A DNA stretch of 64,000 nucleotides. Origin: Oikopleura dioica (lineage: Eukaryota > Animalia > Chordata). The translations under genes were made by a program, and so were the position numbers. The notes below the pieces were generated by a model. That model worked only from the letters and a program-made list of their open reading frames with translations. It was not told the DNA's origin and searched no databases. The stretch's first letter is position 1; each line of letters opens with the position of its first letter. This document shows, piece by piece, positions 1-64,000 of the stretch. The stretch spans positions 14,756,001 through 14,820,000 of the forward strand of contig OU015567.1 in assembly GCA_907165135.1 (NCBI GenBank), read 5' to 3'.

Positions 1-374
1 TCCAAAAAGCGAAAAAATCCATTCTCGATACTCGAAACCACTCGGCCTTGAAAAACGTCGCCAACGAGCTCCAAGATGTCCAGAAAATTATGGGTAACTC
101 AGTTACTAACTGGAAGTTGGTTTCGCAAGCTTATCATTTCTAGTCGCAAATTTGGACGAAGTCCTCGCCCGTGGAACGAGCTTAGACGTGATTCAAAGCA
201 AATCTTCCAACCTCTTGAGCTACTCGCAGCAATACCGAGACGAAGCAAAACAGCTCAATAGGAAATCAAAGTAAGCCCCCAATTTCATCGCGTTTTCCTA
301 AACTCTTTAGTCTAATCAAAGTCGGCGGCGCTCTGACCTTCATCCTCTGGATCGTCTGGTACTTTATCCTATAA
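1..374 (+). CDS. SEC22B: 3' part of vesicle-trafficking R-SNARE SEC22B (partial, three exons: 1-93, 144-270, 311-374)
   Basis: Spliced translation QKAKKSILDTRNHSALKNVANELQDVQKIM/VANLDEVLARGTSLDVIQSKSSNLLSYSQQYRDEAKQLNRKS.../LIKVGGALTFILWIVWYFIL* matches the SEC22b SNARE motif ([20 protein letters not shown]) plus a C-terminal TM anchor; GT-AG introns 94-143 and 271-310. Confidence 0.85.
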
Positions 375-738
375 ACAAGTTCCCTCTTTCGAATTTCCTT
401 CCGCAACACATTCATTTTTGAACAAAATATTGTGGCTGAGTAGTCGGCATTCACTGTGCAATACCATAATCTCGTCTAAGTTATCTAACCTTCATACTGT
501 AATAAGAATATTCTAGCGAATAAATGACTAAAACATGCGTCAGGTTAGGCTTTTGTGATGCGCACTCGATCCTAGTGATAATTTATTTCTTCTTCTGCTA
601 AATTCATATTTTACTGAAACAGTTTCGTCGTTGCTTATTCTGTGTGCGACCATTGGGTGTAATTATCATCAACCTTACCTGATAATGAATAGTAAAATTA
701 TAATTCTAAGCGGCTTTGCTCCTTTAATTTTTTTATAG

Positions 739-2073
739 ATGGTGTTCCGGGCGAACTTGAATCCGAATCGTTCAGACATCCAAATCGGTAAAGACTACCA
801 AGCAGAAATACCAGAAATACTGGACTTCGACGAGGACTGTTTTGAAATAGAAACTAGTCAGCTTTTATGGGACCCAAAGGAAAACACACTCACTGAGGAA
901 ACTTTCAACACATATCTCGAATATGCGGCGACTAAAAATTACAACGAGTTCCAAGCGCTTTGTTTGCTGCATAATACAAAGATGGATACACAAAGAGCTG
1001 TGTTTTTGATGGATTCTTATGAGCCGGTAGGGTAAGTTCCTTCTCTTGCTTTACCTGGCTAAAAACCTTTATATTCAGGCCGATGGATAAATGGACACAG
1101 CAAGAAGCAAGCTTGTTCAAGTCGGCCTATGCACAAGTCGGAAAGAATTTTTCCTCTATGAAGAGCCTCTTCTATAACAAAACAGTCAACGAGCTAGTCG
1201 AGTTGTACTATCATTTGAAAGCAACGAAACAAGTCATTTCGCCAAAAGAGACAGCGAAGAAAACGACAGTATTTCCAGGTAAAGTCAATTTCGTTCTTTC
1301 AATAAATTTCTGTTTCATTAGAAGCTGTTTTGGGGAAAGCAAAGACAAATAGTTCGGACTCATTTACTCTCGAACTGGAAGAACTTGGAGAGAGAATAGG
1401 TAAGCTGGATTATTTGAGCGAAAAATGGTAGTGTTTCAGTGAATTCTGGGACAGAAGTTAATCTCGAGAAATTTGATGAGTCTGATGAAATCGTTGAGCG
1501 GAAAAAAGAAATTATCGATACCAACAAGCGAATAATGGCGATAAAAGAAACATATCTTGCGCTGAAAGAAACGAAGGACTTGGTTCTTGAGACAGCCTTG
1601 AAAGACAACGGTTCTTTGATAAGAGATAAACATGGCGAGCTTGCTGTCAAGTAAGAAAAAAATTACTGAAAATAGTTGAGTTTAAACTTTTCAGAGAAGA
1701 TAAGCAAGTGATCAATACAATTCGCTGGGAGCACAGCGAAGTTGAGTGTCTCCGAAAAGGCCTGGCTGATTTTGGTCGAGATTGGGAGACGCTCGCGCGC
1801 ATTGTCAAAAGCAAAAAGTCATCCCAACTGAAAAATTTCTTCGAGCAGCAATATGAAAAGCTCAATTTGATTGAAGATTATCGCAAATTTTTGAGATCAG
1901 AAAATGGAAGTGACAGAGAGATCATCGCGGGCGACTCTGGTGGAGCTGCCTCTCCACCAAGAACGCATCAGAATTCCGGCGACGAATTTGTCCCATCGGC
2001 AGACGCGGACCGAGAGGAGTTTACAGAGATAGTAGAAATGGAGGACGACGACAGCGATTTTGAGATTCTTTAG
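739..2073 (+). CDS. ELM2-SANT-coiled coil-SANT protein, REST corepressor (CoREST/RCOR)-like, multi-exon
   Basis: ELM2 motif IQIGKDYQAEIP, SANT1 KWTQQEASLFKSAYAQVGKNF, coiled-coil linker, SANT2 RWEHSEVECLRKGLADFGRDWETLARIV; tttatag immediately before the ATG. Confidence 0.75.
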
Positions 2074-2173
2074 TTACTTTTTACATACTCTTTCATTTAT
2101 TCTGAAATCACTGCCGGTTAAAAAAGCGTGCATCATCATGTACTCTTCCTTGATTTCACCAAGTTCTTTTAGC

Positions 2174-4634
2174 ATGGAAGTCGGGCCGGTAGTAACGAAA
2201 TCAATCGTTGAAGATGTTCATGAGTCTATCAAGAATACACCAAGTCTTAACACAGATGAAGAAAAGGAGGCATTCAAGAGTATCGTCAAACAAAGCAATG
2301 GGCTGGAACTGGGCTCGGCAAACTGTGTCAGGAACAGACACAGGAACAGGAAAAAAATATTCTGTCCCATATTTTACACAGGTACACAGGTCAGGAAGCA
2401 AAAATATCCTGATTTTAGACAGGTACTCAGACAGGTTTTTTCACACAGCTTATCAAACAGGTTACACAGGTCAGGACCTGCCTGAACAGGTCTGAGCGGG
2501 TCAGAAAACAGGAAACAGGCCCTGTGACAGGACAAAAAACAGGAAATTTCTGAGAAAATATATTGCAAAGAAACAAAAAGACGCGAATTTATCGGTTATT
2601 TTGATTGTTGTACTCTTTTTCACGTATTTCGCTATTGATTTCTTTATACATTTTCCCTGACTTATGAGTTCCTGACCTGGTTACACAGGAACCTGTCTAT
2701 GGTCAGGACCTGAGCGGGAAACACAGGCCTGTTTAAGACAGAAACAGGAACAGGGACAGCAAAAGAAAAATTTTTCCCCCAATTTTACACAGGTACACAG
2801 GACAGGCCCAAATTATTACCCGATTTTACACAGGTACTCAGACAGGTTCCCCAAAAACAGGAAACAGGACCTGTGACAGGTTTTTACACAGCTCAGTTTG
2901 CCGAGCCCAGGGCTGGAAGTTCTCTATCATGATATGACTCCACTTTTTCATTCGGTTAAACTTGGGAGACTTGATCATATCGAAGTCCTGATAGAAATGA
3001 AAGCTGATTTCATAACACAGTGCCAGTATAAATCAATCGACCAGTTTATCGCTGAGAATGAAGAGAACTGCGTGAAAATTTGCAAAGTTATCCGCGAAGC
3101 TGTAAAAAAACGAGGTGCAGATGGAGTCAGGGAGACAATCGTTCTTGGAAAGATCAAAACTCTCTACGAGAAAAATAAGATGTATGACCCAGAGGAGGTG
3201 CTCTTATCAGTATCCAGGCAAATTGAAGCTCTCTCGAAACTGGGCTTGAACGCGGTTTTTGAAAAAACAAAAGAAGCAAACAAGGATTATGTGGTTTTTA
3301 CATGCCGAGATCCTGTTGATGATGTAAGTACAAAAATCATTAGTTCGTTCGTTATTCGTTGTTAGAAAATAATGGAGTATCCTGGCAAGTTCGATAAATG
3401 CAGACACTGGGCATGTTTCGATTTGAAGTCATTCCTGATTCGCAATAAGGGCGAACTCAGGAAGCAGCGGCCTTTTCTGAAATGTCCAGTCCCCAATTGT
3501 CAGTTCAAAACGACTAAAGTTTCCAATCTACAACTGTGCTCATTCATCCAAGAGGTCATAACTAAATTGAACAAACCGGAGAAAATACATTTCTTCAAGA
3601 ACGGAACCTACGTTGATCCCTCTAAAACAAAACCTGATCAGGCAGTGAGAGAAGAACCAATAGATGAGCAGCCAAACAATACCTTTTCAGAAGAGGAATC
3701 ATCTTTTACAGATCCGGTTCCTGAGGTAGAAAAATCTACAGCCGAAGCTCCTGCGCCTGCAGCTGCTCCTGTAATAACCGTCAAAGCGGACCCAGATGCT
3801 CAGATACCTGTCCCTCTTGCGACTTCAACTCAACAACCAGTCGATTCTTGCGTCCCAGCACTTTCTAAGAAGCGAAAAATGTCAAAAGATATTGTCCTTT
3901 CAGATTCAGAAGAAGTCGACAACACAACAACTGTGCAACAGAGTCAAGAGGTGTCCCTGAATGATCGGATTCTTGAAGAAGCAAATCCTGATCAACTTGT
4001 TCTGTCTGATGGAGCAGCCGATATTTTATCCATTGACAAAGAAAACTACGTTCCTTGTGCTAAAGATCTGGAAATTCAGAAGCTCAGAGAACTCGTTCGC
4101 GATCTTCAAGATTCGAACTCACTGAAAACTGAAGAACTCAACAATGCGCAAGAAGAATTGCATAAAATTAAAGCAAGTGAATTGGCGATGCGCAAGAAAT
4201 TCATGGAAAGCCAGCGCGACAATTCAAAGAAAAGGAAAGAGTTGAGAACTCGTGAAAGAGAACTGGAGGCCAAAGTTGAGAAACTGGAAGAGGAGCTTAA
4301 CAAAAGATCGACTGAGGATGATGATGAAGTCAGGGCAGAGCTGGCTATTGCGAATGCGAAATTGAAGAGGTTTGAAGCTGAGCGCGAGCAATTAGGTTCG
4401 CTACTGAAGGAAAGCACGATGATCATGCAACTAGTTGGCGTCAAAGAAGAGCCCGTGCCACCTGCTGAAATTCATGATTCAGAAGGAAAGGTTAACTCAT
4501 TCCAACAGTTCTACAAGAAAAAAGCCTACTTGCGATACCTCAAATTTTTAAAATACATTAATCAAACCCAAGTTGACCTTGATAAAGATGAAGTTATCGC
4601 ACCAGCAAACACAAGCGTCATCGAAATCGACTAA
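2174..4634 (+). CDS. Ankyrin-repeat + SP-RING (zf-MIZ)-like + coiled-coil protein; exon 1 interrupted by a MITE
   Basis: ORF before and after the MITE joins as SNGLE/VLYHDMTPLFHSVKLGRLDHIEVLIEMKAD (ankyrin-like); after the GT-AG intron near 3325-3366: CRHWACFDLKSF...LKCPVPNC (SP-RING-like); heptad-rich C-terminus. Confidence 0.6.
2309..2910. mobile_element. ~600-bp non-autonomous DNA transposon (MITE), family A long copy 1
   Basis: TIR CTGGGCTCGGCAAACTG ... CAGTTTGCCGAGCCCAG; perfect 8-bp TSD GGCTGGAA (2301-2308, 2911-2918); many ACAGG subterminal repeats; near-identical to 5657-6250. Confidence 0.95.
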
Positions 4635-4830
4635 ATTTCTTCATTCATCACCCTTTTATTAAAAATTTCCTCAATGTTCAACTTAAACACATTTTCTTCA
4701 CTTTCACTAAACTTGTTACTGTCGCACACATATTACATTGATTTCGTACTATTTTAGACTTCACTGCCTTTTTTATTGAAACACTTCTTAACAACAACCT
4801 CGTGTTTTCTCAAATCTACAGTCTTCAGAA

Positions 4831-5533
4831 ATGGGTATTTTCAAGCAAATCGGTGCAGCTCTCGGCCGAAAGGCTAAAGATCCGGTCAAAGCAGCTCCAT
4901 CAGTTCTGGATCGCATGAAGGATCAATTCAACGTCAAAGCCCAGGCTGATCAGATTTCCCAAAACAAAGAGGACGCGTTTGCCGAGCTTGAGAAAATAAA
5001 ACTTGCGCCCATTCGAGTTGAAGCGGCTGCGGATAACTTAACTGAGGAAGAAATTGAGGCGAAACTGCAAAGTCTGGCGAATGAAAAAGCGACGCCAAAA
5101 GACTTTCTTAGCATGCTCAGCGATGTTCAAATTAACAAGCCGAAAGAGCTCGAGGAAATTGAACGGGCGCAAAGAGCGTCTGATAAATACAAACCAAAAC
5201 GACGAGAAAATGCTGGCGGTAAATAATCGCTCATTTTGCTTTTCCATATTTTGATATCTTTCAGAGCCCTTGGAACTACCACGCGGCAAAGCTTACCCTC
5301 CTATGCTAGTGGACATCATTTATAATCATCAGATAAATCCTCAACATTGGAATGTGGAAAATTTAGCAGAAGAAACACGTCTTCGAGAGTCAGATATTGA
5401 AATGTTTCTCAAGAACTTTGACTTGATTAATGAACACTCAAATATTTTTATCGAGGGCGAAGGGCCTAATGCCATCGCCGGCGAGGATCAATTCTCGCCA
5501 CTCGACGACATGCCTAAACAGATATCTAATTAA
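4831..5533 (+). CDS. NDUFAF4: NADH dehydrogenase complex I assembly factor NDUFAF4-like (two exons)
   Basis: C-terminal LPRGKAYPPMLVDIIYNHQINPQHWNVENLAEETRLRESDIEMFLKNF resembles NDUFAF4 (IPKGK...NNHKLFPETWTAEKI...LEQKDVNSLLKYF). Confidence 0.65.
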
Positions 5534-5582
5534 AAACTTCCCGCTCTCTCTTTCAATCTCCTCTAGCATGTTTATTTTAAGA

Positions 5583-6804
5583 ATGTTTGAAGCAATCGGG
5601 TCGCCCATGTTTTGGACACTGTGTCTTCTTGTCTTCGTTTTAGCAATCGCCTTGATCTGGGCTCGGCAAACTGTGTCAGGAACAGACACAGGAACAGGAA
5701 AAAAAATTCTGTCCCATATTTTACACAGGTACACAGGTCAGGAAGCAAAAATATCCTGATTTTAGACAGGTACTCAGACAGGATTTTTTACACAGCTTAT
5801 CAAACAGGTTACACAGGTCAGGGTCTGCCTGAACAGGTCTGAGCAGGTCAGAAAACAGGAAACAGGCCCTGTGACAGGACAAAAAACAGGATATTTCTGA
5901 GAAGAAATATTACAAAGAAACAAAAAGACGCGAATTTATCGGTTATTTTGATTGACGAACTCTTCTTTACGCCTTTCGCTATTGATTTCTTTAAATATTT
6001 TCGCAGACTTATGCAGTTCCTGACCTGGTCACACAGGAGCCTGTCTATGGTCAGCGGGAAACACAGGCCTGTTTAAGACAGAAACAGGAACAGGGACAGC
6101 TAAAGAAAAATTTTTCCCCCAATTTTACACAGGTACACAGGACAGGCCCAAATTATTACCCGATTTTACACAGGTACTCAGACAGGTTCCCCAAAAACAG
6201 GAAACAGGACCTGTAACAGGTTTTTACACAGCTCAGTTTGCCGAGCCCAGGCCTTGATTTTTACTATCGCCTATCTTTTCGTTTATCTTGGATACTTTAC
6301 TGCCATCGACGTAAAAGTCGAAAAACCTGAAATTTCTGGACTTATGTACGCTTACAAAGGTATTCTATTCAAGAAATCCACATCTTACAAAATTGAAGAA
6401 TTCGACGATCAATTCGACGAAGTTCCAAAGCTCTACAAATCGATAGCTGAAGACTACCCGGAAAATAAAACGCTCGGCCTGTATGAAAGTTATGATGAGA
6501 GTTATACAGAGAGTGTTTTCAAACTTGGGGCAATAATTTCTGATGAAGCAGAGGTTAAAACAGGCTATTTGCTCGGCACTCTTCCCGATTCTAGCGCTGC
6601 GATATGGTATGATTGACAGGGAAGCGATAGATAAAGATGGATTCTAGTTCTTCGTTCGAAATCAAAGACCCGATCCAAATCTCGGTCGGGTACAAACGCT
6701 GCCGGGAAAAGATGCTCTCTTATGCGAAGGAACACGATTTGAAAACTGATACTTTTCTTGAAATTTACTCGCCCGACAATTCTTCATACTACTTTTTGCA
6801 ATAA
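5583..6804 (+). CDS. TEX264: TEX264-like (N-terminal TM + GyrI-like domain); exon 1 interrupted by a MITE
   Basis: MFEAIGSPMFWTLCLLVFVLAI/ALIFTIAYLFVYLGYFTAIDVKVEKPEISGLMYAYK ... FKLGAIIS ... second exon ending FLEIYSPDNSSYYFLQ*; resembles TEX264 (VAYKF, AVGSILS, RLEIYQED). Confidence 0.7.
5657..6250. mobile_element. ~600-bp MITE, family A long copy 2
   Basis: Same TIRs as 2309-2910; perfect 8-bp TSD GCCTTGAT (5649-5656, 6251-6258). Confidence 0.95.
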
Positions 6805-6868
6805 ACTGATTCCTCTTCCGCCCATTCGTAAATTCGTTCATTGAAAATGGTTCAAGTTTAGACAGTTG

Positions 6869-7535
6869 ATGTCGGTGAATACTGACCCTTTTCCTCCAGG
6901 AGTTCGTGTTGAATTGACCACGCGCCTGGGGCAAAAGTTCGACGGAGATGTCATCTGCTTCGATCAAAACCAACAGCTCCTTCTGATTAGCTCTCAAATC
7001 GAACAAGACTCAAAACTTTGCAATATCCATTTAGGCAAGCCCGAGAATTAAACTCGTTATTAACGCCTATTTCCAGTCAACTTAAAACATGTAAGCGATG
7101 TTAAATACAAAGAAGAGCAGCCCGGAGCGAAAAAGACAGATTTCTTCAACCAGAAGTTAAACAGTGCCAAGCTGGAGCTGAGACGGCGCAGGAATGTGGA
7201 GGACAAAAGAAACGAGGTAAGGAGCGACAACCTTTGCGCGAAAGAGCGCGGCTTTTTCAGGCTTACGCTTACAGTGAAGAAATTGACCCTGTTGGACGGG
7301 AGCTCTACTCGCTAATCAAGAAGCAACTGCCAGACGGACTCCGCTGGGTGAACAAGGACATCGAGGTAAATCCCCCTCCTTTTGGCCGCAGAAATAACGC
7401 GGGGTTCAGGTTCAAGGAGTGCGAATATCTCCGCCCTACGAGGAGAAATCCTGCGTCATCACCAATGGAAGCCAGCAAGCCCTAAACCATATTCGAAACA
7501 TCATCAAATACTATCACTCGAACCAGCGTCAGTAG
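6869..7535 (+). CDS. LSM12: LSM12 (Lsm domain + anticodon-binding domain), multi-exon
   Basis: PGVRVELTTRLGQKFDGDVICFDQNQQLLLI, /VNLKHVSDVK, VGRELYSLIKK, RISPPYEEKSC...ALNHIRNII; GC-AG intron 7035-7076. Confidence 0.75.
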
Positions 7536-7985
7536 ATCACACCCAAAATTGAACCCAGAACCCGGCCTCCACTAGAAATTCATCCAAAAACAGCTCCAAA
7601 TCTGAAATTACCCAACTGATCCTATCCCAATTTTTGAGTGTTTCCAAAAACCGATTAATAAATTTAGGAAAAATTTCACAAGCTCGCACAATTTAAAAAT
7701 TACTAGAAACGGCATTTATACTTTTATTACTTCCCGACTTCTTTTAGGCTATTTTTGAAGAAAAAAAATGTAAAAATTCCAAAAAAAAAACTGTTCACGC
7801 GCTACAAGATCTCTGCTAATGAACCCTGTTTCTAATACTGTAGAAACTTACTGTTATAGTCAATAGTATTATCAGAGATTTGAAACCTGGGCAAAAAACA
7901 AGAAGACAGGAAGAACTCGTGTCGGAATTCACTCACGAGTTCTTCGGCTTTGATTTGATTAATTAGCAATTAAAGCAGCAATTTA

Positions 7986-8174
7986 TTATAATAAAGGTGG
8001 CAAACTTTCAGCAGCTTTTCTGTAATAATGTTTCTTTATCTTCTTCATTTCTACTTTTCGATTGAAATTGCGCATCAGTTGTTTTCTTCTAGCGCGAGCG
8101 GAGAAAAAGCTCGTTCCGGTCATTTTTCCCGGCTCTGGAAGTTTGAAGAGTTTTCTGATGTCTTTTGATGACAT
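7986..8174 (-). CDS. Small basic protein of unknown function (62 aa)
   Basis: ATG-initiated ORF preceded by tttctag on the minus strand, downstream of the co-oriented DMAC2-like gene; no family recognised. Confidence 0.35.
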   Translation of the reverse strand: MSSKDIRKLFKLPEPGKMTGTSFFSARARRKQLMRNFNRKVEMKKIKKHYYRKAAESLPPLL

Positions 8175-8217
8175 AAACGAAGAGCTAGAAATCGGAGTTA
8201 ATAAGGGGGTACTGGAC

Positions 8218-8413
8218 CTGCGCTTGGGAATCTGAGTAGAAAACCTGAGTCAGGGTCCTTGACGAGCAGCTCAATCTATTTAAGAAATATCGGCGAAGCC
8301 GCTACGCGGCTTCGTTACTTAGAAAGCCGATTCGCGGCTTCTCTTTGAGACTCTTTCCGGACCCTGCGTTACGGTCTCTGACTCAGGTTTTCAACACAGG
8401 TTGCCGGGTGGAG
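8218..8413. mobile_element. Short family A MITE (degenerate, intergenic)
   Basis: Degenerate family A TIRs, inverted AAACCTGAGTCAG / CTGACTCAGGTTT blocks, internal AAGCCGCTACGCGGCTT hairpin; no TSD recognisable. Confidence 0.7.
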
Positions 8414-8422
8414 GATTTTATC

Positions 8423-9891
8423 TTACGTTTCTCCCGCTTCTAGTAGTTTAGTATCCTTGTCTATCGACTCTTCTTCTTTTGTGATAATCGTACAATCAGC
8501 AGGAAGAATTTCTTTAATAAACGGTAGATACTTTTCGATATTCGGCTCGTTTGGGAGATTTGACAAATTAATCCACTTCAAGTTCGTCATTAGTCGCAAA
8601 TAGCCGAGGCCCTTGACGGTGATGGAACTGCCCGCCAGATCGAGGTATTCCAGCGTCTCGCTCACTTTGTGCAGACGCGTCATACTGATCAAACATGTTA
8701 TCTGAGACATAAATTAATTTACCAGTCGAGGGAGTCAAGATACATCAGTCTCGAGTCTCGAGATTAAATTCCGAAAATTGAATTACTCACCAATGATCGT
8801 CAAAATAGCGCGTGTAGCTGGCATTTAAATACTTCAGATTCTTCGTTGCTTTCAAGTTTTCCAAACCGTAGAATCCCAGCTTGGAGAAGCGAGCATCAAT
8901 GGCGATGATATTGAGCTCCCTGTTATTGGACTCAATAATTCATTTGATATTCATTTGAAAAGCTTCTGATTAAAAAAACATGCGAGGAAAAGTTTTTCTC
9001 AAGATGACCAACTGTGAGTTCGAATAGGAATTTTTTATTACTTGCTTTTTTACAAGAAAAGTTCATGTGAGAAATCTTCTTCGAGCTTTTTATAAGGTCA
9101 ATCCGAGATGACGTCAATTTGACTAGATTCTTTCAAAATATTCTTGTGAAGATAGGCTAGGCAACCACTGCGGAAAAGCTGACTCAGGGTCTTGAAAGGA
9201 CTCCTCCAAAAAGCCGCGTAGCGTATTACGACTCTTAAAGACAGCTTTTCTACAAAGGTTACCAAGCCCAGTTCTGAAGCTCGTCAATCTAATTGAGCCA
9301 TTCCTTGGATCGAAAATCTGCATCGCTCTAAAATCCTCCACCCATTCCATAGTCCCCTCGGGTGCATTTTGACACTCGTAATAAACCGCACAATCCATTT
9401 TGTTCATCAAAACATGCGCCGCCATTCCAACTGGGCCCGCAACGGAAAGGTACTCTTGCTGCTTTTCTTGATTGTAGGGCAGATTTGCCATGTAGTAGAA
9501 ATTCTGATCGCGACGGAGCTGATAGCGGAAGTGGCGATCGATGATGTCCTTTTTTGAAAAAGGATTGAAGGTTCTGCTGATTCGTCCGCGAACGCGGTCT
9601 ATTTTTTCTTTCTGAAAAGGATGAGCTGAAATTCGATTAAAGAAAACTCACGATTTGCGATTGTTTCTCGGTCACCACCACCATCTCCTGTTTCCTCCTT
9701 GACCATTTGACGACCCTTTGCTCTCCCCAAAGAGCTTCATTCTCCGGCCTTTCCAGAGGCACTTCTTTTACAAACGTTTTTCGAGCGCCCCAGGTGTCGA
9801 ACTTCATCAGAGCATCGGTTTTTGGAGGAACTGTTTTGAAGCGAACCGCGGTGAAGATCAATTTTGACGGTTGGAAGAAAGTTCGAAACAT
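8423..9891 (-). CDS. DMAC2 / ATP synthase subunit s-like mitochondrial LRR protein, multi-exon
   Basis: Mitochondrial-targeting-like N-terminus MFRTFFQPSKLIFTAVRFK; LRR-like IDARFSKLGFYGLENLKATKNLKYLNAS..YFDD and LEYLDLAGSSITVKGLGYLRLMTNLKWINLSNLP. Confidence 0.55.
9152..9271. mobile_element. Short family A MITE inside a DMAC2-like intron
   Basis: Degenerate TIRs (ATAGGCTAGGCAAC / GTTACCAAGCCCAG); flanks TTGTGAAG (9144-9151) and TTCTGAAG (9272-9279) are a 7/8 TSD. Confidence 0.7.
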
Positions 9892-10202
9892 TCGGTTTTT
9901 GAATCCGATTTCTAAACGTTCATTTTAGTGAGATCAAAGCTATCATCTTTATCTGTTTAAAATTCTAGCGAAGCTACTAGTAGCCTACTAGGCCTTCAAG
10001 CTGTTCACTTATTGATATTTTAGCAACACGATTTTTGCAACAATTTTTTTGCTTTTATTTACAGCGAAGATTTTCGAGCGCAGTTTGAGTTTTTTTCTTC
10101 CAATGTGACATCAGTTTGATAATAAATAATAATAAGCATATTAATATTATTTGTGAAAAGATCAAGTTTGAACTGGACAGAGTGATTTTCTAGGTTTGAT
10201 TT

Positions 10203-11488
10203 CTAGTTGGATTTTCGGAGTTTGCTTGAGGCGTGATCGACGGGATAACAGGAGGGTCGTTTTCGTTCGGGACGATCTTTTTCGCGCTGCAGTTCCATCT
10301 GCTTGTGCATGAATTTCTTGTACAGGTTTGGCTTGTCGGCGACGATCTGTTGGGCGTTGTCGTCATCGTCGGAGTCGTAGTGGATGTATTTGGGGAACTG
10401 AAGGAACACTTTTAGCTTGTTATCGACGAGGTCATAATCCGGGCTTGTAAGACTGTGTAGTAACCTGAGCTAAGCTCATGAAAGAGCTAAAATTGAAGGC
10501 CGCGTAGCGGCTTTTCCAAGAACGAAGCCGCAGAGCTACTTCGCAAAAATTACAATTCCAATCCATTAGGATTGTAAGGTTTCTTGATTGAACTTTTTCA
10601 AACGAAAACTTCTTCGATCAAACTTTGCTAAAAACAAGATGGCGGGGCTAATGATGAGGGTTTTCTGTAGGAGAAGGAGGTCACCGGGAGAATGATAAAA
10701 TAAAAAAGTTTGTTTTGAAGAAGCGCGGCTTGTTTCCTTTAGCGCCTTCTTCACTCCTTGATTCGCACTATAAACGTCAGGCGCTGCCCACGAGCTCGGC
10801 AATAAAAGTATCAGACTTGAGAGGCTAATCATGTGATTTGCACTCGGTAATGCACCATCACAAAGTCCCTCGAAAACTCCTCGGTAAAAAATAATTCAAC
10901 AAATAAAAAAAAATCAAACCAAATCAACGAACAAGAAAATTTGAGAAAGAAAATCTGGGTCAGAGCAAACTAAAAAGCGAAAGAGAGAGAGATAGTATGC
11001 GGAAATTGAGGAAGAGCTCGTTTTCAAGAAATAAAGGTCAGTCAAACAAAACTTTGATTGAAACTGATAGTTTCTCTTATTTGATAGTTTTTGAAATCTA
11101 AATTGGATTAAAAAATCATGCATTTTTATCATGACTAGCTAATGAATCTATTCAATAATGTTGAATAGTAATAATCATTTTATGAGGTGCCCCTATTAAA
11201 TTCTGCAGATGACGAATAATCGTACGATAAATGTATTTAATCTAGAGCTACAAATTCGTGAAATATGAATTGTTGCGATAAATAGGTATCGTTATGGTCT
11301 GTTAGTTCAAACTGCACCTAAGAGCCATTTTCGAAGAAGCCTTATTTTACAATTAATTTTTGTTTCATTTATATTTTGAAACTTACGGTTTCTGGAGACT
11401 TTGAAGCTCTTTCCGTGACAGTAACAATTTTCGCTTTCGAGAAATTCTGTCTGTTTCTACTCGGCAAGTCTTCGAACAATCTGTTCAT
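10203..11488 (-). CDS. Uncharacterised multi-exon gene
   Basis: First exon MNRLFEDLPSRNRQNFSKAKIVTVTERASKSPET followed by a gtaagt donor; later exon-like ORFs 10566-10832 and 10203-10430 (DYDLVDNKLKVFLQFPKYIHYDSDDDD); exon chain not resolved. Confidence 0.3.
10439..10545. mobile_element. Truncated short family A MITE
   Basis: Degenerate left TIR CCGGGCTTGTAAGACTGTGTAG, AACCTGAGC block and GGCCGCGTAGCGGCTT hairpin; right end not found. Confidence 0.45.
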
Positions 11489-12612
11489 CTCTTCTTCTTT
11501 TCTGTTCTCTCAGGCTCCAAAATCAGAATAATTCTAGCCAACTCGGGGCGGGATTGGGCGCCCAGCTCTAATTTTGTCCAATTGCGCGGAGTGGCGCGCC
11601 TGGACAAAAAAATTTGGGAGGTCCCGACCGAGAAATAGGAAAAAAAAAAGAAAGAAAAAGAATATTGATCTTGGCCTGGGGCGAGTGCGACCAGCCCTGG
11701 AGAGGGGAGAGAGCGCGCTACACACGCCTCGCTCGTTTACTCTGAGGGCGAGATTTTCTCTTTCAGTCACTCGCGGAAATGTTAGGAAAAGATGACTGTA
11801 ACTGAGAATTGTGCGGCACGGTGGCTGTAGTTTTGTTCCCTTTTGAACTGAAAGAAAAATAAGAGCGAGAGATTTTTCGATGAAATGAAGGAAAAACGCA
11901 TTCTTGGAAGAGATTTTTGACAAGAAGATTTTGAAGAACGAAGATTCTTTAGTAAAGAAATGTCCATTCTTTGAAAATCAAGAAGAAAATGGATAATTTT
12001 TTGCGAATCGATTTTTACTTAGAGCTAGATGGGGAGGTGGCACGAATCGCCAAAATTGCGACAATTTTTACGAAATTTTGGTCAAATTTATGACCAATCA
12101 GATGTCCGCATTCGACTTGCAGGCCAATCAGATTTCCGAAAAAACTTCCGAATCTTAATTGGGCTTTTTTTCATATTTTCCTCAATAAAAATTCAAGAAT
12201 CCTATTTTTTGTATCTAAACGAGTACTTCTAATATGAATTTATCAATAATTTTCGAATAAAATCTTCCAAAATAAATGCGCTGTGTATATTTATGCCTTG
12301 ACAAAGCATCTCTAGAATAGAAAAAAAGGCGCTATAATTTTCGCACACTCATCCCAAAATCACAGTTTCGTCAGCACTTGAACCGCCAGAGTCAATATTT
12401 ATCAGCAGAGCATTTTGTATGCCCATCTGATTCAAGAGAGAATGCTCCGTCTTTTGCCCAAGTTCGTGAAAAAAAAAAAAAGAAAAGAAAGCATAATTGA
12501 GACAATAATCTCAATTTTAGTCTCATTCATCAATATTTTTTGTGACACTTTCTTGAGCCCCCGCGCTGAATAAAAATTAACGTCGTCTTTTGTAGAGATA
12601 AAGGATGATCTG

Positions 12613-15600
12613 ATGTCGGGCGAAACAACGAAGCAACGAAAACTCCAACACAAGAAACGCCGACCGCATTTCCACAGGTACACCCTTAATCTCCGGAAAG
12701 AGAAAAACCGTAGAAAATCAGTAGGCAAAAATAGCATAATTCGTAATTCCACCGCTTTACTTACCACTCAGAAAATCGGGCAAATCGTGGCTCAGGTAAA
12801 AAAAGAACAAAAACGAACTTTTTTGAAAGAAAACTTACTTGCTACTGGTAATTACATTTGCGTGCCAATTAAAACATAAAACCACTACGAGTTACAGTAA
12901 GTTCCTGGGCTCGGCAACATTTGCAGGAGACCTGAGTCAGGCTTCTAAAAGGACTTCAATGAAAAGCTGCGGCTTTTTTAAAAAAGATGAGCCGCGAATT
13001 TTCATTGAAGCTCTTTCAGAACCCTGACTCAGGCCTCCTACACAGGTTACCGAGTTCGCCTAATTAACTATTTGATTTTTGATCATGCGTTTTTGAACTA
13101 ATTAATCGAGCTAGCCGACTAACTCTTCCTTTTTCAACCTTTTTGCGTTGGAAAAAAGGTCATTTGAGCGTAATAACTTAGGACCATTTCCACAAAAACA
13201 CACATTTGCATTTAAAAATTAAAATTGTATGCGTTCCTTCTTAGCTAACCTTTTTGAATAATTAATCAAGCTGCACAAGCGATAAGAAAGAATAAATTTT
13301 ATTTTCAGGCAGCGAGAAAAGGTTCTCCGTGGAAATGACGATCCGTTGGCGGCGGTATTTTCTTGGGGCGTCAGGTACTTATCTTATTTCCGAATCGTCT
13401 GTTGTACAAATCTGCGTTTTAAGCCATCATCAGCGAGAGCTGTCTGTCATTCCTCAGCCGAAAATGCTGCTAGCTGACGATTTCAAAGCGTATTCCAAGC
13501 TATGTGTTTGAAAATCGAATAAAAAAGGAAGAAGGCATCATTTGATGGCAAAATTATTCAAACACTGTCAGTTAAAAGTGGAAAATCACGCGTTCAACCG
13601 AACCTTGTTACCTGGCCACTACAAGGCAAGGGCTAATCGATACTGAGAAATCGAGTTTGATTACTTTGGCAGGAGGATAGGCTCTTTTTTCACTCAATAA
13701 TACAGGCTCATCGGATTCATTCTGTATTTATCCGCGCTTAATCCGCGCTCTACTGAATAATTCATTCTATAAATGATGCATATTCTGAAATCGAAACGAA
13801 ATTATTTGAAAAGGCCATTATCATAAATCCTTTCTCCTTTTTCCTGCCAAAGTTTCAGTACTTCAAGTACCGCGCTAACCCCTCTAAGGTCAAAGAGTAC
13901 TGCCCATTAGTTTTCCGCGGACTGCGAGAGCGTTTTGACATTTCCGAGGTAAGCCCTAATTTGTGCAGGAGATAGATTTGCCTATTTACCTAAATTAATC
14001 TAGGATGATTATACGGATTCCCTATCGCTGCATCATATTGAGCCTCTTATTACACAAGGAATCGTTCTCTAAAGAAAGTACAGTATCAATCTTACATAAA
14101 ACAATACGGTATTGTCAATACCTCTATGCTGAGCAACCTGTGCAGAGACCTCAGTCTGGGTTCTGCGCGACCTTCAATGAAAGGGCTTTCAGAACTCTGA
14201 CTCAGGTTTTTACGCAGGTTCCCAAACTGAGCGTCTGTGCTTGTTTCATCTTCTTTTAGTGAAGATATTCTTTTTTGAAACGAGGAAAAGATGAAATCGA
14301 AAAGATGGAAGAGGCGAACGCAGACGGAAGAATGCCCGGAAAACTGCGAAAACGCGACATCCTAAGATCCTACTGCGGTCGATTCATCGTCTCCCTCATC
14401 TCCACCGAAGATGTCGAGCAATTACATAATGTTTTGCCTAGCTATTACGCCATGGATTCGAAAAACGTTACTTTTCAGAATTGATCAACTTTTTTTACGA
14501 ACTTGAACTTTGTCCCGTGACGAGTAGTATAACAGCCGCCGTCACGAATCTATGAAATGTTTATTGCCATTCTGTAATTCATAAAATAAGTCATGAATCC
14601 GAATGAAAGCCCACGTCGTCGAGCAAAAAGGAGAAACCTTGCTTCCAAACTGGCTTGGTCTCTACAGATGCGGCATCAGCAATCGCTCAGACAGATATTT
14701 ACTCGTCACTAAGTGAGTCAAGGCTCCAGTAGATTGCAACTAATGACGGGTTTACTAGATCTATAACGCGGCGGATCGAGGTGCTCTCCGAAGCCTTCCG
14801 ACTCAAGGGGACGAAAATGGAGAAAATCGAAAAGAAGCAAAAGAAGGAGAAGAAAAAGGAGGAAAAAGAAGAAGACAAGGAAAAGAAAGAACTCAGGGTG
14901 AGAAAGATTCCTTTGAGGGTTTTTTGTATTGTAGATAAATAATAGTTTGTACATCATACAAGCATAGAAAGATCAGTGTGAGGTTTTGTGTCGGATAAGA
15001 TAATGGATTTTCTTCATTGCCTTTCGCTTGAACCTCTTTCCGCAGCTGAGACAGACATGTTTCTTGAGCCCAGCCCGGACCTCGTCCCAGCTGGAAATGC
15101 TAGACCAATTCATGTCATGAACGAGCTCATCTTCGTGCGCATTTTCCATGTGAATTTCGAGCGCGCCGGCGTGATAGAAGCTCTTTGCGCAATAGTCGCA
15201 GTAATACTCGACGATTTTTTCGTTTCGTCGCAGCGTTTCGGAGTTGATCTCTGTCCTGTTAAGGGTTAATCGTCTTCCGAGGCGTTGGTGACGGGTGGGG
15301 ATTTCACTGACAGACTTGAGCTTTTTAATTGTCGCGTGGCGGGAGTAGGAGACGATGTCGGTGTGAGTAGTTGTGCACATCTTTTTCTTGTTGTTTGAGT
15401 TTTCTGGGTTCTTATTCCGCCGATCTGGTTATATAAAATCTTCGTCTAGCGCCCTCTCGAGATGACCAGCAGGTGATCATAACAGGATCGGCGGCTAGGA
15501 GCCTAATACAAGTAATTATCTAGGTTGCAGGATCAGAACAGCCGCCCAGCTGCGCGAGAAATCCCTATCGGCGAATTTAGGACAACATCGCCAATAGACG

Positions 15601-16497
15601 CTACGTCCCGCGGAAATTTACCGCACGCCGCCTATTCTACTTAGAAAATACAAACTCCCAGAAAATCTCGCTAATTAGCTCTTTGAAATTTTTGATATTG
15701 TGAATTGAATCGATAATCTTGCTCTCAGAAATTAGAGCTAGTATTGACCTTAATTTAGGAGCCTGAGTGGCTGCAAAGTGGAAATCGCCTTCACCTTATT
15801 CCATCTGACGCGGAAAGGTTCAGAACTTATTTGAAAAATGACCTTGAGGTAGGATGACCTTGAGCGATGAAGGGGTTTTAATTTGGTTATCATTTTAGCT
15901 CTTGCAGCGATTGAAATTGATGAATTACTCGCTCGATGTCCGCCTCTGTCCTCAATCAGGTATGTAACTTCGACACTTGGCATTTGAAGGAACATAAGAG
16001 TCTTTGATTTATCATTTCCTTAATGACAATTAAATCAAAAGACGACGAGAAAGAGGAGAACCACGACTCGGGGCACGATGGCGGCGCCAATTCTGGCGAC
16101 AATCGCGATTCTGAAAGCGATGAAGAGGACGAGTTTGAATCGTCGGAGGCTCCTACCTTCCGTTTCAAGCTAGGTAACTCAAATATTTATTCCTCGCTGC
16201 CGTTAAAACAGACCTTCTTTTTAAGAGAATGGCGGCATTGTGTATCTGAGCTTGAATGAAATTCTGAACCACTACGATACCAAGAAAAAGGCCCAAAACG
16301 CTGTGAAATCCGCGACTCATGGTGTAAGTCCTTATTCCTTCAAGTAGCCTCTTTTTCAGGTTTATTTCAGTGCTGCAAGCAAGTTCCATGTTGCACCAAC
16401 AAAGAACTAAAAAGACAAAGCATCGCATACGCACAAGAGTTTTATGACTTGCTTGTCTCCTATTTTTTCGGCGCAAGCAGGCTCGATTGCATCATGA
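12613..16497 (+). CDS. Phosphatidylinositol-5-phosphate 4-kinase type 2 (PIP4K2)-like protein, probably catalytically dead, ~12 exons
   Basis: Exon chain: IVAQ/RQREKVLRGNDDPLAAVFSWGV/..PQPKMLLADDFKAYSK/LKVENHAFNRTLLPGHYK/VKEYCPLVFRGLRERFDIS/../HVVEQKGETLLPNWLGLYR/../LLQRLKLMNYSL/../LNEILNHYDTKKKAQNAVKSATHG, colinear with PIP4K2A/B. Confidence 0.85.
12905..13059. mobile_element. Short family A MITE in PIP4K-like intron 1
   Basis: Left TIR CTGGGCTCGGCAAC is an exact family A terminus; CCTGAGTCAGG and CCTGACTCAGG blocks; degenerate right TIR. Confidence 0.75.
14124..14231. mobile_element. Short family A MITE (degenerate) in a PIP4K-like intron
   Basis: CTATGCTGAGCAACCTGTGCAGAGACCTCAGTCTGG ... 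CTGACTCAGGTTTTTACGCAGGTTCCCAAACTGAG. Confidence 0.6.
14973..15380 (-). CDS. Intronless two-finger C2H2 zinc-finger protein nested antisense in a PIP4K-like intron
   Basis: YYCDYCAKSFYHAGALEIHMENAH and HVCLSCGKRFKRKAMKKIHYLIRH; TATATAA about 50 nt upstream on the minus strand. Confidence 0.7.
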   Translation of the reverse strand: MCTTTHTDIVSYSRHATIKKLKSVSEIPTRHQRLGRRLTLNRTEINSETLRRNEKIVEYYCDYCAKSFYHAGALEIHMENAHEDELVHDMNWSSISSWDEVRAGLKKHVCLSCGKRFKRKAMKKIHYLIRHKTSH

Positions 16498-16666
16498 GTT
16501 TGACCGATTTCAAAAAGACGTCTTTGATGCATCCGTCTAAAAACTGTTCTGTCAGTGCAGAGAGCGACTTCTTTTAAAGCAGTAATCGTAATCAACTGAA
16601 GGCAGTTATCAATCCATTAAAGCATCAGTTACAGCCATTTATAAGCAGTTACCATTTATCCAGCAG

Positions 16667-16845
16667 CTTTGCTCGGCAAGCTATGTAGTAGCCTGTGTCT
16701 GGGTCCTGAAAAGATGAGAAGAAGCGTAGCGGCTTTTTTAGAAAAATAGCTTCGCGGCTACGAGTTTAAAAAAGCCGCCACGTGTCTTTTTATAAGAGCT
16801 CTTTCAGGATCCTGACTCAGGTTAGGGCACAGGTGTGGAGCCTAG
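16667..16845. mobile_element. Short family A MITE, intergenic
   Basis: CTTTGCTCGGCAAG ... CCTGACTCAGG ... CAGGTGTGGAGCCTAG; flanks TCCAGCAG / TCCCACAG (6/8). Confidence 0.7.
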
Positions 16846-17491
16846 TCCCACAGCCAGGGCCCTAGAATCACGTAAACTAAGATTTCAACTTCAGAACGAC
16901 GAGGACAAAAAAGTCAACCCGGAACGATATAGCCGCCAGTTCACTGAATTCCTTTCTTCTGCTGTCTTCACCCAATGGAATTAACAATTTCAACCTTTCC
17001 CGCGCCTGGTTCATCAAATAACTATTCATCCTAAACCAACTCGGAAACTCTTCATTCACCGCACTTTTTCCAAAAAAGAAAACAAAATCGTAGTCCATCT
17101 CTTTTTGTGTCTGTCCAAAAATATATTTATCAAGAGTTCCTAAATGGATAAGCAGCGGTGCTCTCTATCATTACTTTCAACTTCAATTTATACAAAAAAC
17201 AAACAGTACATGATAAATCGTATGATATCTTCACTGGAGAAAAAAGAAACCACCCGTCCAAAATTCTTTCCTTTATGTTCATCCAACAAGTGATTGTAAT
17301 TCCTCAAGTATCCATCCGACTCTGTTCAGTGTTGTGTTTAACTTTATAAAAAGAAAAGTCCTCTTTGGAGGACGAAAAATCTTGAATTGAAAATCTTAAA
17401 GTGAATTTCAGAAATAAGAAATTCGAAAATATTTAAATACAAAATTCAAAGTTAACGCAAATTTAACATGCCTTGTCTTTTGATTTCAGTA

Positions 17492-17632
17492 CCGCGGTTG
17501 GCATTTCTGACTGACTAACGCACATTTCATTAGCACATTTCGCAACGCTAAAACATAGGGCGTTTGTGCTAACTAGGCCCTTGTAACCTATCTAGAAAAA
17601 TAAAATTAGTCAGTCAGAAATGCCAACCGCGG
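17492..17632. mobile_element. 141-bp MITE with TA TSD (Tc1/mariner-type)
   Basis: Perfect 27-bp TIR CCGCGGTTGGCATTTCTGACTGACTAA, flanked by TA on both sides (17490-91, 17633-34). Confidence 0.85.
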
Positions 17633-17722
17633 TATATTTGATATACCAATAAACAAGTTGTATATTTAGTCGCTCTCATATAATTTTACGCAGTCTGAAA
17701 GAGAGCTTGAACTTTTGCTTAA

Positions 17723-18468
17723 GGGTAATGGTATACATCGGCGCGGCGCCGCTCGCTCGATCCGCGCTCCGCAAGAACCTATTTCTCACGAGGCCGTAAA
17801 ATCTGAACGGATCGAGATTTTTTCGAGATTTAAGCAGATTTGGAATCCTCAAAGTCTCTTCTATAAACTGATCGAAAATTAAAACAATTTACAAAGAGAA
17901 ACAATGTGAAAAGTGCCAGTTTCCTTCAAATGACATTTTCTCCATAATTTCTCATCCAAATTTTTTGAAAATTAGACTGTCTTGTAGAGAATCGTCAGCT
18001 CTACAATTCCTGTGTTTCAGATTTTTGTTTTAAGCTTTCATTAATTTTACATCGCAATTTGTAAAGAGCGCAGCGGGAGCGCGCCGCGAGAAATAGGAAG
18101 CGGAGAGGCGCGGGCGAGAATAACTCTCTTCAAAAGAGCGCACATAATTTTTGAAAGCCCAAATGAAAAATCTGAAACACAGGAATTGTAGAGCTGACGA
18201 TTCTCTACAAGACAGTCTAATTTTCAAAAATTTGGATGAGAAATTATGGAGAAAATGTCATTTGAAGAAAACTGGCACTTTTCACATTGTTCCTCTTTGA
18301 AAATTGTTTTAATTTTCGATCAGTTTATAGAAGAGACTTTGAGGATTCCGAATCTGTTTAAATCTCGAAAAAATCTCGATCCGTTCAGATTTTACGGCTT
18401 CGTGAGAAATAGGTTCTTGCGGAGCGCGGATCGAGCGAGCGGCGCCGCGCCGATGTATACCATTACCC
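17723..18468. mobile_element. 746-bp foldback MITE with ~300-bp TIRs and TTAA TSD (Kolobok-like termini)
   Basis: TTAA|GGGTAATGGTATACATCGG ... CCGATGTATACCATTACCC|TTAA; arms 17723-~18026 and ~18166-18468 are near-perfect inverted copies. Confidence 0.9.
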
Positions 18469-18645
18469 TTAAAAAGAGAAGCCGCTTGCAGCTACTAGAG
18501 ATTTATATTATAGCCGCGCTTTGTGCGGCTTTTTTTAAGGTCGAAGCCGCAAGCGGCTTCTCGAACTTACGGACAGGAGTGAAGAAAAAGAAGTAATATA
18601 TTTTCTGAAATGCATTATTTTTCAAAACCGCAATTTTCAGAAAAA

Positions 18646-19467
18646 ATGGACAGTTCGATCGGTCTCCTCAGCAACGTCGCCACACTGGTGACAATATTCA
18701 TGTTCCTCTGTCCGTTCAACGAGTGTCGGACCGCTCTACAGACGAGGACGCTTTCCCCTTCCTTCAACATCCTTCCATATGTAACGACGGCAATGACTTC
18801 AACGCTGTGGTTTACTTACGGCCTCATGACAGAGCAGCCGCCACTGGTGCGTGTCAACATTGTGGGCATCGTCCTCGAAGTCGCCTATTCGGCGATTTTT
18901 TTCAGAATAGCGAGAACGAATAAAAACGCCAAGATACTTGTCGGAGCTCTTGCATTTACTTTCTCCGTTCTTGCGCTCACTTATATTGTCGAACCACCAG
19001 GAACGTTTCAAAATAAAGGAACCAAGCTAAGCCTATCTGAATCTTTCTTCTAAAACGCGTGAAAGAATTCGCAATACAACTGCTCGGCCTGGTTTGTTGC
19101 TCTGTCAATATCATTTGCTTTGCTTCCCCGCTAGCAGCTGCTAAAGAAGTAATCAGGTGATGCACAAGCTCGCTAATCAAGCTCAAAAATCTAATGCGCC
19201 AATTCCAAGAACGAAAAGTACAGAGTCTCTTCCTCCTTTCGTCGTCCAAGTCTCAATGTTTTTCACCCCTCTTCTTTGGTTTTTCTACGCGTATCTTATC
19301 GGTAAGATTCGTTATCAAATTAAAATGCATCATGCTTTTCTTCAGACGATACGTTTCAAAAGATTCCAAATGGCTTGGGCGCTCTCCTAGGATTGTTTTC
19401 AATGTATCTTCGTTACAAATACAAGCAAGGAAAATCGAGAAATGACTATCTTCCACTTGGGGCCTGA
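18646..19467 (+). CDS. SLC50A1: SWEET1 / SLC50A1 sugar transporter (four exons)
   Basis: MtN3/PQ-loop repeats: FMFLCP..., ILPYVTTAMTSTLWFTYG, VNIVG; CFASPL..KEVIR/TKSTESLP, LWFFYAYLI/DDTFQKIPNGLGALLG; GA-AG intron 19001-19065. Confidence 0.9.
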
Positions 19468-19628
19468 AATTCCAAAGAAATCGAGATTCTATGCAGAATT
19501 CTTTTAATACAGATAAATACTTTCTTCTTTAGTTAGCTTTTATGAATATTTAGTGCTACTGTAGCTCGCTGTTCTTCCGTTAAAATCTATTTTTCGCAAT
19601 CAAAGTCGGTGTAACAATGCTTCAAAGA

Positions 19629-19646
19629 CTCTCTCTCTCTCTCTCT
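19629..19646. repeat. (CT)9 microsatellite
   Basis: Nine direct CT units. Confidence 0.85.
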
Positions 19647-19751
19647 GATACAGATATGAAATATATGCAATATGCAGCATATTATATGCTCAATAAAAAT
19701 TCATCATGATACTTGAATGTCTCTTCTTTTTATTCAAGATAATTCTTAAGA

Positions 19752-22700
19752 ATGCCGAAAAATCGCCCCATAGACGATTTCAACTCGCTTTTCGGCGCGC
19801 CGATCAGCATGAAAAAAAGTCAAAGAGGAATCGAAGAAAGTCAAGAAAGGCGAAAAAACAGCAAAAGATCGCTTTCTTGTCAAAGTCGATGCGTCAAAGT
19901 TGAAGGAGAAAAAGAAGAAAAAGGCGAAAATGAAGGAGATAAACGCCAATTCCTCTCATAAGAGCGACAAAGAAAGAGTCAAAAAGAAACTCGATGAACC
20001 TAAGCCACCGAAAGTCGAGACCTCATTTAAACCTGTTCTGAAAGGTACTTTCTTTTGATTTCACGGTGTCAAAATTGTGACTCGCGCTCTTTAGAAAAAG
20101 TGAATGGCAAAATTCCGCAGAAATCGAAGTCACCGTTCAAATCATCACCGTCTCAGGACTCGTCTTCGGATTCCGAACTCGAAGGTAAAGTAAAACGCAA
20201 AAATGACGCGCTTATGGAAGGCGCTTATGCAAACAGTCAGGAGCAACTTGCTGCCAGTACTAGCACTGCGAGCACAGGTAACAAAGCTCAACAAACAGGA
20301 CCTGGTGAAATTCCATTCCAATGGTGATAGTCCTAAGACTTTCCGAGAGCCCCTCCTCGGATGATCTTCTACTTGATTGATCGAATGGTGAATTTTAAAG
20401 ATTTTCGATGTTTTGAGAAATTTCAGTCTCGAACTCGAAATATCGGAAAAGGTGATATCTGGCCATTGATCCTCACAAAAAAGCTTCTTTTAACAGCATC
20501 ATCTTCAGCGAAACCAACCTTATTTCGGCAATGAGAACATTTTTAGACGACTTGGCTGCTATCGCTCTGGAATCAAAACGAAACCAGGACGAATTCAAGA
20601 AAGAGGGAGAGATCAAGAAAGAAGAAGCCGTGAAGGAAGAATACATCGATAAGCCTGTCCTGGCCGCCCAAGCAAATCCTGTCAAGCGAAAAAGTTTTTT
20701 GTCCGAATCTGCCTCCTCTTCGAGCTCATCGTCCAGCTCGAGTTCCAGTTCTTCAAGCTCATCTGACTCCGCAAGTTCCTCAACAGATAGGTTCGTGATC
20801 AAATTCTCCTCCTTCTTCTTTACCAAACAAATTTCTAGTTCCGGCGACGAGCAAGAAAACGCCAAGAAAAAGCCAAAAGTTCAAGCAGGCAACAAGCCCT
20901 TATCAGAGTTGAATGGAAACGGGACGAAGAAACGCCGCGGCCGTCCTCCAAAGGCGAAAGTTGAGCCGACTCCTCAACCACCACCAAAGCCGACGACCTT
21001 CATTCCATCCGGCGTAAGATGGGCCGAGTCGGATTTTATCACGAATTTTATACACAAAATCTTTCATTCTGAACACCTCAATCCCGAACATCGCCCATTC
21101 CTGGTAACCTTAGGCATCCAACTATCACTAACACGAACTTCAGCACCCTCGACTTCACCCCCTCGGAGGTGGTGTATCTTTGCACGCACACTACCACGAA
21201 GTAACGAATCACCACTCGGTAACGCTCGACGAGTTTTCTGAAACCTTCGCTAAAGTCGCCATTGCCGAATACGAGCCCGGTCTGCCTGCATTCAACATCT
21301 CCATCTTCCACGGAAGCGCTGTCAAAATTCCTGACCCACTAGAATATTTCGCTAATGCCCATCCTGACCTCAATGTAAAGGTAAGTCTGGAGAATCAACT
21401 GGATGAATGCGGCTTGCGGCATCAATAAAGCGACTCGCGCGACTCAATCTTTTTCGCTCGAAGCCGCAAACGAAATACAGATAACAGTAATCAACTATAA
21501 TTCAAGGCCGAAGTCCTTGGAAACAAAAAAGAAGTACGAACAATGAAGCTGTATGAATACAAACGAAAGGTTGATGCTACGTTTCAACCCTTTTCGAGGT
21601 AAACTTTTCTTTTCACAACTCATTGTGTAACTTTAATTACAGGATGTTCCGAGAAGGACCAATGCGAGAAATCTCTCTTGTTGGAAAACGAGGCGAAGAA
21701 ACCGGATCAGGTAAGAAGAACGATGGGGATTTTTTCTGAGCGTCATTTTAAGATTTTTCGGAATTCACGAAGATGCTCCAAGAAAATGTGCCGATCATGA
21801 AATGGCTCCTTCCATGGGGAAGATTGGCGCTGGACGAAATCGACAGTCCAAATAAATCAGACGACGGGCCAATCTGGTGGATAAGACCTGGTGAACAGAG
21901 TGTTTCATGCCAACATGGTACTCCAGTCAAGGTATTTTATCGTCACTTTTTTCGTCGTTTTCAACGAGAAATTTAGGCAAACGTCGGAAAAGTTGGATTC
22001 AAGCGAGCAAGAGATTCGCGCGAACTGAACGTCATCGATCGAACATTTCCTCACTTGGATCATCAAGACGATCCTACCGGAAGAAGAACTACCCATGCCG
22101 TGGGCGTGTTGAAAGCGGTCAAGTGCGGAAAACACTTTCCTGGGTAAGATTTTGCGATGACTAATTATCTTTCGAGGCCACGACCTGGGCTCGCCATACT
22201 GTGTAGAAACCTGAGTCAGGCTCTGAAAGATCTATGATGAAAAGCCGCGCAGCGGCTTTCTTTAAAATCAAGCCGAAAAGTCTATTTTTGGACATCGACT
22301 CAGGTTTTTTACACAGGTTGCAGGGCTCAGACCGCGGCATTTCTCTAATATGAAAGAGATTTTCTCTTTTCGAGTCGTCAATTTTAAAAATTTCCGGATT
22401 TCTGGTCTTTTCTTTTTGTCAAAAAGTCGTGATGAGTGTATTTTTTTCGTTTCTTGGATTTCTCGGTTCCGAGTGATAGGAATTCTCCCTTCTTATTTGA
22501 AAATTCGAAGTTGGCGCCCTGAAAGCGCGCCACTGATTGGCTCGTGTTGATTCACTACTCTCGCCACGCTTTTTCTCCGATTGGCCGGGCGCCGCGTCCC
22601 TCACCTGACGAATCACGCAAAATGTGTAAAATTTTTGCTCCTGGAGAATGCGCGAAAGAGAATTGACACCAGAATGCGCCAAATTTCGACTCCAAAATTA

Positions 22701-23188
22701 ATCGCTCGTCTTTAGAGAGCCCGTTCAAGTCAAAGATGCCGTCCTTTTCGACTCTAAGCACAAGGAACTTCTCATAAATGCGTTGCAGATGGACACTTAC
22801 GAACCTCCTATGACTCAGGTACGAATTTACCAAAAGAGTTGTTTATAAAAATTATTCGGAAGATATATCTTTCTTGAAGTGTATTCAATAATCTTGAGAA
22901 AATCATCAATAACGTCCATTTTTAGCTGTTTTTCTTATAATTTTTCATTGATCAAATTTCGAAAAATTCATTTAGACTTCTGGATGGCTTTCTCTTTCCA
23001 AGCTGAACGGGTTGCGATCAGATTATCAAGTCAACTTTACGAAAGTCGAGCTCTACGACGATGACATCTACCTGATCCCAAGAAACGTAGTCCACCAATT
23101 CCGCTCAACAGCGGCCATTTCCTCGCTGGCCTGGCACCTGAGGTTGCAGAGGTTCGCAAATGAGAAGGACGGCTCGCCAGACAAATGA
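19752..23188 (+). CDS. RSBN1: RSBN1/RSBN1L (KDM9) family putative histone demethylase, multi-exon, with Ser/Lys-rich N-terminus
   Basis: LHPLGGGVSLHAHY, IFHGSAVKIPDPLEYFA, GPMREISLVG, LLPWGRL...SDDGPIWWIRPGEQ, AVGVLKAV, ELYDDDIYLIPRNVVHQFRS..AISSLAWHLRL all align to the RSBN1 conserved domain. Confidence 0.85.
22185..22330. mobile_element. Short family A MITE in an RSBN1 intron
   Basis: CTGGGCTCGCCATACTG ... AAACCTGAGTCAGG ... AAAGCCGCGCAGCGGCTTT ... GACTCAGGTTT ... CAGGTTGCAGGGCTCAG; flanks GCCACGAC / ACCGCGGC differ only by transitions. Confidence 0.8.
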
Positions 23189-23567
23189 GTTCATTCTACA
23201 GAAAGTCAAAACCTACTAGCTGTACTCAAATTAGAAGAAAGAAAAAGAAACCTTCGTTCGATCAGACAATGACCCGCTACGCTTCTATCTTATATTATCA
23301 AGACTTTTGAATTCAAAAAAGAACACTTCCAGGCATTTTACTCCAAAATCTGAAATCAACTTATTCTTTATTTTATTTTTTTGCAAATTTCCTCCCTAGA
23401 AAAAAGTCGCTTAAATTCCCTCCTCATTTATCCACTGCCCTGGTTTGCCTTTTCTCCCCCTTGGAAAATCCTCAAGGAAATCTTTTTACTATTCTTTAAA
23501 TCCGAAGCGGTGAAAATCAAGAAATTCTAAAGTTTTGGTGTTTTCAGACTCGCTCGGCTCATAAATC

Positions 23568-24135
23568 ATGGCTGCTGCTAAGAACGCCGCCAAGGCCGCC
23601 CTCAAGGGAAAGAACCAGCTCCGAAAGAAGAAGGTCCGAACCAACACCTCCTTCCGACGACCAAAGACCCTCTCTCTTCCCCGAAGCCCCAAGTTCAGTG
23701 TTCAAATTGATCATTTTGTTCTCTAGCGAAATACCGCATTTTCTCGAATTTCAATATTTTCCTGATAAATTTTTATAATTTTGAACACGACCGGAAGTGT
23801 CCACGAAAGTCTGTTAACAAGCAGCCTCGACTTGACCAGTTCTCGATCATCAAGCACCCCTTGACCACCGAGTCCGCCATGAAGAAGATCGAAGACAACA
23901 ACACCCTCGTCTTCATCGTTGACATCCTTGCCAACAAGCCCCAGATCAAGGCCGCTGTCAAGAAGATGTACGACGTCGAAATCCAGAAGGTTGCTATCGT
24001 GCGATTATAATTATGGTGAAGATTCTATTTCAGGTCAACACCCTCATCCGACCCGATGGCGCCAAGAAGGCCTACGTCAAGCTCGCTTCTGACTGCGATG
24101 CTCTCGACGTCGCCAACAAGATCGGAATCATCTAA
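23568..24135 (+). CDS. RPL23A: 60S ribosomal protein L23a (uL23), three exons
   Basis: [16 protein letters not shown] ... [26 protein letters not shown] ... [30 protein letters not shown]. Confidence 0.97.
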
Positions 24136-24230
24136 ATTCTGTTTAACGAATTTGAAAAATTGATCTCACGGTCTGTAGCCGCGCGAGCTTAAGATAGGTT
24201 TATTTAGACACTAAGTCGGCTTGAAACAAT

Positions 24231-24908
24231 ATGGCTTACGCCGCAGGAGCCAAGATTCTCAAGGATGCCGGCGAGCAGGCCACTGATTGCGAGAAGCAGC
24301 TCTCCGCCGCCCTCGTCGAGGTCGAGAACAACGCCGCTGCCGACCTCAAGGCTGTTCTCAAGGAGCTTTACTTCAAGGTGAATAGACGAGCAACGCCAGG
24401 GCTAGATTTTATAACTAGATTTTGTAGTCCGCCAAAGAATTCGAGGTTGGATCCGGCCGAAAGGCCATCGTCCTCTTCGTCCCCTTCCCACAGGTGAAGT
24501 CGTGGCAGAAGATCCACCAGAAGGTCGTCCGAGAGCTTGAGAAGAAGTTCTCTGGCAAGCACATCGTCATCCTCGCCCAGCGACGAATCCTCCCCAAGCC
24601 CACTCGAAAGACCCGAAACCAGAAGCAGAAGCGACCATTCAGCCGAACCCTCACCAACGTCCACGACAAAATCCTCGAGGATCTTTGCTACCCCGCTGAG
24701 ATCGTCGGTCGACGAACTCGAGTCCGACTCGATGCTTCCCGACTTCACAAGGTAATCTTCGTTTACTCGACTTTTGTAACGCCTATTCTAGGTCCAACTC
24801 GACAAGAACCAGCAGACCGAAGTTGAGCACAAATTGGACACTTACACCTCTGTGTACAAAAAGTTGACCGGTAAGGAAGTCGTCTTCGACTTCCCCGAGC
24901 AGCTGTAA
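24231..24908 (+). CDS. RPS7: 40S ribosomal protein S7 (eS7), three exons
   Basis: [60 protein letters not shown] ... [15 protein letters not shown]. Confidence 0.97.
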
Positions 24909-24993
24909 TTTGTTTCTGTTTTCCAGAACATGAGACTTTGCGGCTAAGCCAGTTGTCTGACCATTGGATTTGTTTAGAAACGGACCACTCGAA

Positions 24994-25551
<558 letters not shown>

Positions 25552-25636
25552 ATCTTTTAAGATCTGCATCTTTCACTGTCTCTAAAAGAATAAAACACCG
25601 AGAGACGGATATCTGTTTGATTGCGCTTCATTTAGT

Positions 25637-26034
25637 ATGTCTGATAAAAATGAGATCTCCCTGGAGGACGAGGTTCTAGACAAAGTTGTCAAATACAGAT
25701 GGCTTCTCTCAGTGCTGATGGGCCCTGTGTGGGGATTTCTAGGGCTCCAGGGGATCTTCGGAATCGCGTTGTATGGCCTTATCATAACGATGTTTTCGCT
25801 ATCGATTGTTCGCCAGACTGGGTGAGTTGTGAAACTCTTTATCTTATGACATCTATTGCTTTTTTTCTCAGTGAGGAGAACGTTGAAAAAGTTGGAGGAT
25901 TCACGGTCATCGCAAAGGAAGGAGGCATCACTGCCATGGGCGTTTTCATGGTGACCTGGGTAATAAACCGAAATCTATCCCATCTAAACAGAATTTTAAA
26001 GATATCCGTCCATACGATGCTTCAATCGAGCTAA
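25637..26034 (+). CDS. RAB5IF: RAB5IF / C20orf24 (EMC6-like) small membrane protein, three exons
   Basis: [34 protein letters not shown] ... [27 protein letters not shown] resembles RAB5IF (DEFLDVIYWFRQII..VIWG.LPLRGFLGIA..KEGFMTSFALFMVIWI). Confidence 0.75.
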
Positions 26035-26163
26035 AAGACCTCAACATGTATACATTTGAAGAAATTCTTCACATTAGACCTTTCATTTCCTTCTGATTCT
26101 AGTATCTTGCAATTAATCCGTGCCGCTTGCTTCAGCTCAAATTCTTGACCTACTAGTTTTAGC

Positions 26164-27050
26164 ATGGGCTTGCTCGATGAATGCGAAGAGCTCTTTGGCT
26201 CTGAAAATCTTTTTGAAATTTTCAAAATAGAGGAACCTAAGACCGCGACCGAGTCGCAAATCAAAAAGGCCTACTACAAACTCAGTCTCAAATACCATCC
26301 AGACAAGGCGAACGAAAATGAGAGAGAGGCTCATACGAAAAAGTTTCAAGTTCTCTCCAAGATTCATCAGATTTTGAGGTAAATTTGTCTCATACTATTG
26401 AAAGCATTACCCGCTTATAAGTGACAAGCAAAAACGAGAGCTTTACATTGAGACGGGCGAAATCGATGACGATGGACCTGGCCTTGATCCCGACTCAGAC
26501 TGGGTCGACTACTGGAGACAGCTCTACCCGAAAATTACGCTCGAACAGATCAATAAGTTCACAGAAGATTACCAAGGCTCCGAAGAAGAGCGAACTGATC
26601 TTTTGGATGCTTACAAAAAACACAAGGGAAAGATGGGCAAAATCATGGAGGAGATCCCCGCCTCCACTTTTGAAGACGAAGACCGTTTTGCGGAAATCAT
26701 CAAACAGGCGATCAAAGACAAGGAAGTGAAATCCTACAAGGCGTTTACAAACGAGTCCGCTGCATCAAAGAAGGAGCGTCGAGATGCTGCGCTAGAAGAA
26801 AAAGAAGAAGCCGAACAACATGCCAACGACCTTGGAATCGGAAAAACCAATAACACCGATGATCTGGCGGCGATGATTCTTGCTAGAGGAAAAGCGCGCA
26901 CATCATTCCTTGGTAAATTGTTCGAAATTTTCAATCGCCTCATCTGTTTTAGACGATCTTGAAGCGAAATACGCTCCCAAGCCTAAGAAGGGAAAGGCTG
27001 GCAAAGAGAACAAGGCAAAAGCCAAGAAGACCCGCGCCAAAAAGACATAA
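26164..27050 (+). CDS. DNAJC9: DnaJ homolog subfamily C member 9, three exons
   Basis: J domain with HPD (KKAYYKLSLKYHPDK), DWVDYWRQLYPKIT, YQGSEEERTDLLDAY, C-terminal FL/DDLEAKY. Confidence 0.9.
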
Positions 27051-27165
27051 TGAATTGTCATTTCTCACCTGCACTCACACATGTTAGAAAATTTTCAGTT
27101 ATCCACTGCCGTTATCACAGATTTTTAAAAAGTAGCTCAATTTTTGTACTTTTCAGGGATCGAGA

Positions 27166-30100
27166 ATGGCGGGTCGGACACAGCTGGCTCCAACCTTTCG
27201 GGATATCCTCGATGATTCGATCACAAAAGTTGCGGAAGTCTACTGGGCTCCGTACAATCAAAACAAGAAGGAATTCGACGTGAAAGTCATCGAACTCATT
27301 TATCAAAATGATCTGCTCCACACACGTTTTAACATCAAGCGAACCATGCTTCTTGAGTTCTCACAGTACCTAGAACGATATCTCTGGCCTAACTACAAGC
27401 CAGAAACCTCCAACTATGCTTATGTAATGTCAATCGCTGTCATGGTCAATGAAAAGTTCCGTGAGGCCGTTCCCGCTTGGGATTGTTTCCAAGACAATCC
27501 GAAGATGTTTGGTCATTTCTTCGAGCAAGTGATGAAAATGTTGCTTGACAATCGAAATGTCTCTCTTCTGGAAAGAATGATCTTGATCATCTTCCTTGAT
27601 CACGCGTTCAACTCTCTCGAAGTTGACTGCATCAGAGACGTTGTTCAGCAAACACTTCTATTATCCTCCTGGATCTCTTTGCACAAATCTCTACTGGATG
27701 AAAAGTTGAAGTCGAATGAAAAGCTGAAAAAATATTGGCGGGGCATCCAAAAGAAAGACAAAAAGCTTGACGAGATCGAACTCCAACGAGCGCATTTCTT
27801 CAGAACGTTCTTGAAGAGCCTCATCGAAAGCTATCTGCAGGTCCTTGAAGAGATCCCAGAAACTGGTGAAATCTCAAAAGATCACGTGTCGTACTGCGAA
27901 AGGTTCATGGAATTGATGGTTGACATGATTGCTCGGTTGCCCACTCGAAGATGGTTTCACTTGATTCTACAGTCGACGCATATGATCGCGCACTCTGATC
28001 TTTCAGCGCTTGCTCGTCGGCGCGAAGGTCTACTCTTCAATCAGCTCAAAGAGATGGTCAAGTTTTACGACACCTTCGAAGTCGATGACCTAAAAGGAAC
28101 AGCACTCACTGATCGCGAAAACAACGCCATCCATTACGACAGAATTCACGCTCTTCAGAAAGAAATCTTCAAGCGTTTTCCAGCCGAGGATCACCCTGAA
28201 CTGCGTCGATTCGCGTTGTCAAACGTAGGCAATGTTGATAAATCCGGACCACTTCGAAAGGCGCTTCAATTTATGCAAGAAGACGACCTTATCCATCTTG
28301 CTATCGGTCTCAATCTAATCCCAGAGTCAGTTGAAGAAGGTGAAATCGATCCTGTCTTTACGAAAGAGTTTTTGGTTCACTTGCTCGTCAACACTTACTC
28401 GCGGAGGCCACCAAAGCTCGACCAGTTCAACGCCCAGCCTCTCTACCCAACTGAAGATCTTCTTTGGGACGAAAACATAATGAACACCGAGTACTACACC
28501 GGTCTCCAGTGCCTCGCCCTCCCAAAACTTGGAATCCAGTTCCTTACCCTTCACGATTATTTGGTTCGAAACTACAATTTATTTCGTTTGGAGTCGACTT
28601 ACGAGATTAGGCTTGAGATCGAAGATCAAATCGCTCGCATGAAGCCGTGGCGTGGTGATGATGGAGCCTGTGTGTTCGGTGGTTGGGCTCGAATGTGCCT
28701 CCCTCTTCAGACATTTTCGATTGTTGAAGTTGCCCGACCTCTTCTTGGTGAAGTGAGACCAAGATCTGTCCGAGCTGATATTGTGATTGATGTCGATCTC
28801 CGACGAGACATGCGAAATGAGTGGGAAGGTCTGAAAAAGCACGATATCATTTTCCTGATGACTATCCGACCCAAGCTGCCATACGGAACACCATTCGATC
28901 GAACAGTGAACTTCCTCCACCAATATGGCGTTGAATATGTCAGAGGAGCCGAAGTCGAAGGTTATCTCGACGAAGAAGGCCGAGTCATCGAAGACTGGAT
29001 CGAAAAGCCTCATTTTGTTGGCAATCAGCGAACACTTCGAGTCTGGCTCGATACAAACCAGTACCACGCCGACATGACGAATACTCTTCAGAAAGGAAAC
29101 GAAGATGTCTACAAGACATTCAACTTGATGTTCCGCCGAAAACCAAAAGAAAATAACTTCAAGGCTGTGCTTGAAACTATCCGTGACCTGATGAATACAA
29201 AATGCGTCGTCCCTAGCTGGATTCAGAATATCCTTCTTGGATACGGTGATCCTGCGATGGCTCATTACACGAGAATGGAAAATCAAAAGCGTACACTTGA
29301 TTTTAGGGATACATTTTTGGATTGGCATCATCTCCGTGCTTCATTCCCAGACTACAAGGTTGAAATTGAAGGTGGCGAGGATCAACGTCATCAGTCACTT
29401 GATCCGCCGTACTTGCTCACATTCCCGCCTCAGAAGCCAGAGACCGATGACGAAGCTGTTACCATCTCTGTCAAGAGTTACACCAAGCCAAACAGAGGCC
29501 CTTATCCGCAATCTCAGCCGAAAACGAATTCCGTTCCTTTCACGCCAACTCAAATTGAAGCTATCCGCGCGGGAATGCAGCCAGGCCTCACGATGATCGT
29601 TGGTCCTCCAGGTACTGGAAAGACTGATGTCGCTGTTCAAATCATCTCAAACATCTACCACAACTTCCCTGACCAGCGAACGGTTATCGTCACTCATTCC
29701 AATCAGGCCTTGAATCAGCTTTTCGAAAAAATCATGCATTTGGATATTGATGAACGTCACTTGCTCCGTCTCGGCCATGGTGAAGAGATGTTGGAGACTG
29801 AGAAGGACTTCTCTCGATATGGAAGAGTTAACTACGTTCTCCAGCAGCGTCTTGCTCTATTGAAGGAGGTCAACAGAATGCAACAGAGCTTGGGAGTGCA
29901 GGGAGATGTCAGTTACACTTGTGAAACAGCTGGTCACTTTTACTTGTACCAAGTGCTTTCTCGCTGGGAGAAATTCGAAGATGACATCAAAAACTTCCAA
30001 GAAGCTGTCCTCGAAAAGAAGGAAGAGTTCTCAGGTAATTTATTATATTTGAGATATTTCAAATAATGGCTATTTTAGTATCCAAAATCGGCGATTCCTT

Positions 30101-31841
30101 CCCATTCCATGTGTTCTTTTCTAACGCTCCACAACCCCTGTTCAAGGGAGAAGACTGGGAAGAAGACATGGAGGTTGCAAATGGCTGCTGGTGGCACATC
30201 AAGAACATATTCGAACAACTCGAGGAGTTCCGAGCGTTTGAACTTCTCCGAACAGGCCTCGATCGAACTAGATACTTGCTAGTCAAAGAAGCTAAAATCA
30301 TTGCCATGACTTGTACTCACGCCGCACTCAAAGTAATGTCTTTTTTTTCGCGCAATGATTCACTCTTTTTTAAGCGAAAAGAACTCGTCGATTTAGGTTT
30401 CAAGTTCGACAACATCATTATGGAAGAGTCGGCCCAGATCTTGGAAATCGAGACTTTCATCCCTCTCTTGTTACAGAACCCCGAAGACGGCTTCAATCGA
30501 CTTAAACGATGGATTATGATTGGTGACCATCATCAGCTTCCACCTGTCATCAAAAATCAAGCGTTCCAAAAGTACTCAAATATGGAGCAATCCCTATTTA
30601 CGCGATTTGTCCGTCTTGGTGTGCCGATTATTCAGTTGGATATGCAAGGTTAAGCTTATTATCCTGATAAAAATCGAATTAAATGTAATTATTAGGTCGT
30701 GCACGACCCACTATCTGTGAATTATACAATTGGCGATACGAAAAGCTGGGCAATTTGCCTCATACTTCCACTTGGCCCGAGTTTAGAAAGGCGAATGCCG
30801 GCCTTGTTTGGGACTATCAGGTAATTAATAATAAATAATGATCACGCATCTGCTGATACAGTTCCATTACCACTATCTTTAAGCTCATTGATGTTGGCGA
30901 TTTCAACGGAGTGGGAGAATCCGAGCCTTCGCCATACTTCTATCAGAACTTGGCCGAAGCTGAATACATCGTCGCAACATTCATGTACATGCGACTTTGT
31001 GGGTATCCAGCTGAGAAGATCTCTATCCTGACCACTTACAACGGTCAGAAGCATCTCATCAGAGATGTCATCGAGAATCGATGTGCAAACAACCCAATGA
31101 TCGGTATTGAGCATTTTCCCTTTCGTCCCTCTCAAAATAAATTATTCAGGGCGACCAGCGAAGGTCACAACTGTTGATCGCTTCCAAGGTCAGCAGAATG
31201 ACTTCATTCTTCTTTCCCTCGTTAGAACAAAGACGGTTGGCCACATTCGAGATGTTCGACGACTTATCGTCGCCATGTCTCGTGCTCGTCTTGGTCTCTA
31301 CATCTTCGGAAGAATCGGTCTGTTCCAGAACTGCTTCGAACTTGGACCCTCTCTTAGACTTCTTACGGCTAGGCCGACCAATCTCATGGTTGCACCAGGT
31401 AAATGAACAGTACTTACCGAACGTATTAGCTCATCTTTTTCTTCAGAGGAAATCTATCCAGCTGTCAGACCGTTCGGAAAAGCTCCAAAAGAAAGACCGA
31501 TTTCCATCCCTGGTATGTCTGCGATGCACAAGTTGGTTTACAAGATGTACCTCGAGAAGATCGAAGCGATGGAGAAAGACAAAGATGAGATGCTCAAGTT
31601 GATCGCCGATCCGAACGACGAGTTCGAAGACGAAGGGGAGGAAGGAGACGAAGAAGCTGGCGAGGAAAACGGCGACACTAACATGGCAACTGGCGAAGCT
31701 GATGGTAGAAAGATACTATTTTGTGTTCGTATTCAACCCTTTTTAGAAGTCATCCAAAACGAGGTAGAAGAACCGATCCCAAAGAAGCACCAAAAACCTG
31801 CTGAAGCTGCCGAAACAGCTGAGAAAATGGATGAGAGTTAA
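27166..31841 (+). CDS. AQR: RNA helicase aquarius (intron-binding spliceosomal SF1 helicase)
   Basis: ~2.87-kb first exon; [33 protein letters not shown], Walker [49 protein letters not shown]. Confidence 0.97.
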
Positions 31842-34684
31842 ATTACTCATCAAAAATAGGAAAATTATGAACTGCCCTTTTACACGACCCCTTCATACCC
31901 CTTTCTGCACACTGCCTCACTATTTCACTGTACTGATCTGATAAAAACTGATCCAGTGACTATTCATTCTTTCATTCTAACAGCGCGAGTTTTTGTTTTG
32001 CTCAAGGCTCGAACTGTTAGAGCGGGCTGTTTCAGGGGAAATGGGTTTGTCTGAAAACAATAAATAAACAAAAAACACAGTTTAGAATGAACGGACAATG
32101 AGGTTTCTTTAAAATGAACTAACTGCCAAAAAGACGTACAGTAGATTTGTCTTTATTTCTAATACTGCTATTATAATAATTTCAGAACTGTTATTTATGA
32201 GCTGTGACAATAAACTAAACTATTGATATATTTTCAAAGCCAAATAAGCGGGAAGCTTCCACTTCTTAGACTCTGAAGTAGAAAAATGTTAACCCTCCGA
32301 TTTGCTGTCCGTATTGTACTATGTTGAATCATAAATTTGTCCTCGGCAAATAACGGCTCCGCTTCCCAAGATTTACGTTTAATGCTCCTTGCGCGATCGG
32401 GAACAACACTACGCAACTTTATGAGAACGGTGAAAGCAATAACGTACGACTCCTTCGGGGGCCCCGACGTGCTCAAAGTCGGCGAACGCGATCTTGGGGA
32501 GCTGCGGCCGAAAGATGTTAGAATTAAAGTAGCGTATTCTGCGCTCAACAGAGCAGATCTTTTGCAAGTCGCAGGTCGATATCCCAATCAGAAAGCACCA
32601 CTTCCTCTTGGGCTTGAAGCAGCTGGGGAGATTGAGTCTGTAGGAGAGAATGTCGAGGGACTGAAAGTAGGGGATAGAGTAATGGCGCTGCTAAACGGCG
32701 GGGGCTATGCTGAGATGGTTGATGTCCCCTCTGGGATGTGTATGAAACTTCCTGAAGAAATTCCGACAGAAAAGGGGGCTGCTATTCCAGAAACATTTCT
32801 GTTTGGGTTCGAATTTCTAACTATTAAGTTATTTTTATCATCTTCTAATTTTATCGACTCGATCTTGAACCCTTTGTCTCGACAGCCTATCAGCTCCTGC
32901 ACTGGGTGGGAACGACACAAGAGGGAGCTAAAGTGTTAATTCACGGCGCAGGCTCTGGTGTTGGGACGAGCGCGATTCAGCTCGCTAAACTGAACAAGAA
33001 CAACATTTACGCGACTGCGGGTGCTGAGGTGAGTCGTTCAGATCTGAGGTCAGTCAGATACTGACCTGGTTCGAGCTGATAATCCCGCACCTTTCAGTCC
33101 AAATTGGAGAAAGCCACAGAGCTCGGGGCCGCGAAAACCCTCAATTACAAAGAGAATGATTTTGGAGAGCAGTGGGCCGCGGAGAAAATTGATGTCATTC
33201 TCGATTGCGTTGGGGGTGATTACTGGAAGAAAAACATGAAGGTTAAATTCATCGTAAAATATCTTATTGTGAAACTTGAATAGGTCCTTGGAATGGACGG
33301 TGTCGTTGTTCTGTATGGTCTTATGGGTGGAGTGAATGTGGATGGCCCTCTGCTGGCAATGATTTTGGGTAAATTTAAAAATCTTACAATATTTCGCACT
33401 CAATCAAAATGAAAATCGATGATTGTCCTCAATCTTCTGAGTTATTATCGCGGTAATCAACTTTTCTCCCTTAGGGAAACGAGCACAAATCAGAGGAACA
33501 ACACTCATGAGTCGCTCAGAGGATTATAAGACGAAGTTAGGAAAGGGTGAATTTTGAAGAGGATGTTTGCTGAGGCAGTCTCGATAGATAACATTATAAT
33601 CAGGATTTTTCCATATGAATATCACCCGTGAAAAGTTTGTGAATTTTGGAATGCAACGAACACCCATTTTGTCAACGGCTCCATCTCTCCCGTGATCGAT
33701 TCTGTCTACGACATGACTAGGGTCTACGCGCAAAAAATGGGCTACCTCTTCCGCTTATTTTCACGGAAATCCAATTGTACCATATTTTAGAGCATCCCCG
33801 AATTAGTATAAATCGGTTTTAAAAAGAAAAAAAAATCGAGTTTTTCAACCCTTTTTCTCATGTCAAAGTTCCCAAATTCTGGTGTTTTTCAGTTTTTGGC
33901 ACCGGAAGTGGGTCGCACCCCTATAAAGTACCCTTTTTTTTGTTCTCTGATAATAGCTTACCGTCTGTTGCATCTATATCAGCAAAAAAACTCGTATCGG
34001 GTACCTAGTGCAAGATGAGATTTTTAAGTCGGAAGTTCCTCCGGAAGCACTAAAAATGCCGAAATTCGCTCTACTTCTCTGAACTTGGGATTTCTTGAAT
34101 GGATAACCCCTGCAACTTATCAGAATTGGTCTTACCAAGACTTATCTAACCGAACCAGGGCCCAACCAGCCGGTAACCGCGGCCCAACCAGCCGGTTTTC
34201 TTCAAGAATCATCGAGTGAACCATAATAATGTATGTTTTTTGAATATTGATCAATGGACGATCATTTTGCTCGGCCAGTAAATGGTCACTTATGGTCAAC
34301 TTTGGTCTTGTTCGGCCGGAGGATCCCGGAGGACCTCCCTGGTGGAAGACCATCCGCTGGAAGACCAATATTCATAATATTCAATATATGGCCGCGCTCG
34401 GTCAGTATATGGCCACCTTTGGTCATCATTGGTCATGTTCGGCCGGAGGACCCCGGAGGACCTCCCTGGTGGAAGACCATTAGATGGAAGACCAAAATTA
34501 AATAATAAAATAAAATGCCTTGCTGGGCTAAAAATTGACAATTTAGGCAATTTTTGGTCACTTTATGCTGGAGGACCCCTGGAGGACCCCTTTTGTCGGA
34601 TGACAATCAACTGGAAGACCAACCTTTAAAAAAAATAAAAATCAACCAAAGTCAATTCAGGTAGCGACGCCCATTTTTTTTAAA

Positions 34685-35620
34685 TCAGTGTCAGGGCGAA
34701 GCCGACCCGAAGGGAAGGCCACGCTCGTTCATTCTTTTCAATCTGAGTCAGGGCGAAGCCGACCCGAAGGGAAGGCCACGCTCGTTCATTCTTTTCAATC
34801 AATGTCAGGGCGAAGCCGACCAGAAGGGAAGGCCAAGCTCGTTCATTCTTTTCAATCAATGTCAGGGCGAAGCCGACCCGAAGGGGAGGCCACGCCCGAT
34901 TATTCTTTTCAATCAGTGTCAGGGCGAAGCCGACCCGAAGGGGAGGCCACGCCCGATTATTCTTTTCAATCGGTGTCAGGGAGAAGCCGACCCGAAGGGG
35001 AGGCCAAGCTCGTTCATTCTTTTCAATCAGTGTCAGGGCGAAGCCGACCCGAAGGGGAGGACACGCTCGTTCATTCTTTTAAATCAGAGTCAGGGCGAAG
35101 CCGACCCGAAAGGGAGGCCAGGCCCGATTATTCTTTTCGATCAGTGTCAGGGCGAAGCCGACCCGAAGGGGAGGCCATGCCCGATTTTTCTTTTCAGTCA
35201 GAGTCAGGGCGAAGCCGACCCGAAGGGGAGGCCACGCCCGTTTATTCTTTTCAATCGGTGTCAGGGCAAAGCCGACCCGAAGGGGAGGCCAAGCTCGATC
35301 ATTCTTTTCAATCAGTGTCAGGGCGAAGCCGACCCGAAGGGGAGGACACGCTCGTTCATTCTTTACAATCAGAGTCAGGGCGAAGCCGACCCGAAGGGGA
35401 GGCCAGGCCCGATTATTCTTTTCGATCAGTGTCAGAGCGAAGCCGACCCGAACGGAAGGCCACACCTGATTATTCTTTTCAATAAGAGTTAGGGCGAAGC
35501 CGAACCGAAGAGAAGGCCACGCCCGATTCTTCTTTTAAATCAGTGTCAGGGCGAAGCCGACCAGAAGGGGAGGCCACGCCTGTTCATTCTTTAAATCAGG
35601 GTTTGGGCGAAGCCGACCGG
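34685..35620 (+). repeat. Tandem array of ~16-17 57-bp units (left inner arm of the foldback)
   Basis: Unit consensus TCAGTGTCAGGGCGAAGCCGACCCGAAGGGGAGGCCACGCCCGATTATTCTTTTCAA. Confidence 0.9.
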
Positions 35621-35869
35621 AAGAGAATCTCATTTGATCCATCTTATTAAGTCTGAGGTAAAGCAAGGCTTGTCTCTAAAAATATTTCAAGTTCACGAAT
35701 TTTTTTAGATTTTCCAAATAACTTCGTCTCCAAACTCATTCGGAAGGTTTCCTACGGATTCAATATTCGGGATTTAAGAGAGTTTAAAAATTCAACAAGA
35801 CAAAAGCGCAACAGAAAACGGTCCTTTTTGCCCTGACTCTGACTGAGAAGGATGATCCAACATGGCCTC

Positions 35870-37092
35870 CTCTTTGGGTCAGCTCCGCCCTCCCTCTTAT
35901 TAAAAAAAATAAACGAGCGTAGCCTCCCCTTCAGGTCGGCTTCGCCCTGACTCTGATTGAAAAGATTCATCGGATGTGGCCTCCTCTTCGGGTTGTCTTC
36001 GCCCTGTCACTGTTTAAAAAGAATAAACGGGCGTGGCCTTCCCTCCGGGTCGGCTTCGCCCTGACACTGATTTGAAAGAATCAATTGGGTAGGCCTCCCG
36101 TTCGGGCCTGCTACGCACTGACACTGATTTTAAAAATAAAACGGGCGTGGCCTCCCCTTCGGGTCGGCTTCGCCCTGACTCTTATTGGAAAAAATGAACG
36201 AACGTGGCCTCCTCTTCGGGTCGGCTCCGCCCTGACACTGATTGAAAAGAATAATCGGGCGCGGCCTCCCCTTTGGGTCGGCTTCGCCCTAACTCTTTTT
36301 AAAAAGAATGAACGAGCGTGGCCTCTCCTTCGGGTCGGCTTCGCCCTGACACTGATTTAAAAGAATAAACGGGCGTGGCCTCCCCTTCGGGTTGACTTCG
36401 CCCTGACTCAGATTGACAAGAATGAACGAGCGTGTCCCCTTTGTGTCGGCTCCGCCCTGACTCTTATTGAAAAGAATAATCGGGCCTGGCCTTTCCTCAG
36501 GGTCGGCTTCGCCCCGACACTGATTGAAAAGAATGAACAAACGTGTCCTCCCCTTCGAGTCGGCTTCGCCCTGACTCTGGTTGAAAAGAATGAACGAGCG
36601 TGGCCTCCCCTTCGGGTCGGCTTTGCCCTGACTCTGATTGAAAAGAATGAACGAGCTTGGCCTCCCCTTCGGGTCGGCTTCGCCCTGACACCGATTGAAA
36701 GAATGAACGGGCGTGGCCTCTCCTTCGGATCGGCTTCGCCCTGACTCTGATTTAAAAGAATAATCGGGCGTGGCCTCCCCTTCGGGTCGGCTTCGCCCTG
36801 ACATTGATTGAAAAGATTGAACGAGCTTGGCCTTCCCTTCGGGTCGGTTTCGCCCTGACATTGATTGAAAAGAATGAACGAGCGTGGCCTTCCCTTCGGG
36901 TCGGCTTCGCCCTGACTCAGATTTAAAAGAATGAACGAGCGTGGCCTTCCCTTCGGGTCGGCTTCGCCCTGACACTGATTGAAAAGAATAATCGGGCCTG
37001 GCCTTTCCTCTGGGTCGGCTTCGCCCTGAGTCTTATTGAAAAGAATAAATGGGCGTGACCTCCCCTCCGGGTCGGCTTCGCCCTGACACTGA
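35870..37092 (-). repeat. Tandem array of ~21 57-bp units in inverted orientation (right inner arm)
   Basis: Reverse complement of the same unit (TTGAAAAGAAT...GGCCTCCCCTTCGGGTCGGCTTCGCCCTGAC). Confidence 0.9.
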
Positions 37093-38374
37093 TTTAAAAA
37101 AAATGGGCGTCGCTACCTGAATTGACTTTGGTTGATTTTTATTTTTTTTAAAGGTTGGTCTTCCAGTTGATTGTCATCCGACAAAAGGGGTCCTCCAGGG
37201 GTCCTCCAGCATAAAGTGACCAAAAATTGCCTAAATTGTCAATTTTTAGCCCAGCAAGGCATTTTATTTTATTATTTAATTTTGGTCTTCCATCTAATGG
37301 TCTTCCACCAGGGAGGTCCTCCGGGGTCCTCCGGCCGAACATGACCAATGATGACCAAAGGTGGCCATATACTGACCGAGCGCGGCCATATATTGAATAT
37401 TATGAATATTGGTCTTCCAGCGGATGGTCTTCCACCAGGGAGGTCCTCCGGGATCCTCCGGCCGAACAAGACCAAAGTTGACCATAAGTGACCATTTACT
37501 GGCCGAGCAAAATGATCGTCCATTGATCAATATTCAAAAAACATACATTATTATGGTTCACTCGATGATTCTTGAAGAAAACCGGCTGGTTGGGCCGCGG
37601 TTACCGGCTGGTTGGGCCCTGGTTCGGTTAGATAAGTCTTGGTAAGACCAATTCTGATAAGTTGCAGGGGTTATCCATTCAAGAAATCCCAAGTTCAGAG
37701 AAGTAGAGCGAATTTCGGCATTTTTAGTGCTTCCGGAGGAACTTCCGACTTAAAAATCTCATCTTGCACTAGGTACCCGATACGAGTTTTTTTGCTGATA
37801 TAGATGCAACAGACGGTAAGCTATTATCAGAGAACAAAAAAAAGGGTACTTTATAGGGGTGCGACCCACTTCCGGTGCCAAAAACTGAAAAACACCAGAA
37901 TTTGGGAACTTTGACATGAGAAAAAGGGTTGAAAAACTCGATTTTTTTTTCTTTTTAAAACCGATTTATACTAATTCGGGGATGCTCTAAAATATGGTAC
38001 AATTGGATTTCCGTGAAAATAAGCGGAAGAGGTAGCCCATTTTTTGCGCGTAGACCCTAGACATGACTGACGTTGCCAACGCCCACAAGTACATGGCGAC
38101 GAACAAGAGCAACGGGAAGATTCTCCTGCGAATGAACCTTTGAGTAAAAAATTAATGAATTCTACGACCATTTTGCCATTGAGTTTCTCAGCACTTTCTG
38201 ACACCACTGGCTTTAAATATTCATCCCCGATATACTCACTTTCGAAATCAACCAAGGCTCTCTCTGTAGATCGAAGGAACTCAGCTGAAATTTGAGACTC
38301 GCGATCGATTTTTAGGAAAATTTGCATTCTTTATTTTTTTTCGAATTTGATTTTCACAGAGATTATTTTTTAGA

Positions 38375-39924
38375 ATGGCGTGGAGATCGCGACTAAAAGC
38401 TCTCGTCGCTCCAACGCTAGCTGCTGGCTCCGTTTTGACCCTCAGAGAGCAGTCCAGTTCCGAAGGTACCCCTTTCACCATTCCAAAGCAAGAAGTCCAA
38501 GCGAAGTCGAGGCGAGACAGAGATGAAGGTCGACAAAAAGTGAATTCAAAGCGTCGCCGTTTCGAGAATTTCGCCACGGTCCAAGTCAACGGGGAGCTTT
38601 TCATGACTCCTGCCGATTTCCTCGAGTCGGTAACAGAAGACAATCCTCGAAAATCCTCGTACAAGATTTCGTACTCAGTCGCGGAGATCGAAGCAAACCT
38701 GAAGCAGCACACCCCTGCTCGCAATAAAATCCAAAAAGGAGCGACCGACTTTTTCAGAAAGCTCGGAAAGAATGGAATCATTTCCTACAACGAGTATTTG
38801 TTCCTTCTTTGCATTATTACGAAACCGAAGCAAGGCTTCGAAGTGGCGTTTAAAATGTTTGACACAGATGGCAATCAGCTGATTGATTCCGACGAGTTCA
38901 AAGTCCTCGAAGACATATTCAGACAGTCGGCAGAAAACGCGACTAACCAGGTAGCGCTTTCGCCAGTCCGAGTTTAGCTAGAATTAGTTTTTCTTTGTGA
39001 TAGAGATGGGATAGTAGAGCGTATTACGAAGAGGTAATAACAAAACATACCAATCGTCCAGCACGAAATCAAATCATTTCGTTGCACTATTGCATGAGAA
39101 AAAATTGTCAAAATCAAATCTGATCGAAAATCAAGAATCAAGTCCGAAAATAAGCATGATTGTCCTTAATATTTACCGTAAATATCATTTACAAATGTTT
39201 ATCATACCAAAAACGGGGGTAACAATTCTTCTTTAGGAAACGATCAAAAACGATTTCGAAGGGACAACTCTTCGGTATCTTTTCTTCGGCCAGGATGGAA
39301 AGAAACAGATCAACCACGACTTATTCTACGCTTTCATGCACAACCTTCAGGTAGAAAAAATGAAAAGAGCGGCCTTTCTTTAATCTTTTTGGATAGGCGG
39401 AAGTATTGGAGCTAGAATTCAACGCTTTTGCTCGTGGAAAATGGGACATTACCGAGCTCGAATTCGCAGAAATGCTCCTTCGCTACACGGATCAGTGGGA
39501 CATGGACCAGCAGCTCGAGCGCATTCAAGGCAGACTCAGCAACCAGGAAGGCATCAGCATGGAAGAGTTCAAATCTTTTTTCTTCTTTTTGAACAATTTG
39601 GAAGATTTCGCCACAGCGGTTCATTACTACGCGCTCGCTAACCAACCCATAGGCCCTGGTGAGAGAGCTTTTGTGAAATAAAAACTGGATTTTCTATTTT
39701 TCTAGAGGAATTCCACAGAGCAGTCAAGATCTCCACAGGCGAAGATCTGAGCGAAAATCTCGTCAATGTCGTTTACGCTATTTTTGATAAAGATGGCGAC
39801 CGAAAGGTTTGTTTGTTTTTAGCCAAGAAAGGTTCACATGAATATCTTCTAGCTTTCGCATAAGGAATTTATCGGTGTCATGTCCGATCGACTCAGTCGA
39901 CAGAACAAGGTAATCTCTCTTTAA
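38375..39924 (+). CDS. Mitochondrial calcium uptake protein MICU2/MICU3-like (EF-hands), multi-exon; 3' end uncertain
   Basis: KRRRFENFATVQVNGELFMTPADFLESV, GIISYNEYLFLLCII, AFKMFDTDGNQLID..EF, LELEFNAF, ITELEFAEMLL, IFDKDGD. Confidence 0.85.
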
Positions 39925-40837
39925 GTCGGTGACTCTCTTTTCGACGGGTGAATATTATTGAATTTGGGGTTTTTGAAAATCGGTATGCTATCTTTTTATT
40001 ATTTTAAAAGATTTGTGTGCAATTTACTCTCTTTTCTCCGCTTCTGTACAAATTTCGCTTTGATATGAAGGTAAAGAATTTGGTGAAGAACTGCTCGCTT
40101 ACCCGCTTGCACGTGATTGTCGCATGAACTGTAATTGTGTTTTAGACTACTGACACCGCTGAGCTGACATATTTGGTAATTCCAAATCAATTCATTTATC
40201 ACTTTCATTTTCCATTCCATTTTGAAAATATATCAATCGTATGCTACAGTAACTGCCGAGTAGAGTCACAACAGTTTCATATTCTTTTATAAAATATATG
40301 ATTGATATATTGACCCAGCATCTGTTGAGGACCTCATCCCGTGACGAGGACTTGTAAAAGATAGTTGATTAGTCTAATTGACAATCCTCCTGTCTTCATC
40401 GCTTTTATGAGTTTAGTACTTTGAAACGTAGTCCATACGTTTTCAAAAATTTTGTTGAAAAAAGGCATGAACTTTCATCCTTGAATGTTGTCCGGTCGAT
40501 GAAAAGTTCCTAGATTCTAGGAGGTTACTTTCTCGAAGTCCAATCGTACAGCTTTAACCGAGAAAATGCAATTATTGACAAATCAATTCCTTTTGAGATT
40601 ACAAATTGCATAACAAAAAATAGAGTAGATCATAATTATATACTAAATATGCCCTTGTTTGTTTGTGAAACATTTCTGGTCCTCGCACGCTTCAAACTAA
40701 TATCACCTCCCTAAAACCGCAAAAACGCTTCATTCTGCCGATTAGACCAAAAGTAAAGAGCGATCTTCTTGGGACACCTTGAGACACTGCTACACTCAAA
40801 AGCAAAAGAGCTACGAGTAAAACGCTCGCGACGACTC

Positions 40838-42038
40838 TGATACGGAAGCGGCTGTCCTGCAAGAATTTTGCTCGATCTCTAACTCTAGAATGCCAAGCCA
40901 AAATAACGAGAATCAAATTTTAAATTTGCGTGGTTTTATTTGTGATTTGAATGACGGAAAAGGCGCGACGCGGGGTTAAATAGCAGCGAGATTCGATCAG
41001 TGTTTTTGAGCAAGCGGTTGTTTTTGAAAAACAATTTTTCTATCGAAAACAAGGAAGAGAGCCCGCGGCTTCTTTTAGCGGTTTTTCTTGCGGGAAATCC
41101 TTTCGGATCGATTTCTTTTCGGAAGAGGAGCTGGTCGAACTTGCCAAGCAAGTTATTTTCAAAGGTTTCGGGAGCCGGCGCCGCGCGTGACGAGATAAAA
41201 CGCAAATTAATTATTATTTTTTTTTTTATAATAAAAGCAGAAAATAATAACAGCCACTTAAACTTCTCACTATGTGACCGTAGAAGTGACTGTTAATTAT
41301 GATTGAAATAAATAAAGGATGAGAAAAGTAAAAGAATATATACAAAATTTTAACAAATAAATTGAATAAAATTTGGTCAGGATTTTATAAAATAAATTTA
41401 TCAAAATTGAAATCATAGAAGAAGCAAATTCCAAGGAACATACCCGGGGGAAGTTACTGTCGCGGTTCGCACCGTATCTTCTCTTACGGATGAGCTAGTT
41501 TGCGACAAGCGGACGCACTGACAGAGAGTTTGTCCGACCCCACGGCACCGAGATGATACGACGGTTTATCTGCTCGTTGGAGTTGTTGTTGTTGAAGAAG
41601 GTGTTGACGGCTGTTCTGTTGTAGACTTTGAATCGTATGTACTGTCAATAATCGAACTTTAAAATCGCAAAGCAATGATAAGAAATATCAATAAATAGAT
41701 TAAACATGCGGTTTTGCGAATTGCATATTTTTGATGAATTGACGTCAGATCGCATTATGATGAGAGCATATGAGCATTCCAATGATAGAACGTATAGATC
41801 GTAAGGAGATGACATGATGATAAGACAATTTTGGGTCAATCTGGCTCGTTAAAACTGACCATCTTTTCATTTTAAGTAGAATATCGTGAAATGATTTTTG
41901 CAAATATGTCTGATCAATTTGGTGATACCAAGCTGACAAGACAAATTTAAACTAGCGTAGAACCGAATTGGCGTAAATATTTGGCCGTGAAATAAAAATT
42001 TTTTATTTGGCTTGAGGCGTTGTTCCCTAAGGATATCA
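40838..42038 (-). repeat. 3' LTR (1201 bp)
   Basis: Direct repeat of 47653-48854; I could see only a 1-nt indel in an A run. Confidence 0.95.
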
Positions 42039-42263
42039 CTGTGACCTTCCATGGGTCCCAAACGAGCATCTTTATCGCCCATCTTTTTCATATTTCAGTT
42101 TCAAAGTCCGGAAGAAAAACAAGAACATTTTTACGCATTGGATGATTTGGAAATTTTTTAAGCAGTTCTGTTTCGATAGATGCCTGTAAAATTGTTTTTG
42201 AGCAGTTTCGAAATTTACAGGGTAAATCATAAAATGCGCATACAGTTTTTAGCTCGGGGACAG

Positions 42264-45200
42264 TTAGTTCGTACAACGTTCGCTCTTTTTGCACTCTAAA
42301 GACCGCAAAAAAAAAAGGAGTTGTCCGTTTCTCGATTTGCGCCAATTCGGATATTCTCTACGAATAGTTTCCTTCACTTTTATCTGAAGTTTTGCCCTTG
42401 ATTCCTCAAGATCAAATTCCTGATTCATTTTAAAAAGAATGAATAAAAGAGAGTCTCTTGTTAATTCGTTCAGTTTGATAAATATACCATTTCCAACATA
42501 GGTCTCCTCTATGTCGTCTGTATTTTTCCATTTATCATTAAGATATTCGAAAAACTCAAGATCATGATTTTCCATTTTAATTAAAATTGACATGTTTTCC
42601 AAATTATTTTCAACTGTAAATTTAGCAATTTTACGCTCGACAACGGAATCATCAGATTTTTCCCTTCTACGTTTTATAGCAACTAGCGGATCAATTTCGG
42701 GCAATTTATCGTACGATGTCAAATTAACAGAGAGCTCAGAATCAGAACTTGATTTCTCGGAATCAAGCACAATGTCTGATCCATTTCCTACTTGATTCAA
42801 ATCACGTTCTTGATTACCATTTATATTCGGTACTGGCATTTCTATCAAAAGAGTCGATGAGGATGAAAAATTTTCTGGTTCTGAAGAAGAACTAGACCGC
42901 TCCCGATAAGGTTCCGATTGTAAAGACTGATCTGACCTTTCGGAGGAGAAAGGTTCATGCGCTTTTTCCGATTCTTTTTCTGTGGGGGAATTTTCAGCAA
43001 ACCGGCCGAGGGAATCCTTCGAAAAAAGACAGTTTTCGGAAAAAAATTCAAAAAACTCGAGATCGTTCTCTTGTGGCTTTGTCACAATCTTGGAGTATTT
43101 TTCAACATCATTATTCGTCTCTAAAATTGAATTTCGCTGAGAATAACTTTTCATATGTTCCGCATGTCGCCTAAATTCGTCCTTATCATTTTTAACAGCG
43201 TACCACAGACCACTCGGGGATTTAAACGTCACTTCATAAGGACCTAAAAACGGAGGAAATTTTTCGCGGAAATTTTTAATAAGAACTTTATCGCCTAAAT
43301 TGTATTCTTTGAAACGGGGATTTTCAAATTTGGTCATTCTTTTTTGCTTTTCTTGTTCAATTTTCGCACGAATTTTCCCAAAGTCTACGTCGATTTTATC
43401 TCCGTATGTTCGCCAATAAGGGTCTTGAAAATGATGACTGCTTTTTATACCAGTTTCTACACAAAATGGGGTTGTTCCGAGTACTGTGTGTAAACTACTG
43501 TTTATTTCGTGAACAATTTCAAACAGAAAAATATCCCAATTCACCCAATTTGAACGAGCCCTGAGCCTGGCTTTTATGGTTCTATTGACGTTTTCAACTT
43601 GCCCGTTAGACTGGGGATGACGCGGGGGAATATAATGTACACCAATTTTATTTTCTTTCAAAAATTTTTCAATCAGAACGTGTTCCTTCGCGTTATCTAA
43701 AACCATATATTTTGGAAATTTTGGATTTCTAAATAATACGCTCCGGAATTTTTGCAGTAAATAATCCGATTTTTTGCACGATAGGGGCTCCGCGTAAACT
43801 TTTTTGCTAAAACCGTCAATAACCACCATTATATATTTATGACCAAAATCAGTTTCTTGAAGTGGGCCAATTAAATCAAAGTACAAAATTTCAAAAGGGC
43901 CGCTTGGTGTTTCAGATTTGCCTAAAGGAGGTTTGTTAGGCTGTAGATTTGGTTTTGAAATTTGACATTTGTGACATGATTTTATAAAGCTCGCGACTGT
44001 ATTTTTTAATCCCGGCCAAAAATACTTTCTAGAAATTTTTTCGGTTGTAATATCGACTCCGAAATGAGAGTGATCATGATATTCGCTGCAAATTGTCTCT
44101 GTCAATGCCTCGGGGACGCAAAATCTTTTTTGATAGGCTGGAGAATTTATAGCTAGCTCACCAGACCCAAGGATTTCAAGGTCAGGTCTACGTAAAAAGA
44201 ATGGGTAAAGCTCGCTTGGTGGGTTATTTGGCCATCTATCAATACTAACGAAACGTCTAACTTGTGATAATACTGGGTCAGATTTTTGAAACTCTACGAA
44301 TGATTCAGGGGTAAATTTAATTTGATTGATCGAACAATTTAATGTATTACGACTAAGGCAATCACTTATTTTCATTTGATGAGTTTTCCTCTGTTCAATT
44401 CGAAATGAAAAGCCCTGAAGCTCCGTAAACCATCTTTGAATTTTTAAATTATTCGTCTTGAAGGATTGAGCGTATTTAACACAAGAGTTATCAGTAATCC
44501 AAAGAAAATCGACATAAGCAAGATAAGCCCTCCATCGTTCCATACATGTCTTCCCACTATAAAGCTCTTTTTCCAATGTCCCGTATTTCTGTTGTGCCGG
44601 CGTAAAATTAAGCGAGTGGTAAGCTATCGGTTGTAGGCAATTATGCGAATGATGGTGATTTTTATTTCGCTCCGCGCAAAGATAAAGAACTCCACCAAAA
44701 CTATGATTAGATGCGTCTGTCTCGAGTACGAAAACACCGTCATTTAGTGGGGGGATTTTGAGCTCAAGAGCGTTATGGCAGATGATACTTTTGAGCTTTT
44801 CGAGTGAAATCGTCGCCTCTTTTGTCCAACAAAATGACCCTCTGTACGTTTTTGAAATTTCTACTCCCAGGGGTGCAAAATTTTTAATAAATTTTCTGTG
44901 CTGCGAAAGAAGTCCGAAAAGTGATTGTGCCTCCTCACGGTTTCTCGGAATAGACAGATTTTTAACCGCTTCGATCTTGTCCTGTGATGGCCGTATTCTC
45001 CCTTCAAAAATTTCAAAACCCAAAATGCATGCTTTTCGCTCAAAAAAACTCGCTTTGTCGATGTTAATCCGTAAATTATTTTGGTCTAAAATTTGAAATA
45101 ATTTACGTAAATTGGCTAAATGTTCTTCTTCCGTTCTTGAATGGACCACTAAATCGTCAAGATAAGCGCAAATTTGAGTTTTCGGCGTGTCTCGTAAAAT

Positions 45201-46463
45201 AACATCCATGCATTTTGCGAAATGAATAGGGGCATTTTTGAGACCCATTGGAAGCCTTTTCCAAGTAAATTGTCCGTCTTCAGTCGAAAAAGCTAGTTTT
45301 TCTCGCGATTTCTCATCTACGAGGCACTGATGAAATCCTTTTCGCAAATCAACACAAGAAAAAATAATGCTATTTTCTAAATATCCTAAAACGTCTTCAA
45401 TTTGTTGCAACGGATGATGCTGCTGGAGCGTAAACGAATTTAATTTCCTGTAATCAATACATAATCTGAATGTACCATTCTTTTTCCTTACGAGTAACGC
45501 GGGGCTATTATAGGGTGAATTAATTCGCATTATCATGTCTTGCCCAAGGTAGGAGGTAGTAGTACCGGTCATTATTCCCCGCAAGGCATATGGCGTTCTG
45601 TACATATTGCTACAAATCGGGCGATCAGTCTCTAGTTCAATCGAAAATTTTTCAAGGTTCGAAACAGGCAAATTGTCGTCCTCGTCTTGAAATAAATGGG
45701 TGTATATAGCAAGAAGACCAAAAAGTACCGGCTTATTCTTTTTCGATATATTCCCTATTTTTAACCGCGAAAGAAGAAAATTAAGATCTTTTTTTGAGGG
45801 CTTGATTTGGGCGATCTCAGCTATTTCCGCTAGTTTCGCAAAGGCCGTGCCAGCAGGAATTCTAACTGTAGAATTCAGGGGATTTATAACAAGAATACGA
45901 AAGAATGGATTCTCGGGATCAACTCTCTGGAATGATTCTATTAACTCTAGCTTCGAATTTTTAAGCTGGCTTTCTTCTAAAAAAAGATTCATTGATCTGT
46001 TCAAATGAGGAATTTTCAAATCGATAATTTGCTCACTTTTGCCTCGAAATGTGTAAGTTTGCTCAGAAACGGCATAAAAACTGTCTTGCTCAATGTTATT
46101 AACTGTTGGGCTTTTTGATGCATTATTACATAAATTCGCCATTCGCTCTATAGGACCAGATTTAACTAGACGATTTCGATGAAGATTGATCATAATTTCA
46201 TTAGATTTAAGTGCTTCCGAACCGAGAATTGCCTGACAATTGTCATTTACAATATAAAATCGCGATTTACCCCATTTTTCCGTTTTAACATGAAAATCAC
46301 ATTCGACAAAACCAAGAATTTCAATACTTCCTCCACCGTAATTTTTAGCAAAAATATCAGGGGCTTGAATTTTAACATTATCGGGAATAAATGATTTGGG
46401 CAAAAGGTTAAGTTGGGAGCCAGAATCGACGAGCATTTTTATTTTTTTTGAAAAAACTGTCAT
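42264..46463 (-). CDS. pol: Pol polyprotein (protease, RT, RNase H, integrase, long C-terminal extension); frame probably opens at ~46556 via -1 frameshift and may extend to 42088
   Basis: LVDSGS protease; RLCIDYRKLN and YLDD RT; LETDAS RNase H; HHCC (HDHSH...CHKC) and D,D,E (FDLIG, VLDNAKE, GQVENVN) integrase. Confidence 0.95.
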   Translation of the reverse strand: MTVFSKKIKMLVDSGSQLNLLPKSFIPDNVKIQAPDIFAKNYGGGSIEILGFVECDFHVKTEKWGKSRFYIVNDNCQAILGSEALKSNEIMINLHRNRLVKSGPIERMANLCNNASKSPTVNNIEQDSFYAVSEQTYTFRGKSEQIIDLKIPHLNRSMNLFLEESQLKNSKLELIESFQRVDPENPFFRILVINPLNSTVRIPAGTAFAKLAEIAEIAQIKPSKKDLNFLLSRLKIGNISKKNKPVLFGLLAIYTHLFQDEDDNLPVSNLEKFSIELETDRPICSNMYRTPYALRGIMTGTTTSYLGQDMIMRINSPYNSPALLVRKKNGTFRLCIDYRKLNSFTLQQHHPLQQIEDVLGYLENSIIFSCVDLRKGFHQCLVDEKSREKLAFSTEDGQFTWKRLPMGLKNAPIHFAKCMDVILRDTPKTQICAYLDDLVVHSRTEEEHLANLRKLFQILDQNNLRINIDKASFFERKACILGFEIFEGRIRPSQDKIEAVKNLSIPRNREEAQSLFGLLSQHRKFIKNFAPLGVEISKTYRGSFCWTKEATISLEKLKSIICHNALELKIPPLNDGVFVLETDASNHSFGGVLYLCAERNKNHHHSHNCLQPIAYHSLNFTPAQQKYGTLEKELYSGKTCMERWRAYLAYVDFLWITDNSCVKYAQSFKTNNLKIQRWFTELQGFSFRIEQRKTHQMKISDCLSRNTLNCSINQIKFTPESFVEFQKSDPVLSQVRRFVSIDRWPNNPPSELYPFFLRRPDLEILGSGELAINSPAYQKRFCVPEALTETICSEYHDHSHFGVDITTEKISRKYFWPGLKNTVASFIKSCHKCQISKPNLQPNKPPLGKSETPSGPFEILYFDLIGPLQETDFGHKYIMVVIDGFSKKVYAEPLSCKKSDYLLQKFRSVLFRNPKFPKYMVLDNAKEHVLIEKFLKENKIGVHYIPPRHPQSNGQVENVNRTIKARLRARSNWVNWDIFLFEIVHEINSSLHTVLGTTPFCVETGIKSSHHFQDPYWRTYGDKIDVDFGKIRAKIEQEKQKRMTKFENPRFKEYNLGDKVLIKNFREKFPPFLGPYEVTFKSPSGLWYAVKNDKDEFRRHAEHMKSYSQRNSILETNNDVEKYSKIVTKPQENDLEFFEFFSENCLFSKDSLGRFAENSPTEKESEKAHEPFSSERSDQSLQSEPYRERSSSSSEPENFSSSSTLLIEMPVPNINGNQERDLNQVGNGSDIVLDSEKSSSDSELSVNLTSYDKLPEIDPLVAIKRRREKSDDSVVERKIAKFTVENNLENMSILIKMENHDLEFFEYLNDKWKNTDDIEETYVGNGIFIKLNELTRDSLLFILFKMNQEFDLEESRAKLQIKVKETIRREYPNWRKSRNGQLLFFLRSLECKKSERCTN

Positions 46464-46509
46464 TTCTACAAAATATTGTAATCCAATGCGAAAAATTGAA
46501 CAAGTCCTT

Positions 46510-46556
46510 GGAACTGGTGCCTGACCAGGGCTTTCAGTTCCATTTACTCGTTTTTT
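46510..46556 (-). promoter_or_regulatory. Putative -1 programmed ribosomal frameshift signal between gag and pol
   Basis: A AAA AAC heptamer in the gag frame, 8-nt spacer, then GGAACTG...CAGTTCC 7-bp stem; the pol frame is -1 to gag and open across the site. Confidence 0.7.
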
Positions 46557-47653
46557 GAAGTTTCTTCTCCCTCGACCCGAGCAGCTCTGTAAATTCTATC
46601 GGGATTATCGGGGCAAGCTGTTTTCATGTGGCCTTTTTTCTGACAAAAATGACAGGTAATAAAGGGGCAATGCGATCTAAAATGAGTGTCTGTGTTACAA
46701 AATCCACAAAATCGTCGAGGCCTTGGCCGATCCGGGTTTGGCGCGCCCAAATTTCGACTTTGAAAATTCCGTTGCTGGTTATTTTGACGCGTCAAACTCT
46801 GATCGTTGCGGCGATCAACTTCTAATTTTGCAATTGTTGCCGTTAGTTTTTCAATTTGATCATGAAGCGCACTCGCCCGTTTTTCCGCCGCCTCTTCTGA
46901 TTTTTTCTGTTCAATTTTCAATTGAGAAATTTGATCCTCAAAGGACATTGTCGATTTTGAAATTAAGTCGGAAGTCGACTGGAAAAACGAGCCAAGTTTC
47001 GCGTCAATTTCGATTTGGGCAATTTTGGGGATAGTCTCATTTCGTTTTCTTTTGTCAAGAAATTTGGATATTTCCTCGGGTGTTTTTTCAAGCATACACT
47101 GATCGCGAAGAAAATTCTGCAGTTCAGGCGTGAGCGATTTTCTAAATTGCGCGTCGATAATGTATTCTCTCGCGTCCGGTTTCTGCGTAATTTTCTCCGC
47201 GACAGTTTTAACACGTGACAAAAATATCTCGAATTTTTCATTGTTCTCGCTCTTTCGGGTGAGATTTTCCATTTTTTCTTTGTTTCGAAGGATCTTTTCC
47301 TCGGGCGATTCGTCGCCAAAAACAGACGTCAAAAAAGACAATTTTTCCTCAGCTGATTCAAATCCATAAAGATCTTCCCCGTATTCCCTAAGAAATTCCG
47401 GCTCGCATGAATTATAAACAAAAGAGCTTGAAAGGCGCGAAAATTGAGCCTCGAGGTCCTCTTTGTTTTCGGGTTTATTTTCCGCCAGAGATTTTTCAAA
47501 AATCCATTTTGCACGCTGTAATTTGTCTTTAATTGTAGAATTAATCAAATTGAATTCGAAATTTCTCATTCCTAATCTAATCATCTGATTTGGGGAAACC
47601 GAAAAAAGCGCATGACTCTTGTACAGTACCTCTTCAGGAGTTGGGGTCACCAT
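46544..47653 (-). CDS. gag: Gag with two CCHC zinc knuckles
   Basis: CGFCNTDTHFRSHC and CHFCQKKGHMKTAC; first ATG at 47653. Confidence 0.9.
   Translation of the reverse strand: MVTPTPEEVLYKSHALFSVSPNQMIRLGMRNFEFNLINSTIKDKLQRAKWIFEKSLAENKPENKEDLEAQFSRLSSSFVYNSCEPEFLREYGEDLYGFESAEEKLSFLTSVFGDESPEEKILRNKEKMENLTRKSENNEKFEIFLSRVKTVAEKITQKPDAREYIIDAQFRKSLTPELQNFLRDQCMLEKTPEEISKFLDKRKRNETIPKIAQIEIDAKLGSFFQSTSDLISKSTMSFEDQISQLKIEQKKSEEAAEKRASALHDQIEKLTATIAKLEVDRRNDQSLTRQNNQQRNFQSRNLGAPNPDRPRPRRFCGFCNTDTHFRSHCPFITCHFCQKKGHMKTACPDNPDRIYRAARVEGEETSKNE
47643..47652 (-). promoter_or_regulatory. Primer binding site, tRNA-Trp type
   Basis: TGGTGACCCC immediately after the 5' LTR, complementary to the GGGGUCACCA 3' end of eukaryotic tRNA-Trp. 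Confidence 0.75.
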
Positions 47654-48854
47654 GATACGGAAGCGGCTGTCCTGCAAGAATTTTGCTCGATCTCTAACTC
47701 TAGAATGCCAAGCCAAAATAACGAGAATCAAATTTTAAATTTGCGTGGTTTTATTTGTGATTTGAATGACGGAAAAAGGCGCGACGCGGGGTTAAATAGC
47801 AGCGAGATTCGATCAGTGTTTTTGAGCAAGCGGTTGTTTTTGAAAAACAATTTTTCTATCGAAAACAAGGAAGAGAGCCCGCGGCTTCTTTTAGCGGTTT
47901 TTCTTGCGGGAAATCCTTTCGGATCGATTTCTTTTCGGAAGAGGAGCTGGTCGAACTTGCCAAGCAAGTTATTTTCAAAGGTTTCGGGAGCCGGCGCCGC
48001 GCGTGACGAGATAAAACGCAAATTAATTATTATTTTTTTTTTTATAATAAAAGCAGAAAATAATAACAGCCACTTAAACTTCTCACTATGTGACCGTAGA
48101 AGTGACTGTTAATTATGATTGAAATAAATAAAGGATGAGAAAAGTAAAAGAATATATACAAAATTTTAACAAATAAATTGAATAAAATTTGGTCAGGATT
48201 TTATAAAATAAATTTATCAAAATTGAAATCATAGAAGAAGCAAATTCCAAGGAACATACCCGGGGGAAGTTACTGTCGCGGTTCGCACCGTATCTTCTCT
48301 TACGGATGAGCTAGTTTGCGACAAGCGGACGCACTGACAGAGAGTTTGTCCGACCCCACGGCACCGAGATGATACGACGGTTTATCTGCTCGTTGGAGTT
48401 GTTGTTGTTGAAGAAGGTGTTGACGGCTGTTCTGTTGTAGACTTTGAATCGTATGTACTGTCAATAATCGAACTTTAAAATCGCAAAGCAATGATAAGAA
48501 ATATCAATAAATAGATTAAACATGCGGTTTTGCGAATTGCATATTTTTGATGAATTGACGTCAGATCGCATTATGATGAGAGCATATGAGCATTCCAATG
48601 ATAGAACGTATAGATCGTAAGGAGATGACATGATGATAAGACAATTTTGGGTCAATCTGGCTCGTTAAAACTGACCATCTTTTCATTTTAAGTAGAATAT
48701 CGTGAAATGATTTTTGCAAATATGTCTGATCAATTTGGTGATACCAAGCTGACAAGACAAATTTAAACTAGCGTAGAACCGAATTGGCGTAAATATTTGG
48801 CCGTGAAATAAAAATTTTTTATTTGGCTTGAGGCGTTGTTCCCTAAGGATATCA
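47653..48854 (-). repeat. 5' LTR (1202 bp)
   Basis: See 3' LTR; followed on the minus strand by the PBS. Confidence 0.95.
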
Positions 48855-49239
48855 GACTCTTTATTTCTGCGCGATAAAGAGATGCCAAATCTGCTGATTA
48901 ATTACAGACCTTCCTTACCTGCAACTATTCTACCTTTTCCATGTATTCCTGTCTTCAATTCAAATAATACACGTGATTTGTTTCGTATTTCTTTTTTATC
49001 GGTCTTTTTATCAAGTGATTTTCTACGATTATAGATTTATCACGGCAATTGACAACAAGTTTTCCTAAATTATCGATATTTATATTATAGAATCTATAGA
49101 TAAACGCCCTTAAATAATCCCATTTTCATCTTGTCAAAATCTTTTATATTTTACAACACTCTTATTCTATAAAAATTATAGTCTAAGTAAAAGGGTAGGA
49201 TTCTACTTTTTTCTTTTAATAGCGACAATCAATGCTTAT

Positions 49240-49272
49240 CCCTAACCCAACCCTAACCCTGACCCTAACCCT
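49240..49272. repeat. Short interstitial telomere-like (CCCTAA)n tract
   Basis: CCCTAA CCCAA CCCTAA CCCTGA CCCTAA CCCT. Confidence 0.7.
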
Positions 49273-49339
49273 TAAGTATTATCGAGCTCCAAAAGTTCCG
49301 GAAAGAAACATATTTTTGAAACTATAACATTCTCCGTAG

Positions 49340-49792
49340 TTCCGCCGAGCAAACACACTCAGAAGTAGCTTCGACATCTTCAAGCGATGTTATTTCCAGA
49401 CCCTCGCCGAAAGTAAGTTTTGCGCGATGTCTATTTTTAGCGTCTTTAACACTAATTTTCTCTCATTCAATGTCATTTAACTTGCATTCTAGATGGCGAC
49501 ATTGGTAAGCAGTTTTACCACAATTGCACATTTTCAAGTCTAACCAGCACATTTTTGTCTTTTTGGTTTCTATTGAAGACTTGCACTAACGATCTCAGAC
49601 AATTTTAGATAGAATTTGACTGCGCATTTAGTCGCAATAGTTGACATTTTTTACCTAGACCAAGACACGGCCGCCCAACGAATCTTATTCAAAACCCGCC
49701 AGGCATTTGTACCAGACGACTTCGAAATATTTCTAAAAGAAAAACTCGCCAAAAAAGACGCCTCACTCGCGGAAAACCAAAAACAAAATTAA
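49340..49792 (+). CDS. 3' exons of a small unknown protein, including a 12-nt microexon
   Basis: Exons 49340-49412, 49493-49504 and 49659-49792 with GT-AG introns join in phase to FRRANTLRSSFDIFKRCYFQTLAE/NGDI/DQDTAAQRILFKTRQAFVPDDFEIFLKEKL...*; start not found. Confidence 0.5.
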
Positions 49793-50029
49793 AACAATCG
49801 ATGAAATCCTCCCTTTTCTTTCTTCAATTCTCGCAATTTCAACTTCAATTCGCAGCTTCCTCAAGTTCCGAAACCACCATTTTCTTTCTTTTTTTTTTCT
49901 AAGTTCAACTTTCTTTCTTTTTTTTTGAATATTCCTGGCATTTTTTCAGCTCCTAAAGTTCATTTCTTTCTACTTTAGTTCGCAAGTTCACCTGCAAATA
50001 TTAATTCATAGTGTGTTTTCTTCAACAAA

Positions 50030-50581
50030 ATGTCCTCCAACGGGTTTATCCTAGAAGTGCCCCCGTCGCCACCTGAGATTTTTCCAACAAGAGATTATTG
50101 ACGAAAACACGAATAAAATGCAAGCACCGAACCCCAGCGCCGGTCCTTCTGGAGCAAGAGCGAAAGCAATCCCGACTCTCAGAGATTCCGTGGTTGTTTC
50201 TAGCAGTAAGTCCGTTGCGAAATACCTTTCGTAATTCAAGTGCTGTATTACGCCTGGAGGCCTTAATGAAAGAGAACTTGAATTTATAATTAAGGCTCCG
50301 CAGGTCTACGACAACCGCCAAAGCGCAAGATCGAGATCACCAACGACGACCAGTCGCTCTTGAATATCGAATTTGACATTGATTTGGGACTCTTGAAACG
50401 AAACATTCCGCCCCGCGAACTTTTCGAGGAAGATAACGAAGCATGGGACTGGGAGCAAGAATTCTCCAAAATCGCTGCTGAATTTTCCGCGCAGCAGTCT
50501 GCCAGCAGCGCAAAACAGTCAAAGAAAGAGGTTAACAAGCAGGTTTCGTCTGTGCCAGCTTCCGCCCCGATTCGCCTGTAA
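50030..50581 (+). CDS. IFT43: Intraflagellar transport protein 43-like (two exons)
   Basis: DIDLGLLKRNIPPRELFEEDNEAWDWEQEFSKIAAE resembles the IFT43 C-terminus (EIDLKLL...EDDVGWDWDHLFTEVSSE). Confidence 0.65.
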
Positions 50582-50908
50582 ACTTTTACGACATCCGTAC
50601 GACAATCATTATTTTTCTACTTAGCGTCTTCCGCAATCCAAGTACTTTCTTATAATAAACATATTCTATTTTTGAAAATAATTGAGTCAGGCTTATTTTG
50701 AATATTCTCCTTGTTTTGGGAAAATATGTTTAACCCTTGTACAACTCTTGTCCTTTTTGGTTATTTGCCAAAGTGATGACGCAAGCATCTGTTTGAATTG
50801 AAAATAGGCTGAGATAGGTACTTATTCGATATGGGTTGAACCCAGTGCAACTCGGGACGTTTAAGAATGTGGATATGTTTATTTTTCAATAAAAGGAACG
50901 GAAAGCGT

Positions 50909-52049
50909 TTAGAGGAAAGAGTTTCCGGGAAGGGTGGAGGCATCGACAGTAGCAGCAACGACTTCGCTCTCGATTCCACACTCGTTTTGTCCTCGGAGAA
51001 TCTTGAAGAGACCCTTGTCTCCCCAGTCGGAGTTCCACGAGTTCATCACCAGCCTTAATGCAACCATTAGACCTGTCATTTTGGTTTCTTTTCTTACCAG
51101 TAATCGTCTCCACCTTCGGTGCCCCATCCAATTATCTTGATCGCATGGCCGCCAAGCTCACTGCCAGAAGTATGTCGGTAAACACCGGATTTGTACGAGG
51201 GGAAGTCAGAGTAAACTGTAAATGCCGCCTCAACAGGTCCGTAGTGCATAATTTCCTGCTGAATCTTCTCGACATCGTTGGGGACGGAGTAGGCCTTGTG
51301 TCCGTGCACTTTGTCGTCTCTGTACGACTTAGTGGTGTAGTCTGGGATGCACTCGTGAGAGCACTTGGGGGTTCCGCCACCCTCAGTGCATGGAGGTCGA
51401 TCGCCGGGGACGTGGTGCTCACATGCTTCCAAACTTAATAAAAACAATACGGATTTGATTGTTATTGGTCGCAGACTTACGTGTAGGGCTGGCAAGTGTC
51501 TTTGGTTCCGTAGAGACCACCAGTAACCAATCCACGGGTGACGAAATACTCCATAGCCGCAAGCGGATAACCTCCATTGCAGCCGTTTCCGCAGGACAGG
51601 CAACAGCTCAGCACATCCTCAGCAGCGTACATGACATCAGTGGCACCCTAAGAAATTAAAGTTTGAGATCAGAGTGCATATTCTTAAATTTTTACCTTGG
51701 AAGCAATGCAGATTCGATCGGAGATCGCTTCAGCAGCGCCAAAGGCCCAGCATGAGCCACAACCACCCTGGTCTCGGACTTTACCGATGACGGTGCACTT
51801 GTCCCAGTTGGATCGAGAGTCGAAAGTAGCAGGAATGTCTCCGACGAGGTCGTCGTGGGGGTAAACCTGTGGCCAGTCGTAGTCGGCATTGGACCAAGCT
51901 CCGAGCCAAGATCGAACATCCTCGAGAGTGGTCTGCTCGTGGAAGTTCTCACCGGCAGTCCAGCCAGCGTTGGCGGCGTTGACCTCATCGATGATGGGGC
52001 TGAACTCGCTAGCGGCAGCGAGGCCGAGGATAGAACCGAAAAGCTTCAT
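50909..52049 (-). CDS. CTSB: Cathepsin B (papain family C1A), multi-exon
   Basis: Signal peptide, [24 protein letters not shown], occluding loop [31 protein letters not shown]. Confidence 0.95.
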
Positions 52050-52919
52050 AGTTTTTTTTAGAAAGATCAGGTAATTCTGCTTTGTCAAAGCGGACTGATG
52101 AGGAAATATGGAACTCGTCGACTTATAAAGCGGTTAAATTTATTGATTATTAAATATGCACATCTATCGACGAGACTCAAGGCCGGAAGGAAACGCCCCC
52201 TCAGTCGCATGGCATGATAGTAATTTAATAACGAATTTTCTCGTTTTGCTTTGACCGCAAGAATTATTCCGAGTCCTGCTCACCCTGCTTATTACCAGCA
52301 AACAAGTTGGAATTCGACAAAACAATAAAGACATAACAACTGTGGTTTCTATTTCTTAGTTTATTTTCACTATAGAAGTGAGCACGAATTCAATTGTCAA
52401 TTGAACTTTTAGGAAGGTTGCTTTGGTAGATTACACTAGCACTTCTGACTCAGTGCTAGAAAAACCCAAGCACCAAAGCAAACTAGAGTTTGATAATAAA
52501 CAATTCGATAGAACCTAATGCAACTAGTTCTATATCATCACTATTTCGGTAAAGCATGAGCGGAACCTTGTTTTTTGAATGAATACGGTCAAATTGATTG
52601 TCTACTAACCGGAATATTCTCACGGTATTATTTGACGTCTAGGAGTATTGTTTCACTCTTGTTGTTTGTAGGTTTGTATAGAAATTGATTTAAAAAACAA
52701 GTTATCTAATAGAAAGGGTAAGAAATGTTTGAAGCTAACTTTGATTCAAAATCATTGAAGAAATTTACCATTTCTGATAGTTTTTGAACTATGAAGGATT
52801 TTGTCTAGTGAAGTTGCTCAAGATTCACGGCTAACAGAGAGAGGGGGGAATTTTTCAGGAAAAGAGGTGAGCTAGTTTTACAGTTTGTCTTGGATAAATT
52901 TAAATAAATATGCACGGAT

Positions 52920-55900
52920 TTAATGGCTGTAGATTTCAGCAAATAGTGGGCTCATGTTTACCCCTAGCACATTGAAGTCGTTGAGTTGCCTTGGCATCAG
53001 CTGGTCTGAGATATTTCGCAATTGGGTGAGCACGGAAACCGCTACGAAATCACATGAATCCTTCTAGCTTTGATACCGAATACTACCTCTAGCAAAAGAA
53101 ACGGCCCCGGTTGTTTGTTTCAAATGCCATTGAAGCGCCGTTATGATTTCTTGGTGGAGAGCTTCTGTCTTTTCTCGTTCTTCCTTGTTCATTTCCATCT
53201 GTGTCTGGATTTATTCATTTAAAGTTAAAGAAACTACAGGCACGTCTTTGGCCAAGCGAGTATCGAATATCCGGACAAACCATCTTCAAAAATAGACAGC
53301 TTTCGCTTTAGAGAAAAGCCTGGTTTTGAAGAGAGTAATCCCTCTTTGGAGACTAGACAGATTCTTAAAAGCTTATCCGTCAAACAGGCTTTAATTCTCT
53401 GTAAATATTATGACTCGTTTAAAAAACCATAGTTTTAGAAATTTGATGAGGATGATGAATATCAAATGAAAACGTTTGTTGGTTAAAATCCATTCCGAAA
53501 TGAAATGTCGATCGGGCGAGGTTAGGGTCGCGGCCATGAGGAGAGCAACTGTCGTGGAGTCGTTGAATTTTTTATTGTAGCAGTATCGCCAAATACCGAA
53601 GATGGCTGAAAATAAATATAACATTCGATTCGATTTATGGTAATATGAGTCGATGAGGAAGATTTTGATGAGCGCTGTGACAGATTTTTAAGGATGGAAT
53701 CGATAATATTGGCGTAGGTGCACACAAAATCTTTTCACGTCTAAGTAACTATTGGAGACTTCTTGTACGCGTATTGAACTGACTGCTGAGCAGCGACACC
53801 TACCGTCGATCATCTCCGGACTGAAGCCGCACGTGCGAAAAGCATCCTTCGGTCGGACAATTCCATCAATGAACTTTACTTGGTCGCTCTCGCCATCGTA
53901 GTCGGTGGTATTATATAAAACCATTGCCTCCGTCAAACCACCTGAAATTAGACGGCAGTCGTAAAAGATTCTTATAATCCCGTAATGATCATAAAATGCC
54001 AACCCAGGAGAGTCCCTAAACTCACTTTTTATCAGCGTTATTTGACTGAGCTCGGGCATCTCCTTCCACATCGGAATATGCTTGCAGAAGTAGATGATCT
54101 TTTTCACTGAAGAAGATAAATTAAGTTGCTTTGTGTTATCAACGTCATCTGCTACCTTTGACCGCGGCCATCTGCGACATGAAGTTAAATGATTCAATGC
54201 GATCTTGGGGCAGTTTCACAAAACGAAATCCTAAGTAATTAACACTGGAGTCGCCTGGGTTTAAAAAATACGCTGATCTGTCCACGAGTAACGGAGCTGA
54301 CCCCATTTAGCTTTTGTAAGGTTCAAGCTCTTAGGGGCCTGATTATTTTGAATATTTTATGAGCTAGTCCATAAATTATGGAACATAATTGAAGATCTAC
54401 GTAAATTTGTGAATCCACTCCTGTATTGCTGTTAATTTCTAACGACGTGACATCGTCCATAATTTGTGCCATTCCGTCCCAGCCTTCACGTAAACCTTGT
54501 TCTGAGTCATTACAACCATGTTACGGGTCTTTTAAAGATAGGGCTTGTCTGATGAAAAAATGAGATGAGAAACATTAGTCTCAGAGTTTCGGGTTTTTAT
54601 TGACGACTTTACGAATTTAGCTTGACATTTTCTTGACTTAGGTAAGCAACGAACAAAGCTAACGACCTTTTTTACACTCCCATAAAAACAAAACTGAAGA
54701 TTTTCAAGACTCTTGCCTTCGATGATCACGCGGTATTTCTGAGGCATTGGTTCTGGAGGCTTTGGGATCTTTTAAAGACTCGGAAAATTGGAACGTCTGC
54801 TAGCCAAGATATATCTACGACATATTTAGGAGAAAATCAAAAACGTGAGGAAGAAGAATTTTTACGATTGAATTAATTTTGCGTTTCCGGATCCGTTCCT
54901 GTTTTGCATTTTTTCGCTGTCGATTGATTCTGTTGATGTATTCGTCTTTCATTCCCATGTTGCGGCACTTTTGCATTCTGCAAAATTGGCATCTTGGGCG
55001 ATGTCCAGCGAGGACGGAGCAACTTCCTGCGCCGATTTTGCATCTGTACTTGAGTTTATGGACCACTGCACGGCGGAAAAAATTCTAAGGATCAATTTGA
55101 CACAGATAGTTCATGAACGAGAGGATTTATAAAACAGCCCCCGAGTAATTATATCAAAACATTCACTGACTAGTCCCATGATGTCTACGGAGTTGTCTAT
55201 CAATCTGAACGATTGAAGACTTTCTTACCTTGCATGCTTCGCAACTGAGTACATTGTAGTGAAATCCAGTAGCTTTAGCGTCGCAGATTTTGCACGTTTC
55301 GTTTCCAAAAAGTTTCGGTGCCTGAAATAAATTTTATTTCCGCTTAATCAAATATTACAAAAACTAAAAACTAAAAAAATTACTGTTTTGTTTAGACCGG
55401 AAAAGCTTAAAAAAGCTTTATAATTCTACTATTTTTTTTGAATAATTGATCATGTCACATCGTTCCGATCTGATCCTTTTTCTTACCGGACCCTTTTTGT
55501 TCTTTTTTCTTGGAAGAAGGCCTGGCTCAACTTTCGGCGAAACGGGGAGGGAATTCGACCTCTGTTGCTTAGGCTTCTGGAAGTGGAATACTGGTTGGGA
55601 TGCTGGCTGCGGGGACAGGAAACTTGTCGGACTGATAACTTCGCGTTTCGGGATGATCTGAGGCTGAGGTTTGTCGCAGGAGAGAATGGGCGAGTTCGGA
55701 AGTGGACTTGATTGAGTTGTAATTGGAGCACATGTACTGATTGCTGGCGGTAAGCTAGCAGCACTACTGCAAGGGGAGTTTTTTGATATCTCGTTGATTG
55801 TCGGAGAAACTGGAAGAGATTGAGGGAGCTGTTGTATGAGAGTTTGAGGCTGGAGTTGAGGTTGTACTTCGTGGGCAACAGGAGACGGTTGAAGGGGATG

Positions 55901-56030
55901 AGGAGGGAAGAAGGAAAGCTTCGGTTCTGAGGTCAAAAAGTTCGGGCTTGCTGTTTGCCCTGGGAGGCAGCCGAAGACGCCAGAATCGTCGGAGGATAAA
56001 CTATCTAAGATCAAGGCGATCTCGTCTTAG
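52920..56030 (-). CDS. Nuclear receptor, NR1H/NR1I-like; 5' exon(s) unresolved
   Basis: DBD CKICDAKATGFHYNVLSCEACK/NFFRRAV...CQFCRMQKCRNMGM; LBD signature IIYFCKHIPMWKEMPELSQITLIK; AF-2-like MSPLFAEIYSH*; Pro/Ser/Gln-rich N-terminus. Confidence 0.85.
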
Positions 56031-57242
56031 CCGCGGTCAATTCGCATTTTTGCATTTTCATTTTAACGACCAGACGAAAGAGTCTTCTACCAATAAAATG
56101 GAATTGATGAAGATGAATAAAGAAAGATTTACAAGTAATTGATTTACTATTTGTTGTTGAAAATCGACTTCGAGGTGTGACTATAATTCAAGTTCAAGTG
56201 GCGAGTGGAGAAAATCTCATGATTTCCAAGAAATTTATACGTGATTATATAGCATGTATTCTTTGCTTGAAAGTAATATCATTGTTGACTTAAAATAGGA
56301 AATAAGCAGGGAATTAAAATCGAGTTGGTTTGGTTCCACGAATAAAAGGCGCTTTATAATTACGAGTTATTAACAATGGTCTATTGGAAATTAAGTTTAA
56401 GTCGAACAAAAAATTATTGAAAATGAATTGACCCTCCCTTCATTCATGTTTGGCAAACACTGCCTTCCATAAGCAGTCGCGCTCGCTGGCATGATATTGT
56501 TTTCTTTCTTGTGAACTCTGTGTTACCCTGGTTTCATTAATTGTTTGAGCACGGCGTATTCAAGCGTTTTTTATCTGCGAAAATCTCTTTGATTTCAGGT
56601 CTTTTAGGTAGTTTTTTGGGTGTTTTCGGGGAATCGGTTTTGAGGAGGAGTGTTTAAAATTATTTTCAAGAGTTGTAAATCTTGATCAGTAGATTCTTCT
56701 GAGACTGGACCTCTTGATTTGAAGCCAGCCGTGAGAAGGGTTAGCCGTAAGCGTTTGGCCTCCGCCCACGAGCTAAGAGAAAGCGACTTGTGCAGAGTAG
56801 CGCCCCGGTCTAAGGCTCAGTGAGGGCACTATACGGCGCCCTGGTCACGCGTCTTCTGCTCAAAAGAAGGCTGATAATGTTACATGAGCTTGGTCGGGGC
56901 TTAAAATGGGGGATCTTCTGCTCGAGAGTTGCGGCTCAATTATTATTTGGTTAAATGCATCAGAGGCGGGGCACTGGCTCATCTCAAATGCAGTTTGTTT
57001 AACCCTCTGCTTGCTTCGCATCGATTGAGATAGCCCCTTAATTGTTTGACGAATGATACCCTAATGAAGGGACGTGGTCAAGTTCGAGCATATTTAACTG
57101 AAACCATGGCGATAATTATCTCATTATCTGTTAGCGACTTTAAATAGAAAAAAACTTGTTAAATCTTTGGTTAGAGAGAGTTTCGCATTATTAATCGACG
57201 AAAGTCTTTCATTGAAATTCAAGCTAAAACGTGGCTTTCGGC

Positions 57243-57703
57243 CAGGGTGGCTATTTTGGACAAAATTTTGGGGTCTGGCCATCCAATTTCCATCCAATAA
57301 ATTTTGAATCGGAACTATCCATCCAAAATCCAACCCAACCCAATTATTACCCAATTCCCCAAAAATCCCCAATTCCAATTAGATCCAATTGGATTTCCAA
57401 TTTTTCCAAGGCTTTTAGCTCTTTGAAAAGAAGGGAAACAGTAAGTTTTTATCCAAAAGGAGGCTCAACATAGCCAAAACAATGATTTTTTATCCAAAAT
57501 TTCTCATTTTCATTATGAAAATGACCCTTCTTTGCATAGTTTAGCGATATATTTTTTATTGGATCCAATTCCCCAATTTCCCCCAATTGCCCAATTTTCC
57601 CCAACAAAATCCGGTACCCTGGCCATCCAAATTCCATCCAAACCTTATTGGATTGGATCCAATCCAATTCCAACTAACCCCCAAATCCAAAATAGCCACC
57701 CTG
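57243..57703. mobile_element. 461-bp hAT-type MITE
   Basis: 18-bp TIR CAGGGTGGCTATTTTGGA; perfect 8-bp TSD CTTTCGGC (57235-57242, 57704-57711); interior rich in (A/T)CCAA repeats. Confidence 0.92.
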
Positions 57704-58868
57704 CTTTCGGCGAAGCTTTTTCCAGATAGTTGTAAAACTCGGTTTCGCGTTACTCTCGATGAGTTTATGTCCAAACATTCTTATCGGTCTAATTCTAGGC
57801 CGCAGTTCAGCGTTACATGCTTCCCAGTTCGCCTTATCTCCACGGGTTTAAGCCCATGTTATGCATCATTATTTGGGCTTTCTTGCTACGGTAGTTGGAA
57901 ATTGCAACATCACAAAAGATTGCGAAGGAAAGAAACACAGCCTTTTCAGGCGGTGATTAATTTGTTGTTATCTTGTATCGATTCTGTTTTGTCAAGTTAG
58001 AAAACATAATTCCTACCAATTGAGGTTGTTGTAAGTTCTTGCTACCTGCATTTTATTTTATAACATTCAAAAACCAGAAATTGCTGTTTATTAGTAAATT
58101 GTAAGTGGCCTCTCTTTTGAAGAACTTGCGTGGCATCAACGCCAAAGCCACGTTTCGCGGTATTAATTGTTAAACAGGTTTTATCAAGTGAAAGCACATA
58201 TGTTCTTCGAAATGGTCAAACTTGCGTGCAATTTGTTAACACAAGAGCGTGCAAAACAATTGGAAACCGCGAACTGGAAGAAGTTTACCACTGAGCCGTC
58301 CAGTTCAAAATTGGATCAATGAAATATCTTTGTGTATTTTTTTGTTAGTAGTAGTACAGATTTCCAGAACTTGGGCATGATAATTTATAAGGTACTCATA
58401 CGCTTATAGAAAAAGAAGAAGAAACGGGATAATGGAATTAAGGAAATGGGAAGAGATCAGTTTGAGAGGAGGGCGAGTTAGCAGAATTAAGAAATGCAAA
58501 CTCTAGGTAAGACAAGGGTTGTGATAGGATTGAACAATAATAATGAATATTCGGAAGAAAGCACGACATAGTACGAATCTAGTGTTGGCAACAACATGTG
58601 GGCCTTCCAAGGTTTACAAAGAACGTTTAATAAAAAAACTAGAAACGCCGGTAGTTTTCACTTACAACAGAAAAAATTAAACAAAAGTTTAAACTTAAAA
58701 CTTTTGAGTTTATAAGCAAGCAGAACGACGCGAAGGAGAGAAAGGTTAAAACAGCATTAAAATAATAAGCGGGAATGTAGATTAACTCTCGTTGAAACAG
58801 AGTAGTGCGGAAAGGATAGAATGCGGAATCAGAAGTAGAAGTTCTTTGTTCAGTTAGATTTTCTGTCA

Positions 58869-61800
58869 TCAGGATTTCTTGTCTTTGAGGAGCTGCTCGA
58901 CTTGGTTCTCAAGCTGGCTGATGCGGTAGTTCTAAGATTTAGCGTTAAATCATTAAAATAAGCATTTTTAGACAAAGGAGGGCATGGGCAAACGAGCCAT
59001 TAAATCCCAAGTTCATGACCTTCGGGTTGTAAATCTTTAGGCTCAAGCCGTCCGTTTAGGCGGTAAGGGGCTTACCTGCTTCTCAATAAGCCGCTGCTTA
59101 GTGTCAATGACTTGTTGCATTTGGATTCTTTCTGCTTGAACAGCCTGTTCGGCTTTAGACGCCTTTTCCAGCAGCATTCGCGAGGTCGATTCCCCTGGGT
59201 CTAAATTATTAGGTCAGCCGCGAAAAAAAGTAGACGTAAGATATTTTAACGATTAAAAACACCATTTTTAGACAAGTTGTAAATTAAGGAGTCATCATTT
59301 TATCGGTTATCGGAGAAGTAGACTTACCATTGTTGTTATTGCTTTGGCTATCAGAGAGTTTTTTCAGTAGCTTGGCGTTGTCAGATTCAAGGCGAAGAAT
59401 TTTAGATTCGAGCTCTTCATTGATTTTAATTAGCTCCTCTGGGTCTCGCTGAAATGAGGGGTTAGAGACTTTTGGGGAGAATTAGCTGCTTACTTGGTGA
59501 TTTTGATTAAGCCACGTGCTTGTTAGTTCATTTTTCGTCCGCATGCCGATGCTTTCTTGAAGGTAGTGCACTTCGTTGTCCAACTCGTCAAGCGCCTTTT
59601 TCGTATCGATGCCGTTTTGATTGAGGTGGATGGGAATGAGCTCGGGTGGAGAATTCGAGTTGAAAGATGGGTTCTGGAATGAAAGGGGGTCTCTTCTTGG
59701 TGTTAACAACGGTGCTGAAGGAAAATGATAAAGAATCTTCAATAACCGTATCGCCGCCTGTGTCGGTCCGATTCTTATAAGAAAATATTCTTTTCATGCT
59801 ATTTATCTACTTATATCAAACGGGCTCTTTATCATTTCATTCATAAATTTTAATTGTGAAAATTATACACATTAGCTTCCAAAGAAAAGTGAGAATATGT
59901 TGATCAGATTGGAAGCAAGATTGAAAATGATGACTATCAAAGTTTATGGAAAAACTATTGATTTAGTCGTTGCCAAAAATGAAATGAAAACTTACTGGAG
60001 GAAGGCTTTTCTATATAGATTTCGTTTTCGTTTTCCAAGCTCGATTTAACTTTGTCGAGCACATTGCGTAAGTCTCTTAGCTGCTCGTTTCTCCTCAGAT
60101 CCTCGTTTTGCGCCAGAACGGAGCTCAGTACCTGCTGTAACTTTGCCAGTTCCACTCCAAGCTCAACATGTCCCTCGAAACCCGCTTTTAGCGGCATCTG
60201 ATATATTTAAATTAACGTCGATGCCGGCTTAAATCCCTTCTGGGAGAGGGCAGTCTATTTTTCACCTGACGAGTGGAGATTGCTTCTACGAAATTCTTGT
60301 ACTCGTCACGCTGCGAGTCGAGCACTTCGTTGAGGTATGAAAGATAGTCTTCTTTGGCTCCGAAGCGGGCGCCGTTGGCCATTGATTGCACTATTTTCGC
60401 GGTCAAGGTGAGCGTCCGGCTCGCCCGATCGTTCGGCAGCGACGGCGCCAGTGCGAACAACGAGGGCGTTAATAATGCTGGACATAATAGTCGGAGAAAG
60501 AGCGATCCTTTAATGAAAAAGGTTAATCAATATATTCATGTTGCAGAATCAGAGTCGTTGTTGACAGTTCGCATCTCTTCAACAAGGCAGCTTTTACCCG
60601 CGAGTTCGAGTGATTAATAAATAAACTACAAATGAGAATCAATATTGATGTGAACCTTGACAGACCTTGGTAAACATTTATGTCGATTTTTTTAATCATT
60701 TTTCATACTCATCAAAAATGAAACTTTCCATCCTTTCTATTCGGGCGTCAAAATAATTCATTTGAAAAAGAAAACTTGTTATCTTTGTTGATTCAACAAT
60801 TTTGACAAGAAGGATAATCCAATTTTCAAAACATTAATAACATACAAGACGCATTTAAAACGCTTGCAAGTAACAAGTGCTCAATTCAGAACCAGCTGGA
60901 AAAACAATAATTTGATTCAGAAAACTCAGGTTCCAAATCTGCTTTGTAATCAGCGATTACGATTTGCTCTCAGACGTTCCACTTCAATGTTCGCCCAGTT
61001 TGATGGCATAATAAACTCGAGAGAAGTTACTTTTGGCTGTCTAGAGGATTATACTCTGGTTTGGTCGAAAGTGGATTAGAACAGTTCGGGGACGCTCGTC
61101 TAAATTACCAAAGATTTTTGGTAATGCATTACCAAAAATTGGTAATCCATTACCAAATTTTTTCAACAATTGCAATTTTTTTGCTCAAAAAATACGTAAA
61201 TCACTTCAAAATGTATCCTACCAGACAGGCGCGGAGCGCACACAGGCTGTCTGACCTAGCAAAATCAGCCATTTTTGGGAAGTTTGGTAATGCATTACCA
61301 AAAATTGGTAATGGATTACCAGATAGTAAATTTAGACGAGCGTTTCCCCAACAGTTTTCGCGAACAAAATTTCGAAATCATGTTCGTTCAAATTACCTGC
61401 AATCAGACGGTCGATAAGTTTTTCGCGGCCCCATTCTTTCGTCCGATCTCGCCAGGCGACGTACACCTCGCGCAGTTCATTTGGGAAGAAATTCTTTTGC
61501 GCGATGATCCTTCTCACGGCTGTATACGCAGTGCGCGTAAGCTGTGATCGATTTGCCTCCAAATCCCCATTCGGAGATAATCTTTTTCGACCGTTCAATA
61601 CTTTCAATCTGGGTCTTCCAGGTTACTTTGTGCTCTGTAGAAAATTGTCTGTACTAAGAATGCGAAATTATGTCCGGCTTTCCTTTCTTTGTCGACTTCG
61701 CAGTCGATTTCGCCGGAGTTGCTGATCACATCTCTTACAACTTGACTCAAGCACTCGTTGAGGTAATTTCGACAAACGAGTTTCAGAAACGATTCGATGG

Positions 61801-62940
61801 ATTTTGATCCAATTGAGTTTTCTCTGAAAAGAAGCGCTTCTTGTTCTTCCCCAAGACGTTTGACTTCAAGTTCCATCAAATCGGTCAGATAGTCCTAGAA
61901 AAACAAGTTTGGAAGAGAAAGAAATTGACTTGAGCGCTACTTTCAGCTTTCCAGTGTCCATCATCAAGCGCACCATGGATCCAGCAACGCGTTCTTTCTG
62001 CTCAGCATTCATAGCGGGGCCAAGGATTTGACTTATTCGGAGGTAGTGTGTGGTGAGATACTCAGCGAAGGGTTTGTACAGTTCAAGCGGCAATATTTTT
62101 AGGGACTGGTAGCGTGTCTTAATTTTCAGAAAATAGCGTTGAAGGGGGGAAAATGGAACGAACCTTCATACGGACGGATATTTCAGATTTTGAGGTCGAC
62201 TTCGGGGTTGTTACTGGAAACCATTTTTCGAAAAATTGACCCGTAGTCAACGAGCTGATCGGTATATTCACAAGTCCTAAAGAGACACTTTCAGGATTAC
62301 AAAAAACACGATACAAATTACCGATATAATCTTTATCTTTTCTATGTTTCTTTTTGTCCGATTCGCGATAGATGTGCAAACGAATGGTTTCAATTCTGAT
62401 GTCCGGCAGAAATGGAAACTCGAAGTACTCGCCCCACACAATCGACCCAGATTGAATACCGTTTGAGCTGTTTTGGATTTCTTTTACAGACGTTCTACGA
62501 AACAAGTATTAACCCAGAAGACTGAGGAGCAAAGCGGCTTACCGCGCGTAGATTTGTTCGTTAAAATGGACTTCTGCATAGTAGCGTCTATTTTTTGTTG
62601 GCAGACCTTTCGCTTCAGACACCCAAAGCTCAAGCTGTGTAGCATGGCGGCGCCGGTTATTCCTGTCAGGCGACTTGTTGTTATGGAAGTCTGCCAGCCA
62701 GCGTTCCACGTGACCTTGTGACTCGCATTGAAGCTTGTGAATTCCCTGAGATATTGATCGATAGAAAAATCTAGTCATTTACTCAGCACCGACCTTGTGA
62801 GGATGAGCTACTTCAATCGTGTAGTTCCGGCCGGATATGATGCTACTGTGCAGTGGCCGAGCGGTCCAGGGCTCCGCAACGGAACATTTGAAATTGTCAG
62901 CTTTTGTAAAAACCTCGTTTTCGTCCTGCTCTCGAATCAT
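58869..62940 (-). CDS. PH-C2-RasGAP-coiled coil protein of the DAB2IP / RASAL2 / SynGAP family, multi-exon
   Basis: C2 LELWVSEAKGLP..RYYAEVHFNEQIYAR, WGEYFEF, IG/LVNIP...EKWFPV; GAP LFRENSIGSKSIESFLKLV, LFLRLLCPALL.P.LF.L, RTLTLTAKIVQSMAN; C-terminal coil ending NYRISQLENQVEQLLKDKKS*. Confidence 0.9.
61088..61349. mobile_element. 262-bp MITE with GGGG...CCCC ends in a RasGAP intron
   Basis: GGGGACGCTCGTCTAAATT ... AATTTAGACGAGCGTTTCCCC; 7/8 TSD AACAGTTC / AACAGTTT; internal TTGGTAATGCATTACCAA palindromes. Confidence 0.8.
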
Positions 62941-63371
62941 TTTCTCGCCTCATTTAAGACACCATTCTAAGACAAAAAGACCGCGATATTTTTTGAACCA
63001 TTGCCATCGTTAAACTCCCAGCGAAACAAGCAAATTATTACTCAAAAGAAAGTGTAATTATCCCAAAGAAAAATGAGGTTTCAGGTTATTTTTTAGCGAA
63101 TTTGCATGATGTTTTACAAACTGTACAAATTTTACCAACTCAATCAAGTAAGAACCGTATACATTCAATTAGCCACTTCCATGTTTTTTTAAATGTTTTT
63201 ATTGTATTCGTTTATTTGCTCAGAAAAGCAGAACATGTTTAGTTACAGTAGATTACGAAGCAAAACAAAGGTTTCAAAGTGTTACTTCAAAAGCTCAATT
63301 CTTTGTTCTTCAAGTTGACGAATGTTTGGGCAGGAATGAAACACAACACGGAGGAAATTGGGACGAAGTTG

Positions 63372-64000
63372 TCACAGGAAGAGGACTTGGACTGTTATGT
63401 CGTCACGGTACATTCGACTTTCTTCGGGCGAGTGAGCCAAGCTGCGGCGGACTTCTATCTCGTCATATCCTTAAAAATATAAATATCATTGACGCTTGCG
63501 GAGAGGCCCTACCATCCCATCCTTCTCCAATGGCTCTTCTTATTAACATCGTAGCAGCATTTGCTTCAAAAACTTCTGGATCGCGCTCAAGATACGCTCC
63601 AATAAGGTGAGCAACATCAGCGTGCCCTAGAACGTCCCAAAGACCATCGCTGGCGAGAACGATTGCGCGATCTGTGACGCCAAGGCGATGATAACGAATC
63701 TGAAGGATCGATCTTGATCTCGCTCGAAGAGGAGGAAGTTGATTACCTGAGGTTTTGCAGAGAGGTAAGGCGGTGTTCGGTAAAAAGGTAAAACAAGTTT
63801 GTCTGGCTGACCATCATTGTCCAAATCAAGGTTGCGGTCTTCAATCGAGGTAAGTTCTGATAGCGTCATTTTGAATCTAAGCAATTTTTGAACATGCGAT
63901 TTTCACGAAGAACAAGAATTCACCTGCAGTCGCCAAAAGCGCGAAGAGGGCTCAAATATCCAAGAAGTCGTTGATTTCGTAGCACCGATCGGGATTCGTT
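63372..64000 (-). CDS. PDP1: 3' part of pyruvate dehydrogenase phosphatase (PP2C family), runs off the window
   Basis: RLLGYLSPLRAFGDCR, YRTPPYLSAKPQV, SDGLWDVL, NAATMLIRRAIG, RMYRDDITVQVLFL*; PDP1 versus PDP2 not resolved. Confidence 0.9.

What the first reader, a model, noticed from the sequence alone, without database searches (positions are those of the whole stretch)
12613..16497. PIP4K2-like lipid pseudokinase: all four catalytic residues replaced in an intact gene
Seen: exons stay in frame and colinear with PIP4K2, yet the ATP-binding lysine motif IIKT reads IVSL (Ser at 14392), DLKGS reads RLKGT (14799), MDYSL reads MNYSL (15923) and IIDIL reads LNEIL (16258). The Gly-rich loop is also degenerate (GKLRKRDILRS). 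The N-terminal dimerisation region (DPLAAVFSWGV, LLADDFKAYSK, KEYCPLVFR) and the specificity loop (HYDTKKKAQNAVKSATHG) are conserved, and there is a basic N-terminal extension. Known: K150, D216, D278 and D369 of PIP4K2B are the catalytic residues, and PIP4Ks have catalysis-independent roles such as restraining PIP5K. Inferred: a dedicated non-catalytic scaffold or dominant-negative dimer partner.
Basis: partly seen in the sequence, partly recalled or inferred. Interest (0 to 1): 0.75.

Follow-up and report, generated by a model that had tools for sequence, protein, structure and literature searches.

The report
Kinase-dead sole PIP4K of Oikopleura
The only PIP4K-type lipid kinase gene of the planktonic tunicate Oikopleura dioica has lost its catalytic residues yet is expressed and very strongly conserved, so this chordate seems to keep the protein only for a non-enzymatic job, most likely restraining PIP5K.

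Summary
The window is Oikopleura dioica (Okinawa-type assembly; not human) and carries a 14-exon, about 415-aa gene colinear with type II PIP kinase. Ser replaces K150, Arg replaces D216, Asn replaces D278, Glu replaces D369, and the Gly loop is degenerate.

Corrections:
- The real last exon is 16895-16984, not the ORF ending near 16497.
- D369 is still Asp in every other Oikopleura lineage sampled.
- The basic N-terminus is ancestral, not an extension.
- Four introns are non-canonical.

It is not a decaying pseudogene. Against North-Atlantic-type genomic contigs dS is 1.0, dN 0.023 and omega 0.022 (0.004 for exons 1-8). Spliced-leader-capped full-length mRNAs exist in sister lineages. It is the Okinawa orthologue of the uncharacterised CBY18232.1/E4X3M8.

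All ten appendicularian sequences aligned (about seven lineage groups) share S/N/R-or-I at these sites. Ascidian orthologues and 101 other PIP4K2 proteins are canonical. No second type II gene was found in the genome, so a "dominant-negative partner of an active PIP4K" is unsupported. The N-terminal PIP5K-inhibitory region and the specificity loop are retained, and three intact PIP5K1-like genes exist.

Best reading: a natural pseudokinase that acts as a PI(4,5)P2-dependent brake on PIP5K. The scan earlier noted a kinase-dead GRK2-like gene elsewhere in this genome.

The parts
10997..11036 (+). Alternative upstream first coding exon (MRKLRK...), GT donor at 11037, cis-spliced to the acceptor at 12594-95
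   Evidence: tblastn of the sister-lineage mRNA product P0207; sequence; same isoform in P0323/P0324
12596..12677 (+). Exon 1; start codon at 12613. The AG at 12594-95 is the acceptor, used for spliced-leader trans-splicing or for the upstream exon.
   Evidence: L030 mRNA begins with the 3' 26 nt of the spliced leader followed by AGATAAAG..., as in the window. Leader plus GT occurs 52 times in this genome and 0 times in the control. SL read-through products P0329, P0333, P0209.
13309..13374 (+). Exon 2 (DPLAAVFSWGV), GT-AG on both sides
13424..13499 (+). Exon 3, containing the KMLLADDFKAYSK motif region. The 3' end is unresolved: it is 13499 if spliced as in sister-lineage mRNA (which would make a CT-AG intron here), or 13505 if the GT at 13506 is used (adds 2 aa).
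13572..13625 (+). Exon 4, followed by a GC-AG intron (GA-AG in sister-lineage contigs)
13889..13948 (+). Exon 5 (VKEYCPLVFRGLRERF)
14004..14058 (+). Exon 6, followed by a GA-AG intron (14059-14290) that also holds a MITE-like palindrome
14291..14451 (+). Exon 7: degenerate Gly loop GKLRKRD and the IVSL motif with Ser (14392-94) in place of K150
14452..14611 (+). Intron 7. It has no GT/GC/GA-AG reading in frame. GCC is repeated at both ends, so the boundary is ambiguous (CC-AG, GC-AA or AT-CC). The intron is absent from lineages B and C.
   Evidence: intron-retaining transcript P0334
14612..14712 (+). Exon 8 (GETLLPNWLGLYR...LLVTK)
14759..14897 (+). Exon 9: RLKGT with Arg (14799-801) in place of D216, followed by a Lys/Glu-rich stretch
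15759..15848 (+). Exon 10
15899..15959 (+). Exon 11: MNYSL with Asn (15923-25) in place of D278
16042..16173 (+). Exon 12: acidic insert with the appendicularian-invariant motif NHDSGHDG
16226..16323 (+). Exon 13: LNEIL with Glu (16258-60) in place of D369, and the specificity loop HYDTKKKAQNAVKSATHG
16895..16984 (+). Exon 14, the true last exon (NDEDKKVNPERYSRQFTEFL...), stop TAA at 16982-84
16371..16577 (+). It is a candidate alternative 3' exon, in phase with the exon 13 donor.
   Evidence: 80% nt identity to L019, with differences concentrated at one codon position. Omega is 0.12. No transcript evidence was found.

Best explanation
This is the single-copy Oikopleura dioica orthologue of type II phosphatidylinositol-phosphate kinase (PIP4K2/PI5P4K). 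It is a real, expressed, strongly constrained gene whose product keeps the PIPK fold but has lost the residues needed for phosphotransfer, so it is a natural pseudokinase.

Shown here:
- the replacements themselves;
- their fixation across appendicularian lineages;
- purifying selection;
- mRNA in sister lineages;
- single-copy status;
- orthology to PIP4K2.

Inferred: the protein works non-catalytically, as engineered kinase-dead PIP4Ks do in mammalian cells. It would bind PI(4,5)P2-rich membrane through the retained basic specificity loop. It would then use the almost invariant N-terminal sheet, including the retained M-L-L-x-D-D of the VMLxPDD motif, to bind the three intact PIP5K1-type enzymes of this genome and damp them, buffering PI(4,5)P2 levels.
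For: Replacements: Ser for K150, Arg for D216, Asn for D278, Glu for D369 and a degenerate Gly loop. K150, D278 and D369 are described as essential for catalytic activity in PMC3823935.

Family contrast: in 101 other PIP4K2 sequences these columns are K 100%, D 99% (D278) and D 97% (D216). All 10 appendicularian sequences have S, N and R/I.

Selection: window against North-Atlantic-type genomic contigs over 381 codons gives dS 1.01, dN 0.023, omega 0.022. Exons 1-8 give omega 0.004.

Expression: sister-lineage full-length mRNAs exist (L030 with spliced leader, L031).

Identity and fold: the orthologue is CBY18232.1/E4X3M8. Pfam PF01504 scores 120 bits for it. Its AF2 model matches PI5P4K crystal structures with target-normalised TM 0.79-0.88.

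Orthology: sister to ascidian PIP4K2 with support 0.975. Ascidian orthologues are canonical.

Single copy: no other type II locus in the assembly.

Pattern of retention: of 48 positions at least 90% conserved in other PIP4K2 and lying in residues 1-125, 38 are kept. Beyond residue 125, 39 are kept and 33 lost, among them the TRNVF nucleotide-recognition Asn and Phe.

Possible targets: PIP5K1-like genes with intact DLKGS, MDY and IID motifs lie at C4:14.18 Mb, C2:5.62 Mb and C1:0.38 Mb.

Non-catalytic PIP5K inhibition by kinase-dead PIP4K, through the N-terminal VMLxPDD motif and PI(4,5)P2-dependent recruitment, is published: PMC6619495 and PMC10482388.
Against: - No biochemical data exist for this protein. 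Loss of activity, nucleotide binding and PIP5K binding are all inferred from sequence.
- The Pro of VMLxPDD is Ala/Thr in appendicularians.
- No RNA from the Okinawa lineage itself was available, so the splicing of its CT-AG-like intron 3 and of intron 7 is inferred from the sister lineage.
- The absence of a second type II gene rests on six-frame searches of one assembly.
- Asp at the D369 position is retained in all other lineages, and a Lys/Arg-rich Gly loop has appeared. Residual or unconventional catalysis is therefore not excluded.
Confidence: 0.6

Rival explanations
1. A conserved pseudokinase whose retained function is something other than PIP5K restraint. Examples are a PI5P or PI(4,5)P2 reader or adaptor, a nuclear role, or a scaffold built around the appendicularian-specific invariant NHDSGHDG motif and the Lys/Glu-rich stretch.
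For: The same conservation data apply. A lineage-specific invariant motif lies in the otherwise variable insert, together with a conserved 12-aa insertion at the Gly loop. The Pro of the PIP5K-binding motif is lost.
Against: The most constrained part is exactly the N-terminal region that the published work ties to PIP5K inhibition.
Confidence: 0.27
2. Still an active lipid kinase with rewired chemistry. A Lys of the new GK[LF]RKRD loop would substitute for K150, as in WNK kinases (from memory), with the retained Asp/Glu at the IID position.
For: The basic residues gained in the Gly loop are invariant across lineages. Asp at D369 is kept in all lineages but the window.
Against: D278 (Asn) and D216 (Arg/Ile) are lost as well. 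So are the nucleotide-base-recognition Asn and Phe and most of the GSTVxREAS substrate-side loop. The Pfam score is halved relative to Ciona, 120 against 261 bits.
Confidence: 0.09
3. A dominant-negative or regulatory dimer partner of a separate active PIP4K.
For: The N-terminal dimerisation sheet is conserved.
Against: No second type II gene was found by four different whole-genome searches.
Confidence: 0.02
4. A decaying, unexpressed pseudogene.
For: Non-canonical splice sites and the lost catalytic residues.
Against: Omega is 0.022 at dS about 1, with open frames in every lineage. Spliced, SL-capped mRNAs exist.
Confidence: 0.01

Closest known systems
Canonical type II PIP kinases (PIP4K2A/B/C; ascidian orthologues such as Ciona intestinalis PIP4K2A-like, P0211)
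   Same: Orthologous by tree. Same fold, same N-terminal sheet (E 2e-21), same type-II-style specificity loop and the same C-terminal helix in the true last exon.
   Different: K150, D216 and D278 are replaced. The Gly loop is degenerate with an insertion, and the TRNVF Asn and Phe are lost. About 36% identity. The stem branch is 1.38 substitutions per site.
Engineered kinase-dead PIP4K2A/B/C and the weakly active PIP4K2C, which restrain PIP5K without catalysis (PMC6619495; PMC10482388; PMC13416441, seen by title and abstract only)
   Same: A PIP4K body without catalysis that keeps the N-terminal motif region and membrane-binding loop. This is the proposed mode of action here.
   Different: Those are laboratory point mutants, or an isoform that keeps all catalytic residues and coexists with active paralogues. 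Here the loss is natural, multi-site, ancient and affects the only copy.
PIP5KL1/PIPKH, a PIPK-family protein reported to lack intrinsic activity and to associate with type I PIP5Ks (from memory, not checked here)
   Same: A catalytically inert PIPK-family member thought to act through PIP5K1.
   Different: PIP5KL1 is a separate paralogue related to type I. This protein is the type II orthologue itself.
Two Tetrahymena PIPKs lacking K150/D278/D369 (PMC3823935), and degenerate PIP4K2-like proteins of Neoechinorhynchus, Didymoeca and Cichlidogyrus
   Same: Natural loss of catalytic residues within the PIPK family.
   Different: Different residues and lineages. Copy number, expression and selection were not examined there. 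None is documented as the sole, strongly constrained copy in a chordate.

Membership tests
PIPK superfamily (Pfam PF01504, PIP5K domain) | Significant match to the family profile above the gathering score | tested here: met
   Orthologue P0321 (about 95% identical to the window's product) scores 120 bits against a cut-off of 27. Single window exons reach only 11-14 bits. The joined window model was not submitted.
PIPK superfamily (Pfam PF01504, PIP5K domain) | PIPK fold | tested here: met
   The AF2 model of P0321 (pLDDT 72.7, pTM 0.74) matches PI5P4K alpha, beta and gamma crystal structures with E about 1e-26 and target-normalised TM 0.79-0.88.
Type II PIP kinase (PIP4K2/PI5P4K) by descent | Type-II-specific N-terminal region | tested here: met
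   E 2e-21 to PIP4K2A/B/C chains against 0.2 to type I.
Type II PIP kinase (PIP4K2/PI5P4K) by descent | Groups with PIP4K2 orthologues at the position expected for a tunicate | tested here: met
   Sister to the ascidian clade (support 0.975), then vertebrates (0.952), on a FastTree of 111 sequences rooted on a cnidarian. No type I outgroup was included.
Type II PIP kinase (PIP4K2/PI5P4K) by descent | Type-II-style specificity (activation) loop, KKKA..A.K..HG | tested here: met
   HYDTKKKAQNAVKSATHG aligns with THYDAKKKAAHAAKTVKHG. The role of this loop is from memory.
PI5P 4-kinase as an enzyme | K150, the ATP-binding Lys | tested here: not met
   Ser at 14392-94. Ser in 10 of 10 appendicularian sequences, Lys in 101 of 101 others.
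PI5P 4-kinase as an enzyme | D278 of MDYSL | tested here: not met
   Asn at 15923-25. Asn in 10 of 10 appendicularian sequences, Asp in 99% of others.
PI5P 4-kinase as an enzyme | D369 of IID | tested here: inconclusive
   Glu in the window but Asp in all other appendicularian sequences.
PI5P 4-kinase as an enzyme | DLKGS motif and the Gly loop GxSGxxF | tested here: not met
   RLKGT in the window, ILRCC in one lineage. The loop reads GK[LF]RKRD with an insertion.
PI5P 4-kinase as an enzyme | Phosphorylates PI5P to PI(4,5)P2 | not testable with these tools
   Needs a kinase assay.
Non-catalytic PIP5K regulators (kinase-dead PIP4K mode of action) | N-terminal VMLxPDD motif | tested here: inconclusive
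   KMLLADD: the M, L, L, D and D are kept, Val is Lys and Pro is Ala/Thr.
Non-catalytic PIP5K regulators (kinase-dead PIP4K mode of action) | Binds and inhibits PIP5K on PI(4,5)P2 membranes | not testable with these tools
   Needs binding and bilayer assays. Candidate PIP5K1 targets are present in the genome.

The most novel reading that the evidence does not exclude
Oikopleura, and perhaps appendicularians generally, have given up PI5P 4-kinase activity altogether. They keep PIP4K purely as an allosteric PI(4,5)P2-homeostat acting on PIP5K. That would be a natural separation-of-function experiment, showing that the indispensable role of PIP4K in a chordate is the non-catalytic one.
Probability: 0.4. 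Interest if true: 0.72.

Novelty: new variant of a known kind. Interest (0 to 1): 0.6.

Why it matters
Whether PIP4Ks matter mainly as PI5P kinases or as catalysis-independent brakes on PIP5K is debated, and it bears on whether to inhibit or degrade them as drug targets. Here the sole copy in a chordate lineage has been catalytically disabled since before the sampled Oikopleura lineages split, while its N-terminal half evolves at omega 0.004. This gives an evolutionary argument for the non-catalytic role. It also offers a ready-made reagent: a natural kinase-dead PIP4K that can be tested against PIP5K. It further raises the question of how this animal handles PI5P.

Tried and rejected
- Pfam on single window exons gave only sub-threshold PIP5K hits.
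- The PDB search with exon 9 found nothing, probably because of the low-complexity Lys/Glu tract.
The sister-lineage mRNA product showed this was wrong.
- I first assumed a GT donor at 13506 that adds two residues. Sister-lineage cDNA splices directly after the AAG, so the window's usage stays unresolved.
- The first AF2 run, on a 24-sequence alignment, was unusable (pLDDT 52.6). A 111-sequence alignment gave a usable model.
All later work used coordinates and ids.
- One contig look-up failed and was not needed.
- The literature searches found no paper describing a natural PIP4K pseudokinase or the Oikopleura PIP4K. The search for the D278A kinase-dead mutant was blank.
- The decaying-pseudogene and dominant-negative-partner readings were rejected.
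Full report
**What the window is.** The window is C5:14756001-14820000 of a 64.28-Mb, 19-contig assembly with about 41% GC. This matches the published Okinawa Oikopleura dioica assembly OKI2018_I69 (64.3 Mbp, 19 scaffolds, 41.06% GC, 11% non-canonical introns; PMC8008620). The closest named protein is CBY18232.1, "unnamed protein product [Oikopleura dioica]".

**Handling of the spliced model.** Window exons were searched one by one by reference. For whole-protein steps (Pfam, alignment, fold, tree) I used natural full-length orthologues returned by the databases, mainly P0321.

**The observation.**
- Ser at 14392-94 aligns with K150 of PIP4K2B.
- Arg at 14799-801 gives RLKGT in place of DLKGS.
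- Asn at 15923-25 gives MNYSL in place of MDYSL.
- Glu at 16258-60 aligns with the Asp of IID, D369.
- The Gly loop reads GKLRKRD and carries an insertion of about 12 residues.

K150, D278 and D369 are cited as essential for catalytic activity in PMC3823935. D216 is part of the near-invariant DLKGS motif. I could not confirm from a paper that D216 itself is catalytic.

**Corrected gene model.** The product of a sister-lineage mRNA (P0207; cDNA L031) aligns to the window in 14 coding blocks. They are 12613-12677, 13309-13374, 13424-13499, 13572-13625, 13889-13948, 14004-14058, 14291-14451, 14612-14712, 14759-14897, 15759-15848, 15899-15959, 16042-16173, 16226-16323 and 16895-16984. They sum to 1248 nt, or 415 aa.
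- The true last exon encodes the canonical NPE.Y...F.EF helix.
- Exon 1 starts at an acceptor (AG at 12594-95) that is used in two ways in relatives. One is trans-splicing to the spliced leader: L030 begins with 26 nt of leader, which occurs 52 times followed by GT in this genome against 0 for the control. The other is cis-splicing to an upstream exon, which maps to 10997-11036.

**Introns.** Nine introns are GT-AG. Four are not.
- Intron 3 is CT-AG if spliced as in the sister lineage, where it is GA-AG.
- Intron 4 is GC-AG, and GA-AG in some sister contigs.
- Intron 6 is GA-AG.
- Intron 7 has GCC repeated at both ends and no G*-AG reading.

cDNA against genome in the sister lineage shows all four are removed exactly. 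These same four introns are absent from the genomic contigs of two more distant lineages (L014-L017). One unspliced transcript retaining intron 7 was also seen (P0334). No RNA of the Okinawa lineage itself was available.

**Not a pseudogene.** Marine metagenome contigs and metatranscriptome or Logan transcripts supply several related lineages.
- Against North-Atlantic-type genomic contigs (L018-L023), 381 codons give 136 synonymous and 20 non-synonymous differences. That is dS 1.01, dN 0.023 and omega 0.022.
- Exons 1-8 give omega 0.004.
- Against more distant lineages, synonymous sites are saturated while pN is 0.07 in exons 1-8, 0.14 over all aligned exons against lineage B, and 0.22 against the lineage D mRNA.
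- Full-length, spliced, SL-capped mRNAs exist.

**Age and extent of the loss.** In a 111-sequence alignment, the K150 column is Lys in 101 of 101 non-appendicularian PIP4K2 sequences, D278 is Asp in 99% and D216 is Asp in 97%. All ten appendicularian sequences have Ser, Asn and Arg/Ile at these sites. The ten fall into about seven lineage groups. D369 is Asp in all of them. Only the window has Glu, and I could not tell whether that is fixed in the Okinawa lineage. Ciona, Clavelina and Phallusia orthologues are fully canonical. A tree rooted on a cnidarian puts the appendicularian clade (support 1.0, stem 1.38 substitutions per site) next to the ascidians (0.975) and then the vertebrates (0.952). 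The gene is therefore the tunicate PIP4K2 orthologue. It was disabled after the split from the sampled ascidians and before the sampled Oikopleura-type lineages diverged.

**Single copy.** Four whole-assembly searches were run.
- Pfam PF01504 finds three PIP5K1-like loci, a PIKfyve-like locus and fragments.
- A type-II-specific N-terminal query hits only this locus.
- A vertebrate PIP4K2C hits the three PIP5K1-like loci and this locus.
- An appendicularian full-length protein hits this locus and, apart from one weak match (E 0.03) at the PIP5K1-like C2 locus, nothing else.

The three PIP5K1-like genes show intact DLKGS, MDY/FDY and IID/IVD motifs. One of them also shows the G-loop and Lys in the translated ORFs.

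**What is kept and what is lost.** Of 138 positions at least 90% conserved in other PIP4K2, appendicularians keep 77 and have lost 43.
- In residues 1-125, 38 are kept and 10 changed, mostly conservatively.
- Beyond residue 125, 39 are kept and 33 lost. The losses include the Asn and Phe of TRNVF, which the PDB mutant titles mark as the nucleotide-recognition residues, and much of the GSTVxREAS loop.
- The specificity loop lysines are kept.
- A new invariant motif, NHDSGHDG, sits in the variable insert.
- Pfam scores 120 bits against 261 for Ciona.
- The AF2 model of P0321 retains the PI5P4K fold.

**Mechanism.** Published work shows that kinase-dead PIP4Ks restore PI(4,5)P2 and insulin-PI3K control. 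They do so by directly inhibiting PIP5K through the N-terminal VMLxPDD region (PMC6619495). PIP4Ks are also recruited by PI(4,5)P2 as low-affinity sensors, and catalytically inactive mutants inhibit equally well (PMC10482388). The pattern of constraint here fits that role: the N-terminal sheet and basic loop are preserved while the catalytic and nucleotide sites are dismantled. This step is inference. Alternatives are a different scaffold or reader function (0.27), rewired residual catalysis through the new basic Gly loop (0.09), a partner of an unseen active PIP4K (0.02) and a pseudogene (0.01).

**Novelty.** The protein is deposited but uncharacterised. Searches of the paper library found no description of a natural PIP4K pseudokinase or of the Oikopleura protein. 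Catalytically inert PIPK relatives are known as a kind: PIP5KL1 (from memory) and two Tetrahymena PIPKs. Sporadic degenerate PIP4K2-like proteins also turned up in an acanthocephalan, a monogenean and a choanoflagellate. I therefore class this as a new variant of a known kind, notable because it is the only copy in a chordate and is under extreme constraint.

Noticed in passing
window 14973-15380 (- strand): A 135-aa gene with a C2H2 zinc-finger match (Pfam zf-C2H2, 28 bits) is nested antisense in intron 9 of the PIP4K-like gene. A 135-aa gene is called at the same place in sister-lineage contigs L018-L020 and L023-L025.
   Followed up: partly
window 16371-16577 (+ strand): A conserved open frame lies inside the last intron. 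It is 80% nt identical to L019, with 19 of 27 differences at one codon position and omega 0.12. It is in phase with the exon 13 donor and loosely resembles the C-terminal helix. It may be an alternative or duplicated 3' exon. No transcript was found.
   Followed up: partly
window 13500-13571, 13626-13888, 14059-14290, 14452-14611: The four non-canonical introns are exactly the four that are missing from the genomic contigs of lineages B and C. Short repeats sit at their junctions (GCC/GCC, AAG/AAG), and intron 3 has a perfect 9-nt inverted repeat near its ends (GTGTTTGAA/TTCAAACAC). This suggests recent introner-like gains.
   Followed up: partly
window about 12905-13050 and 14135-14220: Copies of a palindromic MITE-like element lie in introns 1 and 6. 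The close relative L024/L025 has a 115-nt intron 6 against 232 nt here, consistent with a recent insertion.
   Followed up: no
L019-L023 versus L018, intron 6 donor: The first base after the exon is polymorphic (G or A) in North-Atlantic-type contigs. That gives GA-AG in one contig and AA-AG (or GA-GA) in the others, yet mRNAs are spliced at the same place.
   Followed up: partly
window 16042-16173; alignment A1: The motif NHDSGHDG is invariant in nine of the ten appendicularian sequences that cover it (NHDSGNDG in one). It lies within the otherwise variable acidic insert and is absent from other PIP4K2 proteins.
   Followed up: no
P0076, P0082, P0118: Other PIP4K2-like proteins have altered catalytic residues. 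Neoechinorhynchus agilis has K150 to R and D369 to K. Didymoeca costata has K150 to Q and D369 to K. Cichlidogyrus casuarinus has D278 to N and D369 to E. Copy number and constraint are unknown.
   Followed up: no
G000 C1:14739293-14739721 and C1:15513779-15514207 (L012): Two identical-scoring PIP5K1-like C-terminal fragments with internal stops, probably duplicated pseudogene pieces.
   Followed up: no
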